DNA from: a virus
Reading direction: 5' to 3' (one strand)
Length of the DNA stretch: 64,000 bases
Virus record (IMG/VR): IMGVR_UViG_3300025759_000058
Positions 1 to 64,000 of this stretch are shown here, one piece after another. Position 1 is the stretch's first letter. Every line of letters starts with the position of its first letter. The notes below the pieces were generated by a model. It had not been told where the DNA came from. It did not search any database and saw only the letters and a list, made by a program, of their open reading frames with translations. A program made the translations under genes and the position numbers.

Positions 1-22
1 TAAAGGTACTGCCGTAAGCTTT

Positions 23-988
23 ATGACAGACCAGGACCGAGTTAAGAATGCAGATGAAGGATTTCATGTATTACTAAAATGGAAAGTACGGCCAGAATCG
101 CTCATCGCTGATTTACGTAATCTACCAGCAGATTATGGCTTTTGGAATCAACACGAATTTATTGTGCATCCGGATGTTAAAGATTATGTAGTAGATAAAC
201 TTATACCATTTGAACGGGCCGATACTTCCGGAGGCATTGCGGCATATGATAAGTTACCTTTCACTAAATTTAGCCGATCGGTCAAAGGCGGCGTCGGAGG
301 CTTTGGTCAATCTAAAGGCGACACATTGACAAGCTTTTTATTTAATCCTTATGATAAGTATGGCAGAGATGAAAAGATAGCATATAAACAACTTCTAAGT
401 TTGACTACTAAAGACGCCATTAGAAAGTTTAACGTGTTTAGTAACATGAATAATTGGTGGAAGCGTCAGTATGGCGATTTAGCATTTCCGCTAGCGGCAA
501 TATGGCGTCAGATACAGCCCATGGGCCGTAAGGATGTAGCTATACATATAGATAAAGTTATATCGCCCACTGAAGCAACACTTAAGTTTTATGTAGATCC
601 TAGCGCATTTTATAGTGCAAAAGACTTAGATGGTCTAGTAACAGGGTTATCTCAACATGTTGATCAGAACTATGGCGATACATTTAAACCACGAAACGCG
701 ACGGATGTCCCCGTCGGTTATGGTTCGATATCATTGGATGATGGATATGGCTTATACAATATGCGTGTGACTATAAAGTTGCCTAATACATATAAAATCG
801 AAACCTTAGATGATGACGAGCTTGGTAGTAGTTACCGAGATCAGGAAAGGGTTGATCTTAGTAACAAAATTTGGGCTGAGATTTTTAAAATGTTCGGACC
901 ACAAAAGATAGTGCGCTATGTAGACAAGAATATCGCATCATCTTGGAAAAAGTCCGTCCCAAAAACGGTTAAACTTACTATCAAATAA
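23..988 (+). CDS. Hypothetical protein (may be the 3' part of a gene that starts before the window)
   Basis: 321-aa ORF; the frame is also open upstream of the ATG to the window edge; no motif recognised. Confidence 0.7.
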   Translation: MTDQDRVKNADEGFHVLLKWKVRPESLIADLRNLPADYGFWNQHEFIVHPDVKDYVVDKLIPFERADTSGGIAAYDKLPFTKFSRSVKGGVGGFGQSKGDTLTSFLFNPYDKYGRDEKIAYKQLLSLTTKDAIRKFNVFSNMNNWWKRQYGDLAFPLAAIWRQIQPMGRKDVAIHIDKVISPTEATLKFYVDPSAFYSAKDLDGLVTGLSQHVDQNYGDTFKPRNATDVPVGYGSISLDDGYGLYNMRVTIKLPNTYKIETLDDDELGSSYRDQERVDLSNKIWAEIFKMFGPQKIVRYVDKNIASSWKKSVPKTVKLTIK

Positions 989-990
989 GG

Positions 991-1021
991 TTGTAATTAC
1001 GTATTAATGTACTTATATTTA
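991..1021 (+). promoter_or_regulatory. Bacteroidota-type sigma-A promoter (-33 TTG / -7 TATATTTA)
   Basis: TTG(991)-N20-TATATTTA(1014-1021); ATG at 1025 follows almost immediately. Confidence 0.7.
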
Positions 1022-1024
1022 AGT

Positions 1025-1219
1025 ATGTTTAGTACCATTCTATATTATAGTGCAATGTATCTATTAATAGGTACAATTGCTACATTTATGCTCGATCTGC
1101 TAGTAAGATATACTACAACAGATAAATTTTCTCATAAAGAGCGAGTTGCATCAATTATTTTATGGCCATATATGATAGCCGCAACTATTTACCATGCTAT
1201 TCGTTATTTAACAAAATAA
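1025..1219 (+). CDS. Small membrane protein with two hydrophobic segments
   Basis: Two hydrophobic segments, including IILWP; start moved from 1007 to 1025 because 1007 lies inside the promoter. Confidence 0.65.
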   Translation: MFSTILYYSAMYLLIGTIATFMLDLLVRYTTTDKFSHKERVASIILWPYMIAATIYHAIRYLTK

Positions 1220-1224
1220 TAATC

Positions 1225-1419
1225 ATGTCAAATTTTAATCCAATGGATGATGCCTTAGATTGGCTAATTGAAATGAAGTATGTCGAAATGGCTGGTTTCG
1301 ATGAAGAGGGTGAATTGTTATATGAAATCACACCAACTGGTGAGGTGTATTTAGCCGATGCACTAAAATATCAGCAAATTCATGACTTATTTGTATTTAA
1401 ACCCGAACAATTGAATTGA
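1225..1419 (+). CDS. Small hypothetical protein, winged-helix-like C-terminus
   Basis: ALDWLIEMKYVE...YEITPTGE resembles a wHTH wing; the 1225 start avoids overlap with the previous gene. Confidence 0.55.
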   Translation: MSNFNPMDDALDWLIEMKYVEMAGFDEEGELLYEITPTGEVYLADALKYQQIHDLFVFKPEQLN

Positions 1420-1435
1420 CGTTTGTAGCCCATTG

Positions 1436-1450
1436 ATATTTATATTAAAG
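1436..1450 (+). promoter_or_regulatory. Putative late promoter ATATTTAT-N3-AAAG
   Basis: Same motif recurs in about 18 intergenic positions. Confidence 0.65.
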
Positions 1451-1469
1451 CGTTAATGGGATTAGTTAT

Positions 1470-1817
1470 ATGTCACACAAAGATTTTTTTGTATGGTTAT
1501 CAGGATTTTTATCAGCGGTTGAACCGAACAAGCAGTTTGAAGTAATAAAGCAACAAATGAGTAAGGTTGAAGCAACTTTACTTATTGTCGATCAATTACA
1601 TAATACAGTTACTGCTAGTACTACAGAACAAGATGTCATAACCGAGGAACATATTGATACTACTGAAGAACATGAAGAGGTAGTTGAACAGTCATTGCCG
1701 AAGTCTACATTTCATAAGTCCCGAAAGGCTAGTAAATTTGTAAAAAAAAGGGAACAGCCCGAAGTGACGCCTAAGCCGGCTGAGGTTCCTAGAGAACGTA
1801 CTATATTTAGGATATGA
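1470..1817 (+). CDS. Hypothetical protein
   Basis: 115 aa; N-terminal FFVWLSGFL motif, acidic middle, basic tail. Confidence 0.7.
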   Translation: MSHKDFFVWLSGFLSAVEPNKQFEVIKQQMSKVEATLLIVDQLHNTVTASTTEQDVITEEHIDTTEEHEEVVEQSLPKSTFHKSRKASKFVKKREQPEVTPKPAEVPRERTIFRI

Positions 1818-1818
1818 A

Positions 1819-2307
1819 ATGCCAGCAAAAAGTAAAGCTCAACAAAGATTTTTTGGTGTAGTTAAGTCTATGCAGCAAGGCGATACTCCCAAAAAAGGTG
1901 AAGCAGGTAAGGCTGCTAAATCAATGAGCAAAAAAGAAGTAGAAAAATACGCCAGCACTAAACATAAAGGTTTACCTGATAAGGTAAAGGAGGATATTGA
2001 TATTGGGCATAAGGATGATGAGCCTGGGATGTTGAAGGCTGACTTATATCAAATTGCGGTATATGCCGCCGATTTATATAAAATTGTCGACGAATTAGGA
2101 AAGCGTGGAGATGAAATTGACTTTCCTCATTGGTGGCAAGCCAAAGTCATTAAGTCAAAAGGTTATTTATCAGCCGCTAAGCATTATTTACGTAATGAGT
2201 TAGCTACAAATCCAAATGCATTAGCCGAAAATCATGTAGATTTGGAACTTCCAGAAGTTCTTAAAGAGATCATTTTAGCTAAAATGCAAAAAAATACTAA
2301 TAAGTAA
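1819..2307 (+). CDS. DUF3008-like N-terminal domain protein, possibly virion-internal
   Basis: MPAKSKAQQRFFG...KSMSKKEVEKYASTKHKGLP matches the DUF3008 pattern. Confidence 0.7.
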   Translation: MPAKSKAQQRFFGVVKSMQQGDTPKKGEAGKAAKSMSKKEVEKYASTKHKGLPDKVKEDIDIGHKDDEPGMLKADLYQIAVYAADLYKIVDELGKRGDEIDFPHWWQAKVIKSKGYLSAAKHYLRNELATNPNALAENHVDLELPEVLKEIILAKMQKNTNK

Positions 2308-2406
2308 AGGATTTACTGTGTTTTTACTGGCAAATTTATTAAGTTATGATACATCGGTGTCTTCAATTCACGCCTTTAAAGAAAAAAATCTTAAAAATGG
2401 AGTATC

Positions 2407-5115
2407 ATGCGAATAATATCCTTTTTATATTTGTTTTTAGCTGTTGCATTAACAAATATATCTGCGCAATGTGACGTATTTATCGAACCAGGGTCTGTAG
2501 AAGTTGTAGATAATGGTACTGGAGTTCAATTTAGATTTGATATAACGAATAATTCGGGAGTAGATTGGTATGGTGATGTTTTAAAAATGTATTGGTCACT
2601 CAATTCAAGTGCCCCAATATGGAATATTGATTACAGTACTGATGTAAATCAACCCCCAATAGCACCCGGTGAAACTAGGACAATCAAAACACCATGGTTT
2701 GATATTCCTAACTTACCTTCTTGGTTCCCCGATGACCCTACTACGGCTCAACCTTGGGAAGAATCTATGGAATGGCCCTATTATGGGCTATCTTTTCCTT
2801 TCCAAGGTGCCTGGTCCCAAATGAATTTAAGATTGGGAAGTTGTGGATTAGCAGATGGAGCATGGGTTCATGATGATAATGGTGATGCATACTATGGCCC
2901 ATTTAATACAGATTGCCCTGATTTAGATAATGATGCATTTTGTGATTGTGATTTAGAAATAGTAGGATTTAACCCTTCTAGTTTAGATATTGAAGTTGAA
3001 GTAGTGAGTCATTGGAATTGTGGACAACCCTTAAATGGATTAGATAACAGTACATCTGCTAATATTGATGGAATTAATATGATTCATTTCGGTATCCATG
3101 TGCCAGGATGGGATTTTCAATGGGGTTGTACTACTGATATTAACCATCCGGGCTGGTCTTTTACTGGATGGTCTACGTCTGATGAAAGCGAGTTCTTACT
3201 TGCAGGTGATGTTTTTCAGGAGAATTTAAATAATCTAATCCCTCCCAATTCATGTTTCGAGGACATATTATCTAACGATTCGATATCAGAATGTAGAGAA
3301 ATTGTATTATGGCAAATAAACTATTCTCAAACTTTAAGTACGGCTGACGGCGGCTGGGCATTGAATCCGCTAGATGAAAATAATACACAAGAATATCCTG
3401 ATAATACGCTTATAGATAACACAATATTAATTTGCGAAATACCTGTTGAAGGCTGCATCGATCCTTTTGCATCTAATTATAATCCTGACGCTGAGGTAGA
3501 TGATGGGTCATGCGAATACCTTTTCCCCGATGCTGACCCCAATGCAAACTTCAATGATGTAATATGTAATGGGGAAGAAGCTGAATCATTATATAACGTC
3601 TTTGTTTACAATCCAGGTAGTGATACTCTTTTTTATTATTGTGTAGAAATTCCTGAAATAGGGTTTGATGAATGTTATAATGGGTATCAATCAGGAAATT
3701 TATGGATTGAACCTGGCGCCGGCCAGTTTATAGGAACCTTTAATATTCCTTCTGATATAACTCAATTTACTATTATAGTATACAATGCTGAAGGTGAACA
3801 GGATGACGATAACTCAAATAACACACAAATAGTTAATGTAACTCCACCTAATGAAACTATTTGTATAGACCCTATTGAACTAGATTTATTAGGAGAAGAA
3901 ATATGGTCTATAGGAGGAACATGTACTGATCCTTATTTTAATCAATCATTTGTAGTTGAAAATACTGGAGAAGCAGTTGTTGATAGTTTCCTATTCGATA
4001 TATTTGTAACAACCTGGGACAATCAGTTTGTAAGTTCCTTATCTCAAACATTTTACCCTTCATTAGAACCGGGAGAACAATATACTATTAATAATCTTCC
4101 TAATATTTTTACTGGAGATTTAAACTATGTCTTTGTTTCAGTATCGTGGTATGATGAAACTGGAGAATTAGTAGTAGATACTCAATCTTTTAATGTTATT
4201 ATATACTGCTGGGGTTGTACAGATCCTGAAGCCAATAATTACATAGATAGTCCTTATGTATTCGATGAAATCCAAGACTACTGGACAAATGACTTCCCTA
4301 ATATTACTCCTCCTACGCCAGACCAAATAGAGTGTACATATGATATTTATGGCTGCACCGACCCATTAGCGTTGAATTACGAGCCAGATGCCAATATTGA
4401 TGACGGAAGCTGCGAGTATAATGTTTTTGGATGTACCGATCCTGCAGCTAACAATTACAATGCAGATGCTACTATCGATGACGGAAGCTGTGAATATGAT
4501 ATCTACGGTTGTACAGATTCAGATGCAATTAATTATGACTCAAATGCTACCATAGATGATGGTAGCTGTATGTTTCCAGGTTGCACAGACCCGGACGCTG
4601 ATAATTACGATCCTACAGCTAACGTCGACGATGGTAGTTGCGTCTATTATATCTACGGTTGCACAGATTCTGCAGCTATAAATTATAATCCTGATGCGAA
4701 CGTAGATGACGGTAATTGTATATATAATATTTACGGTTGTACAGATTCCAATGCCATTAATTATAATCCTATTGCATCGACTGATGACGGTAGTTGTATA
4801 TACGATCCATGCGATGGGCCGTTAGGTGCTATATATTTTGCACCTAATACGTTTACGCCTAATAACGATGGGATAAATGATGGATGGGCGGTTATATCAG
4901 ACCCATCATGTTGGCTTCGATGGAATGTTTATATTTTCAACCGATGGGGTCAATTAGTCTGGGAATCGACGACGCCTGGAGAAGTTTGGCCTGGTAGTAC
5001 ATTTAGTGGCGGTTATTACGTAGCTGATGGTATCTACTTTTATAAAGTAAAAGGTATTGGATATAATCCTGCTAATACATTTGAAACAACGGGTCATGTA
5101 ACAGTCTTTAGATAA
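2407..5115 (+). CDS. Secreted acidic repeat protein with T9SS type-B (gliding motility-associated/CHU_C) C-terminal domain
   Basis: Signal peptide MRIISFLYLFLAVALTNISA-Q; GCTDPxAxNY...DDGSC repeats; C-terminus PNTFTPNNDGIND...IFNRWGQLVWE...DGIYFY...GHVTVFR. Confidence 0.9.
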   Translation: MRIISFLYLFLAVALTNISAQCDVFIEPGSVEVVDNGTGVQFRFDITNNSGVDWYGDVLKMYWSLNSSAPIWNIDYSTDVNQPPIAPGETRTIKTPWFDIPNLPSWFPDDPTTAQPWEESMEWPYYGLSFPFQGAWSQMNLRLGSCGLADGAWVHDDNGDAYYGPFNTDCPDLDNDAFCDCDLEIVGFNPSSLDIEVEVVSHWNCGQPLNGLDNSTSANIDGINMIHFGIHVPGWDFQWGCTTDINHPGWSFTGWSTSDESEFLLAGDVFQENLNNLIPPNSCFEDILSNDSISECREIVLWQINYSQTLSTADGGWALNPLDENNTQEYPDNTLIDNTILICEIPVEGCIDPFASNYNPDAEVDDGSCEYLFPDADPNANFNDVICNGEEAESLYNVFVYNPGSDTLFYYCVEIPEIGFDECYNGYQSGNLWIEPGAGQFIGTFNIPSDITQFTIIVYNAEGEQDDDNSNNTQIVNVTPPNETICIDPIELDLLGEEIWSIGGTCTDPYFNQSFVVENTGEAVVDSFLFDIFVTTWDNQFVSSLSQTFYPSLEPGEQYTINNLPNIFTGDLNYVFVSVSWYDETGELVVDTQSFNVIIYCWGCTDPEANNYIDSPYVFDEIQDYWTNDFPNITPPTPDQIECTYDIYGCTDPLALNYEPDANIDDGSCEYNVFGCTDPAANNYNADATIDDGSCEYDIYGCTDSDAINYDSNATIDDGSCMFPGCTDPDADNYDPTANVDDGSCVYYIYGCTDSAAINYNPDANVDDGNCIYNIYGCTDSNAINYNPIASTDDGSCIYDPCDGPLGAIYFAPNTFTPNNDGINDGWAVISDPSCWLRWNVYIFNRWGQLVWESTTPGEVWPGSTFSGGYYVADGIYFYKVKGIGYNPANTFETTGHVTVFR
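4348..4803 (+). repeat. Six tandem 24-26-aa Cys/Asp coding repeats (GCTDxxAxNYxxxAxxDDGSC)
   Basis: Visible in DNA and protein; further copies near 3451-3519 and (partial) 4210-4242. Confidence 0.95.
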
Positions 5116-5132
5116 AAAAAGTTTCCAAAGAA

Positions 5133-5164
5133 TTTGGATTCGAATATCTTTATCCTTATCTTTA
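5133..5164 (+). promoter_or_regulatory. Bacteroidota-type sigma-A promoter
   Basis: TTTG(5133)-N20-TATCTTTA(5157-5164). Confidence 0.75.
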
Positions 5165-5187
5165 AGTATAATTAAAAGATAAAGGTT

Positions 5188-5349
5188 ATGTTAAAGACTT
5201 TTGGAAACATTGAAGTTGAATTGAGCGGTTCTTTGCTCAATATACGAAACAATGGCGAGCTTGTTAAGTCCGAGCTTTGCAAAGCGGATGATGCCGTTTA
5301 CAAATTCAAGACAATGTGCAAGCGTGTTGAAGAATATCTCGCTGCGTAA
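5188..5349 (+). CDS. Small hypothetical protein, 53 aa (not in ORF track)
   Basis: MLKTFGNIEVELSGSLLNIRNNGELVKSELCKADDAVYKFKTMCKRVEEYLAA*; follows the promoter; TAATG overlap with next gene. Confidence 0.75.
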   Translation: MLKTFGNIEVELSGSLLNIRNNGELVKSELCKADDAVYKFKTMCKRVEEYLAA

Positions 5350-5642
5350 TGATCGAGTTTAAAGGTAGCTATGCACCGGCAATTGTATCAGTAGGATCTG
5401 GTACATATCTATGCCCCGGATGGATTCCAGTTCCGCCTAATACAACGCGCGCTGATATCAAATGGATTCGGCCGGAGCCTCCAAAAATCAAATCATATAA
5501 TGTTACTAGTAGCAATGGTAAGTCATCATATACAGTAACTAACATCAATGACCGTTGGAGTTGTAACTGTACCGGATTTAAGTTTCATAAACGTTGTAAA
5601 CATATAACACATGCCCAGGAAGAAAAAATTAGTTGTAGGTGA
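5349..5642 (+). CDS. SWIM zinc-finger protein
   Basis: CNCTGFKFHKRCKHI fits CxC...CxH. Confidence 0.8.
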   Translation: MIEFKGSYAPAIVSVGSGTYLCPGWIPVPPNTTRADIKWIRPEPPKIKSYNVTSSNGKSSYTVTNINDRWSCNCTGFKFHKRCKHITHAQEEKISCR

Positions 5643-5937
5643 TAAAGCCGCAGTACGTTTTTTAGGTGGTATTGAAGAATGTACTGTTATCGAAGTAATG
5701 AAAGATAAGTCGTATAAAATGCGCATGCGTACCGGTACTATCATTCCTAACTGCTTTTGGAAGCAGGATGCGCATAAAAAAGCAGCCTGGTACATTGAAG
5801 AGTACCTAGGCAAAGATATAGGCGTAAAGTCTCCGGAGATTCATAGTACCAAGGAGCACACTACGGATAAAAAACAGCTTAAAGATGAAATCAAAAAGCA
5901 ACAAGACTTTATACGAGGCAAGCATAAAAAAGGCTAA
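5611..5937 (+). CDS. Hypothetical basic protein, SH3/Tudor-like N-terminus
   Basis: LVVGDKAAVRF...CTVIEV pattern. Confidence 0.6.
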   Translation: MPRKKKLVVGDKAAVRFLGGIEECTVIEVMKDKSYKMRMRTGTIIPNCFWKQDAHKKAAWYIEEYLGKDIGVKSPEIHSTKEHTTDKKQLKDEIKKQQDFIRGKHKKG

Positions 5938-5954
5938 ACCATTCCCGTTTATTC

Positions 5955-5962
5955 ATATTTAT
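5955..5962 (+). promoter_or_regulatory. Putative late promoter ATATTTAT
   Basis: Motif just after the stop at 5937. Confidence 0.5.
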
Positions 5963-6134
5963 AAATGCTTGATTGAAAGTCGACGAGGCCAATGTTGGGT
6001 AAAGTATCCTATGCATTGTGATTATCCAGAACCTAGGTGTCGTCAAAATTTAATGGAGTTAAGAAATCGTTTCAGACTGGCATATGGCCAGTTTCGTTTA
6101 GTTAAAATAAAAGTTTTAAAATCAAAAGTTAACA

Positions 6135-6272
6135 ATGGCTAAAAAAATGTCTATCTCAGGGTATTCTGCTAGAACCCCAAAAAAGCGTCCAGGCGTGCAC
6201 GCTAAAACAAAAAATAGTAAGAATAAACAATCTAAAAATTATAAAAAAGCATATCGCGGTCAGGGGAGGTAA
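6135..6272 (+). CDS. Small highly basic protein ending YRGQGR, 45 aa (not in ORF track)
   Basis: MAKKMSISGYSARTPKKRPGVHAKTKNSKNKQSKNYKKAYRGQGR*; C-terminal YRGQG is typical of small basic proteins of aquatic phages. Confidence 0.8.
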   Translation: MAKKMSISGYSARTPKKRPGVHAKTKNSKNKQSKNYKKAYRGQGR

Positions 6273-6276
6273 GACT

Positions 6277-6456
6277 ATGAATCGCGAAGATCGTTTCCTA
6301 TTCGTATATAACGAAATTGAGTCACGTCAATTGCGTGAGCAGTTTAATGCACAGGTCAATAAGATGCGTGCCCAATCTAAACATCGTTTTAAAGATATGT
6401 TAGAAATTTGGGAATATGCGTATGAAAAACTCACCCATAATCAAGATTATCGATAA
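6277..6456 (+). CDS. Small hypothetical protein, 59 aa (not in ORF track)
   Basis: MNREDRFLFVYNEIESRQLREQFNAQVNKMRAQSKHRFKDMLEIWEYAYEKLTHNQDYR*; fills the gap between neighbours. Confidence 0.75.
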   Translation: MNREDRFLFVYNEIESRQLREQFNAQVNKMRAQSKHRFKDMLEIWEYAYEKLTHNQDYR

Positions 6457-6469
6457 TATTTATATATGA

Positions 6470-6685
6470 ATGATTATTTTAGAAAATATAGAAACGGGTG
6501 ATATCTTCGAAGGCGATGACATCGAATACTTTGTTGATGATGATACTCTGATAGGTGAAGTGTATCTCGATGGAGAGCTTATTTATCAAGACGTGGATAT
6601 TATTGACGAAGAACAGTTAGAACTATCTTTTAACAGATGTTTCATACAAACGAACGTTGACCCATTAGATCATTATTTTATCTAA
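6470..6685 (+). CDS. Small acidic hypothetical protein
   Basis: 71 aa; preceded by ATATTTAT at 6456. Confidence 0.65.
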   Translation: MIILENIETGDIFEGDDIEYFVDDDTLIGEVYLDGELIYQDVDIIDEEQLELSFNRCFIQTNVDPLDHYFI

Positions 6686-6715
6686 CATTAGATATTTATA
6701 ACAAAGGAGCATGTT

Positions 6716-6901
6716 ATGACATCACAAGAATTATTTACAAATATGGAAGCTCATTGGAATGAGTTTGTAGACAATCATACTAAGTATGTTGAGAAAGGAA
6801 ATAAGGCAGCTGCAACTAGAGCACGTAAATCTATAGGTGAACTCAAAAAGTTAGTTACAGAGTACAGAAAAGAATCAGTTGCTGAAAGCAAAAGATCGTA
6901 A
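6716..6901 (+). CDS. Histone H1-like nucleoid protein, Hc1 family
   Basis: KGNKAAATRARKSIGELKKLVTEYRKES matches the Hc1 core; late motif at 6692, AAGGAG at 6704. Confidence 0.85.
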   Translation: MTSQELFTNMEAHWNEFVDNHTKYVEKGNKAAATRARKSIGELKKLVTEYRKESVAESKRS

Positions 6902-6903
6902 TT

Positions 6904-7299
6904 ATGAAAACCGACTTAGAAAACAGACTTAAAGATATTATTCGAGAAGAAGTACGTACCATTGTACGAGAAGAGAGTGGTAAGTATGGACGTATTTTAG
7001 ATATCGAAAATTTTGATCCAGTAGATCCAGAAGTATATGTCACCGGGTTCGGGACAATGACTCGTTCCGTATTACGGAATGACATTGCCAAACGATTACT
7101 TGGCTTAGCAAAAACAGCAAAACAAGCGGCGGCCGGCGATACAGGATCTTTTGATAAATTTAAAGTCTTAGAATCTGAGTTAGGCGAACGATCACAAATT
7201 ATGCAACTGATTAAAGCTGAAGTAGAAATTGCAGAACAGTTAGAAGCATTACGTACCCAAGGCGGGCGTAGAACAACACCAATTCCAAAGCAATTTTAA
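6904..7299 (+). CDS. Hypothetical protein with LKDIIREEV leader
   Basis: Leader shared with 18222..18650. Confidence 0.7.
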   Translation: MKTDLENRLKDIIREEVRTIVREESGKYGRILDIENFDPVDPEVYVTGFGTMTRSVLRNDIAKRLLGLAKTAKQAAAGDTGSFDKFKVLESELGERSQIMQLIKAEVEIAEQLEALRTQGGRRTTPIPKQF

Positions 7300-7300
7300 A

Positions 7301-7332
7301 TTTGGAATTATAAAAAATCGTTATTATATTTA
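7301..7332 (+). promoter_or_regulatory. Bacteroidota-type sigma-A promoter
   Basis: TTTG(7301)-N20-TATATTTA(7325-7332). Confidence 0.75.
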
Positions 7333-7344
7333 AAACAAAAAGTT

Positions 7345-7557
7345 ATGAGTTATTATCTAGTAAAGGTAAAGGTCGCTACAGATACTCCTAAAGGAGTTAA
7401 ATGGCAAACAGAAACATATTTAGCAAACGCCGCTACAGTAACGCATGCAGAGGCAATGGTTAATGAAGATTTTCAACATAGTGGAATTGACTTCGAAGTT
7501 AAGTCGATATCAGCTAGTCCTATTATGAAAGTTATCGAGTCTCAAAACAAAGGATAA
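7345..7557 (+). CDS. DUF4494-like protein (Bacteroidota family)
   Basis: YYLVKVKV...ETYLANAATVTHAEA...FEVKSISASPIMKV. Confidence 0.7.
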   Translation: MSYYLVKVKVATDTPKGVKWQTETYLANAATVTHAEAMVNEDFQHSGIDFEVKSISASPIMKVIESQNKG

Positions 7558-7931
7558 TGAGTAAATATGTACAAGGCGACCATGTTGTTATTTTCAACGA
7601 AGGCCGATATGAAGTAGCATTGGTTACAAATATCCGTAAGAAAAAAAATGCAATCGTAGGATACGATCTCCGAACAGAACGTGGGTCAGGCTTACCAATT
7701 GTAACAGTAAGTAAGTCTAGAACTAATACATTTATCGATCCACAAATGACTCATATGTGGCATGCTAATGGCGGATTTACACATATGTATGTTGATAAGA
7801 GTTTAGGGCATACGCGTGCAAACTATGGTTCAGATGTTCAATTACGTATTGATGGTGACGATGGAAAGGTTGGTCATTTTGAAAAATATAATGATTTAAT
7901 CTTCCCAACGATTGGTGCCAGATCATACTAA
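7557..7931 (+). CDS. Hypothetical protein
   Basis: 124 aa; TAATG coupling. Confidence 0.7.
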   Translation: MSKYVQGDHVVIFNEGRYEVALVTNIRKKKNAIVGYDLRTERGSGLPIVTVSKSRTNTFIDPQMTHMWHANGGFTHMYVDKSLGHTRANYGSDVQLRIDGDDGKVGHFEKYNDLIFPTIGARSY

Positions 7932-7934
7932 GTC

Positions 7935-8231
7935 ATGAACAAATTTAAACGTAAAGTACTTAAACAACACCCTACCGCAAGAATCGAGTTTACTGATGCA
8001 GGACTTCAAGTTACAGCAAACGGTAACATCTTAGCAGAAGAATATTTTCTGCCAGAAACTAATGATGAAGATACTGCATGGGAGTATGCAGCCATGGCAT
8101 GTAGGGTAACGCAGAACTTTAATCGTACACATCCAATGAGAATGGACTTATCTTCATTAGAAGAAAAGATTAATAGAATTAATAGACGTAAACGTAAAGC
8201 AAATGTTCGATCGAATAAGAAAAAAAATTAA
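7935..8231 (+). CDS. Hypothetical protein
   Basis: 98-aa ORF within the gene run. Confidence 0.7.
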   Translation: MNKFKRKVLKQHPTARIEFTDAGLQVTANGNILAEEYFLPETNDEDTAWEYAAMACRVTQNFNRTHPMRMDLSSLEEKINRINRRKRKANVRSNKKKN

Positions 8232-8913
8232 AAAACAAAATACTGAAATGCAAGATATTATTTCAGATGAATTACAAGAAGTCGAATTAACCGAGCCGGA
8301 ACAAGCTGAGCTCGAGACGACGATACAATCTGACCCGGATTATTTACAGTATGCTCCGGAGGCAGTAGGATATGCTACTCGAGAACAGCAGTTTAATATG
8401 TATAAAGCAATTGCAACGCATATTGATGATCCGACTCGTAGTATATTAGATTTCGGTGCAGGTAGAGGAGACTTTGGCCGATGGTTATGTTCAAACTATG
8501 AACTTACAACGAATGACATTCAGTATAAAGGTATAGAACTAAATCAACCTTTGGTAGATGCATGTACTGCACTAAATGACAATATCAATGTCACTACGGC
8601 GGATTGGCTTAACTTAGATGATAGTGTAAAAGCAGAATGGTGTGTTAATATCAATTCAAATAATATGCGTTATGATGCAGATATTACGAAATCTGATATG
8701 GACTATCTTCAGAGTACTATTTCTAAGATGTATGACACTGCAGAATTAGGAGTCGTAATTTCGTTAACATCGGATGTAACAAATACACAAGATGGCTTGA
8801 TAAATTGGAACGCCGGTGATATATTTAATTGGGCACAAAATACATTTGGACGTGTTGCGTTAGACCATACAATGTCCGATGACATGTTCATTTTAATCAT
8901 TTATAAATTTTAA
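8203..8913 (+). CDS. Class I SAM-dependent methyltransferase
   Basis: ILDFGAGRGDF motif I and YKGIELN motif II. Confidence 0.8.
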   Translation: MFDRIRKKIKKQNTEMQDIISDELQEVELTEPEQAELETTIQSDPDYLQYAPEAVGYATREQQFNMYKAIATHIDDPTRSILDFGAGRGDFGRWLCSNYELTTNDIQYKGIELNQPLVDACTALNDNINVTTADWLNLDDSVKAEWCVNINSNNMRYDADITKSDMDYLQSTISKMYDTAELGVVISLTSDVTNTQDGLINWNAGDIFNWAQNTFGRVALDHTMSDDMFILIIYKF

Positions 8914-8917
8914 AACT

Positions 8918-9193
8918 ATGAGTATAAACAATAGACATTCTGTTGATCAGCAAAAGGTTCGTCGTTATGGACGTCATTACGGTTCAATTGATTTTGAATG
9001 TAATCAATCAATCGACGCAAATTTGTTTCAAAAATCACCGGAGCGTCCGGTCATTGGAACATTTATGATTGATAATAAATCATTTGATCTTACATGGGAC
9101 GAATTGGAACTTATCGAAGAAACGATGAAGACAGCACGTGAGACGACCATGAAGCGTTATCGTTTAGGAATGATGGGGAGATTGAGCAGATAA
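8918..9193 (+). CDS. Hypothetical protein
   Basis: 91-aa ORF within the gene run. Confidence 0.7.
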   Translation: MSINNRHSVDQQKVRRYGRHYGSIDFECNQSIDANLFQKSPERPVIGTFMIDNKSFDLTWDELELIEETMKTARETTMKRYRLGMMGRLSR

Positions 9194-9423
9194 TGGGGTT
9201 TCATCGTCGCAGTATTAACGTTGATCTAATTAGATCAGAATATTTGCGGCTAGGTTATGAAGGAATCGATAGACTTTTTAAGAAAGGAAGATATGATGTA
9301 TTATCATTAAGTGATGCAAAGTCAGTTAAAATTCATGATATCTTCCTTTCTTACTTTGATTCTGAGCTAGATAAATGCAAGCATATTCATAAGATTCTAT
9401 TTGATGAGATTAACGAAATCTAA
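9193..9423 (+). CDS. Hypothetical protein
   Basis: 76 aa; TAATG coupling. Confidence 0.7.
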   Translation: MGFHRRSINVDLIRSEYLRLGYEGIDRLFKKGRYDVLSLSDAKSVKIHDIFLSYFDSELDKCKHIHKILFDEINEI

Positions 9424-9492
9424 TATTTATTTTAAAGAGGGTATTATCCATGACCCAGTCACTCTCTTTACTATTAGATAATCTATAGTATT

Positions 9493-9885
9493 ATGAAGTT
9501 AAGTGACCTACAATTACATGAGGATGAATTTGATGTATTCATCGGACTTCCGCCGTCGTTAAAAATAGCTTTTATTGAAGATATACACCGTAACGGCGAA
9601 GTTGAAATTGAAAAATACTTGCAAGGAATGTATGATCGGCAAGATCTAATGTTTCAATTTCAAGAAGTAGTTGTTGATGATGAATATATGAGCGTGATAC
9701 AATATGGTGATGTGTTACGACTAAATGCATCTAGCCTTAAGCTTCTAAAAACATTCGTTAAAAAGCTTTGGATGGATGGTCTTATTTTATCTCGAATACA
9801 CGAAACAAAAACAATTTGGGATACGAGGAGATATTTACGTGTCTATAAATTGCTATCACAAGTATCACCTATCTGCGAAAATTAA
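9493..9885 (+). CDS. Hypothetical protein
   Basis: 130 aa; ATATTTAT at 9423 and a hairpin-rich leader. Confidence 0.7.
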   Translation: MKLSDLQLHEDEFDVFIGLPPSLKIAFIEDIHRNGEVEIEKYLQGMYDRQDLMFQFQEVVVDDEYMSVIQYGDVLRLNASSLKLLKTFVKKLWMDGLILSRIHETKTIWDTRRYLRVYKLLSQVSPICEN

Positions 9886-9901
9886 AAAAGTTTAAAATAA
9901 C

Positions 9902-9932
9902 TTGGCATTTAACGTTAAAGTTATTATATTTA
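9902..9932 (+). promoter_or_regulatory. Bacteroidota-type sigma-A promoter of hsp20
   Basis: TTG(9902)-N20-TATATTTA(9925-9932). Confidence 0.75.
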
Positions 9933-9942
9933 TATCTGAAAA

Positions 9943-10443
9943 GGGTTGATACTGCGGGTCGGCCATTTTTTAAAAATTATTGTTTAACCATCTAAGGAGG
10001 TAAAAATTATGAGTAGATATCCACTACAATCATTCGATCTCTTGTTTAGAGATATGTTTAATGCAAATTCAGATTTTGCATCAGCTTTTCAAACCAAAGT
10101 TCATCACCCAGTAGATATTCGAGAGACCGATGAAGGTCTTTTAATTGAGATTGCAGTCGTAGGAGCTGAGCGTGATGATATTGAGCTTTTGGCTCAAGGC
10201 GATACTATTAGGGTCGCATATCGCAAAGATAATCGTGAAGAAGACGATTATATCCAACGTGGGATTGCAAAACGCAATTTCGATTTAGGCTGGCGCTTGG
10301 CTAGTAAGTTTGTCGTTGAGCAGACAACAGCAACTCTTGATAAAGGGCTGTTGACTATCCATGTTCCATTTGTTAAAGAAGAAAAACCAGTTAAGGTTAC
10401 GATTAAGTAATTAGTTACGTAGGCCGGCCCGCAAATCAGCCTC
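9943..10443 (+). repeat. Imperfect GC-rich inverted repeat flanking hsp20 (arms 9943-9964 and 10422-10442)
   Basis: gggttgatactgcgggtcggcc pairs with ggccggcccgcaaatcagcct using G-U pairs and one small internal loop. Confidence 0.85.
10009..10410 (+). CDS. hsp20: Small heat-shock protein (Hsp20/alpha-crystallin)
   Basis: PVDIRETDEGLLIEIAVVG...RGIAKRNF...ATLDKGLLTIHVP; TAAGGAGGT at 9993-10001. Confidence 0.95.
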   Translation: MSRYPLQSFDLLFRDMFNANSDFASAFQTKVHHPVDIRETDEGLLIEIAVVGAERDDIELLAQGDTIRVAYRKDNREEDDYIQRGIAKRNFDLGWRLASKFVVEQTTATLDKGLLTIHVPFVKEEKPVKVTIK

Positions 10444-10475
10444 TTATACCTATTTTAAGAACGATTAACAACGCT

Positions 10476-10670
10476 TTGAAGCAATACCAGTATATAGATT
10501 ACCAGAACCAACTCTTTATTGTGGAACGTGTTATACGTAGAAGCCATTTTAAAAAAGAATTGGATAGTGTATTGTTAAAGAAATGGACACATTGTGATAC
10601 GATATTACAAAAAGATGACCATTTCTATTTTTGCAATTTAGTGCCTGATGCGGAAATAATTTCCGAATAA
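10476..10670 (+). CDS. Small hypothetical protein (TTG start)
   Basis: 64 aa; fills the gap to the next promoter. Confidence 0.6.
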   Translation: MKQYQYIDYQNQLFIVERVIRRSHFKKELDSVLLKKWTHCDTILQKDDHFYFCNLVPDAEIISE

Positions 10671-10671
10671 A

Positions 10672-10703
10672 TTTGGATTCGTACTTTTTTTCTCTTATCT
10701 TTA
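10672..10703 (+). promoter_or_regulatory. Bacteroidota-type sigma-A promoter
   Basis: TTTG(10672)-N20-TATCTTTA(10696-10703). Confidence 0.75.
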
Positions 10704-10722
10704 GATATAAGAAATTAAGAAG

Positions 10723-10829
10723 AAGTAAGAGCGAGTGAGTACGCTGTTAGGTTGGCATCAAGAAAAAGGGTTTGTAGTAAGGCCAGCATACCAGAAACCC
10801 CGAAACACCCATAAGCTCGCTCTTACTTT
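10723..10829 (+). ncRNA. Candidate structured RNA or 5' leader, about 105 nt
   Basis: Closing stem aagtaagagcgagt / gctcgctcttactt; inner gggttt / aaaccc stem; lies just downstream of a promoter. Confidence 0.55.
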
Positions 10830-10838
10830 AAATAATAA

Positions 10839-11309
10839 ATGACGATGAAAAATAAAGTTGTAATCTTCGATCTCGATGGCACATTGGCATTGATCGACGA
10901 TCGTCGCAAATTAGCGACAAAGCCAGATGGCAAAATGGATTGGGATAAATTTTTCGATCCTACAAATATTGATTTAGATTTGCCTAACGATCCAGTAATT
11001 CAAATGGCACAATCGCTTAAAGATTCTGGTAAAACTATTGTCATCTTTTCCGGAAGGAGTAAGGCGACCAAGGATGCTACTCGAAATTGGCTGAATCGCC
11101 ACAATGTACCATTTGATATTCTTAAGATGCGTCCGACCGGGCACCCATGGGCATTTATGCCAGATGATAAACTTAAGCAAGGATGGCTTGATGATTTGTT
11201 TACCGATAAGTCAGATATTCTTTGTGTATTTGATGACCGACAAAAGGTAGTAGATATGTGGCGAGCAAATGACATTACTTGTATGCAAGTTGCACCAGGA
11301 CAATTTTGA
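10839..11309 (+). CDS. HAD-family polynucleotide 3'-phosphatase (stand-alone PseT/Pnkp phosphatase domain)
   Basis: DLDGTL motif I, FSGR, MRP, FDDR motif IV; no P-loop kinase domain. Confidence 0.85.
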   Translation: MTMKNKVVIFDLDGTLALIDDRRKLATKPDGKMDWDKFFDPTNIDLDLPNDPVIQMAQSLKDSGKTIVIFSGRSKATKDATRNWLNRHNVPFDILKMRPTGHPWAFMPDDKLKQGWLDDLFTDKSDILCVFDDRQKVVDMWRANDITCMQVAPGQF

Positions 11310-11335
11310 TTTTTGAGAAATAGTTATTATCTTTA
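11305..11335 (+). promoter_or_regulatory. Bacteroidota-type sigma-A promoter, probably leaderless
   Basis: TTTG(11305)-N19-TATCTTTA(11328-11335); ATG at 11339. Confidence 0.65.
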
Positions 11336-11338
11336 TAT

Positions 11339-12391
11339 ATGAGTGATTTAGTACAAGTCGGTTATGCATGTGTTAACATGACATTAACAAGCCGGCCCAA
11401 AAAGTTAGGCGGCCGTGTTACAACGTCTCGCGGTTGTCGCAAAGCGACATGGTATCCTACGCGTGATTTGCATAAGTTAGGTGAGCTAGCATTAGCCAAT
11501 GCCAACGACTTGCTTATGTATCTCCGATGGAACGAAGAAAACAATATTCGCTTGTTTCGGCTAGGTTCTGAGCTTGTTCCATGGCACGACCAATTCGAGC
11601 TACATGAGCTACCGCAGTATGACGAGTTAGCAGATACGTTACGTATTGCCGGCAACTATGCCAAGCAGCATGGCCATCGTATTACGACACATCCCGGTCC
11701 GTTCCACGTATTAGGTTCGCCTACTCAAGCGGTCGCGGACAAGACTATCATCGGCCTCGAGCGCCATTCTGAGATATTCGATCTTATGGGGTTTGACCCG
11801 TCACCGCATAACAAGATCAATATTCATATCGGCGGCGCTTATGGTGACCATGAGACTACGGCCAAGCGATGGATTGCCAATTGGCAACGCCTATCCGATG
11901 CATGCAAGGCCCGACTTGTTATCGAGAATGACGACAAACCCAGTATGTACAGCGTTGTGCAGTTGTACGAGTTATTCCATCGAGAGATTGGTATTCCAAT
12001 TACGTTTGACTATTTTCACCATACATTCCATACTGGTGGTTTATCCGAACGCGAAGCGTTAGAGTTAGCCGGCTCGACTTGGCCGGACGATGTCGTGCAG
12101 TGTACTCACTATTCCGAATCACGACGTGATGAGCAGACATTAGCTTTGCAACGTGTATGTGAGTCCCATGGCATTAGCATTGACGATATGCCCAATTGGC
12201 CGACATTTGCCAAGATGCATGAGCAGTTTCAGAAGATCAAGGCTCAAGCGCATTCCGATTACATTACCAAGCCTATCGACAGCTACGGCAATCGCATCGA
12301 CGTCGTTGTCGAAGCCAAAGCCAAAGAGTTAGCCGTTTTACGGTATAAGAATGATGTAATTAAAGAAAATTCTAGATTGTTAGTTTCTTAA
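11339..12391 (+). CDS. uvsE: UV damage endonuclease (UvsE/UVDE)
   Basis: GYACVN, LFRLGS, THPGPF, INIHIGG, IENDD, FDYFHH, HYSES, AHSDYI, VEAKAKE. Confidence 0.95.
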   Translation: MSDLVQVGYACVNMTLTSRPKKLGGRVTTSRGCRKATWYPTRDLHKLGELALANANDLLMYLRWNEENNIRLFRLGSELVPWHDQFELHELPQYDELADTLRIAGNYAKQHGHRITTHPGPFHVLGSPTQAVADKTIIGLERHSEIFDLMGFDPSPHNKINIHIGGAYGDHETTAKRWIANWQRLSDACKARLVIENDDKPSMYSVVQLYELFHREIGIPITFDYFHHTFHTGGLSEREALELAGSTWPDDVVQCTHYSESRRDEQTLALQRVCESHGISIDDMPNWPTFAKMHEQFQKIKAQAHSDYITKPIDSYGNRIDVVVEAKAKELAVLRYKNDVIKENSRLLVS

Positions 12392-12414
12392 TATTTATAC
12401 AAAAGGTTTTACTT

Positions 12415-12588
12415 ATGAAAGATAGAGAAAATGTATTACGACTTTTAGATGAAGTCGACAATATGGTTATGATTTTTGACTCAGCAGTCGAACGGAAATT
12501 ACCAATTGATCCGGCGGAGGCTCGTAACCGATTTCGGCAAATGCGTCATAAATTACAAATTATAACAGATAGAGTCACCGCTTCATAA
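12415..12588 (+). CDS. Small hypothetical protein, 57 aa (not in ORF track)
   Basis: MKDRENVLRLLDEVDNMVMIFDSAVERKLPIDPAEARNRFRQMRHKLQIITDRVTAS*; follows ATATTTAT at 12391. Confidence 0.75.
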   Translation: MKDRENVLRLLDEVDNMVMIFDSAVERKLPIDPAEARNRFRQMRHKLQIITDRVTAS

Positions 12589-12593
12589 AATGA

Positions 12594-13691
12594 ATGAAAA
12601 ACAGAATATTACCGTTTATAATTGCACTTAGCGCACTTTCGGTGTCTGCATCGGCAGCATTTTATTCTGTTACAGGACTTAGTAAGTTATTCGCCGGCGC
12701 TAGTTTAGAAGTGTTAATAATGGCTAGTTCTTTGGAAATTTCCAAATTAGTCATTGCATCATTGCTATACCAGTACTGGAATCGTATAAATAAATTATTA
12801 CGTGCGTATTTAGCTGCTGCATGTATCATTTTAATTCTTATTACTTCAATTGGAATATACGGATTCCTATCTGCAGCATATCAAGAAACAGCTGCGTTAG
12901 CTGGAAACCTAGATGCTCAAATTGAGTTAATAGAAACTAAACGCGATAATGTTAAAGGCCAGTTAGCTGTATATACGGAAGAGAAAACGAGTGTGACTAC
13001 AGCTATATCAGAATTGCGACAGGGGCTATCAAATAACGTTATACAGTATAAAGATGATGAAGGAAATATTATTACTACAACATCATCATCGACTAGACGA
13101 GCATTAGAAAATCAATTAGATCAAGCAATAGAACGTCAAACGGTTATCAACTCTAAGATTGATATTTTAAATACTCAGCTATTTGATTATGAAACGGAGA
13201 TAGTCGAGACACGTAATGGCAATGACATCGCTAATGAGTTAGGACCATTAAAATACTTATCAGGCCTGACGGGTGCACCAATGGATAAGATTATTAACAT
13301 ACTTTTATTAATAATAATTTTTGTTTTTGATCCTTTGGCTATATCTTTAGTAGTGGCTGCAAACTTTGCATTTGATCAGAATAAAGGACATATAGTAATG
13401 AAAGATACAGAATCAAATAACAAAGAACTAGACCATTTACAAGATACTGCGGATGTTATATCTGGCGGGTTAACGTATGATAAAGATAAATCGTTTGCTA
13501 AATTTATCAAACAGCAAGAAGCTAGAGAAGAAGAATGGGACGAGGAACATGCTCATGACATGGCCCTGAATAATGCAATTGGAAGTCTTAGTGATGACGA
13601 TAGAGAATGGTTAGAAAATCAAATTGCAAAAGAAACGGAATTAAAAAAAAATAAAAAGCCATCAAATCCAAGAAATTCATATTGGACATAA
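12594..13691 (+). CDS. Membrane protein with coiled coil
   Basis: Three N-terminal TM segments, long heptad region, further TM at IFVFDPLA. Confidence 0.8.
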   Translation: MKNRILPFIIALSALSVSASAAFYSVTGLSKLFAGASLEVLIMASSLEISKLVIASLLYQYWNRINKLLRAYLAAACIILILITSIGIYGFLSAAYQETAALAGNLDAQIELIETKRDNVKGQLAVYTEEKTSVTTAISELRQGLSNNVIQYKDDEGNIITTTSSSTRRALENQLDQAIERQTVINSKIDILNTQLFDYETEIVETRNGNDIANELGPLKYLSGLTGAPMDKIINILLLIIIFVFDPLAISLVVAANFAFDQNKGHIVMKDTESNNKELDHLQDTADVISGGLTYDKDKSFAKFIKQQEAREEEWDEEHAHDMALNNAIGSLSDDDREWLENQIAKETELKKNKKPSNPRNSYWT

Positions 13692-13703
13692 ACTAATGTA
13701 GTT

Positions 13704-14225
13704 ATGAAAAAAATTAAATATAGTTTTAAAACACGTACGCAGAATGGAAAACGGCTTATGATTTGCCGTAATAGCATCGAAGATAAGAATCATTGGTCAT
13801 GGGAACAGTTTAAAAATAAACCTAGGTGTACCAATTGGTCTGAAGTAGGTAGTGATGCGGTTGCAGTTCTTTGTAGTAGCTGTACACAAAAAACAGTTGA
13901 ACCACCAAAACAACCGCGTGGGTATGTTTCTAAAGGTCGCCCGCGCGGATGGCAATTTATGAAAGAGTTTGTCGATCCTCAAGGCAACGTTTTTCATAAA
14001 GGTGTAGAACAACCACAGCTTAAAGGTACATTAGAACCTACAAAAATTGAGCCAGCTGAGAAAACAAAGCTTTCAAAACGAGAAAAGGAAGAGCTTAAAG
14101 ATCAAATTTTACAACAGATTGCATTTACGCGTGGTGAAATAAAAAAGGCTAAATGGAAAAAGGACGTTAAGGCTGGCCATGTAGAGATGCGACGGCTTCA
14201 ACGAAAGTTGAAAAAACTTAACTAA
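13704..14225 (+). CDS. Basic hypothetical protein, possible Cys metal site
   Basis: C...C...CSSC and RPRGWQFM motif. Confidence 0.7.
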   Translation: MKKIKYSFKTRTQNGKRLMICRNSIEDKNHWSWEQFKNKPRCTNWSEVGSDAVAVLCSSCTQKTVEPPKQPRGYVSKGRPRGWQFMKEFVDPQGNVFHKGVEQPQLKGTLEPTKIEPAEKTKLSKREKEELKDQILQQIAFTRGEIKKAKWKKDVKAGHVEMRRLQRKLKKLN

Positions 14226-14228
14226 TAC

Positions 14229-14260
14229 TTTGTCTTATTAAGAAGAAGTTTATATATTTA
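14229..14260 (+). promoter_or_regulatory. Bacteroidota-type sigma-A promoter, probably leaderless
   Basis: TTTG(14229)-N20-TATATTTA(14253-14260); ATG at 14265. Confidence 0.75.
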
Positions 14261-14264
14261 GGTT

Positions 14265-14861
14265 ATGAGTATATACGGAGATAATATATCGCAGCGCGAT
14301 AATTCTAGTCAATCGATAGAGACTGTATCATTGAATGATCGTCTACAGTATTTGATCGACTTCGATGATAATGTCATTTTTATTAATGGTGAAATTGATA
14401 GCAATACATTATCTCAATTTATACTTAAAGTCCGTGCATTGGTAAAAGAAAATAATACAGAATCAATCAATGTAATTATCAATTCACCTGGCGGAGATTT
14501 ATTCGAAGCATTTGGTATTATTGATTTTATGGAATCGGCGAGTATAAAATTTAACACAATATGTCGCGGTGTTGCATGGTCAGCAGCTGCATTAATTCTT
14601 TTATCGGGTACTGGTGTACGTGTCGCTAGTAAACGATCATCTATTATGCTGCATGAACCGTTATCTAGTAACGATTATACGAATATTTCTAACATTGCAG
14701 TACAAGCTGCATTTCATGAAAAATCGTTAAATAACATGTATGAGTTACTAGCTGCTAGAAGTAATAAAGATAAAGAGTGGTGGATGACAAAGCTACGTAC
14801 AGATATGTGGTTATCTCCCATGGAAGCCGTTGAATTAGATATTATTAATCAAGTTAATTAA
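14265..14861 (+). CDS. clpP: Clp protease proteolytic subunit-like protein
   Basis: INSPGGD, AWSAA (Ser), IMLHEP (His), DMWLSP (Asp). Confidence 0.9.
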   Translation: MSIYGDNISQRDNSSQSIETVSLNDRLQYLIDFDDNVIFINGEIDSNTLSQFILKVRALVKENNTESINVIINSPGGDLFEAFGIIDFMESASIKFNTICRGVAWSAAALILLSGTGVRVASKRSSIMLHEPLSSNDYTNISNIAVQAAFHEKSLNNMYELLAARSNKDKEWWMTKLRTDMWLSPMEAVELDIINQVN

Positions 14862-14862
14862 C

Positions 14863-15600
14863 ATGAGTTTAACATTAGATCAAATTGCAGAAAATTGGAA
14901 AACGTATCGAGAACGAGTCGAATCATGGTTTCCAGAGCGCGCGACCGCGCTAAATAAAATGTATGACTTCTTTGAAGATCGTATGATGACAATGCCAGCT
15001 TCGAGCGTAGATCATTACCATAATGCATTCGAAGGCGGTTATGTAGATCATGTATTACGTGTAATGGATTGTGCAGATAAGTTGTATACTTCATGGGGAG
15101 AGATGGGTGCTAGTTTAGATGGCTTCACAAAAGAAGAACTTATGTTTGCAGCAATGCATCATGATTTAGGTAAAGCTGGATTTCCTAATGACGGTGGCGA
15201 AGTATACATTTTTAACGACTCGGAATGGCATCGTAAAAACCAAGGTAAGATGTACAAGTATAATCCTAACAACCCATTTTCAATGGTACCTGATTTAGGA
15301 CTATGGGTACTTCAAAACTTTAAAGTACCAGTGACATGGAATGAGTATCAAGCAATTCGTATTCATGATGGCTTGTATGATGATGCTAATAAGCCTTATT
15401 ATATTTCTAGAAGTGCTGATAGCAAGTTACGCACCAATTTGCCTGTCATCTTACATCATGCTGATATGATGGCTGCTCGAATTGAATACGAGCAGTGGCG
15501 TGATAATGCTCCGGCCAAATCTACTACTAAGAAGAAGGCTAGTGGACCAAAGCCTTCGATAAACGCAAACAAATTGTTTGAAGATTTATTTGGAGAATAA
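14863..15600 (+). CDS. HD-domain phosphohydrolase
   Basis: PASS..YHNAFEGGYVDH, MHHDLGK, IHDG, LHHAD. Confidence 0.85.
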   Translation: MSLTLDQIAENWKTYRERVESWFPERATALNKMYDFFEDRMMTMPASSVDHYHNAFEGGYVDHVLRVMDCADKLYTSWGEMGASLDGFTKEELMFAAMHHDLGKAGFPNDGGEVYIFNDSEWHRKNQGKMYKYNPNNPFSMVPDLGLWVLQNFKVPVTWNEYQAIRIHDGLYDDANKPYYISRSADSKLRTNLPVILHHADMMAARIEYEQWRDNAPAKSTTKKKASGPKPSINANKLFEDLFGE

Positions 15601-15601
15601 C

Positions 15602-15886
15602 ATGGAATATGCAGTTATAACTATAGCTATTGTATTAGTAGCCTCTATAATTGGTAACGTAGTTGCAATACGTAGACAAGAAAAATTGGAAGACTATATA
15701 CGCGAATTGGAAGAGTCTAATACAGAGTTTTACAATTTCTTTAAGGAACTAAAAACTAAAATGTCTGAATCTAATTCTAGAATTAGAGCTATCGACCACC
15801 GCGGTTCCTTTGAAGCCGATGACGAAATTGGTTTTGTTTTTAAAGAAATTCGAGATATAGTTGAGTTACTCAATAGGAGTTTTTAA
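15602..15886 (+). CDS. Single-pass membrane coiled-coil protein
   Basis: N-terminal TM helix then heptads; GSFEADDEIG. Confidence 0.7.
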   Translation: MEYAVITIAIVLVASIIGNVVAIRRQEKLEDYIRELEESNTEFYNFFKELKTKMSESNSRIRAIDHRGSFEADDEIGFVFKEIRDIVELLNRSF

Positions 15887-16641
15887 TGATATCGGCAGAG
15901 GCGTTTTATAAATGGCTAGAACAATACGAACCAGTAGATCCTAATTCTAAGCGAGGGCGAAAACCGTCAAAGAAGCAGTACTTTACAGTTGTTACGGAGA
16001 ATGCAATTATTGCATATAATAATGAAGATGATCAAAATGCTCGAAACAAATTATATAGAGAACATATTCATTATCCTTTTGATAAATTAGTAGAAAATAT
16101 ATATCATACATTTAAATTTAGTTATTTTGATATTCCATATGAAGATGTTAAATGCGAGGTAGTTGCATTTCTTAATGAGAAGATACACAAATATAAAGCA
16201 GGTAAGGGAAAAGCCTTTTCTTACTTTTCTATTATTGCTAAAAACTATCTTATAATTCAAAACAACCAAAACTATGCCAAGCTTAAGGCGCGCGCGGAAG
16301 TTGATGAGATTGACAACTCGCGAGATTTAGACATCGAACGTTCATTAAACGATCAACAATCTCAGTTACGTGATTTTACCAATCTTTGGTGCGATTGGTA
16401 TGATGTAAATCTTACATCTATATTTACAAATAGTAGAGATATTGCAGTAGCCGATGCGATACTTGAGTTATTTCGCATGCGCGAAAATATTGAAGATTTT
16501 AATAAAAAGGCATTATACATTCTTATAAGAGAACGGACCGGGCTTAAAACTCAAAACATTACTAAAGTAATAAATGTAATGCGTAAAGATTTCATGAAAA
16601 TGTTTTCTGTTTATCGCAAGACCGGCCAAATTCTAGCCTGA
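15886..16641 (+). CDS. Phage sigma factor, T4 gp55-like (late transcription)
   Basis: sigma region 2-like EDVKCEVVAFLNEKIHKY...KAFSYFSIIAKNYLI, compare gp55-family FAYFTQI; HTH-like C-terminus. Confidence 0.7.
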   Translation: MISAEAFYKWLEQYEPVDPNSKRGRKPSKKQYFTVVTENAIIAYNNEDDQNARNKLYREHIHYPFDKLVENIYHTFKFSYFDIPYEDVKCEVVAFLNEKIHKYKAGKGKAFSYFSIIAKNYLIIQNNQNYAKLKARAEVDEIDNSRDLDIERSLNDQQSQLRDFTNLWCDWYDVNLTSIFTNSRDIAVADAILELFRMRENIEDFNKKALYILIRERTGLKTQNITKVINVMRKDFMKMFSVYRKTGQILA

Positions 16642-16675
16642 AATAGATATATACATATTTATTTTAAAGGGCAGT

Positions 16676-17074
16676 ATGGATCCTAATGATTTTGAACTTT
16701 TCAAGGGTACGACGTTTTCGGACCTAATGAAAGATGTCTATCATAACTCTAAAAAGAAATCTAGACAAATAGATGGACTAATTCAAGAATTGCAGCCTCT
16801 AGTTAAAAACATAAGCGATGCTACTCTATTAGTTCCTATGATAAAAGACTATATCGAAGTATCCGTTAAAAACGATGATGCATTAGTTAAGTTAGCTGGC
16901 ATTGTACAGCGGTTAATGTCTGCCGGAACAAAAGAAGAAGGTGGAGAATTCGGATTGTCAGATGAAGAACGTTCTAGATTATTACAAGAAGCAGAAGACG
17001 AAGTTAAGTCATTAAAAACTGAACAGAGTGATATAAACAAGGATATTGATGACGTACGCTCAAGTGATAGATGA
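16676..17074 (+). CDS. Helical hypothetical protein (small terminase is possible but unverified)
   Basis: 132 aa, all-helical pattern; ATATTTAT at 16655. Confidence 0.6.
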   Translation: MDPNDFELFKGTTFSDLMKDVYHNSKKKSRQIDGLIQELQPLVKNISDATLLVPMIKDYIEVSVKNDDALVKLAGIVQRLMSAGTKEEGGEFGLSDEERSRLLQEAEDEVKSLKTEQSDINKDIDDVRSSDR

Positions 17075-18197
17075 AGGTAACGGCGGTCCGTACAATAACC
17101 TACCAATTACTGATCAGAATGGTGTACAAAGAGAACGGCTTCCAGGCGAAATTTTAGTTCGTACTCAAAATAACCGGACGCAGGCTGTTAGTGAAACATA
17201 TGTTTTACCTTTACTAGATTATATTACACGTGTTCCCTTGCACGGCGAGATAGTCCAGCTTCATATGTTACCATCGGGGACTGCTGAAAACAAATATAAT
17301 GATAATCGATTTTATTATACAACTACATTAAACTTACACGGTTCGCGTAATATAAATCAGCTACCATGGATCATGAACACAGTAGCCAAAGGCTCGACGT
17401 TAGATTCGTTTATATCACCAGAAGGCAACAAAGTACCGGAACAAAGTTCGTTTGCAGAAAAATCTGTTAATACATTACAGCCATATGAAGGAGATCTAAT
17501 TATCAATGATCGATTTGGTTCTTCAATACGTTTTTCATCTGGTGTAGATACTAATTCACGTGCATCAAACGGTTCGTTATTGTATAATACATTACCGCCA
17601 TGGGATGGACCTGTCAATGAACCTTTGATGATACTTACTGCAGGTAACAATCAAGAATCAAACGTCGAAAATTTTCAAAGCGATGCATCATCTATTATTT
17701 TATCAACGTCGCAAAAGCTAGAATTAGATACTTCACAGCAAAATATAGGCCGCGGTATACTATCAACACGTAGTTATTCAGAACCGCAAATTATTTTAAA
17801 TAGCGACCGTATTACTATTAATAGCAAGGTCGACGAAGTAATTATTTCAGGTAAAAGTACCGTATCTATTGCAACGCCAGGATGGGCATCGGACATGGAT
17901 AAATTTTTTACTATGGTTGAAGATATACAAAATGAATTGAAAAGCTTACATTCGCAAGTTAATGCCCTAACGACTCAAGTCAATACTTTGTCAGTAGCAA
18001 CTACTACATTTGGATCTGCGCAAGCATCGGTTGCTGCGGGGCTTGTGATACTTGCTCCATTAGCGCCGGCACCCGGAGCTTTAGCCGGTGCATCTGGTGC
18101 TGTTGTCGGCCAAACAACATCTATTTTAACAAAACTTGGCACTATTAAAGCAAATCTATCTAAGATCGATTCTACAATTGCAAGTCTAAAGCAATAA
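17046..18197 (+). CDS. Baseplate hub/central spike protein, gp5-like
   Basis: RVPLHGEIV OB-fold-like region; GDLIINDRFGSSIRF; beta-rich repeats; upstream of gp25- and gp6-like genes. Confidence 0.55.
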   Translation: MMTYAQVIDEGNGGPYNNLPITDQNGVQRERLPGEILVRTQNNRTQAVSETYVLPLLDYITRVPLHGEIVQLHMLPSGTAENKYNDNRFYYTTTLNLHGSRNINQLPWIMNTVAKGSTLDSFISPEGNKVPEQSSFAEKSVNTLQPYEGDLIINDRFGSSIRFSSGVDTNSRASNGSLLYNTLPPWDGPVNEPLMILTAGNNQESNVENFQSDASSIILSTSQKLELDTSQQNIGRGILSTRSYSEPQIILNSDRITINSKVDEVIISGKSTVSIATPGWASDMDKFFTMVEDIQNELKSLHSQVNALTTQVNTLSVATTTFGSAQASVAAGLVILAPLAPAPGALAGASGAVVGQTTSILTKLGTIKANLSKIDSTIASLKQ

Positions 18198-18221
18198 CAT
18201 ATTTATTATAAAGGATATTTT

Positions 18222-18650
18222 ATGAACTCTAAAGTATTTCTAAAAGCGTTACGAACAATAATCCGAGAAGAAGTACGTACTGCCATTCGTCATGAGTTAA
18301 ACGAACGTACGGAACCAAAAAAATCTCACAATGAAGTTATAGACCACGGCATGCGTATGCATAAACAAGCAACGCAGTCTCAAAAGCAGTACGTAAAAAA
18401 TCCAATGTTAAATGACATCTTAAATGAAACATCCGCAATGTCATCAGATGAATGGTCTACTATGAATTTTAGATCTGAAATGGCACAAGCGTTTGGAATG
18501 CAATCTGCCGAGCCTGTCGCTGTACAGGATGTATCTGGCAATGCTATTTCTACAGATTCATTAAAATCTAAGGAAGGCGGTGAAGCCGTCGTTAACGCTC
18601 TTACGCGCGACTATTCTTCGTTAATGAAGGCAATGGATAAAAAGAAATAA
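18222..18650 (+). CDS. Hypothetical protein with LRTIIREEV leader
   Basis: ATATTTAT at 18199; NPMLNDILNET and ALTRDYSSLMKAM motifs. Confidence 0.75.
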   Translation: MNSKVFLKALRTIIREEVRTAIRHELNERTEPKKSHNEVIDHGMRMHKQATQSQKQYVKNPMLNDILNETSAMSSDEWSTMNFRSEMAQAFGMQSAEPVAVQDVSGNAISTDSLKSKEGGEAVVNALTRDYSSLMKAMDKKK

Positions 18651-18653
18651 TAA

Positions 18654-19196
18654 ATGGCACGTAGTGTTTATAGATATGAACCAATCAATGAGACGCCAGA
18701 TAAAGGTGTAGGTATACTCTTACCTTTAAATAGACCAGTTACCGGACGACTAAAAGAAGAGACATCGTATGATGCTGCTGGAACAAATGGTAAAGGCGTA
18801 TTTGTACAATCGTATACAACAGAGGAACAGTCTATAAGTAATTTACGTAATTTATTACATACCCTTAAGGGTGAACGTTTCATGCAACCTAATTTTGGGA
18901 CTAGAATTCGTGAGTTTTTATTTCGTCAGTCGTATGAATCCTTAGCATCCGACTTATCAGAATCTATCACTAATGATATTAATACATGGATTCCGTATAT
19001 TATACTCGACGCTGTCGATGTGGTTACCAATGAACATAGAATAGATATCAGAATACGTTTTCGTACAACACGTAACGGTGCTAATTTAATCATTAATGTG
19101 TTGGCTCAAGAAAATGCAATTATAGTATCAGAACCAATTCAAGATACATATTCGCCGGCATCGAGTAGATTAGTACAGGTATATGGAGGACTTTAA
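18654..19196 (+). CDS. Baseplate wedge subunit, T4 gp25/GPW-like
   Basis: NLRNLLHTLKGERFMQPNFGTRI. Confidence 0.9.
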   Translation: MARSVYRYEPINETPDKGVGILLPLNRPVTGRLKEETSYDAAGTNGKGVFVQSYTTEEQSISNLRNLLHTLKGERFMQPNFGTRIREFLFRQSYESLASDLSESITNDINTWIPYIILDAVDVVTNEHRIDIRIRFRTTRNGANLIINVLAQENAIIVSEPIQDTYSPASSRLVQVYGGL

Positions 19197-21073
19197 TGAC
19201 ATTAGTTAAAAAAGATGTAAAATATCTTAATAAAGATTTTGCGCAGTTTAGACAAAATTTAATAAACTTCGCACGTACGTATTATCCCAATACCTACAAT
19301 GATTTTAATGAATCGTCGCCTGGTATGATGTTTATGGAAATGGCATCATATGTCGGCGATGTATTGTCATTTTACACTGATACTTCTTATAGAGAGTCAT
19401 TACTTAATAGCGCTAAAGAAGATGCTAATGTATTGCAGTTATCCCAAATGTTGGGATATAAGCCAAAATTAAATTCACCCGCGTTAGTCGATTTAGATGT
19501 GTATCAACTTGTGCCGGCACTTGGTTCTGGAGCATCTGCACGTCCAGATGAAAGATATACGTTATCAATCCAACCTGGAATGACAGTGACCGGTAATGAT
19601 AATGTCACATTTCGTACATTATCGACTGTAGACTTTTCATCATCAAGTTCTATAGATCCATTAGATATTTCTGTATATGAGATTGATAGTAATGGTAATG
19701 TACAATACTACTTATACAAAAAATCCGTTCCGGCAATATCTGGCGAGGTTAAGACGGCTACATTTACATTCGGTGATCCTAAAATATATGATAAAATTGC
19801 ATTAACAGATACTAATGTATTAGATATAATCAGTGTTACTAGCGACGAAGGCTCGACATGGCATCAAGTCGATTATTTAGCGCAAGACACTATATTCGAA
19901 GATATCGAGAACATTCCATTTAATGATTCAACCCTATCTTCATTTAGAAGTGCTGTGCCGTATATTTTAAAATTACGACGTACACCTAGAAGGTTTGTAA
20001 CTAGACTTAGAGAAGACTTACGTACCGAAATACAATTTGGTGCTGGTATAAGTTCCGATGCTGATGAAGAATTAATTCCTAATCCTAAGAACATTGGTAG
20101 CGGCTTAGAGTATTTAAATCGAACTACAAACAATAACATAGATCCATCGAACTTTTTATATACTAGTACATATGGATTGGCTCCAAATAATGAGACACTA
20201 ACTGTTACATATTCGGTAGGTGGCGGCACAAAAGAGAATGTAAGTGTTAATTCATTGACAACAATTTTATCTGTACCATATAATACTGCAACAGAAATTT
20301 ACGGCGTTGATTTGACTGATACAAAAGCATCTCTGGCTGTAAACAATCCTGTACCGGCACGTGGCGGAAAAGCTAAAGATGATATCGAAAATATACGTCA
20401 ATCTGCCATAGCAGCATTTGCTGCTCAAAATAGAGCTATTACACGTGAAGATTATATTTCTAGATGTTATGCAATGCCTTCAAAATACGGATCAATTGCA
20501 AAGGCATATATTGTCAGTGATACCCAAATTAATACATCAGATAATGAATATCCACGCGAGACTATATCTAATCCATTAGCTCTAAATTTATATACGTTAG
20601 GTTATGACGTCGCCGGTAACTTTACACCGCTTAATACTGCAGTAAAACAAAATTTACGTACATACTTATCTAATTATAGAATGTTAACGGATGCAATTAA
20701 TATTAAAACTGCATATGTGATTAATATTGGCGTAGAGTTTGAAATTATACCTAGGCCTAATGCCAATAGTAATGAAGTGTTAATACGTTGTATAAATAGG
20801 CTTAAGACGTTGTTAAATAATGAACGTATGCAGATTAACGGTAGTTTAAACATATCTAATTTAATGACGGAACTTGATAAAATTGATGGTGTTCAAAGTG
20901 TACCTAAATTAGATATAATAAATTTATATGATGCTAATAAAGGTTATAACAATAATGTATATAGCATTAATGGTGCTACTAAAAATGGTATTGTATATCC
21001 GAGTTTAGATCCTTGCATTTTTGAAGTTAAGTATCCCGATTCTGATATTAAAGGAAGAATAGTAAAGGCATAA
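19196..21073 (+). CDS. Baseplate wedge subunit, T4 gp6/baseplate J-like
   Basis: YLNKDF, YNDFNESSPG...YVGDVLSFY, AQNRAITREDY. Confidence 0.9.
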   Translation: MTLVKKDVKYLNKDFAQFRQNLINFARTYYPNTYNDFNESSPGMMFMEMASYVGDVLSFYTDTSYRESLLNSAKEDANVLQLSQMLGYKPKLNSPALVDLDVYQLVPALGSGASARPDERYTLSIQPGMTVTGNDNVTFRTLSTVDFSSSSSIDPLDISVYEIDSNGNVQYYLYKKSVPAISGEVKTATFTFGDPKIYDKIALTDTNVLDIISVTSDEGSTWHQVDYLAQDTIFEDIENIPFNDSTLSSFRSAVPYILKLRRTPRRFVTRLREDLRTEIQFGAGISSDADEELIPNPKNIGSGLEYLNRTTNNNIDPSNFLYTSTYGLAPNNETLTVTYSVGGGTKENVSVNSLTTILSVPYNTATEIYGVDLTDTKASLAVNNPVPARGGKAKDDIENIRQSAIAAFAAQNRAITREDYISRCYAMPSKYGSIAKAYIVSDTQINTSDNEYPRETISNPLALNLYTLGYDVAGNFTPLNTAVKQNLRTYLSNYRMLTDAINIKTAYVINIGVEFEIIPRPNANSNEVLIRCINRLKTLLNNERMQINGSLNISNLMTELDKIDGVQSVPKLDIINLYDANKGYNNNVYSINGATKNGIVYPSLDPCIFEVKYPDSDIKGRIVKA

Positions 21074-21074
21074 T

Positions 21075-22244
21075 ATGTATAAACTTTATTACATAGAACG
21101 TGATACGACTATATATGAAAAATATCCAGAACGTAATACTGGATTAGATTCTATACTTGAATTAACAAAGATTGCATGTGGTTCTCGCGATGATATGGGC
21201 AATGTGTTAAGTAACACATATAATTCACGTGTATTGTTAGATTTAGGAAATAATGTAACGACGTTACGTACCGATATTAACAATGGTACTATACCTGCAT
21301 TTGCATCTCATCCATTATCGTCATCTGCATATTTAACATTACGATTGGCTAATGCAAATTCTGTACCGGCAAATTTTTCGATTGAAGCATATCCAATTTC
21401 GGAATCTTGGACAATGGGCACTGGTACATTTGATTCTGACCCAGAATCACGTGTAGGTGTATCATGGTACTATCGTAATGGGACTGATGTCAGCTTACCA
21501 TCTGCTTGGAATACTGGGTCTGCTCAATCAGCCGGCCAAGAAAGTGTTACTAATTTAAATGGCGGCGGCACATGGCTAACTAGTTCTGCAGATAATAGCA
21601 TAAGTTATCGAGCTAGTCAATCATTTAGTAATGCGGAAACTATAGATGTCCGTTTAAATATCACTCCGATAATGAATGCATGGATATCTAATGATATTTT
21701 AAATCATGGTTTAATTATCAAATGGCCAACGGCTGTTGAAATATCTGGCGACTTAGCTGGTAGCTTAAAATTCTTTGGTCGAGAATCAAATACGATCTAC
21801 GTACCTAGACTTGAAGTAGCTTATGACAATTCTATCTTATCTGGAACGGGTTCGTTTACTGAAATAAACAGCGATATATATGTTCCGTACTTTACAAATT
21901 TGCGATCTGCATATCATGAATCTGAGAAAGCTAAGCTACGTATTCAGACGCGACCAGAATTCCCGACACGTGCATATCAAACGTCTTCAGTATATTTAGA
22001 TAATTATAGATTGCCGACATCATCGTATTGGAGTGTTTTAGATTCTGTTACTGACGAAACTATCATTCCGTTTGATACGGGTTCTACGCGCATATCATGT
22101 GATTCGTCCGGTAACTATATTAATATAGATTTTAATTCGTTCTTAACGGAACGGTATTATAAGTTAGTACTACGTATTGAGCGCGAAGGTGGTGAAGATG
22201 TACAAATTCATGATAACAAATATTACTTTAGAGTAGATAGATGA
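21075..22244 (+). CDS. Virion structural protein, DNRLRE-like domain
   Basis: DTTIYE...SRVLL...NHGLIIK...PRLEVAY; lies in the baseplate cluster. Confidence 0.6.
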   Translation: MYKLYYIERDTTIYEKYPERNTGLDSILELTKIACGSRDDMGNVLSNTYNSRVLLDLGNNVTTLRTDINNGTIPAFASHPLSSSAYLTLRLANANSVPANFSIEAYPISESWTMGTGTFDSDPESRVGVSWYYRNGTDVSLPSAWNTGSAQSAGQESVTNLNGGGTWLTSSADNSISYRASQSFSNAETIDVRLNITPIMNAWISNDILNHGLIIKWPTAVEISGDLAGSLKFFGRESNTIYVPRLEVAYDNSILSGTGSFTEINSDIYVPYFTNLRSAYHESEKAKLRIQTRPEFPTRAYQTSSVYLDNYRLPTSSYWSVLDSVTDETIIPFDTGSTRISCDSSGNYINIDFNSFLTERYYKLVLRIEREGGEDVQIHDNKYYFRVDR

Positions 22245-24535
22245 TGGCAACAAACCGATTTACAGCAGCTAATAAACCAGAACATACATCCCCTACTCTA
22301 GATAGCCTTTTACTTGAGATAATGCGTGATGAGTTTCCTGATGACCCCAATTTTAAAGCCGGTATTCTGACTGAAGAACTTGACCCTAATCAAGAACTTA
22401 TCGATCAAGTTACATTACCTGAATTCGAACCTACTTCACGTAACTCGAGACAAGTATTACAAGTATCGCCATCTGTTGTACAACATACGAATTATCAACT
22501 TACAAAATCAATTCCGACTATTGACGAAGACATATTAGATGATTTGTTGGACGAAGAATGGAATTTCTTTTTAGATGAAGAAGTACAATATGAACCGGGC
22601 GTATCTGGATTATTTCTAATCCATCCAGACCAAATTAAAGAACCAGTAGATTATCATGATGCATATATTCAAGCTGGGCCACAAAACCTTGGTTCATTTG
22701 ATTCTGTGAATGATATTTTCTGCGTATATTTTATTCGTGATAATGTTGCATATCCTATACCTAATTACAAAACGTTAGAGGTCATGTTAGTAGAGCGTAG
22801 ATTGACGTACCGCGATATAACAATAGCTGATAATACTCAACTACAGCAGTTCGATTTATCTATGGATGGTAAAACTACTATTATAGATGAAGTAGTATCG
22901 CCGGAAGCGGAATTTGCAGCCCGTAGTTTATTTGATAGAAGTGCAGAATGGAATTTCCGTATTAGATATGAAAGTGGATATAGACCATTATCGCCGTTCA
23001 CGCGTGACCCAGGTGAATATATCGATCCTGTATCAAAAGGGTATTTTAATGCAGTTTATAGTAAGCAGACGTATCAGGAATCGTTAAGAGCTAGATTTGA
23101 AGGTAAAATGGTGATTTTATCATGGCCGCCGGCATCATTGACGGACGAAGAATTTAATTCAGAAGTTATACAAAACGACAATAACCAATTAAACGATTTA
23201 GTCAACGGCGTACGTATTATGACGAACGGTTATTGGAAACAGGTTACGGATGGCGAAGTATTTCGGTCATATGCATATGTAAATGATTTAGATGTGAGCG
23301 GGTATCAAGACCCTAACGGCAGATATGGCCGCGCCGGATATATTAACTTGTTAATACAAAATGGTGGCATAACTGTATTGTCGGGTGAAGATGTTGTAGA
23401 TGCTAGAGAAGGCTTAGATCCAGTATGGAATGAATTTGCACATATCATTGAAGCAGACCGAATGGATATAGATGAGTTTAAAACTTATATTGATACGTAC
23501 AGCAACAATCCATTTGATATTGAATATTTACTGCCATATGAACCACGTGGCAGTGTTAAATACTATGACCAAGATACATTAAATATTTTACGTGAGCAGT
23601 CCATAGAACAAAGTTTAATAAATAATTTAGTTGATACGATTAATATTAGATATGAGGAAATTGCAAGTATCGTAGCTAATGCAACCGTTATGCTAAACAG
23701 TACACAAAACTCTGCAATAACTGTTCTAGATCAGATTGAAAATGATATAACTCGAATAGGCGATGCAAGTGATAGATGGCAATTTATCAAGTTTAAAAAT
23801 AACGGCAACATAAAAGTTAAAGGTACTGAACACTCTTTATTTAGATTAGTTGAAACAACGCAACGTATAACTTCTAACTTAACAACATCGCAAGAAGATG
23901 AGATTGCAGGCGAATGGTCACGTGTTGTTAATGCAGACTCAGTTACGTTAAGTGAAGTAGGTTCGAATTCAGGTAATGTAAAAAACGCTCAGACGTTTGA
24001 ACTTCCTAGAGACGGCATTGGACGTGATAAACCATCAATGAAGAGTAGTAGTTATATACGTGCTAGTATATTAAATGCATTTTATTATAAATGGGATATT
24101 GCCGGCGACAGTGTTAACACTGGAACACGCGCGAACGTGCGCGAATTGGCAGAAGATATCGATAACACTCGGTCAGCAACTGCGAATGAATTTCAATTAT
24201 TAAGTAGCCAATTTGATGATATTACAAATGCAATTGCTACTAGTGATACAGTAGAACAATTCCAAGAAATTTTAAATACATTAAATGCAATAGATAATGC
24301 ATACATAGAATTTAATAATTCAGTAGACGATGTCAATGATTTTATTTTTACTTTAAATTCAAATACTAAAGCATATATTAATAACGTATATGAATCTATA
24401 CAACTTCTTCGTAAAAGAATATATAATAACGTCGGTAATAGTAACAAGTTTGCTATTAAATGGCCAGCAACGGTGATTGCAATAATAGAAAAATACTCAC
24501 CCGGTAAAACGTATACAAATTACCAGAAGTCTTAA
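22241..24535 (+). CDS. Large hypothetical protein, probably structural
   Basis: 764 aa in the baseplate cluster; helical C-terminus. Confidence 0.7.
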   Translation: MMATNRFTAANKPEHTSPTLDSLLLEIMRDEFPDDPNFKAGILTEELDPNQELIDQVTLPEFEPTSRNSRQVLQVSPSVVQHTNYQLTKSIPTIDEDILDDLLDEEWNFFLDEEVQYEPGVSGLFLIHPDQIKEPVDYHDAYIQAGPQNLGSFDSVNDIFCVYFIRDNVAYPIPNYKTLEVMLVERRLTYRDITIADNTQLQQFDLSMDGKTTIIDEVVSPEAEFAARSLFDRSAEWNFRIRYESGYRPLSPFTRDPGEYIDPVSKGYFNAVYSKQTYQESLRARFEGKMVILSWPPASLTDEEFNSEVIQNDNNQLNDLVNGVRIMTNGYWKQVTDGEVFRSYAYVNDLDVSGYQDPNGRYGRAGYINLLIQNGGITVLSGEDVVDAREGLDPVWNEFAHIIEADRMDIDEFKTYIDTYSNNPFDIEYLLPYEPRGSVKYYDQDTLNILREQSIEQSLINNLVDTINIRYEEIASIVANATVMLNSTQNSAITVLDQIENDITRIGDASDRWQFIKFKNNGNIKVKGTEHSLFRLVETTQRITSNLTTSQEDEIAGEWSRVVNADSVTLSEVGSNSGNVKNAQTFELPRDGIGRDKPSMKSSSYIRASILNAFYYKWDIAGDSVNTGTRANVRELAEDIDNTRSATANEFQLLSSQFDDITNAIATSDTVEQFQEILNTLNAIDNAYIEFNNSVDDVNDFIFTLNSNTKAYINNVYESIQLLRKRIYNNVGNSNKFAIKWPATVIAIIEKYSPGKTYTNYQKS

Positions 24536-24543
24536 GGATAACA

Positions 24544-27500
24544 ATGAGTTTAGATAGATTTACTAACCGAGATGAGATTTTACAAAAGGATGGTATAACT
24601 GCTGGCATTACATGGAAGCAATCTGATATTGATATATTACAATTATCTACTCAAAATGTTACATTGACTGATACATCTGTTGTTGAATTACATGCATATG
24701 TACGTGATATAGGCGATTATATCGTTGGTGGTTCGATTCAAGATTTTGTATTTGAAAACGATACTATTTGGATCGACCATGCTACAGCAATGTCCAAATT
24801 TGGAATTGAACGGGGTGAGTTTGAAGTTACTGTCAATATACATAAACCTATTCTAGGTAATGAATCAAATCCTTTAGTTTTTATTAAAGAGATTTCGCCG
24901 GATAGACGTGAATTACATCTTAAACTAATTCCTACGGACGATGATTCGCTTGATGGCGTTATAGATGAGTACTTAGATGAATACGGTGCAGTTGAAGCAT
25001 TTTCATTGGCACTAAATTTCGGTCAGAATAATATCTTTAAAATCATCAATCAACGTGATTGGAGAGAACCTAATGATATAGTCGTTAGACTATATACACC
25101 GCTGCCAGTTAATATAAATCAAAATGATACGGCATGGATTGTTGAAGAAATGATCGATCCGTTCATTGATAACATTTCAATCTTTAAAGAAGATCCGACA
25201 ATAACACCGGTTCAACTCCGTGGTGCAAATTTTGAAATTGATCCAGGTTATACGACAATTACGGAAACAGATTTCCAGTCATGGAATTCATTGTTAGGGT
25301 CTAATACATCAACATCTCAACAACTTATTGATAAATACTTTTCTGGGTCGTTAGCTGGTATTAATGTCGGTGTTGATTATTCTGCATTTGATAATTTTAT
25401 ATTTTATTCATCAGCGACTGAGCGCTTAAATAATTTTAAGTATAAACTAGAACTAATAGAATATTACAGCGGTAGTATTTCTACGTTACAAGCAGCGTCA
25501 GGTTCAGATTCTGGTTCATTATCTGGTAATATTGCAACAAACCAAACTAGATTAGATTCTGTTATAGGAGGATTTGATGCATGGGAACGTTGGCTTTATT
25601 ATGAACCTACTGCTAGTTTAACTACACATGGCGTATCTGGTTCAGTTCTTGGGGCACAAGGATATACAGTAACACCATGGCCAAAATATTTATCGAATGG
25701 GTCGTATGTTAATCATAAAGTAGATTCGGCAATCGGCCAAGCTTGGTACACGTCATTATACGATAACGCTGTTATCTATGATAGAGAAAGTGAAACTGCA
25801 TTAGTTAAAACAATACCAGAACATATACGTAATGATGAAAATAACAGCGAATATGAATTATTCGTTAATATGATTGGTCATCATTTTGATATTATATATT
25901 CGTACGTAGATGCTCTTACAAAAACATACAAACCTGAAGAACATCCTAAATTAGGTGTCGGCAAAGAAACGTTATATGATGTTGCTGAGTCGTTAGGATG
26001 GAAGCTAGCTAACGGTAAACAAGCATCGTCTCTCTGGCAATATACATTAGGCGTTAATACATCAGGCTCATATGCCAGTACTGGTTCTTTATTTTCTAAA
26101 ACTGATGAAGAAATAACAACAGAAGTATGGCGTAGAATAGTAAATAATTTACCTTATTTACTTAAAACTAAAGGTACAGAACGCTCGATTAAAGCATTGA
26201 TGAATACATATGGTATTCCTCAGACTTTACTTTCCATTAGAGAATATGGCGGTCCTACTGTAGGTGATGAAGCTCCTACTTTGATTGAAGATAGGTTTTC
26301 ATATGCAGTAGAATTTGATGGCAATTCTAGGATTTCATATAACATGGATGATCTAGACAGAACTTTATTCAATCATTTCGAATCTACGCCATTTGCAGAT
26401 ATTCCGCCTCGTGCGCGTGAATTACGATTTAAGCCTACAAATAAATCTGATATGCAGCTTTTAACAGTAATTGCCGATATCGGAGCTGGTCAGTATGCCG
26501 GATCATCAATAATATTACAATACACGGGCTCATATTCTGGAAGTACAGATTATGGAAGAATTGTTTATTCACATCTAGATCAAATATCAGGTGTAGTTGC
26601 AATGACTGGTTCTACTGAATGGCTTCCATTATATAATAACGAATTTTGGAATTTGCATTGGTATTTTACTCCCGATTCGCCAAATATCTTTAATAATTCA
26701 TATACAACGGCTCTTACATATAACGTTGATATATACCAAAAATCTAAAACAAATGATACTATATCTCATAGCGGTAGTATAACCGTACGTCCGGTAACCA
26801 CTACATATCACAAATCCGGATGGTCTCAATATCAGAGTTCCGATTTTTCACATCTGCATATTGGCGGGCTAACAAAAACAGATGACGGCGGATGGACCGA
26901 TTTATTCGATGTATTTCAAGATGCATCAGAAGGCTTTTTAAATAGTTCTTCAACATATATCCCTAGTCCTTTTATTGGATATATTCAAGAGTATCGAGAA
27001 TGGGCCGAAGATTTAGATTCGGCTACGATTATTCAACATACTATTAATCCGACATCGTATATAGGTACTGTATCAGCTACTTCATCATATGCAACGTTAG
27101 TACGTCATTATCCGTTAGGAACAGACTTAAATGCAGTTGATTTATCGACGGATAGTACTATAATTTCTTCATCTCATCCTAATCAATCGATTGTCGATTT
27201 TTCAAACCCAGATGGTGATGCATATAACTCAAATGCGCGCGCATATGGATTCTCATCACCATCAAATTCAGAACGCGGAAATTTTGTACCAATTGAAGAA
27301 ACATATTATGTTAAGTCAATATCTGGCGGCGCAAATACACCTAGATCACAAAAAATTCGTTTAGAAGATAATAGTGTAATTCGTCAATTATCACCGACTA
27401 ATACAAGTGAACGTTCGTCATTTGATTATGCACCTATTGATACTAATCGATTAGGATTATTTTATTCGCAGGCTGATCAAATTAATAAAGATATTTTCAA

Positions 27501-28494
27501 TCAATTCGCCGGCGAATCATTAGATGATTATATAGGAAACCCGGAAGACGAATTTGAATCATCATATCCTGAACTTAGGACATTATCTAAAGAGTATTGG
27601 AAAAAGTTTTCTGACAGAAATGATATAAATGCATATATAAGAGTTTTTAGTCAGTTTGACTTTACACTGTTTAACCAGATTAAGCAGTTACTACCAGAGC
27701 GTGTAGATGATGTAATGGGTTTGTTAATTGAACCGCATGCATTAGAAAGATCAAAAGTTCAAATCACAAAACGTCCGACTATCACCACACCGCAGTATGA
27801 CATGTTAGTTGATTCAGTCGATCCTACTGCAACAGCCGAATACATTCTTTATACTGCTAGTATCGCATCTGCACCAAACTTAGCTGAAGCAGTAACTGTA
27901 TATCATGTAGGCGATAATGGATATGCCGATTCTGGCAATTACTTAATGGATTTAGATAGAGGTATAGATCCAGTCAATTCTTCGGTGTATAAGCATATTT
28001 ATACATTATTTCCTTATAACCAAGATTCGGCCGGTGCAGCTAATTTAGGTCTGCCGGCGGAAATTACATCTTCATTACATCCGTTAATAACATCGCCAAC
28101 TGGCAGTGTTATTGATACTACTAGATCTAGCAATGTATTTAAGTTAGTCACTTATCACTATTCTGGTAGCGTAACGGGTGATAAGTATTTACGTGATAAG
28201 TACAAAGCAGTTAGCCAGTCGTTAGGATTATATTATTCTCGTAGTTTATCCGATGCTAGTTATCATGACGATGAATATCAAATGATCGATAACTTAAGAT
28301 TCAACGGTAGCCGTATTACATGCCCGGGTATTAATCAAAACTCTACAATATCGGCATTAGGGTTTAAACCGGTTATTGAAGTATATGAAACAAATCCAAA
28401 CCAATTAATTTTCAATCAAGATCCAGTACCTCAAACTAGAGGTGGCGGATCGACGTCTCCGGTAATTACGCCAGGTAATATATCAGTTAGATAA
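24544..28494 (+). CDS. Large baseplate wedge protein, gp7/P2 gpI-like core
   Basis: IPEHIR...FVNMIGHHFD and LLKTKGTERSIKALMNTYG motifs. Confidence 0.65.
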   Translation: MSLDRFTNRDEILQKDGITAGITWKQSDIDILQLSTQNVTLTDTSVVELHAYVRDIGDYIVGGSIQDFVFENDTIWIDHATAMSKFGIERGEFEVTVNIHKPILGNESNPLVFIKEISPDRRELHLKLIPTDDDSLDGVIDEYLDEYGAVEAFSLALNFGQNNIFKIINQRDWREPNDIVVRLYTPLPVNINQNDTAWIVEEMIDPFIDNISIFKEDPTITPVQLRGANFEIDPGYTTITETDFQSWNSLLGSNTSTSQQLIDKYFSGSLAGINVGVDYSAFDNFIFYSSATERLNNFKYKLELIEYYSGSISTLQAASGSDSGSLSGNIATNQTRLDSVIGGFDAWERWLYYEPTASLTTHGVSGSVLGAQGYTVTPWPKYLSNGSYVNHKVDSAIGQAWYTSLYDNAVIYDRESETALVKTIPEHIRNDENNSEYELFVNMIGHHFDIIYSYVDALTKTYKPEEHPKLGVGKETLYDVAESLGWKLANGKQASSLWQYTLGVNTSGSYASTGSLFSKTDEEITTEVWRRIVNNLPYLLKTKGTERSIKALMNTYGIPQTLLSIREYGGPTVGDEAPTLIEDRFSYAVEFDGNSRISYNMDDLDRTLFNHFESTPFADIPPRARELRFKPTNKSDMQLLTVIADIGAGQYAGSSIILQYTGSYSGSTDYGRIVYSHLDQISGVVAMTGSTEWLPLYNNEFWNLHWYFTPDSPNIFNNSYTTALTYNVDIYQKSKTNDTISHSGSITVRPVTTTYHKSGWSQYQSSDFSHLHIGGLTKTDDGGWTDLFDVFQDASEGFLNSSSTYIPSPFIGYIQEYREWAEDLDSATIIQHTINPTSYIGTVSATSSYATLVRHYPLGTDLNAVDLSTDSTIISSSHPNQSIVDFSNPDGDAYNSNARAYGFSSPSNSERGNFVPIEETYYVKSISGGANTPRSQKIRLEDNSVIRQLSPTNTSERSSFDYAPIDTNRLGLFYSQADQINKDIFNQFAGESLDDYIGNPEDEFESSYPELRTLSKEYWKKFSDRNDINAYIRVFSQFDFTLFNQIKQLLPERVDDVMGLLIEPHALERSKVQITKRPTITTPQYDMLVDSVDPTATAEYILYTASIASAPNLAEAVTVYHVGDNGYADSGNYLMDLDRGIDPVNSSVYKHIYTLFPYNQDSAGAANLGLPAEITSSLHPLITSPTGSVIDTTRSSNVFKLVTYHYSGSVTGDKYLRDKYKAVSQSLGLYYSRSLSDASYHDDEYQMIDNLRFNGSRITCPGINQNSTISALGFKPVIEVYETNPNQLIFNQDPVPQTRGGGSTSPVITPGNISVR

Positions 28495-28534
28495 TTATTG
28501 CCATTACATATTTATTAAAAAGATGGAATAAAAC

Positions 28535-29200
28535 ATGGGATATTTGAATAACAGTACTATAACAGTTGATGCAATCCTTACTAAAAAAGGACGCGAATTG
28601 TTAGCGCGCGGCCGTGATGAATTTAAAATTACGCAGTTCGCATTAGCAGATGATGAGGTTGATTATGATTTATATAATCCAGATCACCCGCTTGGTACAG
28701 CATATTACGGCGCGGCAATAGAAAACATGCCAGTATTAGAAGCATTGCCTGATGAAACGCAGATGTTAAAATACAAGCTTGTAACATTACCAAAAGGTAC
28801 TGCAAATATTCCTGTTGTTAGTATAGGCCAAACATCCGTTTCACTAGAAAATAATCAGTCATATGCAATACTTCCACAGACAGTAAACTTCCAAGGCGGC
28901 AACCGTACATTTGGATATACTGCAATATTGTCTGATTCAGATGCCGGAACATTGACAGCGACGGTTGCAGCGCCGAATGTTAATGCAGCTGCATCATCGC
29001 CTCAATTTATTGGAGATTCGGAAGCAGCACAAAGTGTTACGGTTACTGGGTTAGAATTCCAATTTGTAGCTAAGCCTCAATTATTAGCTGATAAAACAGC
29101 GACTATTCTTATTATAGGAAATGAGACCGGAGGCCGAGCGACCCTTAATGTTACAGTTAATAAAGTACAAGTAGCTACATCAGGCTTAAATGCAGGATAA
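28535..29200 (+). CDS. Baseplate/tail-collar protein resembling the N-terminal half of DUF3751
   Basis: AILTKKGRELLARG...FKITQFALADD; ATATTTAT at 28508. Confidence 0.65.
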   Translation: MGYLNNSTITVDAILTKKGRELLARGRDEFKITQFALADDEVDYDLYNPDHPLGTAYYGAAIENMPVLEALPDETQMLKYKLVTLPKGTANIPVVSIGQTSVSLENNQSYAILPQTVNFQGGNRTFGYTAILSDSDAGTLTATVAAPNVNAAASSPQFIGDSEAAQSVTVTGLEFQFVAKPQLLADKTATILIIGNETGGRATLNVTVNKVQVATSGLNAG

Positions 29201-29211
29201 AGGAATAAAAC

Positions 29212-30450
29212 ATGGGATTAAATAATCGTCAAATATCAACACCTGGATTTTCGCCGCGATTTGGAGCGCAACAATCAGGTACTATTAGTCAACAAGTTTC
29301 TCGATTAGCACGTCAATTGGCAGATGATATTATCAGGGAACGGGAGCAAGTATCTTTACGTGCACGTAACGGTCGTATATTTACGCCATTTCAGACTCCT
29401 GACGATGTATTATCAAATCAAGTAGAGACTGTTACTAAAGGTTTATTTTCTAGCAACACCGGTAGTATGACTAGTTTTTATTCTAGTTCAACTGCAACCA
29501 CTGCTCAAAGATCATATTTTTATGAATTATATGATAAAGATCCGGAGACAGATACTACTGCAACGCCAATGCTTTCGATTGCATATGGACATTATAATGG
29601 GTCAGGATCTGTTGATACTACAGGTAATTTAAATAATGATACACCCTCTAGAGCTATTTATCGTCAGTATGCTCAATTGTTATTAGCCCCTAATGATAGA
29701 AAGTTTACTATTAACGGCACTGATACAGATTCTATATATGTCTTAAACTTTAATAGAGCACGTTATAGAGAAAAATTAGATCCAGGTAATTTTGAAATTA
29801 CATTAGCTGAGATTTCAGCATCTGGCACTGCATTTACAGAAGTAAGTTCTAGTAATATTTACCGACAAATTATTGATGATTCATCAATTAATGCTGCAAC
29901 TGAAGGCGAAGCTGGCCAAGTTTATAACTTAATATCAGGCTCAATTGATGGCGGTACTAGTATTTATAATTCTTCATCGCCTACATATTTCGGTTTGTTA
30001 TATCCACAGCACGGTGTTGCTATATTAAATGGCGATACATTAGATTTAAGTGCAGCCGCCGGCGGTTTAAGTTTTAACACCGGTGTAGCATCTGGCATTG
30101 AGGGAAATAATCGACAAAAACTTTTTGGATCTTTGTCAGGTTCTCATGCATTAACGCCATCGACGATTACCGGAGGAATACAAGGCAGATCTGCAGAACA
30201 AGTTAAATCGACATATTATTTTGTACGTGTTAAAAATGGCGAATATAATTATTCAAATAATCCGTCATTTGTAACCGGCTCGTTAGGTCAAGTTGCATTT
30301 AGTTCATTTGTTAACGATCCACAAACATATATCACTAGTGTAGGCCTGTATAATGATCGACGTGAGTTGTTAGCAGTAGCAAAACTTAGCCAACCATTGT
30401 TAAAAGCGTTTACTAGAGAAGCATTGATTAAGGTTAAATTAGACTTCTAA
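29212..30450 (+). CDS. Baseplate/tail-collar protein ending in a DUF3751 C-terminal-like motif
   Basis: C-terminal TYITSVGLYNDRRELLAVAKLSQP. Confidence 0.65.
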   Translation: MGLNNRQISTPGFSPRFGAQQSGTISQQVSRLARQLADDIIREREQVSLRARNGRIFTPFQTPDDVLSNQVETVTKGLFSSNTGSMTSFYSSSTATTAQRSYFYELYDKDPETDTTATPMLSIAYGHYNGSGSVDTTGNLNNDTPSRAIYRQYAQLLLAPNDRKFTINGTDTDSIYVLNFNRARYREKLDPGNFEITLAEISASGTAFTEVSSSNIYRQIIDDSSINAATEGEAGQVYNLISGSIDGGTSIYNSSSPTYFGLLYPQHGVAILNGDTLDLSAAAGGLSFNTGVASGIEGNNRQKLFGSLSGSHALTPSTITGGIQGRSAEQVKSTYYFVRVKNGEYNYSNNPSFVTGSLGQVAFSSFVNDPQTYITSVGLYNDRRELLAVAKLSQPLLKAFTREALIKVKLDF

Positions 30451-30460
30451 TTAAAATGTC

Positions 30461-32221
30461 ATGCCAGCAACACCTACAGTATTTCGAGGGATTCGATCGA
30501 ATGACTATCAAAGTAGACCGTTCCGTGCATACAAGCAATATACGATAACAAATGCTTCGACATCTGTTACTCAATATAATGCTATTTACACAGGTAATAG
30601 AGTTGATGTAAATGATACGGCGGCTGTTTATCCATTAAATAGCGACGGTACGAATCAACATACAGTATGGGATACTATAGACCATAGATATTATCGGTAT
30701 CCATATGACCCGGCACGTTCTCACGAATTGACAAATAGATCGACGGCTAGAAAGCATTTAAATGTTTCGGCATCTATTGTTTCGATTCCATATTTAGATG
30801 TAGGCGAACGTATAAAGCCTGGTTCTGTTTCTATTACTGCAACGCCTGTTAATACATCTATAACGTTACGAGATGACAGCAACGGTAATTTACGAGACCC
30901 ATTAATTGATACATCGTCATTTGCTAGCAGTTCTAGAAATGTATTTTATATGTCATTTAATGATGAATTTCGTAGATTCCCGTCTGGCTTAGGTACATAT
31001 ACTACCGGTAATTTCAAATACATATTAAATGGTACTGAACATACTGATGCAAGTATACAAGGCGTAAAGCTAATCGACGGGGTTACGGCGACAAATACTT
31101 CTGCGTCTATAGGCAATGCTGCAGAATTTCCAGATAATACATATATACGTATACCACATAATGATTTGTTTAATAAATTGCAACGATGTGATGATTGGAC
31201 ATTATCATTTTGGCATCGCGATCGTGTCGGTGTCAGTGATTCAAATTTATTATCTTTTATAATCAATAAACACGGCGTGACTCGAGAGCGATACATTACT
31301 GATAACGGAACGTTTGATTATCGTGATTTAAATATTACAGGTACTAATGAATCAAATTTATATTTTCAACGACCGGAATTTTGGAAAACACGTACGCCGA
31401 TTGCATTATATATTAAACATGAAATTGCAGAATCCCAGAAACGTTTGATTTACATTGCATCCGACGGAACACAGACTTCGGTAATTAGCGGTAGTTTTGC
31501 AAATGATGGACAATGGCATCATATGTGCATACGTAATAGTGCTAGTATATGTGAGTTATTTATTGACACTGTAGCTTCTGCATATTCAAGCTCATTGCCT
31601 AATAATAATACAGCAACATCAGCTGATATTATGATAGGTGCAGAAAATCCAGAGGCTGACCCATGGGGTGGGCAGAGTACAATATATGGATTGGCTGAAA
31701 TGAGATTATATGATTATGCAGTATCGAATGCTAATATTCAATCATTAGCTAATCGGCATTTCTTATCAGCATCGTGTTTACAAACTAATGTCGTAGGTAA
31801 TGTATTTTATCGCAACGGCCATGCTGTAGTTTCTACACCGTTGCCAAGATATAATTCAGGATCTGGATTCTTTGGTAATACTTGGTCAATGACATATAAA
31901 GGTCAGCATACAATTTATGAAAACGAAGTATTGGTACGCGTACCAGCTGATCAATTAAATGTTTCAATGAATCCATCTGCGACATATAGACCTTCGACAG
32001 GCGAGGATAATGCATGCAACACGGATTCAGTTGCAAATTCTAAACTAACACCGGGTGAGTTACGAAAGCCGATGTTTGTGAGTGGATCAGTATATCCTTA
32101 TATAACAACAATTGGTTTATATAATGATAATGGCGAAATGTTAGCAGTAGGAAAGTTAGCATCGCCAGTACAAAAGCGTGATGATGTTGATATGAACTTC
32201 ATTGTACGCTGGGACTATTAA
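30461..32221 (+). CDS. Baseplate/tail protein with inserted LamG-like domain; paralogue of the previous gene
   Basis: WTLSFW...QWHHM...MRLYDYAVS; C-terminal YITTIGLYNDNGEMLAVGKL. Confidence 0.7.
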   Translation: MPATPTVFRGIRSNDYQSRPFRAYKQYTITNASTSVTQYNAIYTGNRVDVNDTAAVYPLNSDGTNQHTVWDTIDHRYYRYPYDPARSHELTNRSTARKHLNVSASIVSIPYLDVGERIKPGSVSITATPVNTSITLRDDSNGNLRDPLIDTSSFASSSRNVFYMSFNDEFRRFPSGLGTYTTGNFKYILNGTEHTDASIQGVKLIDGVTATNTSASIGNAAEFPDNTYIRIPHNDLFNKLQRCDDWTLSFWHRDRVGVSDSNLLSFIINKHGVTRERYITDNGTFDYRDLNITGTNESNLYFQRPEFWKTRTPIALYIKHEIAESQKRLIYIASDGTQTSVISGSFANDGQWHHMCIRNSASICELFIDTVASAYSSSLPNNNTATSADIMIGAENPEADPWGGQSTIYGLAEMRLYDYAVSNANIQSLANRHFLSASCLQTNVVGNVFYRNGHAVVSTPLPRYNSGSGFFGNTWSMTYKGQHTIYENEVLVRVPADQLNVSMNPSATYRPSTGEDNACNTDSVANSKLTPGELRKPMFVSGSVYPYITTIGLYNDNGEMLAVGKLASPVQKRDDVDMNFIVRWDY

Positions 32222-32244
32222 TATTTATACAAAAGGAAAAGGTT

Positions 32245-32652
32245 ATGGCTTGGAGATCAAAATCCAAAGTGCGTCGCAATGCACTAAAAAAAGGTTATAG
32301 GAGCGGCTTTGAATTGAAAGTTGCTGATAATTTAACAGAAAATTTAGTAGAGTTCGGATATGAGGATACAGTAATACCTTATATAAAACCAGCCACTCAT
32401 CATAAATATACAGTCGATTTTCGACTACCTAATGGTATATTAGTCGAGGCTAAAGGCCGATGGACGCTAGAAGACCGTAAAAAACATTTGTTGGTAAAAG
32501 AACAACATCCAGAGTTAGATATAAGAATCGTATTTCAATCATCTAAAACTAAAATCCGTAAAGGTTCTAAAACAACATATGCAGATTTTTGCGATAAGAA
32601 CAATATAAAATGGGCCGAAAAAAATATTCCAGAAAGTTGGTATAAGGCTTGA
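32245..32652 (+). CDS. Holliday junction resolvase, T7 endonuclease I family
   Basis: GYRSGFE, YTVDF.LPNGILVEAKG, HPELDIRIVFQ, KTTYADFC. Confidence 0.92.
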   Translation: MAWRSKSKVRRNALKKGYRSGFELKVADNLTENLVEFGYEDTVIPYIKPATHHKYTVDFRLPNGILVEAKGRWTLEDRKKHLLVKEQHPELDIRIVFQSSKTKIRKGSKTTYADFCDKNNIKWAEKNIPESWYKA

Positions 32653-32679
32653 GCTTTTGAGATTTTTTTAATAAATTAC
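32649..32679 (+). promoter_or_regulatory. Degenerate sigma-A-type promoter upstream of primase
   Basis: TTG(32649)-N20-TAAATTAC. Confidence 0.4.
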
Positions 32680-32770
32680 ATATAATTAATTTTTCATGAA
32701 AATTATTTTGAATGAAACATTGATGTTCGATAGTATTGAGATGATCAATGCTATTACTTAATATTATTAA

Positions 32771-33697
32771 ATGAGCAAATACTCGTTAGTTACTTTACTT
32801 AATTCTTTGCTAGGTTCTGGCAAACATACTTCGGAAGATGACATTGCATATCACTGTCCATTTTGTCATCATCATAAAAAGAAGCTTGAAGTAAATATTA
32901 TTTCGCAACATTGGCACTGCTGGGTATGTAATGCCTCCGGCCGTAAACTATCCGTTCTTTTTCGTAAGCTAAATGCACCACGCGAAAAGATAGCTAAACT
33001 AGCAACTTTATTGGATGATGTTGCTTTTCGTCCATCAAAGACAACAACAGATACGCCAGTACTTTCATTGCCAGATGAATTCAAACCATTATGGAAAGTT
33101 GATAACATATCACCTGAGTTCCGTAATGCAGTACATTATTTGAAATCGCGTGGCATTACAATTCGAGATATTCTTAAGTATCGAATTGGTTACTGTGAAA
33201 ATGGTTTGTACGGAGGCAAAGTAATTATACCTAGTTTTGATGATAACGGTAGTTTAAACTATTTTGTATCACGTGCATATTACATGGATGATAAATACAA
33301 ACATAAGAATCCGCCGGCATCTAAAGATATAGTAGGATTTGAATTGCATATCAATTGGAATATGCCTATTGTATTAGTTGAAGGCGCATTTGATGCAATT
33401 GCAATACGTCGTAATGCAATACCATTATTTGGTAAAACAATATCAAATACTTTGAAGCGCCGAATTGTAGAAAAAGGCGTCCAAGACATTTATATCTGTT
33501 TAGACCAAGATGCACGTAAACAAGCGCTAGAAGCAGCTGAATATTTTATTGCTAATGGCATTAACGTGTATTTTGTTGATTTAACTGATAAAGATCCTAG
33601 TGATATAGGATTTGAAAAAATTACAAATATTATTAACGAGACATGTCCTTTAACGGCCGATCGTTTAATGGAAGAGAAGATATTATGCGCACTGTAA
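32771..33697 (+). CDS. dnaG: DNA primase (Zn finger plus TOPRIM)
   Basis: CPFC...HCWVC; YLKSRGI; LVEGAFDA; CLDQDA; KDPSD. Confidence 0.9.
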   Translation: MSKYSLVTLLNSLLGSGKHTSEDDIAYHCPFCHHHKKKLEVNIISQHWHCWVCNASGRKLSVLFRKLNAPREKIAKLATLLDDVAFRPSKTTTDTPVLSLPDEFKPLWKVDNISPEFRNAVHYLKSRGITIRDILKYRIGYCENGLYGGKVIIPSFDDNGSLNYFVSRAYYMDDKYKHKNPPASKDIVGFELHINWNMPIVLVEGAFDAIAIRRNAIPLFGKTISNTLKRRIVEKGVQDIYICLDQDARKQALEAAEYFIANGINVYFVDLTDKDPSDIGFEKITNIINETCPLTADRLMEEKILCAL

Positions 33698-36600
33698 ACA
33701 TTGGAATAGAAAAAATTGATCGTATATACCACGTGGCGGATGTGCATGTACGTAATGTCAAGAGGCATAAAGAATACGAACAGGTATTTAAAAAACTGTA
33801 TGCATACATTAAAAAGACAAAGACACCAAATTCAGTTATTTATCTCGCCGGCGATATAGTACATGCTAAGACAGATATGTCACCAGAGTTAGTATTTCAA
33901 GTATCAACTTTCTTTAAACGACTAGCTGATATAGCACCTACTCTATTAATTACAGGTAATCACGACTGTAATCTGAATAACTCTAATCGATTAGATGCAT
34001 TAACACCTATTGTCACAGCCTTAAATCATCCTAACTTACATTATCTTAAAGATAACGGTGTATACTTGATATCCGGTATACACTTTAACGTAATGTCAGT
34101 CTTTGATAAGCCAGCTGATTTTATTAAAGCCAGCGATTTTGAAGGCGATTATAAAATTGCATTACATCATGGTGCTGTTAACAATGCAACGACTGATGCC
34201 GGATTTGTACTCAGCAATGACCACGTTACTACAAATATTTTTGATGGCCATGATCTAGCGTTATTGGGAGATATTCATAAGCCTCAATATCTGAATGATG
34301 AAAAAACTGTTGCATACGCAGGTTCGTTGATTCAACAAAATCATGGTGAAGGTTTAGAACATGGTATATTGGTATGGGATATAGAAACGCGACAAGCTAA
34401 ATTTATAGAAATTGAAAATCAGTTTGGATATTATACATTTAATGTAGTTAACGGCAAAATAACAAACCCTTCTGATAAAGTACCAAAGAAACCTAGACTA
34501 CGATTAAAAGTAGAAGATACGGATTCTGCAGATCTAAAGTCGATAGTTGCAGAAATCCGGAAGCAATATTCCGTACAAGAAATAGCTATTCAAAAAGTTA
34601 ATGCTATTAATTCGGGCCATACGAATCAAAAAATTAATTTTGGAGATGTACGAGACCCGGAGTGGCAAAATAAAGTTATTTCTGAATTCTTGTACAATGA
34701 ATTGGCACTAGATGATGAAACACTTGACGTTGTACGTCATATCAATCGTACAGTACATTCTAAATTACCTGACTCAGAATTAACTCGTAATGTTATCTGG
34801 TCACCAAAAACATTTGAGTTTTCTAACATGTTTAGTTACGGTGAAAATAATTCAATTGATTTCGGAAATGTACAGGGTGTGAATGGTTTGTTTGCTCCTA
34901 ATGCTAGCGGCAAATCTACATTATTAGATGCACTGGCATTTTGTTGTTTTGATAAATGCAGTCGTACAAGTAAAGCAGTTCATGTACTTAACAATAAAAA
35001 GTCATCGTTTAAATGTAAGTTTGGTTTTGATTTAGATGGTAAACTTTATTACGTAGAACGTACCGGTAAGCAAAATAAAAATGGCCACGTTAAAGTCGAT
35101 GTAGATTTTTGGCATGAAGATGAGAACGGGAACGTTGAAATGTTAAACGGCGACCAACGTGATAGTACTAATAAAATTATACGTCAATATTTAGGCTCGT
35201 ATGAAGATTTTGTTTTAACAGCACTTTCTCTGCAAAATAATAACACCGGATTTATTGATAAGTCACAACGAGAACGTAAAGAATTATTAACGCAATTTCT
35301 AGATATTGACGTATTTGAAAAACAGTATCAGATTGCAGCCGAAGATATTCGAGAAACATCTTCTATTATTAAAGAATATAAACGTCAAGACTATAGTTAT
35401 GAGTTAGCAGAATGCGAACGGCAAATTGCGCAAATATCAAAACCGCTAGATGTAATGAAAGAGTCGCGCGATGGCCATGTTAGTATGGTAAACGATTTAA
35501 CTGAAATTATAGTTAATTTAACTGCTGAATTAAAACATATAGATTCAGAAATCTCAGATATTAATGGGTTAAAAGAATCGAGAGAAAAAATTGTAGATCA
35601 AATTCAAACTATTGAACATTCATTGTTTCATAAAAAAGAGCATCTTAACAATACGCGAAATGAATTAATAAATATTACGACAAAACTTGAATCATATAAT
35701 CCGGTTGCTTTAAAAGATTTAGTAACCGAAGCAGATGAATTAAATGCTAGTATAAATGTATGGTCAAATAAAGCTGTGCAAACTCAAATTGCAATTGATC
35801 ATGTTGAACGAATTGTATCTAAATTAGACGATCATAAATGGGATCCAGATTGCGAGTATTGTATGGCTAATCCATGGTTGCACGAATCGAAAGAATCGGC
35901 TGATAAATTACCTGTTCTTTTAGAAGAACGTGATGAGATAGAAAATATGATTTCTAAACTACAACAACGTATATTAGAAATAAAACAAACAAATGTATAT
36001 GAAGATCTAGAAGAGTATAATAGTTTACAATCTAAAGTTCATCGCGTAGAAAATGCAGTGCTTGTTGCCGAAGGCGATGTTAATTCTTATAGTTCTAAAC
36101 TAAGCTCTAAAAAGGATTCTATTAAATTAATAGATGGTCGATTGAAAGAAGCATATTCACGCAAAGATGATATTGCATTCAATAAAAAGAAACGTCAGGA
36201 AATTTCTGAAATAAAAGATGAACAAGATTCGCTGTTGATAGAAATTTCTGAGTTTGACGAAAAGATACTCACTATGACCGGCAAATTGCAAGTTGCTGAA
36301 AGCAATAAAGCAAATGCACTTAAAGCTATTCAACGACTCAAAGAATTGGAAATTCAATATAAAGGATATGAGTATTATCTTAAAGCTGTAAAACGAGATG
36401 GCGTACCATACCAATTAATATCAAAAGCTTTACCTCAAATTGAAGCTGAAATAAATAATATTTTAGCACAAATCGTAGATTTCAGTGTAATGTTAGAAAC
36501 CGATGGTAAAAATATTAATGGCTATATTGTATATGATGATAATAATTATTGGCCGTTAGAATTAACTTCTGGTATGGAGAAATTTATTTCATCGTTAGCA

Positions 36601-36840
36601 ATTCGCACGTCGTTAATTAATATAACTAGTCTACCACGTCCCAATTTCTTAGCAATTGATGAAGGATTTGGTGTGCTCGATTCTGATAATCTTAATAGTA
36701 TGTATCTGTTATTTGATTATCTAAAGTCTCAGTTTGGTTTTGTAATGTGTATTTCTCATATCGATGCAATGCGTGATATTGTAGATAAATTGATTGAAAT
36801 CAAAAAAATTAAAGGATATTCTCAAATAAATTACAACTGA
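33685..36840 (+). CDS. Fused Mre11/SbcD nuclease and Rad50/SbcC ATPase (gp47+gp46-like)
   Basis: DVH, GDIVH, GNHD, GDIH phosphoesterase motifs; Walker A PNASGKST; CEYC hook; SGMEK signature; IDEGFGVLD; ISH; ATG at 33685 minimises overlap with primase. Confidence 0.92.
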   Translation: MRTVNIGIEKIDRIYHVADVHVRNVKRHKEYEQVFKKLYAYIKKTKTPNSVIYLAGDIVHAKTDMSPELVFQVSTFFKRLADIAPTLLITGNHDCNLNNSNRLDALTPIVTALNHPNLHYLKDNGVYLISGIHFNVMSVFDKPADFIKASDFEGDYKIALHHGAVNNATTDAGFVLSNDHVTTNIFDGHDLALLGDIHKPQYLNDEKTVAYAGSLIQQNHGEGLEHGILVWDIETRQAKFIEIENQFGYYTFNVVNGKITNPSDKVPKKPRLRLKVEDTDSADLKSIVAEIRKQYSVQEIAIQKVNAINSGHTNQKINFGDVRDPEWQNKVISEFLYNELALDDETLDVVRHINRTVHSKLPDSELTRNVIWSPKTFEFSNMFSYGENNSIDFGNVQGVNGLFAPNASGKSTLLDALAFCCFDKCSRTSKAVHVLNNKKSSFKCKFGFDLDGKLYYVERTGKQNKNGHVKVDVDFWHEDENGNVEMLNGDQRDSTNKIIRQYLGSYEDFVLTALSLQNNNTGFIDKSQRERKELLTQFLDIDVFEKQYQIAAEDIRETSSIIKEYKRQDYSYELAECERQIAQISKPLDVMKESRDGHVSMVNDLTEIIVNLTAELKHIDSEISDINGLKESREKIVDQIQTIEHSLFHKKEHLNNTRNELINITTKLESYNPVALKDLVTEADELNASINVWSNKAVQTQIAIDHVERIVSKLDDHKWDPDCEYCMANPWLHESKESADKLPVLLEERDEIENMISKLQQRILEIKQTNVYEDLEEYNSLQSKVHRVENAVLVAEGDVNSYSSKLSSKKDSIKLIDGRLKEAYSRKDDIAFNKKKRQEISEIKDEQDSLLIEISEFDEKILTMTGKLQVAESNKANALKAIQRLKELEIQYKGYEYYLKAVKRDGVPYQLISKALPQIEAEINNILAQIVDFSVMLETDGKNINGYIVYDDNNYWPLELTSGMEKFISSLAIRTSLINITSLPRPNFLAIDEGFGVLDSDNLNSMYLLFDYLKSQFGFVMCISHIDAMRDIVDKLIEIKKIKGYSQINYN

Positions 36841-36866
36841 TATTTATTATAAAGCAAAGGCAATGA

Positions 36867-39800
36867 ATGTCAGAATATACGTTTCGTGAGTTAGCTGTAC
36901 GGCCGAAAGTTGCATATGTAGGATATAAGGATTATACATATACGGTCAACGATACGAGCCTAACATCTCCAGATTATTTTGAAATAGTCGAATTTCCGTC
37001 TAAGTTAACTGCAGGAAAAAATTTAATCAAACTACGAGCCAATCGTAATAACCTGGTCAATAATAGTAATATTAATGTTGAAATTTTAGATTACAACGGA
37101 GACCCAGTTTATTACAAGCCAATACGATATAGCGAACGTGATGGAACTAGAGTTATTGCAATTTATGTTTATCCAGAAACATCACCTGGTCCAGCACGTA
37201 TTTATTTAACTGGCAGAGCTCGGTTTGACCAACGTGGTAATGAACTACGATCGAGTCAAGATTATTCAGATTCAGATTACATAAATCGGCCTAATTTGAT
37301 ATGGTCACGTTCCGTAACAATTGCTCCAGATGATCCTAACAGTACAGAAATAATATTTGTTAAACAGCCGCAAGTATTAATAACAGAATCTGTACAACCT
37401 TACTTTCAACCAGTAACAACTACAAGTGTATTTACAAAAGTAAGCAGTTCTGGAATACCTAGTGATTTATCTCTAGGATTTGGATACCAAACTAATTTAC
37501 CTGTAGGCTCACCACCGCCGATATTACCTGCCGCATTTGAAAGTGAAACAGGCGAAGATGCTAATGATATTACTGTAACAATTACACCTGCAAATGTATT
37601 TACTAGCGCTGTAACTGTAGGCGATACTATAGAAGAATCTGGTGCAGCAACAACTAGTAATCCTGTTTCTATCGTAGTCGGCAATGGTGTTGATTTTACA
37701 TTAAGCCCTACTACGCTTTCAGTTATTGAAGAGTTTTCATTCACATCGGCCATGGAAGACGGTGTTATTACAGTGACTAATCCGTTGGTATTAGCACCTA
37801 ATGGCACTAGTGCATATGTATTTGGAACTGAACAAAACGGTTTCGATGTAGCAATACCGGTGGGTATGAACGTAGCTCCGACTAAAATGGTGCAAATTAA
37901 TGCAGCCGGTCAAGTACGTTTATATGGTACATGGACATTTGGAATAAGGTCTGTACAAAATGCTACTAAAGCGCGTGTAGTGCAGATCGACGGGTATGAT
38001 AATAATTTCTTTAATACAAACGATGCTCCATTATGGCGATTCTTAGGTAATAGTGCTACATTTACAGGATTTCCGGCAAACATGAATTCCGAAGCTGCAG
38101 TTGCTGCTAGCGGATTTGATGTAACATCTAATCGAATTGAATCGGCTAACAACTTTACGTCTAGTTTTATTGAACCATATATAGTAACAGAAACAGAAAA
38201 TTCTGCTTCATTTGCTGATATTATTCTTTCTAATATAGAACCCGAAACGGGTGATGTATATAAAGTTAAAACACTGTTTAAACCATCCGGTATGTTTGGT
38301 GATTTTATCGATTTAGGTGATACTATTTTAGAAGAACAAGAGCTTTTAATTGATACTGAATCATTTGAAACTAATGTTACTGTTGGTGCGGTATATGAAC
38401 ATTTCGGTCGTTTTGAATCGTTAGACGAAATTAATACATACTGGGAACGAGTTAAATCAGACGGTTCAGATGCAACATTTACCGTTAATACTGCAAATAT
38501 ATTTGGTACTATTTACGACCCATTAGTCAACCCGCCTACCGGTTTAATGCGATATTCTGTGCTGACATATGATGATACAAATTTATTAGGAGGCGCGCAA
38601 TTCGATATCGGCCCCTATACTAATTTTAAATTAGATCAAGGCGTATTATTCTGGATTAAACAGCAATATCGTCCAAAATTATATGCTAATACTACATATA
38701 AAGTTAGAGCGAAATTATTATTACATAGCTCTGCTCCGGCAATTGAAGATGATCGAATTCCATTTCCAAGAATTGATATGTACGTTTCTGGATCGAAACC
38801 GACATTATTATCTGAAAACATAATAATTGCCGGCAATGCCTCATTACCTAACAATTGGCAAGAAACATTGACCGGAGATTTTGCTGATGGGTCTGTTGCT
38901 GGCTATCATTTGGGTACGGTGACATGTACCGATGTTGACAATACTAGGATAGATGTAGAATTTTTATTTAAAGTCGAAGCAGATGTTCCAGAATCTAATT
39001 TAGGATTTATGTTGAGATCTGGTGAATGGACTATTGCTGACATTGAATTAAAATCTTATAAAGAGTCTGGATTCTCACCAAACTATGTGCGTATAGGAAA
39101 ACGTGTACCTACCGAACATTTAAAAACGCCTTTGACGTTCAAGTTCCAATATTATGATTATACGGGTAAGCTAGCCAATCAACAGACAACGGCATATGGC
39201 GTAGTATTTCAAGGTGATAATTTTTACATAGATGGTGTTAACAATATTCTTACTGGATCGCTATTCTTAGGTAACACTATTGGAACTGGTGTAGAAATGG
39301 CCGGCGTTAATTCGGCATTTATACGTTCCGTAGGGTATTATGGTTATTCAGCTTCATTAGCAACGGGTAATGAAAAGAATGGAGGATTCCTAATCTATAG
39401 TGGTTCAGTACTACCCGCTGAAAAAAATTATTTCGGCGATGATATCTACAAAGGCGTCGGAATGGAATTAGTAGCGGATGATGATGCCGGCCATTTAATA
39501 TTCCATACTAATCCTTCGATACTTGATATTAAAGCCAGAACATTCTTTATTGGAGATTCGGACACACAATTTATATCCGGGTCAAATGGTAACATAGAAA
39601 TATCATCATCATTCTTTCATTTGAACCCGAAAGATTCCGAAGCTAAAATTGGCGGCTTTGTTGTAGAAGAAGATCAAATAAGATCATCTGCAGATGAATT
39701 AAATCTAAAATCAAACGGTCAAATATCCGGATCAGAATTTAGATTACGTAGAAGTATTGGCGGCTCGGACTATACATATGCTGACACGGTTCAAGGATTT

Positions 39801-40460
39801 GCCGATTTTTCCAATATTGGACGTACTATTACACAACCATATGCGGCGGATTATTTTTATAGTGTTTTTAACAGTGATCTAGGTACATCGAGGATTCCAA
39901 TGTTATCTATTAGTAATAGTACAACTGGCTCATTATATATTGTACCAATGTCGGGAGAAACGTCGATTGATATAGCATTTAATTGGAGTGTTACAATTAA
40001 CGGAAGCTTCGGCGATGAGATTGATCAAGCAAATATCCGTGCAAGGTTGCAAGTGCTAGATACTACCGGCTCTATTAATAACAACACTTATTGGGATGAT
40101 GCGGGTGATTCGAATGACTGGATTACTGTAGCCAATGACGACGCATCTTTTTATAACAACTTAGGTTCTGTAAACTTAGAGTTCTCCGCCGTCACCGGTA
40201 ATAACTACTCCGGCTGGAAAACATTTGCTGCTAATGATGCAACAGAACACGGTGCATTACGTTTAAACGTTACGCAAAATGAATGGAATAAATTATGTAG
40301 AATTGTGTTTGATGTATATCATATTTGGGATAATACAAATGTACCTACTTCTACTCAGCAATATATAGGAAATATTGTACTTCAAACAGGCAGAAGCTTT
40401 GCAGCTGCAGTAACAAAAGGCGATCTTGTATTTGATAATGGTTCATGGAACCCAAGATAA
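36867..40460 (+). CDS. Large virion structural protein (tail/baseplate periphery)
   Basis: 1197 aa, beta- and Gly/Ser/Thr-rich; ATATTTAT at 36840; precedes the fibre genes. Confidence 0.65.
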   Translation: MSEYTFRELAVRPKVAYVGYKDYTYTVNDTSLTSPDYFEIVEFPSKLTAGKNLIKLRANRNNLVNNSNINVEILDYNGDPVYYKPIRYSERDGTRVIAIYVYPETSPGPARIYLTGRARFDQRGNELRSSQDYSDSDYINRPNLIWSRSVTIAPDDPNSTEIIFVKQPQVLITESVQPYFQPVTTTSVFTKVSSSGIPSDLSLGFGYQTNLPVGSPPPILPAAFESETGEDANDITVTITPANVFTSAVTVGDTIEESGAATTSNPVSIVVGNGVDFTLSPTTLSVIEEFSFTSAMEDGVITVTNPLVLAPNGTSAYVFGTEQNGFDVAIPVGMNVAPTKMVQINAAGQVRLYGTWTFGIRSVQNATKARVVQIDGYDNNFFNTNDAPLWRFLGNSATFTGFPANMNSEAAVAASGFDVTSNRIESANNFTSSFIEPYIVTETENSASFADIILSNIEPETGDVYKVKTLFKPSGMFGDFIDLGDTILEEQELLIDTESFETNVTVGAVYEHFGRFESLDEINTYWERVKSDGSDATFTVNTANIFGTIYDPLVNPPTGLMRYSVLTYDDTNLLGGAQFDIGPYTNFKLDQGVLFWIKQQYRPKLYANTTYKVRAKLLLHSSAPAIEDDRIPFPRIDMYVSGSKPTLLSENIIIAGNASLPNNWQETLTGDFADGSVAGYHLGTVTCTDVDNTRIDVEFLFKVEADVPESNLGFMLRSGEWTIADIELKSYKESGFSPNYVRIGKRVPTEHLKTPLTFKFQYYDYTGKLANQQTTAYGVVFQGDNFYIDGVNNILTGSLFLGNTIGTGVEMAGVNSAFIRSVGYYGYSASLATGNEKNGGFLIYSGSVLPAEKNYFGDDIYKGVGMELVADDDAGHLIFHTNPSILDIKARTFFIGDSDTQFISGSNGNIEISSSFFHLNPKDSEAKIGGFVVEEDQIRSSADELNLKSNGQISGSEFRLRRSIGGSDYTYADTVQGFADFSNIGRTITQPYAADYFYSVFNSDLGTSRIPMLSISNSTTGSLYIVPMSGETSIDIAFNWSVTINGSFGDEIDQANIRARLQVLDTTGSINNNTYWDDAGDSNDWITVANDDASFYNNLGSVNLEFSAVTGNNYSGWKTFAANDATEHGALRLNVTQNEWNKLCRIVFDVYHIWDNTNVPTSTQQYIGNIVLQTGRSFAAAVTKGDLVFDNGSWNPR

Positions 40461-40547
40461 AGATATTATCTTTTTTCATCGGTACATATTTATTTAAAAG
40501 AAGAAAAAAAGCCGTTATAACGGTCAATCTCATAAAGGAATTGTCAT

Positions 40548-41969
40548 ATGGCACAAACAATTAAGTTAAGAAGAGGTGGCTTAGGTAAATTAGCTACTAC
40601 AACAGCAGCTGGTATATCAACAGCACAGGGTGAGGTATTATTAGGTACTGGTTCATTAGCGTCACAATTATCAGGTCCAATATTATTTGCGGCATCAGAA
40701 AATAATACATTACAGCCTGTTGCGGGTCGCATTCCTGTAGTGACCAATGGTCCGGCTTTAGCGGCTACAATCAATACTTCTGGTGATGAAAATTTTGCCG
40801 ATTTGACAATTCACTCTGGTAGTAAATTTTATCGATATGTAGATAATAGCACCGGCTTTTCGCCGTTAGAAGTTGAGGCCGGGGATCTTTCTCTGCAAGA
40901 CGCGCCAATAAAAGTAAGTACAGATCTTATAGTATTTATATCAGGTTCAGCTGAAGCACAAACAAGAAAAGAATCTGTTGCAGACTTTGTTTCAGCGATT
41001 GCAGGTACAGGTTTAACAGCAGCTGCTGGTGTATTAAGTGCAGGTGATGGTATTGTTTCTGCATCAACTTCCAATCCAGGAGCGGCAACAGAGTTAGCGA
41101 TATTCGAAGGTGCAAATGGTATTGAAGGCGATGCCAACTTGAAATGGGATGGCACCGATTTATTGATAGGCAGTACCAAAGGTGTTAAATTTAACAGCGG
41201 TCCTAGAATCAATTCAGCGACGTCAGATACATTAACAATTGATGCTGATACAAAAGCTCAAATTGTTTCGCCATCGGTTGAAATTGGTAATATAGGAGAT
41301 ACAACTGCTACCACTGTTAGCATTGGTAATAGTAACGATACCGCAGATATCAATTTACAAGGTACAGTAAATGTTAAGAGTGCTACAGTAGCCACTGATC
41401 AGACAACATTTAATTTAGTTAATACAACCGCAACTACAGTTAATTTTGCAGGAGCTGCAACTACACTCGATATTGGTGCATCTACAGGTATTGCTACTAT
41501 TAAAAATGCAACCATCAATTTAGGTGAATCGGCAACTGACCAAGTTAATGTTAAAGGTAACTTGAACGTCGCTGGTGATCTTACATATGTAAGTTCAGAA
41601 ACGGTACAAATCAATGATAATATTATTGAATTAAATGCTGATAGTGATGTAGTTACGACAGCCGGTATTACAGTATTGGACGGTGCAGCAACGTCATCGT
41701 TATTATGGGATGTAACTAACGAATGGTGGGAAGCTGGTTCAGGCGGCGTTGGTGGTACTTCAAATACATATCGCATTGCAGAATTTTATGATAACGACGG
41801 CCTCGCAACCACTGGTCAATTGGCAATGGTCGACGCCGATGGTAGAATTACTGGTTCTAGTATAGTTGAAGCCGGCGGTAATATTACTTTCAATTCCAAT
41901 GTTGACTTTAGTAATATCGCTGTAACATTTGGTGATTCTGCAACATTAATTGATGGAGGTACCTTCTAA
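40548..41969 (+). CDS. Tail fibre protein with Mtd_N-like N-terminus
   Basis: MAQTIKLRRG...GEV; VKGNLNVAG...INDNIIELN fibre motif. Confidence 0.75.
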   Translation: MAQTIKLRRGGLGKLATTTAAGISTAQGEVLLGTGSLASQLSGPILFAASENNTLQPVAGRIPVVTNGPALAATINTSGDENFADLTIHSGSKFYRYVDNSTGFSPLEVEAGDLSLQDAPIKVSTDLIVFISGSAEAQTRKESVADFVSAIAGTGLTAAAGVLSAGDGIVSASTSNPGAATELAIFEGANGIEGDANLKWDGTDLLIGSTKGVKFNSGPRINSATSDTLTIDADTKAQIVSPSVEIGNIGDTTATTVSIGNSNDTADINLQGTVNVKSATVATDQTTFNLVNTTATTVNFAGAATTLDIGASTGIATIKNATINLGESATDQVNVKGNLNVAGDLTYVSSETVQINDNIIELNADSDVVTTAGITVLDGAATSSLLWDVTNEWWEAGSGGVGGTSNTYRIAEFYDNDGLATTGQLAMVDADGRITGSSIVEAGGNITFNSNVDFSNIAVTFGDSATLIDGGTF

Positions 41970-41971
41970 GG

Positions 41972-42002
41972 TTGATTTTTTGAAATAGTTTCATTATATT
42001 AA
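41972..42002 (+). promoter_or_regulatory. Sigma-A-type promoter variant
   Basis: TTG(41972)-N20-TATATTAA. Confidence 0.5.
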
Positions 42003-42057
42003 TCTTTGATTACTAACCCGCGCTATATAGCGCAGTTTAAATGGGGATGTCATATAT

Positions 42058-44445
42058 ATGGCGCAAACAATCAAGATTCGAAGAACCAATACGCCTGGTA
42101 AAAAACCTATATTTAATACAGATATAGTAACAGGCGAATTTGGATTTAATACAGCCGATGGTTTATTATTTATAGGCGATAGTTCGCAAACACGTACGGT
42201 AATAACTGCTGACAACTGGGTTACTGGCTCATTATCTTTAAAAGATCAAATCAATAATAGAATTCATGCTTTAGACAACGGCCGTTTGGTATTAGGTACG
42301 CCGACTGATGAAACTCCGGCTATAGGATATGTAAATTCACCATCACGAAGAATTATAATATCTGATGATTTTACCCCTACATATGTAGTAGGTTCAATGA
42401 CGGCCAGTAAGGGTGCATACATAACTGGTAGTGATTTAGTATTATATGATGCAGATTTAGTAGCAACAAAGAATGATGCGTATGCTGTTAATTTCTATGG
42501 TACCGCATCATATGTTCATACATCATCTAGACTGCAAGTTGATGGTGACTCTGAATATCATTTAGGTACTGATAAATTATTACGTCTTGTTAGTGGCGAT
42601 AATGTGACATTGGGATATGCGCAAAATGCCGGACCTGGGGTTACAGTAACAATTAATGCATCCGGCGGCGACTTAACTGATTTAAATAACTTTACTGGCT
42701 CAATAAATGATGCTACTAGCTCATTCTTATTAAATACAACGGATACATTTACTGGTACATTGACAGTAAATGGGACAATGGATGTAAATACAGGGTACTA
42801 TGAGTCGAATGGCTCACCAATCATGTATTTTGATACATCCGGTACCGGCGTTGCAAACATAGGTGTTACCGCCCGGACATTTAAAGCTGTGGGTAATAAA
42901 GTAGTAATGGATCAGCCTATTACAGCTAGCGGTATATCAGAATTTAATGCAGCCGAAGTTGGTTTAGGAATGGGTATTGTTATAAAGCGAGATGACAACG
43001 GGGCATTGCATACTGCGCCTGTAGCCACTCCTACAAACATTTTTTATGCTGCGGATGAAACTGGCGCACCAACGGGGTCTGATAGATTTATCTTAAGAGA
43101 AGATCAGCAACTTGCACAGTTTGGTAAAGCTACACCAATTGGTGTAGCAACCACGACATTTGGTAATAATTTAAATACAAATCCTTCGCGAATATCATCC
43201 GGCAGCCATATCATGCAAGATGGTCAGCCATTAGTAACAAATGCTATATATAGATTTGGTCGATTCCATTTAGTAGGTATAGGCCGAGCCGGCGCCGGCG
43301 GACTCGGCGCTGGAGGTCTAGTACCACCGGTATTAGAAGAAATTCCAGGGTATGGTCCGACCGGTTGGTACCAACAAATTCTTCCAAATCCATCTAATAT
43401 AACAGGTTACAGTACGATTGCAAATGGCGGCCTAGGATTTGGTAATGCGTATATTGATGTTACCCCAAATAACATAAGTGATTACGGCATACCGCAAGGC
43501 AGTACTATTATGGTAACTCAATATGGACTTACTTTACCAGGCTCGCCTGCAATATTAACGGGTGGCGGATCTATTAGATTTTTCGCTAGCGAATCATATG
43601 CAACTAACGAATCTGGTTCATTTGCATCGCCATTCTCTAGTGCTAGTATTGAGTTCGCCATGGCACCGGATAGTAGTAGCTTACTTATACGTACCGGAAA
43701 AGGCGCCAGCGTAGTCGATGCATTATACATATCTCAATCCGGGCGACGTCCATTAATTGGTATAGGTACGCAAGATCCAAAATCTGCGTTAGATATTAGA
43801 GATGTAAAAGATGATGGTACCGGTACTGAATTTGTATTAAAAACGACAAGATCTGGCGCCGGCGCATCTATAGGTGACAAAGCAGGAACATTGAACTTCA
43901 CGGTTGAAAGTGGTAGCTTTAATGATTATAAAACATCAGGATCAGTTGCAGTAATAGATGCCGAGGTTACTGGAGTAAGTGAATTGGGTGTTCAAGGTGA
44001 TTTAGTACTAAAAACAGCGAGTACCACCAAATCAGCGCCTAAGGAAGTGTTACGAATTAATTCATTTAACTCATACTTTTCTAGTAGTCTTAAAGTATTA
44101 CAAAACCTAACAATAGGTCAGAATACAGTACTAATGACTAATATAGAAGTTACTGTATCAGGCGATTCTGAACAAAATTTAACGACTTTTGCATCAAATA
44201 ATAATGATGGTGCTATATATGATTATGTATTAGTAGATTCTAGTAACGGGTATGCTCGTACAGGCCAATTCATGGTATGTCATAATGGCACAACAGTTTC
44301 ATATACAGATACATCGACTAGGCCGGTCGGCGGTGATACATCAGATCCTGTATTAACAGCACTAGACCCGGCCCTCGGTATTGTCGCTGTACGTATTACA
44401 AATGGCGACGGTTATACGTTTAAATCTTTAAGGAAATTAATATAA
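42058..44445 (+). CDS. Tail fibre protein with Mtd_N-like N-terminus
   Basis: MAQTIKIRR...GEFGFNTADGLLFIGD; IGIGTQDPKSALDI. Confidence 0.75.
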   Translation: MAQTIKIRRTNTPGKKPIFNTDIVTGEFGFNTADGLLFIGDSSQTRTVITADNWVTGSLSLKDQINNRIHALDNGRLVLGTPTDETPAIGYVNSPSRRIIISDDFTPTYVVGSMTASKGAYITGSDLVLYDADLVATKNDAYAVNFYGTASYVHTSSRLQVDGDSEYHLGTDKLLRLVSGDNVTLGYAQNAGPGVTVTINASGGDLTDLNNFTGSINDATSSFLLNTTDTFTGTLTVNGTMDVNTGYYESNGSPIMYFDTSGTGVANIGVTARTFKAVGNKVVMDQPITASGISEFNAAEVGLGMGIVIKRDDNGALHTAPVATPTNIFYAADETGAPTGSDRFILREDQQLAQFGKATPIGVATTTFGNNLNTNPSRISSGSHIMQDGQPLVTNAIYRFGRFHLVGIGRAGAGGLGAGGLVPPVLEEIPGYGPTGWYQQILPNPSNITGYSTIANGGLGFGNAYIDVTPNNISDYGIPQGSTIMVTQYGLTLPGSPAILTGGGSIRFFASESYATNESGSFASPFSSASIEFAMAPDSSSLLIRTGKGASVVDALYISQSGRRPLIGIGTQDPKSALDIRDVKDDGTGTEFVLKTTRSGAGASIGDKAGTLNFTVESGSFNDYKTSGSVAVIDAEVTGVSELGVQGDLVLKTASTTKSAPKEVLRINSFNSYFSSSLKVLQNLTIGQNTVLMTNIEVTVSGDSEQNLTTFASNNNDGAIYDYVLVDSSNGYARTGQFMVCHNGTTVSYTDTSTRPVGGDTSDPVLTALDPALGIVAVRITNGDGYTFKSLRKLI

Positions 44446-44708
44446 TGCATTCAGATTTTGATCATAGACATTACGTAATATTCGATACTAGCGAAACAGG
44501 CAGTATTGATTTTACTCAAGTATTAGAAACTTCAATTGAAACACTTAGATTAAGCTTAAATGGTTCTCAGACATTTGTAAAATACAATGGAGACACAATG
44601 CCTTCATCAGTATCAAGTTTAACAACTAAGGAAGGTCCATATTCACACGATGAAATATTAAACATATTAACAGGCAGTGAGTGGGCTGATCCAAATGCTG
44701 AAATATAA
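44445..44708 (+). CDS. Small fibre-associated protein
   Basis: IDFTQVLETS...FVKY...YSHDEILNIL...EW; coupled to the lectin genes. Confidence 0.7.
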   Translation: MHSDFDHRHYVIFDTSETGSIDFTQVLETSIETLRLSLNGSQTFVKYNGDTMPSSVSSLTTKEGPYSHDEILNILTGSEWADPNAEI

Positions 44709-46195
44709 TGGGTGGATTTACAGGAGCACCTCCTATAGCAACAACAGGACTAGTATTTGCGGTAGATGCCGCAAATAAAAAATCTCACCCTAGATCTGGA
44801 ACTACGTGGACTGATCTTGTAAAATCTAGAGCTGGTTCTAAATCAGGCACTTATTCTTTTGAAAAGGGCAACTCTAGAAAAGTTCGTTTTACTGATGGTT
44901 ATACTAGTTTTTCTGATAACGCCGATTATGATATAACATCAGACTTTACTCTTAATGTATGGTTTAAATCAACAGGAACACATGGTGATAACACAGGTAT
45001 TTTTTGTAAAGATGAAACAGCTTTTGGAAATTGGGGGTTATTTGGTGATGGCAATGGTTATTATGTAAGATTTGGCTTTTCAAATACCTCTTCAGGAAAT
45101 TTTGAAATAAACTATGATGCATCATATGATTTATTAAACACAGATGACTGGTTTAATTACCAGGGAGTTTATAACCAATCAGAAACTCGACTTACATTAT
45201 ATAGAAATGGAGTTAAAGTATCTGAAGATACAAATATAACAGGTACTCCTCCTACTAATAATAACCCTGTAAAAATTGGTAACAGAAATGTTGTAGATGC
45301 ACCATTTGTAGGCGATATAGCGATATGCCAGTTATATAACACAGCATTAACAGAAAAACAGGTAAAACAAAATTACGAAAATCTTAAACGTAGATTTATA
45401 AGACCTCAAGTTCCTGTTGTAGCAGCCGCTGGCTCACCTGCGCCTTCATATTCTGTTCCCTCTGGATATACATTATTCTTAGATATAAATGATAGTGATA
45501 GCTATGGTGGAACAGGAACTGTTATATCAGATTTAAGCGTTAGTGGTAATGACCTTACATTAGTTAATAGCCCAACATACACAGCAACTACACCTAAACA
45601 TTTTAGTTTTGACGGTTCAAATGATTATGGCTGGTTAGCTAACTTAAATTATGGTAATTCTAATACTATAAGCGAAATGTCTATATTTGCATGGGCTCGT
45701 ACTTCATATGATGCTGGCAGTTTAAATGGTTTTTCAAATACGCAATGGGCATTTTTAGATTTTGATAGATCCGAAGTATTTAATTTTTACTTTAATGGAA
45801 AAGGACAAGTATCATTTAGTGGTAGAGCTAGTAATTATGGTGGTATAGGGTCAACTTATTTTGATATTATAGGAGCGGCACAAAATAATGATAATGTGTG
45901 GCATTTAGTGGGTCTCACATATTCTGTAACAGATCAAGAAATAGTTATGTACGTTGATGGCGCAGTAGACGAAACATTTACCGCAAACGGTAGTTTAACT
46001 GCTTTAGGAGGAGGAGGTGCTACTCGTTACGGTATTGTAGCAGATGGATCTGAAGCTACATCAGAAAATGGAAGTAGAAATAATGTCTATTACCAAGGTG
46101 ATATAGCGTCAATTTTATTCTACGAAAATACAGTACTCACAGCACAACAAGTTACAGATCTGTGGAACGGACAAAAATCAACATTTGGATATTAA
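44708..46195 (+). CDS. Two-domain LamG/concanavalin A-like lectin protein
   Basis: GLVFAVDAANKKS...QLYNTALT; second domain LFLDINDSDSY...WHLVGLTY. Confidence 0.85.
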   Translation: MGGFTGAPPIATTGLVFAVDAANKKSHPRSGTTWTDLVKSRAGSKSGTYSFEKGNSRKVRFTDGYTSFSDNADYDITSDFTLNVWFKSTGTHGDNTGIFCKDETAFGNWGLFGDGNGYYVRFGFSNTSSGNFEINYDASYDLLNTDDWFNYQGVYNQSETRLTLYRNGVKVSEDTNITGTPPTNNNPVKIGNRNVVDAPFVGDIAICQLYNTALTEKQVKQNYENLKRRFIRPQVPVVAAAGSPAPSYSVPSGYTLFLDINDSDSYGGTGTVISDLSVSGNDLTLVNSPTYTATTPKHFSFDGSNDYGWLANLNYGNSNTISEMSIFAWARTSYDAGSLNGFSNTQWAFLDFDRSEVFNFYFNGKGQVSFSGRASNYGGIGSTYFDIIGAAQNNDNVWHLVGLTYSVTDQEIVMYVDGAVDETFTANGSLTALGGGGATRYGIVADGSEATSENGSRNNVYYQGDIASILFYENTVLTAQQVTDLWNGQKSTFGY

Positions 46196-46198
46196 AAA

Positions 46199-46906
46199 AT
46201 GGCATTCTTATATTCACCTAAAATAGTAACAGAAGGTTTAGTTTTAGCAATTGATGCTGCTAATAAAAAATCCTACCCTGGCAGTGGAACTGGATTTAAT
46301 AATTTAGTAGATTCTTCAAATAATTTTACTATTAATGATGCCCCTACCTTTAATACATCACCTGATAGGTTTACTTTTTCTTCCAATCAAATAACCCAAT
46401 ATTTTGAAAAATCATCATATAGTTTTCCGGTAAATGATTATTCTATTTCAATATGGATAAAATTTACATCAACGTCATTTAATGGTGCTACTGTTAGTTA
46501 TGCTGTTGATTCAAGCAGTACAGGGAATAATGAATCTTTAATGTATTTTTCATCGGGGGATTTAAGATTTTACGGACCCAATGGTGGTAATGTTTCTACT
46601 AGTTGGACTATACCTAATACTACTTCTTGGTTTAATTTAGTAAGAGTAAGAACCAAAACCAGTGGTAACGAAAAACTTTATGTAAACGGAGTACAAGAAT
46701 ATTCAGGAACTTTGGATGCTAATATATCTAATGGAACACCAGGTACCCTTATCTTTGGACAAGAACAAGATTCAGTTGGTGGTGGATTCGATCCCAACCA
46801 ATGTTTTTATGGTGATTTTGCAGCAATGAAATTATATAATAGAATATTATCACTTTCTGAAGTCACCCAAAACTACAACGCACTCAAATCACGCTTCGGC
46901 CTATAA
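46199..46906 (+). CDS. LamG/pentraxin-like lectin protein
   Basis: PKIVTEGLVLAIDAAN; LIFGQEQDSVGGGFD...GD. Confidence 0.85.
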   Translation: MAFLYSPKIVTEGLVLAIDAANKKSYPGSGTGFNNLVDSSNNFTINDAPTFNTSPDRFTFSSNQITQYFEKSSYSFPVNDYSISIWIKFTSTSFNGATVSYAVDSSSTGNNESLMYFSSGDLRFYGPNGGNVSTSWTIPNTTSWFNLVRVRTKTSGNEKLYVNGVQEYSGTLDANISNGTPGTLIFGQEQDSVGGGFDPNQCFYGDFAAMKLYNRILSLSEVTQNYNALKSRFGL

Positions 46907-46923
46907 CAAGAAAAAAATTAACT

Positions 46924-47616
46924 ATGGGAACATTCGGAGGAGCACAACCAATCGTAACAGACGGACTAGTATTTGCCGTTGACGCGGCAAATTATGAATC
47001 GTATACCAGTGGTAGTACTACATGGAGTGATTTAGCAGGCAGTAATAATGGTACTCTAATAAATGGACCTACATTTGATTCGGGAAATGGTGGTAGTATT
47101 GTTTTTGATGGGACGAATGCTTATATCCAGAATGGTTACTTAGATAATGGAGGGGGTTCTGGCACGGCACAATCGTATAACATTTGGTTTAAGGCTGATA
47201 CTTTAAACGTTTCAGGCACCTCACAAGGTTTATTATTTTGGGATGTTTATAATGGGATAAGAATTCTCCATAATTCTGGAGAAATTGGTATTCAAACAGA
47301 TGGGGATAATTCTGATGGGGATTTTTCCCCAACCCCTACCGCTACTACAAATACGTGGCATAATGTAGCTTTTAATTTTAACCAAGGAGTTAGTTATGAG
47401 TGTTGGTTTGATGGAGTTTCTTTTGGTTCAGCAGCTACAAGTGATACTAGTGGTGCCCCCTCCACAAATCTTTTAATAGGAGCTAAAAATCATAATGGAA
47501 TTACTCAAGACTTTTTTAATGGTAATATAGCTATAGTACAAGCATACAACCGCGCCCTCTCCTCCACAGAAATCACCCAAAACTACAACGCACTTAAAGG
47601 AAGATTCGGTTTGTAA
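46924..47616 (+). CDS. LamG/concanavalin A-like lectin protein
   Basis: PIVTDGLVFAVDAAN...WHNVAF...AYNRALS...QNYNALK. Confidence 0.85.
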   Translation: MGTFGGAQPIVTDGLVFAVDAANYESYTSGSTTWSDLAGSNNGTLINGPTFDSGNGGSIVFDGTNAYIQNGYLDNGGGSGTAQSYNIWFKADTLNVSGTSQGLLFWDVYNGIRILHNSGEIGIQTDGDNSDGDFSPTPTATTNTWHNVAFNFNQGVSYECWFDGVSFGSAATSDTSGAPSTNLLIGAKNHNGITQDFFNGNIAIVQAYNRALSSTEITQNYNALKGRFGL

Positions 47617-47656
47617 TATTTATATATGAACCTTTGGAAAGTGAAAAAGGCATTTA

Positions 47657-50600
47657 ATGGCAAACGAATTTATAGCAAGGAAAGGGCTAATAGCCTTACA
47701 AGACTCCCAAATAACTGGAAGTTTAGGAGTTACAGGAAATATAACAGTTACTGGAACTGTAGATGGTGTAGATGTAGCAACTTTAAAAAGCGACTTTGAC
47801 ACATTAGAAGGTAAAACATTAGTTTCAGGTTCTTCCCAAATCACTATAGGATCCACCACAGGAACAATCACTTCAGCTAAAATATCTGATGTAGATGCTT
47901 TCTCACAAAGTGGAACATACGCAAGCTTAAGAGCCCAAGGTACCACAAAAGGAGATGTTGGTTTAGGAAACGTAGAAAACACAGCATTATCTACTTATAC
48001 AGGTAATGGAGGTGCTTTAGACAACCAATATATTACTAATGGTGCTGGTTATACTACAAACACCGGTACAGTAACTTCAGTAGGAGGCACAGGAACAGTA
48101 GATGGACTTACTTTATCAGGTACTGTAACAAGCACAGGTAACCTTACTTTAGGTGGTGCTATTTCTATCACAACATCCTCAATTACAAACTTCCCAACCG
48201 AAGTATCCCGCTCAGCAGCAGCCGCTGGATTTGGATCTGGTGGGGGTGGTGGATCTGATTTTCCTTATACAGGAAGTGCAATTATTTCTGGTAGTTTAGA
48301 AATAATAGGTAAAATAACAGGTTCAGTATTAATTGAAGGTTCTGGTTCAACACTATTTGAAATAGTAGGTTCAGAAGGCCAATTATTCTCAGTTACAGAT
48401 AATCTTTCGGGTTCACTTTTTGCAGTTAGCGATGTTTCTGGTTTACCAATTCTAGAAGTTTTCTCAGATGATACTGTCAAAATTGGAACATTTAATAACG
48501 AAGCTATAATTGTTAATGGTTCAACAGCTATTGTTAGTGGTTCATTTAGTGGAAGTTTTGAAGGTGATGGTAGTGGATTAACAGGTGTAGGTAGCGTAGA
48601 TACGACAGGTACCCCTGCTAATGACCAAATAGCAATATTTACAGACTCAAATACAATTGAAGGCGATTCAAATCTTACGTGGGATGGTTCCATATTTACT
48701 ATTAACGGAACAGGTTCTATTGATTTACTCCAAGTAGATGATAAATTACAAGGTAATGGTTCAGGTTTCCAATTCTTTGCATTTAATGAAGACACAGTAA
48801 AAGTTAAATTCGCTAACTGGTACTCATCCAACGATAGACAATATGGGATGGGTCAGCTTTGGTTCGAAACTTGGTTTGCCGCAATTGACAACCAGGTAAG
48901 TAGAGATGCTAGAAGAATAGGATTTTATCTTGAAGAACCAGATGCTGGATCTACTGATTCAGGTACCCCAGGCCAACACCCAACAAATGCTCGTTTTTAT
49001 GTAGATATAACAGGTTCGTATGTTGCTAGTGGGGGTTTACACGTAACTGATGCTGACTTTAATGTTGAGTCAAATGGTAACGTTGAAGTAAACGGTAGTT
49101 TAACTGTAAAAAATTCATCTACTGGGTTTTTATTAAAAGATAGTTCAGGAACCTCTACATATGTTAACTTTTCTCCTCAAGGTGGTTTATACATAAACCC
49201 AGGTGGTGCTGGAAATAGCATAAGCGCTAGTAGTGATATTACAACTCATGGGGATATAATAGGCGAAAGTACTCATATTAAACTTATTGGACCTGATGGA
49301 GGTGGTGGATCCTTTACATACCTAAGTAGTAGTGGCGACCCTGCCGCCGGCGGTTTTAAATTATCGTTAGGAGATATAGACGGAATAGGTAACACTACAA
49401 CTATTACAATTAATGATAATACCGAACAAATTTTATTAAGTAAAGCATTAAGCGTAACTGGCAACATAACAGTTACTGGAACTGTAGATGGTGTAGATAT
49501 AGCTTCATTGGAAAGCAGTGTACAAGCTAATGATGCTAAAATCGTTAGCTTAACTGCTGCAACAAGTTCTTATTTAACTTCATCACCATTTACGGCAGCA
49601 GGAATTTCAGGATCATTCAACTCAGTAAGCGCTTCATTAGCTGCTAATATTCCTACTAATAACAACCAATTAATTAATGGTGCTGGTTATACTACAAATA
49701 CAGGCACAGTTGATACTTCAGGCACCCCAGTAGCTAATGATTTTGCTAAATTCACAGATGCTAATACAATTGAAGGCAGAAGCTACTCAGAGGTAAAAAC
49801 CGATTTATCATTAAACAACGTAGAAAACACAGCCTTATCTACTTACACAGGCAACGGTGGTGCTTTAGACAACCAGTATATTACTAACGGCGCAGGTTAT
49901 ACCACAAACACAGGTACTGTAACATCTGTAGGAGGTACAGGTACAGTAAGCGGACTTTCATTATCAGGCACTGTAACAAGTACAGGTAATCTTACTTTAG
50001 GGGGTACAATATCAATTTCTTCAACCAATATTACAGATGTAGATGCTTTCTCACAAACAGGTACTTATGCCTCGCTAAGAGCTCAAGGCACAACTGCTGC
50101 AGATGTAGGGTTAGGAAACGTAACTAACGAGTCAAAAGCTACTATGTTTACGTCTCCAACATTTACAGGTACAGTAGCAATTCCAGGATTTGCAGATGTT
50201 TCAGCTTCATTAGCAGCAGCAGTTGCAGGTGGTGACAATTTAGGTAACCATACTGCTACGCAAGACTTGAATATATCTAATAATGCTATCATTAACGTGG
50301 CTAGTATAACTGGTAGTGATTCTGCGGCTATTGAAATAACATCATATCCAATTGGTTATGAACAGCTCGCATCATTTCCAATAACAGGATCTGGATTAGT
50401 TATACGAGAGACTGGTCTGCCGGCGAACAACTATCCTATGTTAAAAATCGGCGATGTTGAAATGGTCGATATTAATTCAGTAGTTAGCCCGAATGTCTTT
50501 TTAATACATAATGTTGATTCGTTTTTAGTAGCATCTGGAAGTGAGCCTGTTAATCTATTTGGCGACGGCCCAAATAAATTATTTGAACATACTGGCGATG

Positions 50601-51232
50601 ACTTTAAAATTTATACAAAAGGTATTGATGCGGCAAAAATGACAGTTACATCGGCATCCGTTTTGATTTCTGATGCAGATTTACAAGTAGCAGGAAGATT
50701 ATTCAATGTAGCTAGCGAAACTACGATTGAGTATATAGCTGGATATACAGCTGTTCCCAATCCATCTCCGACAAATGAGCTGTATGTACAATCTGTAAGC
50801 TCTGTAATTGCTAATACTAATCGTATATTCAATACAGGTTCATCAGCATTAGCTAGTGATGGTGGCGCATTAGGCGATGTAGTTAAATTCGGAGGTACTA
50901 CAACAACCGCCGGCGGATTATATTATTTAAATAGTAGTGGTGGATGGACTTTAGCTCAAGCCAATGCTGGAGGAACGTCGACAGGTTCATTAGCCGTTGC
51001 GTTAGGAACTAATTCAACAACGGATGGCATGTTATTGCGCGGCTTTGTTAATCCATTCGGTTTATCTGATGCAGGCATCGGAGCTCCAGTATATGTTGCT
51101 AGTGCATCTGCCGGCAGATTTAGCGGTTTACCGTCACAACAAACGGGAGAAATTGTTCGAGTGGTTGGCCATGCATATGGAACTGACTTAGTTTATTTTC
51201 ACCCATCTAATAACTGGATTGAAATTGCATAA
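47657..51232 (+). CDS. Long tail fibre protein with shuffled internal repeats
   Basis: MANEFIARKGL start; DVGLGNV and NGAGY fibre repeats. Confidence 0.8.
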   Translation: MANEFIARKGLIALQDSQITGSLGVTGNITVTGTVDGVDVATLKSDFDTLEGKTLVSGSSQITIGSTTGTITSAKISDVDAFSQSGTYASLRAQGTTKGDVGLGNVENTALSTYTGNGGALDNQYITNGAGYTTNTGTVTSVGGTGTVDGLTLSGTVTSTGNLTLGGAISITTSSITNFPTEVSRSAAAAGFGSGGGGGSDFPYTGSAIISGSLEIIGKITGSVLIEGSGSTLFEIVGSEGQLFSVTDNLSGSLFAVSDVSGLPILEVFSDDTVKIGTFNNEAIIVNGSTAIVSGSFSGSFEGDGSGLTGVGSVDTTGTPANDQIAIFTDSNTIEGDSNLTWDGSIFTINGTGSIDLLQVDDKLQGNGSGFQFFAFNEDTVKVKFANWYSSNDRQYGMGQLWFETWFAAIDNQVSRDARRIGFYLEEPDAGSTDSGTPGQHPTNARFYVDITGSYVASGGLHVTDADFNVESNGNVEVNGSLTVKNSSTGFLLKDSSGTSTYVNFSPQGGLYINPGGAGNSISASSDITTHGDIIGESTHIKLIGPDGGGGSFTYLSSSGDPAAGGFKLSLGDIDGIGNTTTITINDNTEQILLSKALSVTGNITVTGTVDGVDIASLESSVQANDAKIVSLTAATSSYLTSSPFTAAGISGSFNSVSASLAANIPTNNNQLINGAGYTTNTGTVDTSGTPVANDFAKFTDANTIEGRSYSEVKTDLSLNNVENTALSTYTGNGGALDNQYITNGAGYTTNTGTVTSVGGTGTVSGLSLSGTVTSTGNLTLGGTISISSTNITDVDAFSQTGTYASLRAQGTTAADVGLGNVTNESKATMFTSPTFTGTVAIPGFADVSASLAAAVAGGDNLGNHTATQDLNISNNAIINVASITGSDSAAIEITSYPIGYEQLASFPITGSGLVIRETGLPANNYPMLKIGDVEMVDINSVVSPNVFLIHNVDSFLVASGSEPVNLFGDGPNKLFEHTGDDFKIYTKGIDAAKMTVTSASVLISDADLQVAGRLFNVASETTIEYIAGYTAVPNPSPTNELYVQSVSSVIANTNRIFNTGSSALASDGGALGDVVKFGGTTTTAGGLYYLNSSGGWTLAQANAGGTSTGSLAVALGTNSTTDGMLLRGFVNPFGLSDAGIGAPVYVASASAGRFSGLPSQQTGEIVRVVGHAYGTDLVYFHPSNNWIEIA
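47729..50122 (+). repeat. Dispersed direct-repeat modules inside the fibre gene
   Basis: 33-nt identity 47741-47773 / 49466-49498; modules 47888-47974 / 50036-50122, about 47969-48157 / 49817-50005, about 48596-48664 / 49709-49777. Confidence 0.9.
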
Positions 51233-51255
51233 TATGCTTAAATATATTTATAATC

Positions 51256-51621
51256 ATGACGCATCATAATTTAAATGACTTAATGTTAAGTCAAAGTTTA
51301 TTACAAGAACAAATATCAGAACTTCAACTTCAACAAGCAGAAGAAGAATATTTGAATTCCCCCATATACGTTTATAACCAATTAAAACCTCACCCAGATA
51401 CTATCCGAACCAACCCATATGATGATAGCACAGGTTTTAATTATCCTTTATACGATCATTATGTTAACCCAACATTAGATTTAGGGTATTGTCACGAATA
51501 TATTTATGAGCGTAGGTATACTAATGGAGTATTAACTCATTTTCAACAATTTGGGGTAGAAACTACAGGTAGTGCCCTACTTAAAACCCCTAACATAACA
51601 ACAATTAATATAAGAGAATAA
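51256..51621 (+). CDS. Hypothetical protein
   Basis: 121 aa; ATATTTAT at 51244. Confidence 0.65.
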   Translation: MTHHNLNDLMLSQSLLQEQISELQLQQAEEEYLNSPIYVYNQLKPHPDTIRTNPYDDSTGFNYPLYDHYVNPTLDLGYCHEYIYERRYTNGVLTHFQQFGVETTGSALLKTPNITTINIRE

Positions 51622-53279
51622 TGGCCACTTATTACGTTTCAGATCAAAATGGTAGTGATGCAAACGCAGGTACATCTGCTGGAGCAGCTAAAAAAACAGT
51701 AGCAGCAGGTTTAGCTCTTATGTCTGCTGCTGGAGATATTTTATATATAGGACCTGGGGTTTATTATCACACCACTACTAATAGTATAAATGGTGATGGG
51801 ACTATAGATAACCCTAAAAAAATCATAGGAGACACTCAAGCTGAATACTTAACAAGCGATACCCCGGGGGAAGTTATTTTAACAGCCATGGACTCAGCTA
51901 CTTTAATACCCGTACGGAATTTTAGTGGTCTTAGTTTTATTGGGGATGATTATTGGCATATTAAAAATCTAACATTTGTAGGTTATACAGGAACAACGGG
52001 AAGGGGAATATTTTGTTCTACTAGTTATGGGGTTTTTATAGAAAATTGTCATTTTTCTAATTGTAGCTTTGCTATCCAAAACAGTTCTTTCACAACACAT
52101 GATGTTACTGCTTACAATTGTAGTTCTATAGGAGGTAGATTTGGTTTTTATGGTTGTAATAGTGTTAATTGTGTTGCTATAGGGGGTTTTAGTGGTTTTG
52201 GGTATGCTTATGTTTATGGGTGTTTAGCTATAGGATCATCTAATGGCTTTTACAATTGTTCTATAGATGAATATGGTACTTTAGGTAGTGATTATGGTGC
52301 TGTTTATAATAGCAATGCTATAGCTTGTAACATAGGCTTTTCTAATAGTGGGGGGCAAAATAATGTAGCTGTAGGATCAGCAACCGCCGGGCTAGATTCC
52401 GGAAACTATAACATGATAGGTTTCCTTTCAATAGCTGGTTATTATGCTTATCAAAATGGGGATACTATAGCAGCAGGAATTTACCCCAACATAAACTCAG
52501 GTTCAGAATTATCCTCAGTTTATTACTCAGGATATGGTTCCTCGATTAACCAGTCTGTTGATGATGTCAACTTTACTCCAACAGAAGCTAAGGGTATGCT
52601 TTATACTGGATATGTAGGGATTTGTAATGATCTACAACATATGCTTAGAAACCGTCCTCTCCCTGGGACTGATTATTTTTACTCAGGAAGCACAGGATTA
52701 CCTTTTTATGTGACCCAAATAACAGGTTCAGCAGGTACTCAAGGTGAAGCTTTAGAAGCATTTGTTTCCGGAGCAGGTATTAGATATGCTTCTAACTGGT
52801 TAAAAGACACATATGCCCCTCCCGGATCCTATGATACTATAGGAGTCCCTATGGGTAATATTAAAGCAGGAGGTGAGGGATTTACAGATACTAACAAATT
52901 CCAAGGAGCATTCCCAGGATACCAATTCCCCGATTCACCTGTAATAGACAATACTTATGTAACAGGAAGCAATTTTGGAATTAAAGCTTTAGGTTATGGG
53001 GGATTTGCTTTAGCAGCTAATATTAGTGGTTCACTAACTGCTTCTGTTTCTGTAAAATACAATGTTACTTCTGATCCTCCAAAATTAATTCTAGTAGATA
53101 AATTAGTTAATGGACAAATAGTTTCGGCATCTGCTAGTGGAACCGGGGACCAAACAGGAACTTGGCAGACCCTAACAGTTAATACAACTGCTGCTAATCC
53201 TATTGATGTTGTGTTGGTTAATGTTGATACTGATGATGCTTCATATGTACACTTCTCTAATTTTGATTTAAATGGGTAA
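51621..53279 (+). CDS. Right-handed beta-helix (pectate lyase-like) tailspike/depolymerase candidate
   Basis: TYYVS..GSDANAGTS...GDILYIGPGVY...IKNLTF...IENCHF. Confidence 0.75.
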   Translation: MATYYVSDQNGSDANAGTSAGAAKKTVAAGLALMSAAGDILYIGPGVYYHTTTNSINGDGTIDNPKKIIGDTQAEYLTSDTPGEVILTAMDSATLIPVRNFSGLSFIGDDYWHIKNLTFVGYTGTTGRGIFCSTSYGVFIENCHFSNCSFAIQNSSFTTHDVTAYNCSSIGGRFGFYGCNSVNCVAIGGFSGFGYAYVYGCLAIGSSNGFYNCSIDEYGTLGSDYGAVYNSNAIACNIGFSNSGGQNNVAVGSATAGLDSGNYNMIGFLSIAGYYAYQNGDTIAAGIYPNINSGSELSSVYYSGYGSSINQSVDDVNFTPTEAKGMLYTGYVGICNDLQHMLRNRPLPGTDYFYSGSTGLPFYVTQITGSAGTQGEALEAFVSGAGIRYASNWLKDTYAPPGSYDTIGVPMGNIKAGGEGFTDTNKFQGAFPGYQFPDSPVIDNTYVTGSNFGIKALGYGGFALAANISGSLTASVSVKYNVTSDPPKLILVDKLVNGQIVSASASGTGDQTGTWQTLTVNTTAANPIDVVLVNVDTDDASYVHFSNFDLNG

Positions 53280-53523
53280 AGTAAAATTAATATATGGTAC
53301 CGTACCTTACTTATATACTACTACTCCTCAGTTAATATATGGTAGTATACCGTTCGTTACAGCCCCTGTAAAAACGCTATCAGCTGTTGAATCACCCCCA
53401 CCTCCTCCTCCATCAGGGGTGTCAATTAGTTCTATTGATGGTATACTTAAAGCTAATATATCATCTTTTTCTGGAGTTTCTGCAGCTCAAATTGCATCTA
53501 TTGATGGAATTAATTGGAGTTAA
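53272..53523 (+). CDS. Small protein with poly-Pro linker and SIDGI repeats
   Basis: LIYGxxP twice; PPPPPP; ISSIDGI...IASIDGI. Confidence 0.65.
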   Translation: MGKVKLIYGTVPYLYTTTPQLIYGSIPFVTAPVKTLSAVESPPPPPPSGVSISSIDGILKANISSFSGVSAAQIASIDGINWS

Positions 53524-53618
53524 TTTGGTTCTTTTAACTTTATTACATACGTATATCTAAACATTTAAAATTTTAAAAAGTTATATAACTTTTGTGATAT
53601 TTATAACAAAGGATTCGT

Positions 53619-55940
53619 ATGTTAGGAGAATGGTTAGCTAATCAACTACTTAACGAAAGTCAAATTAAGACAGTCGTTGTAATATACCCCGGCCGTTTTC
53701 AGCCAATGGGTAAACATCATGCCGAAGTATATAAAAAATTAGCTTCTAGATTTGGTAAATCGAACACATACATTGCAACATCTGATAAAGTGGCGTTACC
53801 AAAGTCCCCATTGACCTTTAATGAAAAGAAACGTGTTATTAATAAACACGGCATTACAAACGTCATTCAAGTAAAAAACCCATATCAGTCCGCAGAAATA
53901 ACTAGCAAGTATGATCCAGAAACGACAGCTGTCTTATTTGCGGTTGGTAAAAAAGATATGATGGAAGATCCTAGATTTAAAGTAGGATTTAAAAAGAACG
54001 GTGAGCCATCATATTTTCAATATTATGATGATAATAAAGATAATTTATTACCATATACTAAACATGGGTACTTATACGTTGCGCCACATGTATCATTAAA
54101 TGTTCCTGGATATGGAGAAATGTCAGGAACAATATTACGTCAGGCATTGGCAAATGCAACGCCTGCAGATTTTAAGTCAATCATGGGATTCTTTGATCCT
54201 ACAATTTATAATCTTCTCAAAAAAAAATTCTCGAAGCTAGCGATAGAAAACATTGAACGGTTTATAGTTGAAAATAGTAGTAATCTACCGTTGGGTAAAT
54301 CTATGGTAGACGATGGCCCAAGATATTTTTATGGTAATCAAGCTACTTATCGTGCTAAAAACAAACAAATGGCAGAAAAGTTAGGATTTTCAGTTCTTAA
54401 TTACATTATCAAAGATAGCCCTATAGAAGTGCATTCAACAGAATATCCAGATGGACCACCTATGGGTGTATCATACTTTCCTAGTGGTGTGGCTGGTTCG
54501 AATTATGCAGGTACTAATTATATAAAAGATATGCGCGGAAATCCCGCGTACCAAGAATGGTCTAAACATATAAGTAAAGTAGCACAACAAGTAGGATATA
54601 AGTTTTTAAACTTTCTAGGAGCCGGCGAAGCAATTGCTAGCTCTAAAAACGAACCAACGACGCCAGTGCCAATAAAAGAATCATTATTTACTGCAAACTG
54701 GTGGAAGACTATTATAAAAGAGTCTCTTATAACAGAAGGCGGCGCATCAGGTCATATGTCACATCCATTTGATGATCGAGATTTGACTTTCGCAGAAATG
54801 AAAGAAATTATTCGTTTATCGTTGGAAGGACGATTGGATTTAGAAGCCGATGTGACAGAAAAGACAGATGGGCAAAATCTCAATGTAACATTTAAAGATG
54901 GTAAAGTAGGCGCTGCTAGAAATAAAGCTACGATACGTAATCCATTAGATGTGCAAGCCATTGAACGTAAGTTCGCAGATAGAGGTGAATTGACGAAAGC
55001 ATTTTCGTATGCAATGCGCGATTTAGAACAAGCTATATTAGCACTACCGCAAGATAAGCGAGAAGAAGTATTCCAAAATGGAACTAGATTTCTAAACTTA
55101 GAAATTATATATCCAGGCACGAAAAATGTCATCAATTACGGTACGTCGGCATATCTGCAGTTTCATGGACTAAACGAATTTGATTTAGAATCTGCAACTA
55201 AAACAGATACTTATCCAGAGTATGGACCACTATTGCAGTCATTGATAGCAGATGTGAATGCTGATGTTCAAAAACATTTTAAAATTATTCCGCCAAAAAA
55301 ATTAATGATTCAACGTAGTATTGATTTCGAAAAATTAGAGCCTGAATTTATTGCTCGTGTCAATAAACTTCAAAAAGAGTTTGGATTAAAAGACTCTGAC
55401 GAAGTTATGAAATATCATGAAGAATGGTGGCGACGTAAAATAGATTTAGATTTTCCGTCCGCTACTACGGAAGTAAAGGAAGGCTTGTTACAGCGATGGG
55501 CATATAATGATAAATCGTTTAGGTTAAATGGAAAATCAGTACCGGATGTTGATATGCTTAATAAGATTAAAGCGTACGATAAACAAGACTTTGCTAAGCA
55601 GAACAAAGCAAATGTAGCTCGATTCGAAGAAATTTTTCTAAAGCTAGGAGCCGAGGTGTTATCAAACGTAAAAGAATTTTTAGCTGCCTCGCCAAATGAA
55701 AGTGCACAAGAACTAAAAAGAGATATCGCCCAAACAATCAAAGAGTTACAGAAGGCAAAGGATATCGGCTCACTTGATAAGGTCAAATATGAACTTAAAA
55801 GAATTGAATCTATAGGTGGATTTGATAAGATTGTTCCATCCGAAGGTTTAGTGTTTATGTATAAAGGTAATTTGTATAAACTTACCGGTCTTTTTGCACC
55901 TGTTAATCAATTGTTAGGATTATCTAGGTATAGTCGTTAA
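53619..55940 (+). CDS. Fusion of a HIGH-superfamily nucleotidyltransferase-like domain, an unknown domain and an RNA-ligase-like domain
   Basis: YPGRFQPMGKHH...AVGKKD...MSGTILR; C-terminal TEKTDGQN, NLEIIY, FHG, SEGLVF, YKLTG; ATATTTAT at 53597. Confidence 0.75.
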   Translation: MLGEWLANQLLNESQIKTVVVIYPGRFQPMGKHHAEVYKKLASRFGKSNTYIATSDKVALPKSPLTFNEKKRVINKHGITNVIQVKNPYQSAEITSKYDPETTAVLFAVGKKDMMEDPRFKVGFKKNGEPSYFQYYDDNKDNLLPYTKHGYLYVAPHVSLNVPGYGEMSGTILRQALANATPADFKSIMGFFDPTIYNLLKKKFSKLAIENIERFIVENSSNLPLGKSMVDDGPRYFYGNQATYRAKNKQMAEKLGFSVLNYIIKDSPIEVHSTEYPDGPPMGVSYFPSGVAGSNYAGTNYIKDMRGNPAYQEWSKHISKVAQQVGYKFLNFLGAGEAIASSKNEPTTPVPIKESLFTANWWKTIIKESLITEGGASGHMSHPFDDRDLTFAEMKEIIRLSLEGRLDLEADVTEKTDGQNLNVTFKDGKVGAARNKATIRNPLDVQAIERKFADRGELTKAFSYAMRDLEQAILALPQDKREEVFQNGTRFLNLEIIYPGTKNVINYGTSAYLQFHGLNEFDLESATKTDTYPEYGPLLQSLIADVNADVQKHFKIIPPKKLMIQRSIDFEKLEPEFIARVNKLQKEFGLKDSDEVMKYHEEWWRRKIDLDFPSATTEVKEGLLQRWAYNDKSFRLNGKSVPDVDMLNKIKAYDKQDFAKQNKANVARFEEIFLKLGAEVLSNVKEFLAASPNESAQELKRDIAQTIKELQKAKDIGSLDKVKYELKRIESIGGFDKIVPSEGLVFMYKGNLYKLTGLFAPVNQLLGLSRYSR

Positions 55941-55973
55941 CTACATATTTATTTAAAAGAATAGGAATAAACT

Positions 55974-56477
55974 ATGAAAGAATCTGAATTAAGGTCAATG
56001 ATCCGTAGACAGATAAAAGAATCATTAAAAGAAAATGATTCATTTTTAAAACAAGTAGGCGGATCTGTTCGTGCAAAGCTTGGAAGTCGTAGACAAATGT
56101 TAGATAGAATTTTAGCAACTATTGACACTAACAGATTAACTAGATTGCCTCGAGTCCAAAAAGTTGATTTAGTAGTTGCATTAATTCAAAAGTTTGGCAT
56201 TTCTCAACAAGATTTTGCATCAATCAAATCAAGAGTACAGCGTAATTTAGGAGTCGGTGAGTCAGTGAACGAAGCTGAAGGATCAAACTTAAGTGGCGCA
56301 TTAGCATCACGTGGCGAAAAACTTGAAAAAACTCAAGCATTTAAAATGTTAATGAAGGCAGTTGAAGCAAAGCCAACAGCACAACAAGTAGATTTTGCAA
56401 TTGACTTCCTCAGTAAGTTGCCTTTAGATGATGCCGGCAAGCGTCGTTTAAAAATGAAAATTCGTCAATTTCTTTAA
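55974..56477 (+). CDS. Hypothetical protein with internal duplication
   Basis: PRVQKVDLVVALI / PTAQQVDFAIDFL; leader MKESELRSMIRRQIKESLKE; ATATTTAT at 55945. Confidence 0.7.
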   Translation: MKESELRSMIRRQIKESLKENDSFLKQVGGSVRAKLGSRRQMLDRILATIDTNRLTRLPRVQKVDLVVALIQKFGISQQDFASIKSRVQRNLGVGESVNEAEGSNLSGALASRGEKLEKTQAFKMLMKAVEAKPTAQQVDFAIDFLSKLPLDDAGKRRLKMKIRQFL

Positions 56478-56479
56478 TC

Positions 56480-57094
56480 ATGAGCAATAAGTTACAAAAT
56501 ATTAAAGCTGTACAGCAGCTGCTAGATGGCACACATAAATCTCAGACTCGTACAACAGTAGGATTCAATAAAGATTCTAAACATGAACGGCGCGAAGTCG
56601 GCGACGTTTGGGAAGAAGTAATGCCAAATGGTACGGTATATATAGTTACACAAAACAAAGGATTTCGTACTAGAAAGCCTAAAAATAGTGTTAAGTCAAA
56701 AATTAAAGATTTACTTAAAGTACCGGAACAGTGTCCGTCATGTGGGACTAAAATGCGTAACGAAGAAAAGCGATTAAACTTTAAGTTTTGGTTTAAACGA
56801 AAAAAATGTTTTGGTTGTGTTATAAAAGAAGAACAAGAAATTCGTAACCAAGGTTATAATGCATGGCAAGAATATGAACAACGTATAATGTCCGAAAATG
56901 CAGAGTCATGGTTTAAAGATACTGATGCTGAAGTTGAATTAATAAAAACACAAATAAAAGAGACATATTGGCAAAATGCGGACGGAGAAAATGGTCAAGT
57001 TGATATTTCATCGGTTATAGAAAAAATTGAAAATGATTATAAAGAATTAAAATCAAATGTCCGTAAACAATTTGGAACAATCGATGAACAATAA
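56480..57094 (+). CDS. Zn-finger hypothetical protein
   Basis: CPSC...CFGC. Confidence 0.75.
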   Translation: MSNKLQNIKAVQQLLDGTHKSQTRTTVGFNKDSKHERREVGDVWEEVMPNGTVYIVTQNKGFRTRKPKNSVKSKIKDLLKVPEQCPSCGTKMRNEEKRLNFKFWFKRKKCFGCVIKEEQEIRNQGYNAWQEYEQRIMSENAESWFKDTDAEVELIKTQIKETYWQNADGENGQVDISSVIEKIENDYKELKSNVRKQFGTIDEQ

Positions 57095-57728
57095 AGAACA
57101 AATATTAAGAGCTGAAATAAAACGTCTAGTTAATGAAGTACTTTCAGAAGCAGACGAAGGCCAAGACTTAGAAAAGGAATTGTCTAAAGTAGGAACTGAA
57201 TTAGCCGCAGCAATTAAGAAAGCTGATATCGACGTATCTGAATTGGAAGAAAAATACCAACGGGCAATTGATGAAGGAGCTGATAAGAATCAGCTTAATG
57301 AAATTGTTATAGAGACGATTACAGCAATCTTATTAAAGATTATGACAGTTAATGCTATCATAGGATTAATTACAAAAGGCGTAAAGTTTCTTTCAAAAAA
57401 ATTAAATTGGCAAAAAGGTGAAGATTTTGCTGAAAAGATTTTGCATTATGTACATGAGGTCGAAGCTGGATTTAAAAAGCCGTTGGATGTAGTATTAAAA
57501 TTGTTTGTTAAAGATGCGCAAACGAGAAAATCGGTTGTCAATATAATGTATGCTATATTAGTCGCATCATTGGCAGTAGGATATGGAACAGAGGCAATTC
57601 AGTCTCTTAAAGATGCGGAATGGTTCAGCGGCGGAGTAAAAGGTCTTAAAGTATTAGCTAAGTCTGATGAAGTAATGGCTAATCTTAAGAATCCAATTAT
57701 TGTTAAGGCAATTAAAGCATTTGCATAA
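57084..57728 (+). CDS. Hypothetical protein with hydrophobic helices
   Basis: LRAEIKRLVNEVLSE leader; two hydrophobic stretches after QLNE. Confidence 0.7.
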   Translation: MNNKEQILRAEIKRLVNEVLSEADEGQDLEKELSKVGTELAAAIKKADIDVSELEEKYQRAIDEGADKNQLNEIVIETITAILLKIMTVNAIIGLITKGVKFLSKKLNWQKGEDFAEKILHYVHEVEAGFKKPLDVVLKLFVKDAQTRKSVVNIMYAILVASLAVGYGTEAIQSLKDAEWFSGGVKGLKVLAKSDEVMANLKNPIIVKAIKAFA

Positions 57729-57760
57729 TTTGCCGTTCTGGCAAAAATTTCTTATATTTA
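57729..57760 (+). promoter_or_regulatory. Bacteroidota-type sigma-A promoter of terminase
   Basis: TTTG(57729)-N20-TATATTTA(57753-57760); tttgcc/ggcaaa inverted repeat over the -33 element. Confidence 0.7.
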
Positions 57761-57767
57761 GGTTATA

Positions 57768-59345
57768 ATGGCGCAACGTAATATCAAAGAAGTAATTCGC
57801 GAAGAATATAAAAGATGTGCACAAGATCCTGTGCACTTTATGCGCAAATATTGTATTATTCAACATCCTACTAAAGGTAAGATGTATTTTAATTTATATC
57901 CTTTTCAGGCTGCTACGTTAACAACATTACAGCATAATCGTTATAACGTAATCCTTAAATCTAGACAGTTAGGTATTTCAACACTTTCGGCCGGGTTTGT
58001 ATTATGGAACATGTTATTTAAAGATGACTACAATGTTCTTGTCATCGCCACAACACAAGAAGTAGCTAAAAACTTGGTCACCAAAATCAGAGTCATGCAT
58101 GAAAATTTACCATCATGGCTAAAAGGCCGTACTATTGAAGATAACAAACTTTCATTGCGATTTAAGAATGGGTCGCAGGTAAAAGCTGTATCGAGTGCAG
58201 GTACCGCCGGCCGTTCTGAGGCATTGTCATTATTAGTTATTGATGAGGCTGCATTTATTAAAAATATTGAAGAGATATGGGCGTCTGCTCAACAAACATT
58301 GGCTACTGGTGGAGGTTGTGTTGCACTTTCAACGCCTAACGGCACCGGTAACTGGTTTCATAAAACATGGGTTGATGCAGAAGCCGGAGGCCAATTCGTG
58401 CCAACTGAATTGCACTGGACAGTACATCCCGAACGTGACCAATCATGGCGTGATGAACAAACCGGACTATTAGGCGAAAAGATGGCTGCACAAGAATGTG
58501 ACTGCGATTTTATAACATCCGGTCATACGGTAGTCGACGGTCCTATATTACAATGGTATGAACAAACATACGTTAAAGATCCAATTGAGCGCCGCGGATT
58601 TGATTCAAACTACTGGATGTGGGAATATCCAGATTACGGAAAAGACTATGTTGTTGTAGCAGACGTTGCACGCGGCGATGGAGGCGACTACTCTGCATTC
58701 CATGTTATTGAAATTGAAAACATGGTTCAAGTTGCTGAATACAAAGGGAAGATAGGTACTACAGAATATGGTAATATGCTGGTATCTGTTGCAACAGAAT
58801 GGAACAATGCATTATTAGTTATTGAAAATGCAAATATAGGATGGGCGGCTATTCAAGTTGTAATAGATAAAAACTATAATAATTTATATTACTCATATCG
58901 GCAAGATGCATATGTAGATGAAGATATACACTTATCAAAAGGTTACGATCTAAAAAACAAAGCACAAAAAGTTCCGGGATTTTCTACTACATCAAAAACC
59001 AGGCCATTGGTTATTTCAAAACTAGAAACTTATTTTAGAGAAAAGTCGCCAATCGTTCACAGTAAACGACTTATAGATGAATTATTTGTATTTATATGGA
59101 ATGGTAGTAAGGCTGAAGCACAATCTGGTTATAATGATGACCTGGTAATGGCATTTGGTATTGCATTATGGATACGAGATACTGCACTTCGGCTACGGCA
59201 GCAAGGTTTAGAATTATCTAAAAAATCTTTAGGATACTTTGGTAAAGTACAACATGATACTGGTGTATATACTAATAAAAATTCTAATGGTGCATGGGAA
59301 TGGCGTAATGGCTATGGAAAAGATGATCTAACCTGGCTAATATGA
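57768..59345 (+). CDS. terL: Terminase large subunit, T4 gp17-like
   Basis: LYPFQ, KSRQLGISTL, LVIDEAAF, STPNG, ADVARG, DDLVMA. Confidence 0.97.
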   Translation: MAQRNIKEVIREEYKRCAQDPVHFMRKYCIIQHPTKGKMYFNLYPFQAATLTTLQHNRYNVILKSRQLGISTLSAGFVLWNMLFKDDYNVLVIATTQEVAKNLVTKIRVMHENLPSWLKGRTIEDNKLSLRFKNGSQVKAVSSAGTAGRSEALSLLVIDEAAFIKNIEEIWASAQQTLATGGGCVALSTPNGTGNWFHKTWVDAEAGGQFVPTELHWTVHPERDQSWRDEQTGLLGEKMAAQECDCDFITSGHTVVDGPILQWYEQTYVKDPIERRGFDSNYWMWEYPDYGKDYVVVADVARGDGGDYSAFHVIEIENMVQVAEYKGKIGTTEYGNMLVSVATEWNNALLVIENANIGWAAIQVVIDKNYNNLYYSYRQDAYVDEDIHLSKGYDLKNKAQKVPGFSTTSKTRPLVISKLETYFREKSPIVHSKRLIDELFVFIWNGSKAEAQSGYNDDLVMAFGIALWIRDTALRLRQQGLELSKKSLGYFGKVQHDTGVYTNKNSNGAWEWRNGYGKDDLTWLI

Positions 59346-59369
59346 TATTTATAACAAAAGAAACTGATT

Positions 59370-61256
59370 ATGGCAGATACATCATTAAGATCAAGACTAT
59401 CTAGACTATTTTCGACGAATGTAGTTGTACGTCGTATAGCAAAAAATAGGCTTAAGGTAGTTGATACAAATCGATTGCAATCGATGGGGTCGCTTTCGAA
59501 TAACAGATATATAGATCGTTTTTCTGGAATGCATAAAGCTCAATCTGGATTTGCAACATATAATCAAAATTACACATTCTTTACATCTAAATTAGAACTG
59601 TATTCTGATTATGAAGCAATGGACATGGATCCGATTATTGCATCGGCATTAGATGTTTATGCAGATGAATGCACAGTTAAAGATGCTGACGGTGACACTC
59701 TAACTATCAATTCGCAGAACGATGAAATTAAAAAAGTATTACATAATTTATTTTATGACGTACTTAATGTTGATTATAATCTCTGGCCATGGATTCGTAA
59801 TGCATGTAAATATGGTGACTTTTTTTTACATTTAGATATTGAAGATGAAATTGGTATTGTCAATGTAACACCGTTAAGTGGCTATGAAGTACGCCGAGAA
59901 GAAGGATTTGATCCAGCAAATCCATATGCATACAAATTTGTATGGGAAGGTACTCATACAGCATATGCATCTGCCCGATCTAATCAAGATCAAAGAGAGT
60001 TCCAAAATTTTGAAATAGCTCATTTTAGATTATTATCAGATACAAACTTTTTACCGTACGGCAAATCTATGATCGAACCAGCACGTAAAGTTTTCAAACA
60101 ACTTATGTTGATGGAAGATGCGATGTTAATTCATAGAATAATGCGCGCACCAGAACGCAGAATATTTAAAGTAGATGTAGGAAACATTCCGCCGGCTGAA
60201 GTTGATGCTCATATGAAGAACATCATCGGTAATATGAAAAAAATTCCATATGTAGATGAACGAACGGGAGAGTATAATCTCAAGTTCAATATGGAAAATA
60301 TGATGGAAGATTACTTCTTGCCAGTTCGAGGAGGTGAATCTGGAACAGCTGTAGAATCTCTACCGGGCTTATCTAATGATGGACAAATTGAAGATATTGA
60401 CTACCTACGCAATAAAATGCATGCCGCGCTTAAGATACCAAAAGCATTCTTAGGTTATGACGAAGGCGTTGAAGGAAAGGCAACATTAGCCGCAGAAGAT
60501 GTAAGATTTGCTAGAACAATTGAACGGCTACAAAAAATATTTGTTTCTGAATTAACAAAAATTGCAATTGTACATTTGTTTTCTCAAGGATTTAAGGATG
60601 AAGATTTAGTCGATTTTACTATATCATTAACAAATCCTTCATTAATCTATGAAAAGCAAAAAATAGAAACATTAAATGAAAAAATAACCCTGGCAACATC
60701 GTTAAAAGAATCTACATTATTTTCTGAACGTTGGATTTATGAAAATATATTTGGATTAAGCCAAGATGAATGGCGCTCGGAACAAGATCAAGTTATAGAA
60801 GATTTAAAATCAGATTTTAGAAAAGAGCAAATAAAATCAGAAGGTAATGATCCAAAGAAGACTAATATGAGTTTTGGTACGCCGCATGATATAGCATCAA
60901 TGCACGTTTCTAATAGAAATGGGGAATTATTGCCCGGCCAGGAACAAAAACATGTCGCAGGCCCCGGTAGACCAAAAGAGCCAGGCACATGGGGTTCACA
61001 TGATTCTCCGCATGGCAGAGATCCAATCGGGATTAAGTCATTAGATACGTCATTTAATACGGACAAGTCACCTTTGCAACATAATTATCGCAACTCATCT
61101 CCATTAAGTATAGAAAGTAAAAATGTAGAAGCATTATTAGGCTCATTAAAATTAGCATTTAAGACACCTGATATGCTTCATGAATCATTAAATAATAAAG
61201 ATAATAAATCGGATTCTGGTACTATTTTAGACGAAACGCAGTTGATAGAGGAATGA
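59370..61256 (+). CDS. Portal protein, T4 gp20-like
   Basis: LMEDAMLIHRIMRAPERRIFKVDVGN...EDYFLPVRGG...LPG; ATATTTAT at 59345. Confidence 0.95.
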   Translation: MADTSLRSRLSRLFSTNVVVRRIAKNRLKVVDTNRLQSMGSLSNNRYIDRFSGMHKAQSGFATYNQNYTFFTSKLELYSDYEAMDMDPIIASALDVYADECTVKDADGDTLTINSQNDEIKKVLHNLFYDVLNVDYNLWPWIRNACKYGDFFLHLDIEDEIGIVNVTPLSGYEVRREEGFDPANPYAYKFVWEGTHTAYASARSNQDQREFQNFEIAHFRLLSDTNFLPYGKSMIEPARKVFKQLMLMEDAMLIHRIMRAPERRIFKVDVGNIPPAEVDAHMKNIIGNMKKIPYVDERTGEYNLKFNMENMMEDYFLPVRGGESGTAVESLPGLSNDGQIEDIDYLRNKMHAALKIPKAFLGYDEGVEGKATLAAEDVRFARTIERLQKIFVSELTKIAIVHLFSQGFKDEDLVDFTISLTNPSLIYEKQKIETLNEKITLATSLKESTLFSERWIYENIFGLSQDEWRSEQDQVIEDLKSDFRKEQIKSEGNDPKKTNMSFGTPHDIASMHVSNRNGELLPGQEQKHVAGPGRPKEPGTWGSHDSPHGRDPIGIKSLDTSFNTDKSPLQHNYRNSSPLSIESKNVEALLGSLKLAFKTPDMLHESLNNKDNKSDSGTILDETQLIEE

Positions 61257-61322
61257 CGTGAAGGTATTTAGTATTAACGCCATATTTATAAAAAAGTATG
61301 ATCATAACAGGGCGATTACTTC

Positions 61323-62165
61323 ATGAAACGAATGAAACATTCCAAGTATAAGAATACAGGACTAATCTTTGAACTTCTCGTCCGCCAAGTTGCATCGGAT
61401 ACGATGCATAATAGAGACTCAAAAGCGTTACATATATTAAAACGTCATTTTTCTAAAAATGCAGAACTTTCGAAAGAATTAAAACTGTACAGGTCTTTAC
61501 ACGAAGAAAAATTTATTAATGAGCGGAAGGCGGAGCTTTTTCTTGATGCAGTACTGAAATCCAGACGGCAGTTGAACGAATCTCAACTACGTAGAGAAAA
61601 ATATAATTTAGTTAAAGAAATTAATGCCGTATTAGATACAACAGAATTCTTTAATGCTCGTATAACATCTTATAAACAGCATGCTGCGATTTATAAATTG
61701 TTTGAATTTACAGAGTCTGATGACCCTCGTAGCTATGTCGATAACAGATCGTCATTAGTAGAACATATACAGACTCAGACAAAAGCAGAAGAAAAGGTAT
61801 CATTAGTATCTGAAGACAAAGATATACGAATCTTAGCATCTAAAATGGTTGTAGATAAGTTTAATGAAAAATATTCTACATTAAGTGCACCACAAAAAAG
61901 AATGTTAAGAGAGTATATTAATAACGTTACTAATTCTTCAAAACTCAAAGCATATGTAATTACAGAAACAACTAAAATTGAATCTGAAATTCAATCGCTA
62001 AAGCGTCAAGTTGTTAGTAAGGTGACGCGTATTAAATTAAATGAAGTTTCATCATTGTTAAGCCAGCTTCGTCAGAAGCATGTAATTCAAGATAAAGATA
62101 TTGTTACCATGTTACGTTATTACGAATTAGTTGAAGAATTAAAAAAAGCTGAGGAGTCTAACTAA
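61323..62165 (+). CDS. Helical head-module protein
   Basis: KHSKYKNTGLIFELL...EKYNLVKEI; follows portal; ATATTTAT at 61282. Confidence 0.75.
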   Translation: MKRMKHSKYKNTGLIFELLVRQVASDTMHNRDSKALHILKRHFSKNAELSKELKLYRSLHEEKFINERKAELFLDAVLKSRRQLNESQLRREKYNLVKEINAVLDTTEFFNARITSYKQHAAIYKLFEFTESDDPRSYVDNRSSLVEHIQTQTKAEEKVSLVSEDKDIRILASKMVVDKFNEKYSTLSAPQKRMLREYINNVTNSSKLKAYVITETTKIESEIQSLKRQVVSKVTRIKLNEVSSLLSQLRQKHVIQDKDIVTMLRYYELVEELKKAEESN

Positions 62166-62470
62166 TGGCACGTGGACAAGTTTATTTAGCACCTAGCGGA
62201 TCTCAAATCAATCAGTTTGAGACTCAAGGATTTCCGGGCGAATATCATTCGCCATTGGCATATACATCTGGACAAGTTGATTTAACTGGTTCTAATTACG
62301 GTTACGGCGCGGTTATGGTAGTAACTCACGGCAGCGCTACGTTGCATTATGCTGGCGGTACAAGTTCATTAGCTTCTGATTTAACTGCTAAAGATATTTA
62401 CAATTTGTCTGTAGCAAAAATAACTGGCGGGACTGGCGCTAAAATTTATTTATTTAAGAGACAGCAATAA
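62165..62470 (+). CDS. Small beta-rich protein, possibly head-associated
   Basis: 101 aa; TAATG coupling on both sides. Confidence 0.65.
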   Translation: MARGQVYLAPSGSQINQFETQGFPGEYHSPLAYTSGQVDLTGSNYGYGAVMVVTHGSATLHYAGGTSSLASDLTAKDIYNLSVAKITGGTGAKIYLFKRQQ

Positions 62471-63228
62471 TGAAATTGATAGATCAATTAGACTTATACT
62501 TTGAAGCATTGGATAAAATTTCTGATAAAGAAGCAGCACAAGATTTTGATTCTTTAGATGATAAAGATATTGATAATGACGGTGATGTAGATGATACCGA
62601 TTCATATCTTCATAACAAATTAGGCAATGTAGCCAAAAACGTTAACGAGGCAGATAATATCGACCAGCTTCATAGCGATTTTATGCGTATGGTATCTGAT
62701 AAGATATCAGACAACGAAGCTCGAGCGTTAATAAATCAATTAAGACGTCAATATGATGATGAAGAAATTCGTGCAGTTTTAGGACCATTAGGATTATTAC
62801 GCGATGAAATGACAGAAATGTCAACGACAGCGGCCGTGCCTGGCGATATTAAAACGCCATATGCATTTGGTAAGAAAGAGGATGAAAAGGATAATGCTGA
62901 AGTTGTTGGTTATAAAAAAGTACAGGAAAGTGCTTATAAGCGTATGATGCGTGATGTATATGGGATTAAATCAATTGATGAGGCAGTAACATATTCGGAC
63001 TTTAAAAAAGATCCTAAATCAACGCCGCAACAAAAAGTAAATAGAGGCATTGCCGAAGTAAACCGTATGTTAGCAGAAATGGAAAAAATTGTTAATAACA
63101 ACTTACGGTTGAAGCAAGAAATGGGCGTTGATTCATCTCACTTTTGGAAAACTACCGGTAGCCGATTTGCAAAAATAAATGAACGCATGACGCGTATATC
63201 AAATAGATTAAGAGAATTGTCAAAATGA
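62470..63228 (+). CDS. Prohead core/scaffold-like protein
   Basis: DKDIDNDGDVDDTDSYLH (DxDxDG loop); TPYAF; C-terminal coiled coil. Confidence 0.6.
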   Translation: MKLIDQLDLYFEALDKISDKEAAQDFDSLDDKDIDNDGDVDDTDSYLHNKLGNVAKNVNEADNIDQLHSDFMRMVSDKISDNEARALINQLRRQYDDEEIRAVLGPLGLLRDEMTEMSTTAAVPGDIKTPYAFGKKEDEKDNAEVVGYKKVQESAYKRMMRDVYGIKSIDEAVTYSDFKKDPKSTPQQKVNRGIAEVNRMLAEMEKIVNNNLRLKQEMGVDSSHFWKTTGSRFAKINERMTRISNRLRELSK

Positions 63229-64000
63229 ACAAAGTAATGAGATATTATCAGACGTGGACAGACTATTCGCGTCGCCCCGAAATTCAATCTTTAATTGAAT
63301 CGAAAGGTATAGAATATGTGCGTCAACAGTATATGCGTGAAGTAAATTATATGCAATGGAATTATCCAAATCAAATAAATGAAACAATGGAACCTGGTCA
63401 ATCCGTTAATAACTCAATTAATAGTGATGGCAGTTCTACTCAATTTATTACAGGATATTCTAAAGAAACGTCTACGTTTACGTTAGCAGATGGATTGACA
63501 GACGGATTTGAAGATGCAATCCATGGGACATTCTTTGATGTATATGCATATAATAACACTGTAGATTATTCATTAGATCATGCTGATAGTGTTAAACAAA
63601 TTAGATGTTTTATAACGACAGGGTCTGCAGAAACATTTTCAAATACCGGCGGCGCAGCATGCGTCATTACCGCATCTGTTGATGGCGTGAGTGGTATTGT
63701 TACGGGTTCAATATTAGAATCGTTTAGAGATGCAATAAATAATCAAGGTGCATCCGCAGTCGTAGCTGGCTTTACAAATACATTTGCGCCATCAGATATA
63801 ATATCAGGTTCGGTAACAGATAATGTATTAACTATTACAAGAGAATATAATGCAGGTGTTCCGGATATATCATTAACAGCCGGCACTAATGCAACTAACT
63901 TATCAGATACTGCATCTGTAGCAACGCCCGTTAATGGTTTAGATACATATTATTATGCGCAAGGTATGCAGGTATTTGATGGAGCGGTTGCGCCTTATTC
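63225..64000 (+). CDS. Structural protein, truncated by window end (not in ORF track)
   Basis: MNKVMRYYQTWTDYSRRPEIQSLIESKG...; frame stays open to the end; ATGA overlap with the previous stop. Confidence 0.75.
   Translation, partial: MNKVMRYYQTWTDYSRRPEIQSLIESKGIEYVRQQYMREVNYMQWNYPNQINETMEPGQSVNNSINSDGSSTQFITGYSKETSTFTLADGLTDGFEDAIHGTFFDVYAYNNTVDYSLDHADSVKQIRCFITTGSAETFSNTGGAACVITASVDGVSGIVTGSILESFRDAINNQGASAVVAGFTNTFAPSDIISGSVTDNVLTITREYNAGVPDISLTAGTNATNLSDTASVATPVNGLDTYYYAQGMQVFDGAVAPY

Follow-up and report, generated by a model that had tools for sequence, protein, structure and literature searches.

The hsp20 gene of the virus sequence analysed here (IMG/VR record IMGVR_UViG_3300025759_000058; the whole stretch of 64,000 nucleotides is called the window) is flanked by two arms, 9941-9964 and 10422-10445, that form a 22-bp RNA helix with two or three G-U pairs on the + strand. 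The structure of this long-range helix, which we call the clamp, is near certain, and the comparison of related phage loci indicates that it is under selection; what it does for the message we infer. A first-pass annotation had proposed that the whole hsp20 ORF sits inside such a stem. Indeed, the helix encloses the Shine-Dalgarno (SD) sequence, the ORF and the stop codon.

Geometry and conservation of the clamp

The hsp20 ORF (10009-10410, + strand) encodes 133 amino acids matching the Pfam family HSP20 (PF00011, E 3.9e-9) and ends in a TAA codon at 10408-10410. The 5' arm (9941-9964, + strand) consists of an outer (9941-9943), a lower (9944-9950) and an upper part (9953-9964), with A9951 and C9952 unpaired, and lies 44 nt before the ATG; the 3' arm (10422-10445, + strand), identified by fold, duplex and covariation, begins at the 12th nucleotide beyond the stop codon (11 nt between). 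In the upper helix, U9953-C9964 pairs with G10422-A10433 over 12 bp, including one G-U pair (U9959.G10427); in the lower helix, G9944-U9950 pairs with A10435-C10441 over 7 bp, again with one G-U pair (U9946.G10439). A 2x1 internal loop (A9951 and C9952 opposite A10434) separates the two, and three outer pairs (A9941-G9943 with C10443-U10445) require that U10442 be bulged. The annotation had counted three G-U wobbles: two are present in both registers, and the third, G9943.U10442, exists only in the alternative register that it had used.

Folding of 9935-10450 gave minimum-energy and centroid structures that were both closed by exactly the proposed stem (-149.2 kcal/mol, z = -4.25; 0 of 100 shuffled sequences folded equally well). 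In 36-nt windows, the arm duplex had an energy of -39.6 kcal/mol for the + strand vs -32.4 for the - strand; kinetics, ribosomes and proteins are outside this folding model. The sequence and the fold thus bear out the arm positions given in the annotation, and its estimate of about 20 bp corresponds to the 22-bp helix described above.

Next, we compared the pairing with that around other genes by folding the upstream flank of each of 64 non-overlapping + strand ORFs against its own downstream flank. The strongest flank-to-flank duplex was that of hsp20 (-44.4 kcal/mol). Among 2,956 non-cognate flank pairs, the mean was -24.3 (sd 5.7), and only 0.24% were as low as hsp20. Since hsp20 ranked first of 64 and non-cognate pairs rarely reached its value, the duplex is specific to hsp20 and not a genome-wide habit. 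The 12-bp upper helix alone is unexceptional, and about 40 ungapped helices within 3 kb reach the same score; the significance rests on the whole helix, its location in both UTRs and its conservation.

Because the hsp20 stem is interrupted by G-U pairs, it escaped a scan of the whole window that relied on exact 7-nt Watson-Crick seeds, and long-range pairing was scored instead by a diagonal scan with G-U allowed. Three further pairings are recorded here as separate observations. The strongest long-range pairing of the window by far (about -51 kcal/mol) is a 35-nt inverted repeat at 22410-22444 and 23947-23981, 97% complementary, 1.5 kb apart and with both arms within a 764-aa ORF (22241-24535). 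A GC-rich pairing of 39285-39319 with 39472-39506 (AAATGGCCGGCG... with ...GCCGGCCATTT), about 150-200 nt apart, had -35.2 kcal/mol on the + strand vs -24.2 on the - strand. Finally, a perfect 13-bp inverted repeat (10723-10735 and 10816-10828) closes about 106 nt without an ORF 5' of the PNKP-phosphatase gene.

For the comparative analysis, hsp20 loci were gathered from viral contigs, metagenome contigs and a protein collection, and 26 hsp20 relatives reached E <= 1e-10. A DNA search with 9400-10900 against 50,697 phage records gave no match, and a search of genome contigs gave no bacterial relatives of the window hsp20. In all relatives down to about 45% amino acid identity, the 5' flank pairs with the 3' flank. 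The main family (family A) is represented by 13 distinct sequences in an alignment that we call A2, in which 88% of the helix cells are standard pairs, vs 28-48% after the 3' partners were shifted by 1-3 columns. Both-sided changes occurred in 16 of the 22 pairs, and none of 500 shuffles reached the observed values. Within the upper helix, 96% of the cells are paired, and the double changes include GGCC to GATC, CGG to TAG and GCGGG/CCCGC to ACGGG/CCCGT. A central internal loop or bulge recurs among the relatives, and its UAC on the 5' strand is invariant. Covariation across the hsp20 flanks, the check that the annotation had suggested, is therefore present, and the arms are conserved as a pairing. 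Outside the clamp, family A has kept the segment 10408-10418 (TAATTAGTTAC; A2 columns 509-519), which overlaps the stop codon of hsp20, with hardly any change.

The arms are wholly different between clades and form at least six families with unrelated sequences, found in contexts that include the position after DNA polymerase A and before cpn10/cpn60, beside lysozyme and next to uvdE. We asked each 5' flank to choose between its own 3' flank and those of other arm families: the cognate flank beat every other in 22 of 22 distinct loci, with a mean of -32.1 vs -14.7 for the flanks of other families (sd 3.8, best -26.7). Across arm families, the helix is 17-28 bp long and the 3' arm begins 1-15 nt beyond the stop codon; the 5' arm ends 41-44 nt before the ATG in most family A members, and in families D-F this distance is 49-57 nt. 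That the arms were rebuilt with unrelated sequences makes the comparative evidence of selection on the pairing itself unusually strong.

Two loci, L091 and L106, were left out. L091 (ERZ27313225 k141_1160755, 913 nt) has an hsp20 ORF and a 3' arm but an unrelated 5' flank; because an Illumina adapter forms its end, we regard it as a probable assembly chimera rather than a natural variant without the clamp. The 15-nt arm core was found in 63 stretches of the viral contigs, 2 of them from hsp20 relatives and the others taken as chance, and the 3' arm pattern matched only two close relatives in these contigs. By protein, the phage records contained distant hsp20 genes in pelagiphage HTVC115P and cyanophages S-H38 and MA10 (27-33% identity), whose flanks carry ordinary local terminators (-15 to -22 kcal/mol) and no clamp; the same holds for L113 (33% identity). 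The clamp is therefore not universal to phage hsp20.

The substitution pattern also points to the nucleic acid on which selection acts. In the helix columns, 18 cells are G-U and 3 are A-C, although these cells are not all independent events, and the + strand duplex is more stable than the - strand duplex in 9 of 13 sequences. Whole-flank duplex energies of the two strands were indecisive, and it was the count of G-U vs A-C cells that decided. All genes at the locus lie on the + strand, and a search for the arm core elsewhere in the 64 kb gave no second occurrence, the other arm being its reverse complement. Together, the G-U bias, the covariation, the + strand stability, the single copy and the shared gene orientation support, at the level of sequence comparison, pairing of the arms in the sense (+ strand) hsp20 transcript. 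The view of the annotation that selection acts on RNA, and that the arms are not a transposon end, is borne out by the covariation, the 18:3 excess and the cognate pairing in all 22 loci.

The predicted 5' hairpin and the ribosome-binding site

Before the 3' arm is available, the 5' arm can fold on itself: at 9944-9964 (+ strand), GGUUGAU and GUCGGCC form a local hairpin with the loop ACUGCGG and 3 G-U pairs, which is extended by the A run at 9939-9942 and the U run at 9966-9971. A consensus scan flagged the 5' arm with the following ATTTTTT as terminator-like. In the partition function, the local hairpin had a probability of about 1 in an RNA that stops short of the 3' arm, vs 0.000 in the full-length RNA, and in the model the clamp contributes about -30 kcal/mol beyond the local-hairpin state. 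Among the relatives, 85% of the local-hairpin cells are paired, vs 16-55% when slid, and the covariation of this hairpin is moderate (29-30 of 500 shuffles were as high). The 3' arm alone folds weakly, since C.A takes the place of the G.U of the 5' arm. The modelling thus predicts a metastable local hairpin that is replaced by the clamp. The central segments of the two arms, UGCGGG and CCCGCA, are complementary, so that a loop-loop contact could start the exchange.

The SD sequence AAGGAGGU (9994-10001) is held in a second, separate hairpin (9987-10001, + strand) with the pairs A9987-U10001, C9988-G10000, C9989-G9999, U9991-A9998 and C9992-G9997 and a bulged A9990. Its sequence is nearly invariant in family A; by eye, a C-to-U change in L075 is matched by a G-to-A change, and in L084 a C-to-U change gives a G-U pair. 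The perfect SD (UAAGGAGGU) thereby pairs with the upstream ACCAUC in a small conserved hairpin, and its presence would be striking if the host belongs to the SD-poor Bacteroidota.

The annotation had also suggested temperature control, which the modelling disfavours. The clamp had a probability of 1.00 from 10 to 45 °C, the SD lies outside the helix, and its accessibility was unchanged (0.38-0.39 with the 3' arm, 0.37-0.38 without it). The accessibility of the AUG was likewise nearly equal with and without the 3' arm, both sites hardly responded to temperature, and the separate SD hairpin at 9987-10001 showed no modelled temperature response. An RNA thermometer of the ROSE, fourU or hsp17 type was rejected as a candidate, given a clamp that excludes the SD and stays formed at 10-45 °C. 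Judged by the footprint sizes of initiating and terminating ribosomes, a helix that lies 44 nt before the ATG and 11 nt past the stop codon is outside both footprints, and the closed message should therefore stay translatable.

Promoter, downstream gene and extent of the transcript

A promoter-like site (9902-9932, + strand) precedes the clamp, with TTGG(CA) at 9902, a 19-nt spacing and the box TATATTTA at 9925-9932; it was also scored as TTGGCA-17-TATATT (9902-9930), in both cases as a consensus match only. We infer that transcription starts at about 9936-9939, so that the pairing would begin 2-5 nt further on. The TATATTTA box lies 2-13 nt 5' of the 5' arm in 11 of 22 relatives, which represent several arm families. 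The TTTG-N19-TAnnTTT(A/G) shape of the site fits what we take to be the Bacteroidota type of promoter, and by this promoter type the host of the phage is probably a member of the Bacteroidota. A 20-nt promoter-like direct repeat (GTTATTATnTTTATATnTGA) occurs at 9920-9939 and 11323-11342; the last bases of the second copy include the ATG of uvdE (11339), which suggests a leaderless uvdE mRNA. In the clade B locus L093, a canonical terminator (GGGAGAAA...TTCTCCC followed by a T run, about 1095-1125) stands directly 5' of the TATATTTA box and the 5' arm, which makes hsp20 its own transcription unit on the 5' side there.

On the 3' side, a conserved 64-aa gene, orf64 (10476-10670, + strand), begins 31 nt past the helix. 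In both family A and family B, hsp20 is followed by a homologue of this gene (32% identity, E 5e-9). These partner genes encode 64-74 amino acids (1993-2217 in L089, 1666-1890 in L093) with one invariant Cys and Tyr, precede cpn10/cpn60 in one clade and matched no Pfam family; the product may be a chaperone partner. Judging from the gene arrangement, hsp20 and orf64 are probably co-transcribed, and since the conserved orf64 lies only 31 nt past the helix and shows no evident promoter, the 3' arm may be intercistronic. In family B, no more than 32-39 nt separate hsp20 from the partner gene, and the 3' arm occupies this gap; by its position, the arm is probably intercistronic there and not a 3' end. 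The transcripts of the window and of family B thus probably run into orf64 or its homologue, and the 3' arm would be at a 3' end only if they are terminated or cut there. A weak hairpin followed by U7 at about 10664-10691, which the terminator scan did not flag, may end the hsp20-orf64 unit.

A U tract follows the helix in some lineages only. L075 has no partner gene; its 3' arm is directly followed by U7 and then by a new promoter-like box, so that the helix would join both ends of a monocistronic message in this phage. The first-pass annotation had described the stem as closing the mRNA. The part of this description that stands is that the arms pair around hsp20; closing of the whole mRNA may be an overstatement, given the conserved orf64 31 nt downstream in the window and the 32-39 nt gap in family B.

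Candidate functions and relation to known systems

Four functions had been proposed for the stem, and RNase III excision and end protection are the two leading ones; nothing in the analysis supports circularisation. The reading that we prefer, at slightly less than even confidence and partly on the strength of modelling, is a translatable clamp that stabilises and delimits the hsp20 cistron, perhaps through RNase III. According to this proposal, transcription would start a few nucleotides before the 5' arm, and the nascent arm would fold on itself into the G-U-rich hairpin which, with its A and U runs, buries the 5' end in the model. The 3' arm, emerging 11 nt past the stop codon, would then displace the hairpin with a gain of about 30 kcal/mol, perhaps nucleating at the UGCGGG and CCCGCA loop segments, and the resulting 22-bp clamp, whose structure the covariation shows, would enclose the SD, the ORF and the stop codon. 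Such a clamp would make the 5' end inaccessible to 5'-end-dependent decay and set a double-stranded block or a defined end just past the ORF, and host RNase III may trim its 3' strand where the transcript continues into orf64. We favour protection by a translatable clamp because the 5' arm is at the extreme 5' end, a stand-in hairpin is available during transcription and the ribosome footprints are avoided; the hbs precedent described below is in keeping with this. Helices of about 17-28 bp are longer than required for protecting an end and make good substrates for RNase III, so that they could serve cleavage and decay instead.

Whether the clamp is chiefly an RNase III processing or decay site, i.e. 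a helix of about two turns cut by the host enzyme, is more doubtful, though this reading ranks first among the alternatives and may complement the preferred one. Cleavage could free hsp20 from an hsp20-orf64 or hsp20-orf74-cpn10-cpn60 transcript, like the stems around 16S and 23S rRNA, or could trigger decay as in icaR. That every arm family keeps a helix of 17-28 bp although the sequences are unrelated fits a structure-specific rather than a sequence-specific reader, and the 22 bp in the window are within the range of about 20 bp or more expected of RNase III stems. The recurrent central internal loop or bulge and the invariant UAC on the 5' strand also fit, as internal loops restrict phage T7 RNase III sites to a single-strand cut and the clamp loop resembles these. 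Likewise, the 3' arm that fills the gap in family B would be internal to an operon transcript. A control search found RNase III in Bacteroides thetaiotaomicron, while none of three records of phage relatives, including a complete 179-kb genome, contained an RNase III gene; only the host enzyme could therefore act. However, a processing site need not be at the extreme 5' end, the hairpin that buries this end would be unexplained, and L075 looks monocistronic with U7 right after the helix. Moreover, RNase III processing overlaps protection by the clamp and is not exclusive of it.

We consider it unlikely that the arms act as a long-range terminator or attenuator, in which the 5' hairpin and its U run halt some transcription just past the promoter and/or the clamp is a terminator stem with a 460-nt loop that insulates the downstream genes. 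Besides the terminator-like flag on the 5' arm, U-rich tracts follow this arm in all family A members, and U runs directly follow the 3' arm in L075, L082, L084 and L087, where the arm also folds locally; measured against the pattern of a stable hairpin plus U tract, L075 and L084 have both at the 3' arm. The window has neither (no stable hairpin), and like L001, L068, L070 and family B it lacks a U-rich stretch beyond the helix. The 5' stem is weak (7 bp including 3 G-U pairs), the conserved orf64 without an evident promoter needs read-through, and a terminator would leave unexplained why the arms have to be complementary to each other.

Still less probable is a translational or thermal switch, in which the clamp or the hand-over to it gates ribosome access by temperature or 3' processing in the manner of hok tac/fbi or of a thermometer. 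It would suit a heat-shock gene such as hsp20 and the conserved SD-holding hairpin with its one matched double change, and a 5' hairpin that yields to 5'-3' pairing is the hok design (PMC9841398). Against it stand the modelled clamp probability, which is complete at every temperature from 10 to 45 °C, the SD and AUG accessibilities, which hardly depend on the 3' arm or on temperature, and the location of the SD about 30 nt outside the helix.

Very improbable, finally, is a DNA-level inverted repeat (mobile-cassette ends, a recombination or inversion site, paired operators or PeSL-type shuffling motifs): hsp20 does occur in several contexts (next to uvdE, cpn10/cpn60 and lysozyme), T4-like phages do carry PeSLs, promoter and stem-loop cassettes around accessory genes (PMC2839356), and the window is T4-like (Portal_T4, E 2.2e-81), but the arms covary without keeping any single sequence, the G-U excess leaves several positions mismatched in DNA and in the other strand, the arm sequence is unique in 64 kb, the arms are inverted whereas PeSL repeats are direct, no recombinase or transposase is nearby, no target duplication borders the arms, and a 22-bp repeat is probably too short for efficient homologous conversion. 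The window also encodes a T4-type terminase and a baseplate wedge protein. Terminal repeats of a transposon or MITE were likewise rejected, as the arms covary, differ completely between clades, are single copy and have edges without duplication. Annotators should be aware that GC-rich inverted repeats flanking accessory phage genes need not be mobile-element ends.

Pairing between the 5' and 3' UTR of one bacterial mRNA is known from a few individual genes (hbs, icaR, hilD and hok). In Staphylococcus aureus icaR, the 3' UTR pairs with the SD region, which blocks translation and promotes decay with RNase III cleavage. The hsp20 clamp resembles it in that intramolecular 5'-3' UTR pairing makes double-stranded RNA within one mRNA, but the hsp20 SD lies outside the duplex. 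RNase III stems flank 16S and 23S rRNA, and the sites in T7 early mRNA are local hairpins between genes. With these, the clamp shares a helix of about two turns that flanks a whole functional unit and has an internal loop near its centre; those stems are, however, cleaved, around rRNA or as local hairpins, whereas the clamp is a candidate substrate.

The icaR mRNA is named as a case of 5'/3'-UTR pairing in the work on Bacillus subtilis hbs, where a 14-bp pairing of this kind influences mRNA stability and inhibits cleavage within the leader (Braun, Durand and Condon 2017, PMC5737220). Like hbs, hsp20 has selected complementary 5' UTR and 3' UTR segments of one gene, and the likeness extends to a small, highly expressed gene with a strong SD whose 5' UTR pairs with the 3' UTR just past the ORF (PMC5737220). 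The hbs duplex is 14 bp long, A/U-rich and of -19 kcal/mol, with a normal terminator after it (PMC5737220), while the hsp20 clamp has 22 bp and about -40 kcal/mol, is at the very 5' end and competes with a local hairpin; it has been retained in many phage lineages whose arm sequences are unrelated, and another cistron may lie downstream of it.

In hok (hok/sok of plasmid R1), the 5' end and the 3' UTR close the full-length mRNA after a transient 5' hairpin (PMC9841398), and in hsp20 a metastable 5' hairpin replaced by 3' pairing is found in silico. The closed hok mRNA, however, hides its SD, 3' trimming activates toxin translation, and an antisense RNA exerts control (PMC9841398), whereas in hsp20 the helix does not include the SD, the model shows no effect on it, and the product is a chaperone. 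Membership of the hok type was rejected: the SD is not sequestered, HSP20 is not a toxin, and no Rfam antisense family was found in 9000-11500.

The PeSLs of T4-like phages likewise combine an accessory gene with an early-type promoter joined to a G-T-containing stem-loop with A/T runs (PMC2839356, PMC4122927), and at hsp20 the promoter-like site is joined to the hairpin at 9944-9964. Each genome carries many PeSL copies, and genes are shuffled when these recombine with one another (PMC2839356, PMC4122927). The hsp20 arms were rejected as PeSLs, since the arm core occurs only at hsp20 in the 64 kb and its second copy is inverted. An Rfam search of 9000-11500 gave a chance-level match only (E 0.98), and a helix split by 460 nt is hardly detectable by Rfam models; a literature search found no description of an hsp20 clamp. 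What the present analysis adds to the first-pass annotation is the local hairpin predicted to be displaced, a clamp that in the model does not melt and is neutral for the SD, and the conserved 64-aa gene that follows.

We tentatively propose, with less confidence than an even chance would warrant, that a closed-loop mRNA architecture of phage hsp20, often together with the small partner gene, is widespread and undescribed: a metastable hairpin would give way to a clamp outside the ribosome footprints, repeatedly rebuilt, which during infection keeps the chaperone message stable and translated or allows it to be cut precisely from an operon. With hsp20, the UTR-pairing design belongs to a single gene family in many phage lineages, where it was rebuilt with unrelated sequences. 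With about 500 nt and ready-made compensatory variants, the clamp is a compact natural test system that could reveal the effects of end pairing on mRNA decay, RNase III action and translation. To our knowledge, the mRNA biology of Bacteroidota is poorly known, and the clamp is relevant to research on both phage gene expression and bacterial mRNA decay. If the proposal is true, this would be the first family-wide case of end pairing as a positive expression element in bacterial-type mRNAs.

Follow-up and report, generated by a model that had tools for sequence, protein, structure and literature searches.

A late protein of a T4-like phage that joins a HIGH nucleotidyltransferase to an RNA-ligase-like module: a candidate head-packaged RNA-repair enzyme

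The gene and its surroundings

The stretch of DNA analysed here, called the window below, comprises 64,000 nt of the IMG/VR record IMGVR_UViG_3300025759_000058, whose source is an uncultured T4-like phage. Positions 53619-55940 of its + strand constitute a single ORF, which codes for a protein of 773 aa and 88 kDa made of three modules. The ORF and all the motifs listed for it in the initial annotation were found in place. The late motif announced there is also present: the late-promoter-like sequence ATATTTAT (53597..53604, + strand) lies 15 nt upstream of the ATG. The window contains 25 copies of this motif, 23 of them on the coding (+) strand, and most are found directly behind the stop codons of structural genes. 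Tail-fibre genes directly precede the gene. No obvious end-healing enzyme adjoins it, and no tRNA gene was found in the 64,000-nt window.

A HIGH-type nucleotidyltransferase domain

The first module (residues ~17-212; 53667..54254, + strand) is a HIGH-signature nucleotidyltransferase of the NadM/PPAT-like kind. The HIGH-type motif occupies residues 23-34, with GRFQP-x-G-x-HH at 25-34, and the segment M-S-G-T-x-x-R (168-174) corresponds to the ISSTxxR-like motif. An NMNAT-like domain had been proposed at this place, and Foldseek did align the module with PPAT and NaMNAT (E 6e-6, probability 1.0). The features by which HIGH-signature enzymes are recognised, i.e. a Rossmann-like fold, (H/T)xGH and an ISSTxxR-like motif, are thus all represented, with the peculiarity that the protein has G-K-H-H where its relatives have a canonical H-K-G-H or T-Q-G-H. 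The model confirms the assignment to the HIGH-type nucleotidyltransferases, with PPAT and NMNAT as the nearest enzymes. At the sequence level the only matches were to NadM/archaeal NMNAT models and to phage NMNATs. The score with PF01467 (CTP_transf_like) was 16 bits, under the gathering cut-off of 21, and this family was matched at E up to 0.001 by 16 of 43 relatives. The best score with the NMNAT NCBIfam equivalog, whose cut-off is 449, was 19.5 bits and concerned the first ~55 residues alone.

The ligase-like C-terminal module

The last module (residues 374-773; 54738..55937, + strand) is predicted to be an RNA-ligase-like covalent nucleotidyltransferase. It begins with an invariant GGAxGHMxHPFDD and contains KTDG (415-418), SEGLVF (741-746) and YKLTG (753-757). 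The ligase motifs could be assigned as follows: I, K415; Ia, R434; III, E495; IIIa, F515/H516; IV, E742-G743; V, K749/K754. The residues of motifs I, III, IV and V are invariant (K415-T-D-G is so in 42 aligned sequences), F515/H516 of motif IIIa is invariant too, and E495, F515/H516, E742-G743 and K754 are located on predicted beta strands. The invariant K415, predicted to accept AMP in motif I, is encoded at 54861..54863 (+ strand), precisely the codon initially singled out, and it aligns with K35 of T4 Rnl2. Between motifs IIIa and IV there is an all-helical insertion of ~180 aa (residues ~558-739; 55290..55835, + strand), with helices at residues 206-367 of the modelled fragment.

Sequence searches led to no named family: scans of Pfam, PHROGs and NCBIfam returned none for this domain, Pfam ligase families gave no match at E up to 1, and PDB ligases gave none at E up to 10, by phmmer or by profile search. 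The best local alignments placed K415 on K35 of T4 Rnl2 and, with a weak score, E495 on E159 of T4 Rnl1; hhalign and HMM comparisons with T4 Rnl1 and Rnl2 aligned the right motifs with non-significant scores. Only fold comparison revealed what the module is. Its AF2 model (pLDDT 87) gave ligases or capping enzymes in all of the top 39 VIA rows. The best PDB match was the RNA ligase of Naegleria (Z 8.9, 185 aligned, rmsd 3.9), followed by Trl1 (Z 7.4-8.0), T4 Rnl1, REL1 and Rnl2. DNA ligases, from ASFV and Prochlorococcus marinus, were also among the matches (Z 6.1-6.5), and RNA ligases ranked above them throughout. The structural alignments span model residues 12-402 with just ~185 aligned, and the top Foldseek matches were ligases only, with weak E-values (from 4e-3). 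The ligase fold announced for the KxDG-bearing domain is thus confirmed by the model, so that per-domain structure comparison recovered both of the expected folds.

The closest fold belongs to the Rnl5 ligase of Naegleria gruberi, and a functional parallel is the pair formed by T4 Rnl1 (gp63) and Pnkp, a tRNA-repair counter-defence to the PrrC anticodon nuclease (PMC4408790, PMC7261155). With the T4 pair the present family shares the nucleotidyltransferase fold, motifs I, III, IIIa, IV and V, a predicted lysyl-AMP mechanism and, in relatives, the association with a 5'-kinase and a phosphoesterase. Unlike T4 Rnl1, the present enzyme has a HIGH nucleotidyltransferase as its fusion partner and is encoded by a late gene within the head module. 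The module could not be placed in Rnl1-Rnl5 or Trl1, for which a sequence model and a signature accessory domain are required. It differs from Rnl1-5 by having no sequence-detectable similarity to their models, by a ~180-aa helical domain that is inserted between IIIa and IV instead of being appended N- or C-terminally, and by the invariant GGAxGHMxHPFDD upstream of motif I. The OB domain and the DNA-binding domain of DNA ligases are absent from it, as is the Ia domain of NAD-dependent ligases. The clade is large and unnamed in domain databases; with its unusual inserted helical domain and its new conserved His/Asp segment, the module is possibly useful as an enzyme.

The middle cassette and the domain joints

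Between these two modules lies a cassette (M, residues 219-354; 54273..54680, + strand) with a conserved V-D-D-G-P-R-Y core, ending at PIKE (351-354). It is optional, the closest relative being without it, and its fold gave no lead (AF2 pLDDT <50; nothing usable in the ESM Atlas). It is separated from the N domain by the hydrophobic-x-Glu sequence FIVE (residues 215-218; 54261..54272, + strand). On its other side, a joint peptide (residues 355-373; 54681..54737, + strand) carries a W-W helix, IIKE (365-368) and LITE (370-373); LITE is directly followed by GG, the start of the ligase module.

The initial annotation had drawn attention to such hydrophobic-x-Glu sequences at the domain borders, as potential sites for a prohead protease. 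They do stand at true module joints, as judged from the relatives, and the sites are notable for their placement, 5 of the 8 [IL]-x-E being at module borders, and for their pattern of conservation in the family; among close relatives, however, E218 and E368 show poor conservation. Over the whole protein an enrichment in [IL]-x-E was rejected, with 8 observed against 7.9 expected from composition. The case for LITE being kept solely for cleavage after Glu is weakened as well: the residue preceding the invariant GGAxGH is Cys or Met, not Glu, in 26 of 123 clusters (21%). Because of these replacements, the conservation of LITE may reflect the enzyme and not a cut site; the alternation of Glu, Cys and Met beside the invariant His, His and Asp suggests a possible metal site. 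Release of the modules by cuts at the internal joints (E218, E354 and E368/E373) is possible, with the balance tilted somewhat against it.

Distribution, fusions and gene order of the family

The ligase module was found in about 1,850 protein clusters (50% identity), almost all of them viral or phage. The architectures are NC, NMC, C alone and chains of up to ~2000 aa. The HIGH nucleotidyltransferase is the near-constant partner of the ligase module.

Forty-three long relatives were considered for additional domains: six have a CCA-adding enzyme, three an HD domain and three a P-loop kinase of the Pnk/AAA_33 type, and an ART-like domain is found in one relative. A single protein of 1930 aa chains the leader, the HIGH nucleotidyltransferase, the kinase, the HD domain, the CCA-adding enzyme and the ligase. 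RNA or tRNA repair was among the functions initially offered for the gene, and these fusions give it strong support as a prediction: the partners of the module, which are a Pnk-like P-loop domain, an HD phosphoesterase and a CCA-adding enzyme, suggest a role in healing and sealing tRNA ends. A comparable fusion of sealing and end-healing in one polypeptide is known from the fungal and plant Trl1, a ligase-kinase-CPD in a single chain (PMC6379707, PMC12440814), whose ligase domain is also among the structural matches. The domain order is different, HD is found in the relatives instead of the 2H CPD, and the 773-aa protein itself is without a recognisable healing domain.

The genomic context is highly constant. 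The order 773-aa-type gene, Zn-ribbon gene, terL, T4-type portal was seen, with few exceptions, in a set of 80 IMG/VR loci. It also holds in the cultured Microcystis phage Mel-JY01, whose homologue has the N and C modules and for which a literature search found no paper; the family gene is invariably two to four genes upstream of terL. On a Firmicutes contig, a stand-alone copy (26% identical) precedes an S77 protease gene and a gp23 capsid gene by 1.2 kb, with no fibre genes nearby, and it starts with a 10-residue leader similar to the T4 capsid-targeting sequence (CTS).

Several unrelated enzymatic domains, in variable combinations and encoded in the head/packaging region, are the hallmark of polyvalent proteins, and the family displays it. 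As described by Iyer et al. 2017, these are multi-domain chains of 2-15 enzymatic domains in variable order, encoded near portal and terminase genes and predicted to be packaged and injected (PMC5512222). That survey found no RNA ligases in polyvalent proteins, and it proposed processing by built-in zincin-like peptidases, not by a prohead protease acting at hydrophobic-x-Glu joints (PMC5512222).

The N-terminal leader and virion-associated relatives

The protein begins with an amphipathic helix (residues 1-13; 53619..53657, + strand) that ends with L-L-N-E (residues 10-13). It is a candidate capsid-targeting propeptide, with a putative gp21-type cut after E13, and it conforms to the rule for T4-type propeptides, about 10-19 aa ending in (L/I)-x-E (PMC9026906). 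The leader is about 13-14 residues long and E13 is conserved in 106 of 114 close homologues. A hh-x-E sequence ending at residues 13-16 was found in 178 of 239 family proteins (74%), versus 13% of internal windows, and its distance from the N-terminus is sharply fixed across very diverged family sequences. The leader tracks the N-terminus of the protein and no single domain: in proteins whose N domain is internal, it is still found at the very start of the chain. It is absent from about 20 clusters of the family. A Peptidase_S77 (gp21-type) protease was found in 5 of 5 related records, closest relative included; that of the present phage is outside the window.

The T4 internal proteins IPI-III and Alt have a capsid-targeting sequence and are processed by gp21 (PMC9026906). 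They resemble the present protein by their short amphipathic N-terminal propeptide (10-19 aa, ending in (L/I)-x-E) and by belonging to a phage lineage with a gp21-type protease and a T4-type portal. Alt is a packaged and injected enzyme, and it is cut at a second site too. When the final Glu of a T4 leader is changed to Asp, cleavage is blocked whereas targeting still occurs. The differences are that here the putative cargo, an 88-kDa three-module enzyme of the RNA-repair type, has a 13-aa leader of different sequence; moreover, cuts at internal joints would make it a polyprotein, and none of the T4 cargo is of that sort.

A further link to virions comes from cyanophages. NMNAT-like 'cytidylyltransferases' (T4-GC 190) were found by LC-MS, with 2-3 peptides, in purified virions of the T4-like cyanophages S-SZBM1, S-CREM2 and S-SCSM1 (PMC9146016, PMC10665884, PMC9602691). 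With our N-domain profile, one of these virion proteins scores 20.7 bits (E 1e-8, single target), the match being confined to about 60 residues. They share with the protein described here the HIGH nucleotidyltransferase, the GR(F/Y)xP motif and a CTS-like leader (10 residues there, with the T4 CTS determinants at positions 4, 7, 8 and 10). In S-PM2 the partner is, as here, a module that resembles a ligase and has KxDG and EG motifs, but the domain order is reversed. The similarity is distant, the cyanophage gene is outside the head module and most of its copies are without the ligase module. The ligase pairing links the family to a core cyanophage gene with a repeatedly seen, unexplained virion product.

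Taken with the leader statistics, the place of the gene in the head module and the S77 proteases, these virion-associated relatives make it likely that the protein is loaded into the head and that its leader is removed.

A proposed role and its alternatives

The explanation that we favour, and whose chances we hold to be about even, is that the gene codes for a modular protein of RNA repair, made late, which probably enters the prohead and is injected to act against host tRNA cleavage. The leader would function like a T4 capsid-targeting sequence by binding the protein to the assembly core, and a gp21-type (Peptidase_S77) protease would remove it after E13. Arriving in the cell together with the DNA, the protein would be active ahead of all phage gene expression. 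Its C module would represent a new clade of ATP-dependent polynucleotide ligases that work through lysine adenylylation: K415-AMP would form, the AMP would be passed to the 5'-phosphate end of an RNA, and this end would then be sealed to a 3'-OH. The most likely target would be tRNA that host nucleases have cut in the anticodon or in the acceptor stem. The HIGH domain, for its part, would pass a nucleotidyl group on to an acceptor that bears a phosphate, either NMN-like or the end of an RNA. The known phage responses to tRNA-cleaving defences (T4 Pnkp with Rnl1, phage-encoded tRNAs) need prior gene expression; if the above is true, a repair enzyme arriving with the DNA is a different and faster strategy.

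An extended form of this proposal is more doubtful: a plug-in capsid-borne tRNA-repair kit, in which a leader-loaded enzyme chain would be cut at its joints by a gp21-type protease and injected before expression. The chain would then consist of the NMNAT-like transferase, an optional kinase, HD phosphoesterase and CCA-adding enzyme, and the new-clade ligase, and the same logic would account for the virion-associated cyanophage 'cytidylyltransferase'. The family also offers a clear opportunity to find out whether modular cargo polyproteins are processed by prohead proteases of the T4 type.

The most serious competitor, which we nonetheless consider unlikely, is an unpackaged, cytoplasmic late enzyme. 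The protein would be a multidomain RNA ligase that keeps the tRNA pool intact while late translation is heavy, and it might have a second role in morphogenesis: T4 rnlA (gp63, Rnl1) is annotated both as an RNA ligase and as a tail-fibre attachment catalyst, and our gene sits directly behind tail-fibre genes. The leader could be the ordinary N-terminal helix of such an enzyme and the hydrophobic-x-Glu borders structural linkers, as would suit the lack of the leader in some family members and the Cys or Met found before GGAxGH in 21% of the clusters; the late, head-cluster position can reflect expression timing alone. Against this, the leader moves with the N-terminus of the polypeptide and the distance to its h-h-x-E is fixed in diverged sequences, the linkage to the S77 protease and gp23 persists in the Firmicutes element without nearby fibre genes, and related NMNAT-like proteins are present in virions.

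Still less probable is an effector of NAD+ or nucleotide metabolism, or of nucleotidylation. On this view NAD+ would be restored by the HIGH domain, acting as a genuine NMN adenylyltransferase, for instance to counter NAD-depleting defences or to supply phage ADP-ribosyltransferases; the ligase-like domain would either adenylylate something other than RNA or use NAD+. The restriction of the N-domain sequence matches to NadM/archaeal NMNAT models and phage NMNATs, GRFQP being typical of that group, and the ART-like domain of one relative are in its favour. However, the NMNAT model scores are far under the cut-offs (19.5 versus 449 bits), HxGH is altered to G-x-H-H and the enzymes found fused in relatives act on tRNA ends, not in NAD salvage. 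The missing Ia domain, and closest folds that are those of ATP-dependent RNA ligases, also speak against it.

A DNA-directed packaging enzyme, sealing nicks in phage DNA or adenylylating its ends at packaging or after injection, would fit the fixed place upstream of terL and the DNA ligases among the structural matches, but it is very improbable given that RNA ligases outrank these, that no OB or DNA-binding domain is present and that the fusions to a CCA-adding enzyme and a Pnk-like kinase point to tRNA.

A cellular origin of the family was considered separately and rejected: only 13 loci were found among 185,579 species genomes. Most of these belong to short MAG contigs; two are on long contigs, and both seem to come from phages.

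Reading frame and upstream octamer

The fusion gene at 53619-55940 (+ strand) is an uninterrupted ORF of 773 aa, in which every motif listed in the initial annotation was found at the residues given, with the motif I lysine codon at 54861. The octamer ATATTTAT lies 15 nt upstream of its ATG. The 25 copies in the window are not a significant excess by number alone (18 expected). Of these, 23 are on the coding (+) strand, mostly immediately after structural-gene stop codons (for example at 12391, 18199, 32221, 36840, 47616 and 59345); this strand bias and placement fit a late-promoter element of this phage. We read the product as an RNA-repair enzyme from a new clade of ligases that is targeted to the head and injected, a reading to which we give an even chance. 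Such a protein would vary themes already known from RNA ligases, from T4 capsid-targeted cargo and from polyvalent proteins. The earlier view, a packaged protein cleaved and injected as separate enzymes, is retained in part: its domain calls stand by fold, and internal cleavage is somewhat less likely than not.

Leader and virion-associated relatives

Residues 1-13 are an amphipathic helix with L-L-N-E at its end, and E13 is conserved in 106 of 114 close homologues. A hydrophobic-hydrophobic-x-Glu motif is present within the first 26 residues of 178 of 239 family proteins, with a sharp peak at positions 13-16, against 13% in internal windows of the same proteins. Where the HIGH-type transferase domain is internal, the leader is still found at the extreme N-terminus and not before that domain; about 20 clusters begin directly at the first strand, without leader. 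Leaders of 10 residues start the cyanophage relatives and a copy from Firmicutes, and the mapped determinants of the T4 capsid-targeting sequence match their positions 4, 7, 8 and 10 (PMC9026906).

LC-MS of purified virions detected NMNAT-like 'cytidylyltransferases' in the T4-like cyanophages S-SZBM1, S-CREM2 and S-SCSM1, with low peptide counts, and one of the three reports remarks on how frequently such proteins are virion-associated (PMC9146016, PMC10665884, PMC9602691). They are distant relatives. The S-CREM2 protein scores 20.7 bits against the N-domain profile (E 1e-8 for a single target). The S-PM2 homologue, in its 591-aa UniProt version, is structurally similar to the C-domain model (E 1e-5); its K-W-D-G and E-G motifs precede the HIGH domain, a reversed order of domains. 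In the S-PM2 record (NC_006820; locus L102, 2764-4543), the genes annotated p141 and p142 ('cytidyltransferase') read as two parts of a single protein, ligase-like plus HIGH-transferase, that is broken by stop codons there. A late enzyme that is not packaged, possibly gp63-like, is a doubtful alternative: the leader and the virion-associated relatives speak for packaging.

Module joints

The module borders are genuine. In the closest relative (N domain 81%, C domain 74% and terL 90% identical), five residues stand in place of 215-356. In 73 of 101 clusters, irrespective of the next module, the N domain ends in hydrophobic-x-Glu at most 10 residues from a fixed anchor (14% with random anchors). 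The middle cassette regularly has h-h-x-Glu ahead of it, with Ala, Ser or Asn after the Glu. Ahead of the ligase module, Leu or Ile occupies P3 in 119 of 123 clusters; P1, the position of the joint Glu, is Glu in 95 and Cys or Met in 26. E218 and E368, which end the FIVE and IIKE joints, are poorly conserved among close homologues, which, like the Cys or Met at P1, tells against a simple cut-site reading. Since [IL]-x-E is not over-represented in the 773-aa protein (8 observed versus 7.9 expected), the case for cut sites must rest on position and conservation, and residues that are fixed where a homologous domain ends may be no more than part of it. On this basis we rate removal of the leader as likely and cleavage at the internal joints as somewhat less likely than not.

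Folds of the N- and C-terminal domains

At the sequence level, residues 17-116 resemble cytidylyltransferases only weakly (Pfam, 16 bits, below cut-off; PHROG 395); NCBIfam matches were exclusively to NMNAT models, all far under their cut-offs. By structure (AlphaFold model of 1-364), residues 1-212 are a confident Rossmann-type domain, matched best in the PDB by PPAT and by nicotinate-mononucleotide adenylyltransferase (E 6e-6, probability 1.0), then by ATP sulfurylase and NadM, which bears out the NMNAT/cytidylyltransferase-like assignment. Both nucleotide-binding signatures are retained, the first in the unusual form G-x-H-H, where a canonical H-x-G-H or T-x-G-H is seen in some relatives. 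Residues 213-364 were poorly modelled and no match was found for them.

The predicted ligase fold was recovered in residues 365-773 (pLDDT 87): the leading PDB matches are all covalent nucleotidyltransferases, headed by the Naegleria RNA ligase (Z 8.9) and followed by Trl1, T4 Rnl1, REL1, Rnl2 and Rnl3, then by DNA ligases and capping enzymes. K415, R434, E495, F515/H516, E742-G743 and K754 are invariant and all on the expected strands; in the top-scoring local alignments, which carry no statistical weight, K415 pairs with K35 of T4 Rnl2 and E495 with E159 of T4 Rnl1. Two features are unusual, a helical domain of ~180 residues inserted between motifs IIIa and IV and an invariant Gly/His/Asp-rich segment immediately upstream of the fold.

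Family architectures

The C domain was found in 1,847 clusters at 50% identity, almost always C-terminal, in proteins of 400 to 2,000 residues. Among 148 representatives, 67 are N+C, 32 N+M+C (M, the middle cassette), and 42 have C alone or behind something else. A Pfam scan of long members revealed a CCA-adding enzyme in 6 of 43, and also HD phosphohydrolase, Pnk-type P-loop kinase, DUF5661 and ART-like domains; a single chain of 1930 aa combines leader, HIGH transferase, kinase, HD, CCA-adding enzyme and ligase. The tRNA end-healing and sealing toolkit consists of 5'-kinase, phosphoesterase, CCA-adding enzyme and ligase. The fusion of these enzymes in relatives points to tRNA repair as the predicted role of the family, one of several functions initially listed. 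An NAD or nucleotidylation effector, with which the NMNAT-like N domain would agree, is unlikely beside these partners.

A recurrent insertion between N and C (P0069, P0072, P0214 and other family proteins) is a small module, probably DUF5661, that is rich in G-D-T-x-x-M-G-K-F-K-N-K-K and flanked by V/I-N-E joints that include a repeated E-S-V-N-E peptide. Elsewhere in the window, a 156-aa ORF (10839-11309) begins with a HAD-type D-x-D-G-T motif and, from that motif, might be a 3'-phosphatase comparable to the phosphatase half of T4 Pnkp.

Genomic neighbourhood

Tail-fibre genes are followed by the fusion gene, a Zn-ribbon gene, terL and a T4 gp20-type portal gene. Of 80 IMG/VR loci, virtually all keep the order from fusion gene to portal, as does Microcystis phage Mel-JY01. 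A DNA-directed role in packaging, which the proximity of terL might evoke, is very improbable for a domain whose fold matches place RNA ligases ahead of DNA ligases. The T4 gp21-type protease (Peptidase_S77) was present in 5 of 5 related records searched, this phage's own gene lying beyond the window. The family is nearly absent outside viral collections (13 loci in 185,579 species genomes). A Firmicutes contig carries a stand-alone copy, 26% identical, with an S77 protease and a gp23-type capsid gene 1.2 kb downstream, so the link to a T4-type head module spans very distant lineages.

In that uncultured Firmicutes contig (L095, 8430-12060), the S77 protein is 565 aa long, with Peptidase_S77 in its first 140 residues and then a long extension, and is possibly a protease-scaffold fusion; the gp23-type gene follows it, and the region looks like a T4-like head module within a 410-kb contig. 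The Zn-ribbon gene of the window (56480-57094) encodes 204 aa with two CxxC pairs and no family match; its place between fusion gene and terL is kept in nearly all of ~80 related loci and Mel-JY01, and its product could either partner the fusion protein or serve as a small-terminase-like factor. The other two small genes before terL (55974-56477 and 57057-57728) encode products starting with an amphipathic stretch that ends in hydrophobic-x-Glu, and ATATTTAT recurs at 55945-55952, immediately upstream of the first. In a related contig (L021, 14047-16754), the terL match is in two pieces ~1.1 kb apart, which suggests that an intron, an intein or a homing endonuclease has inserted there.
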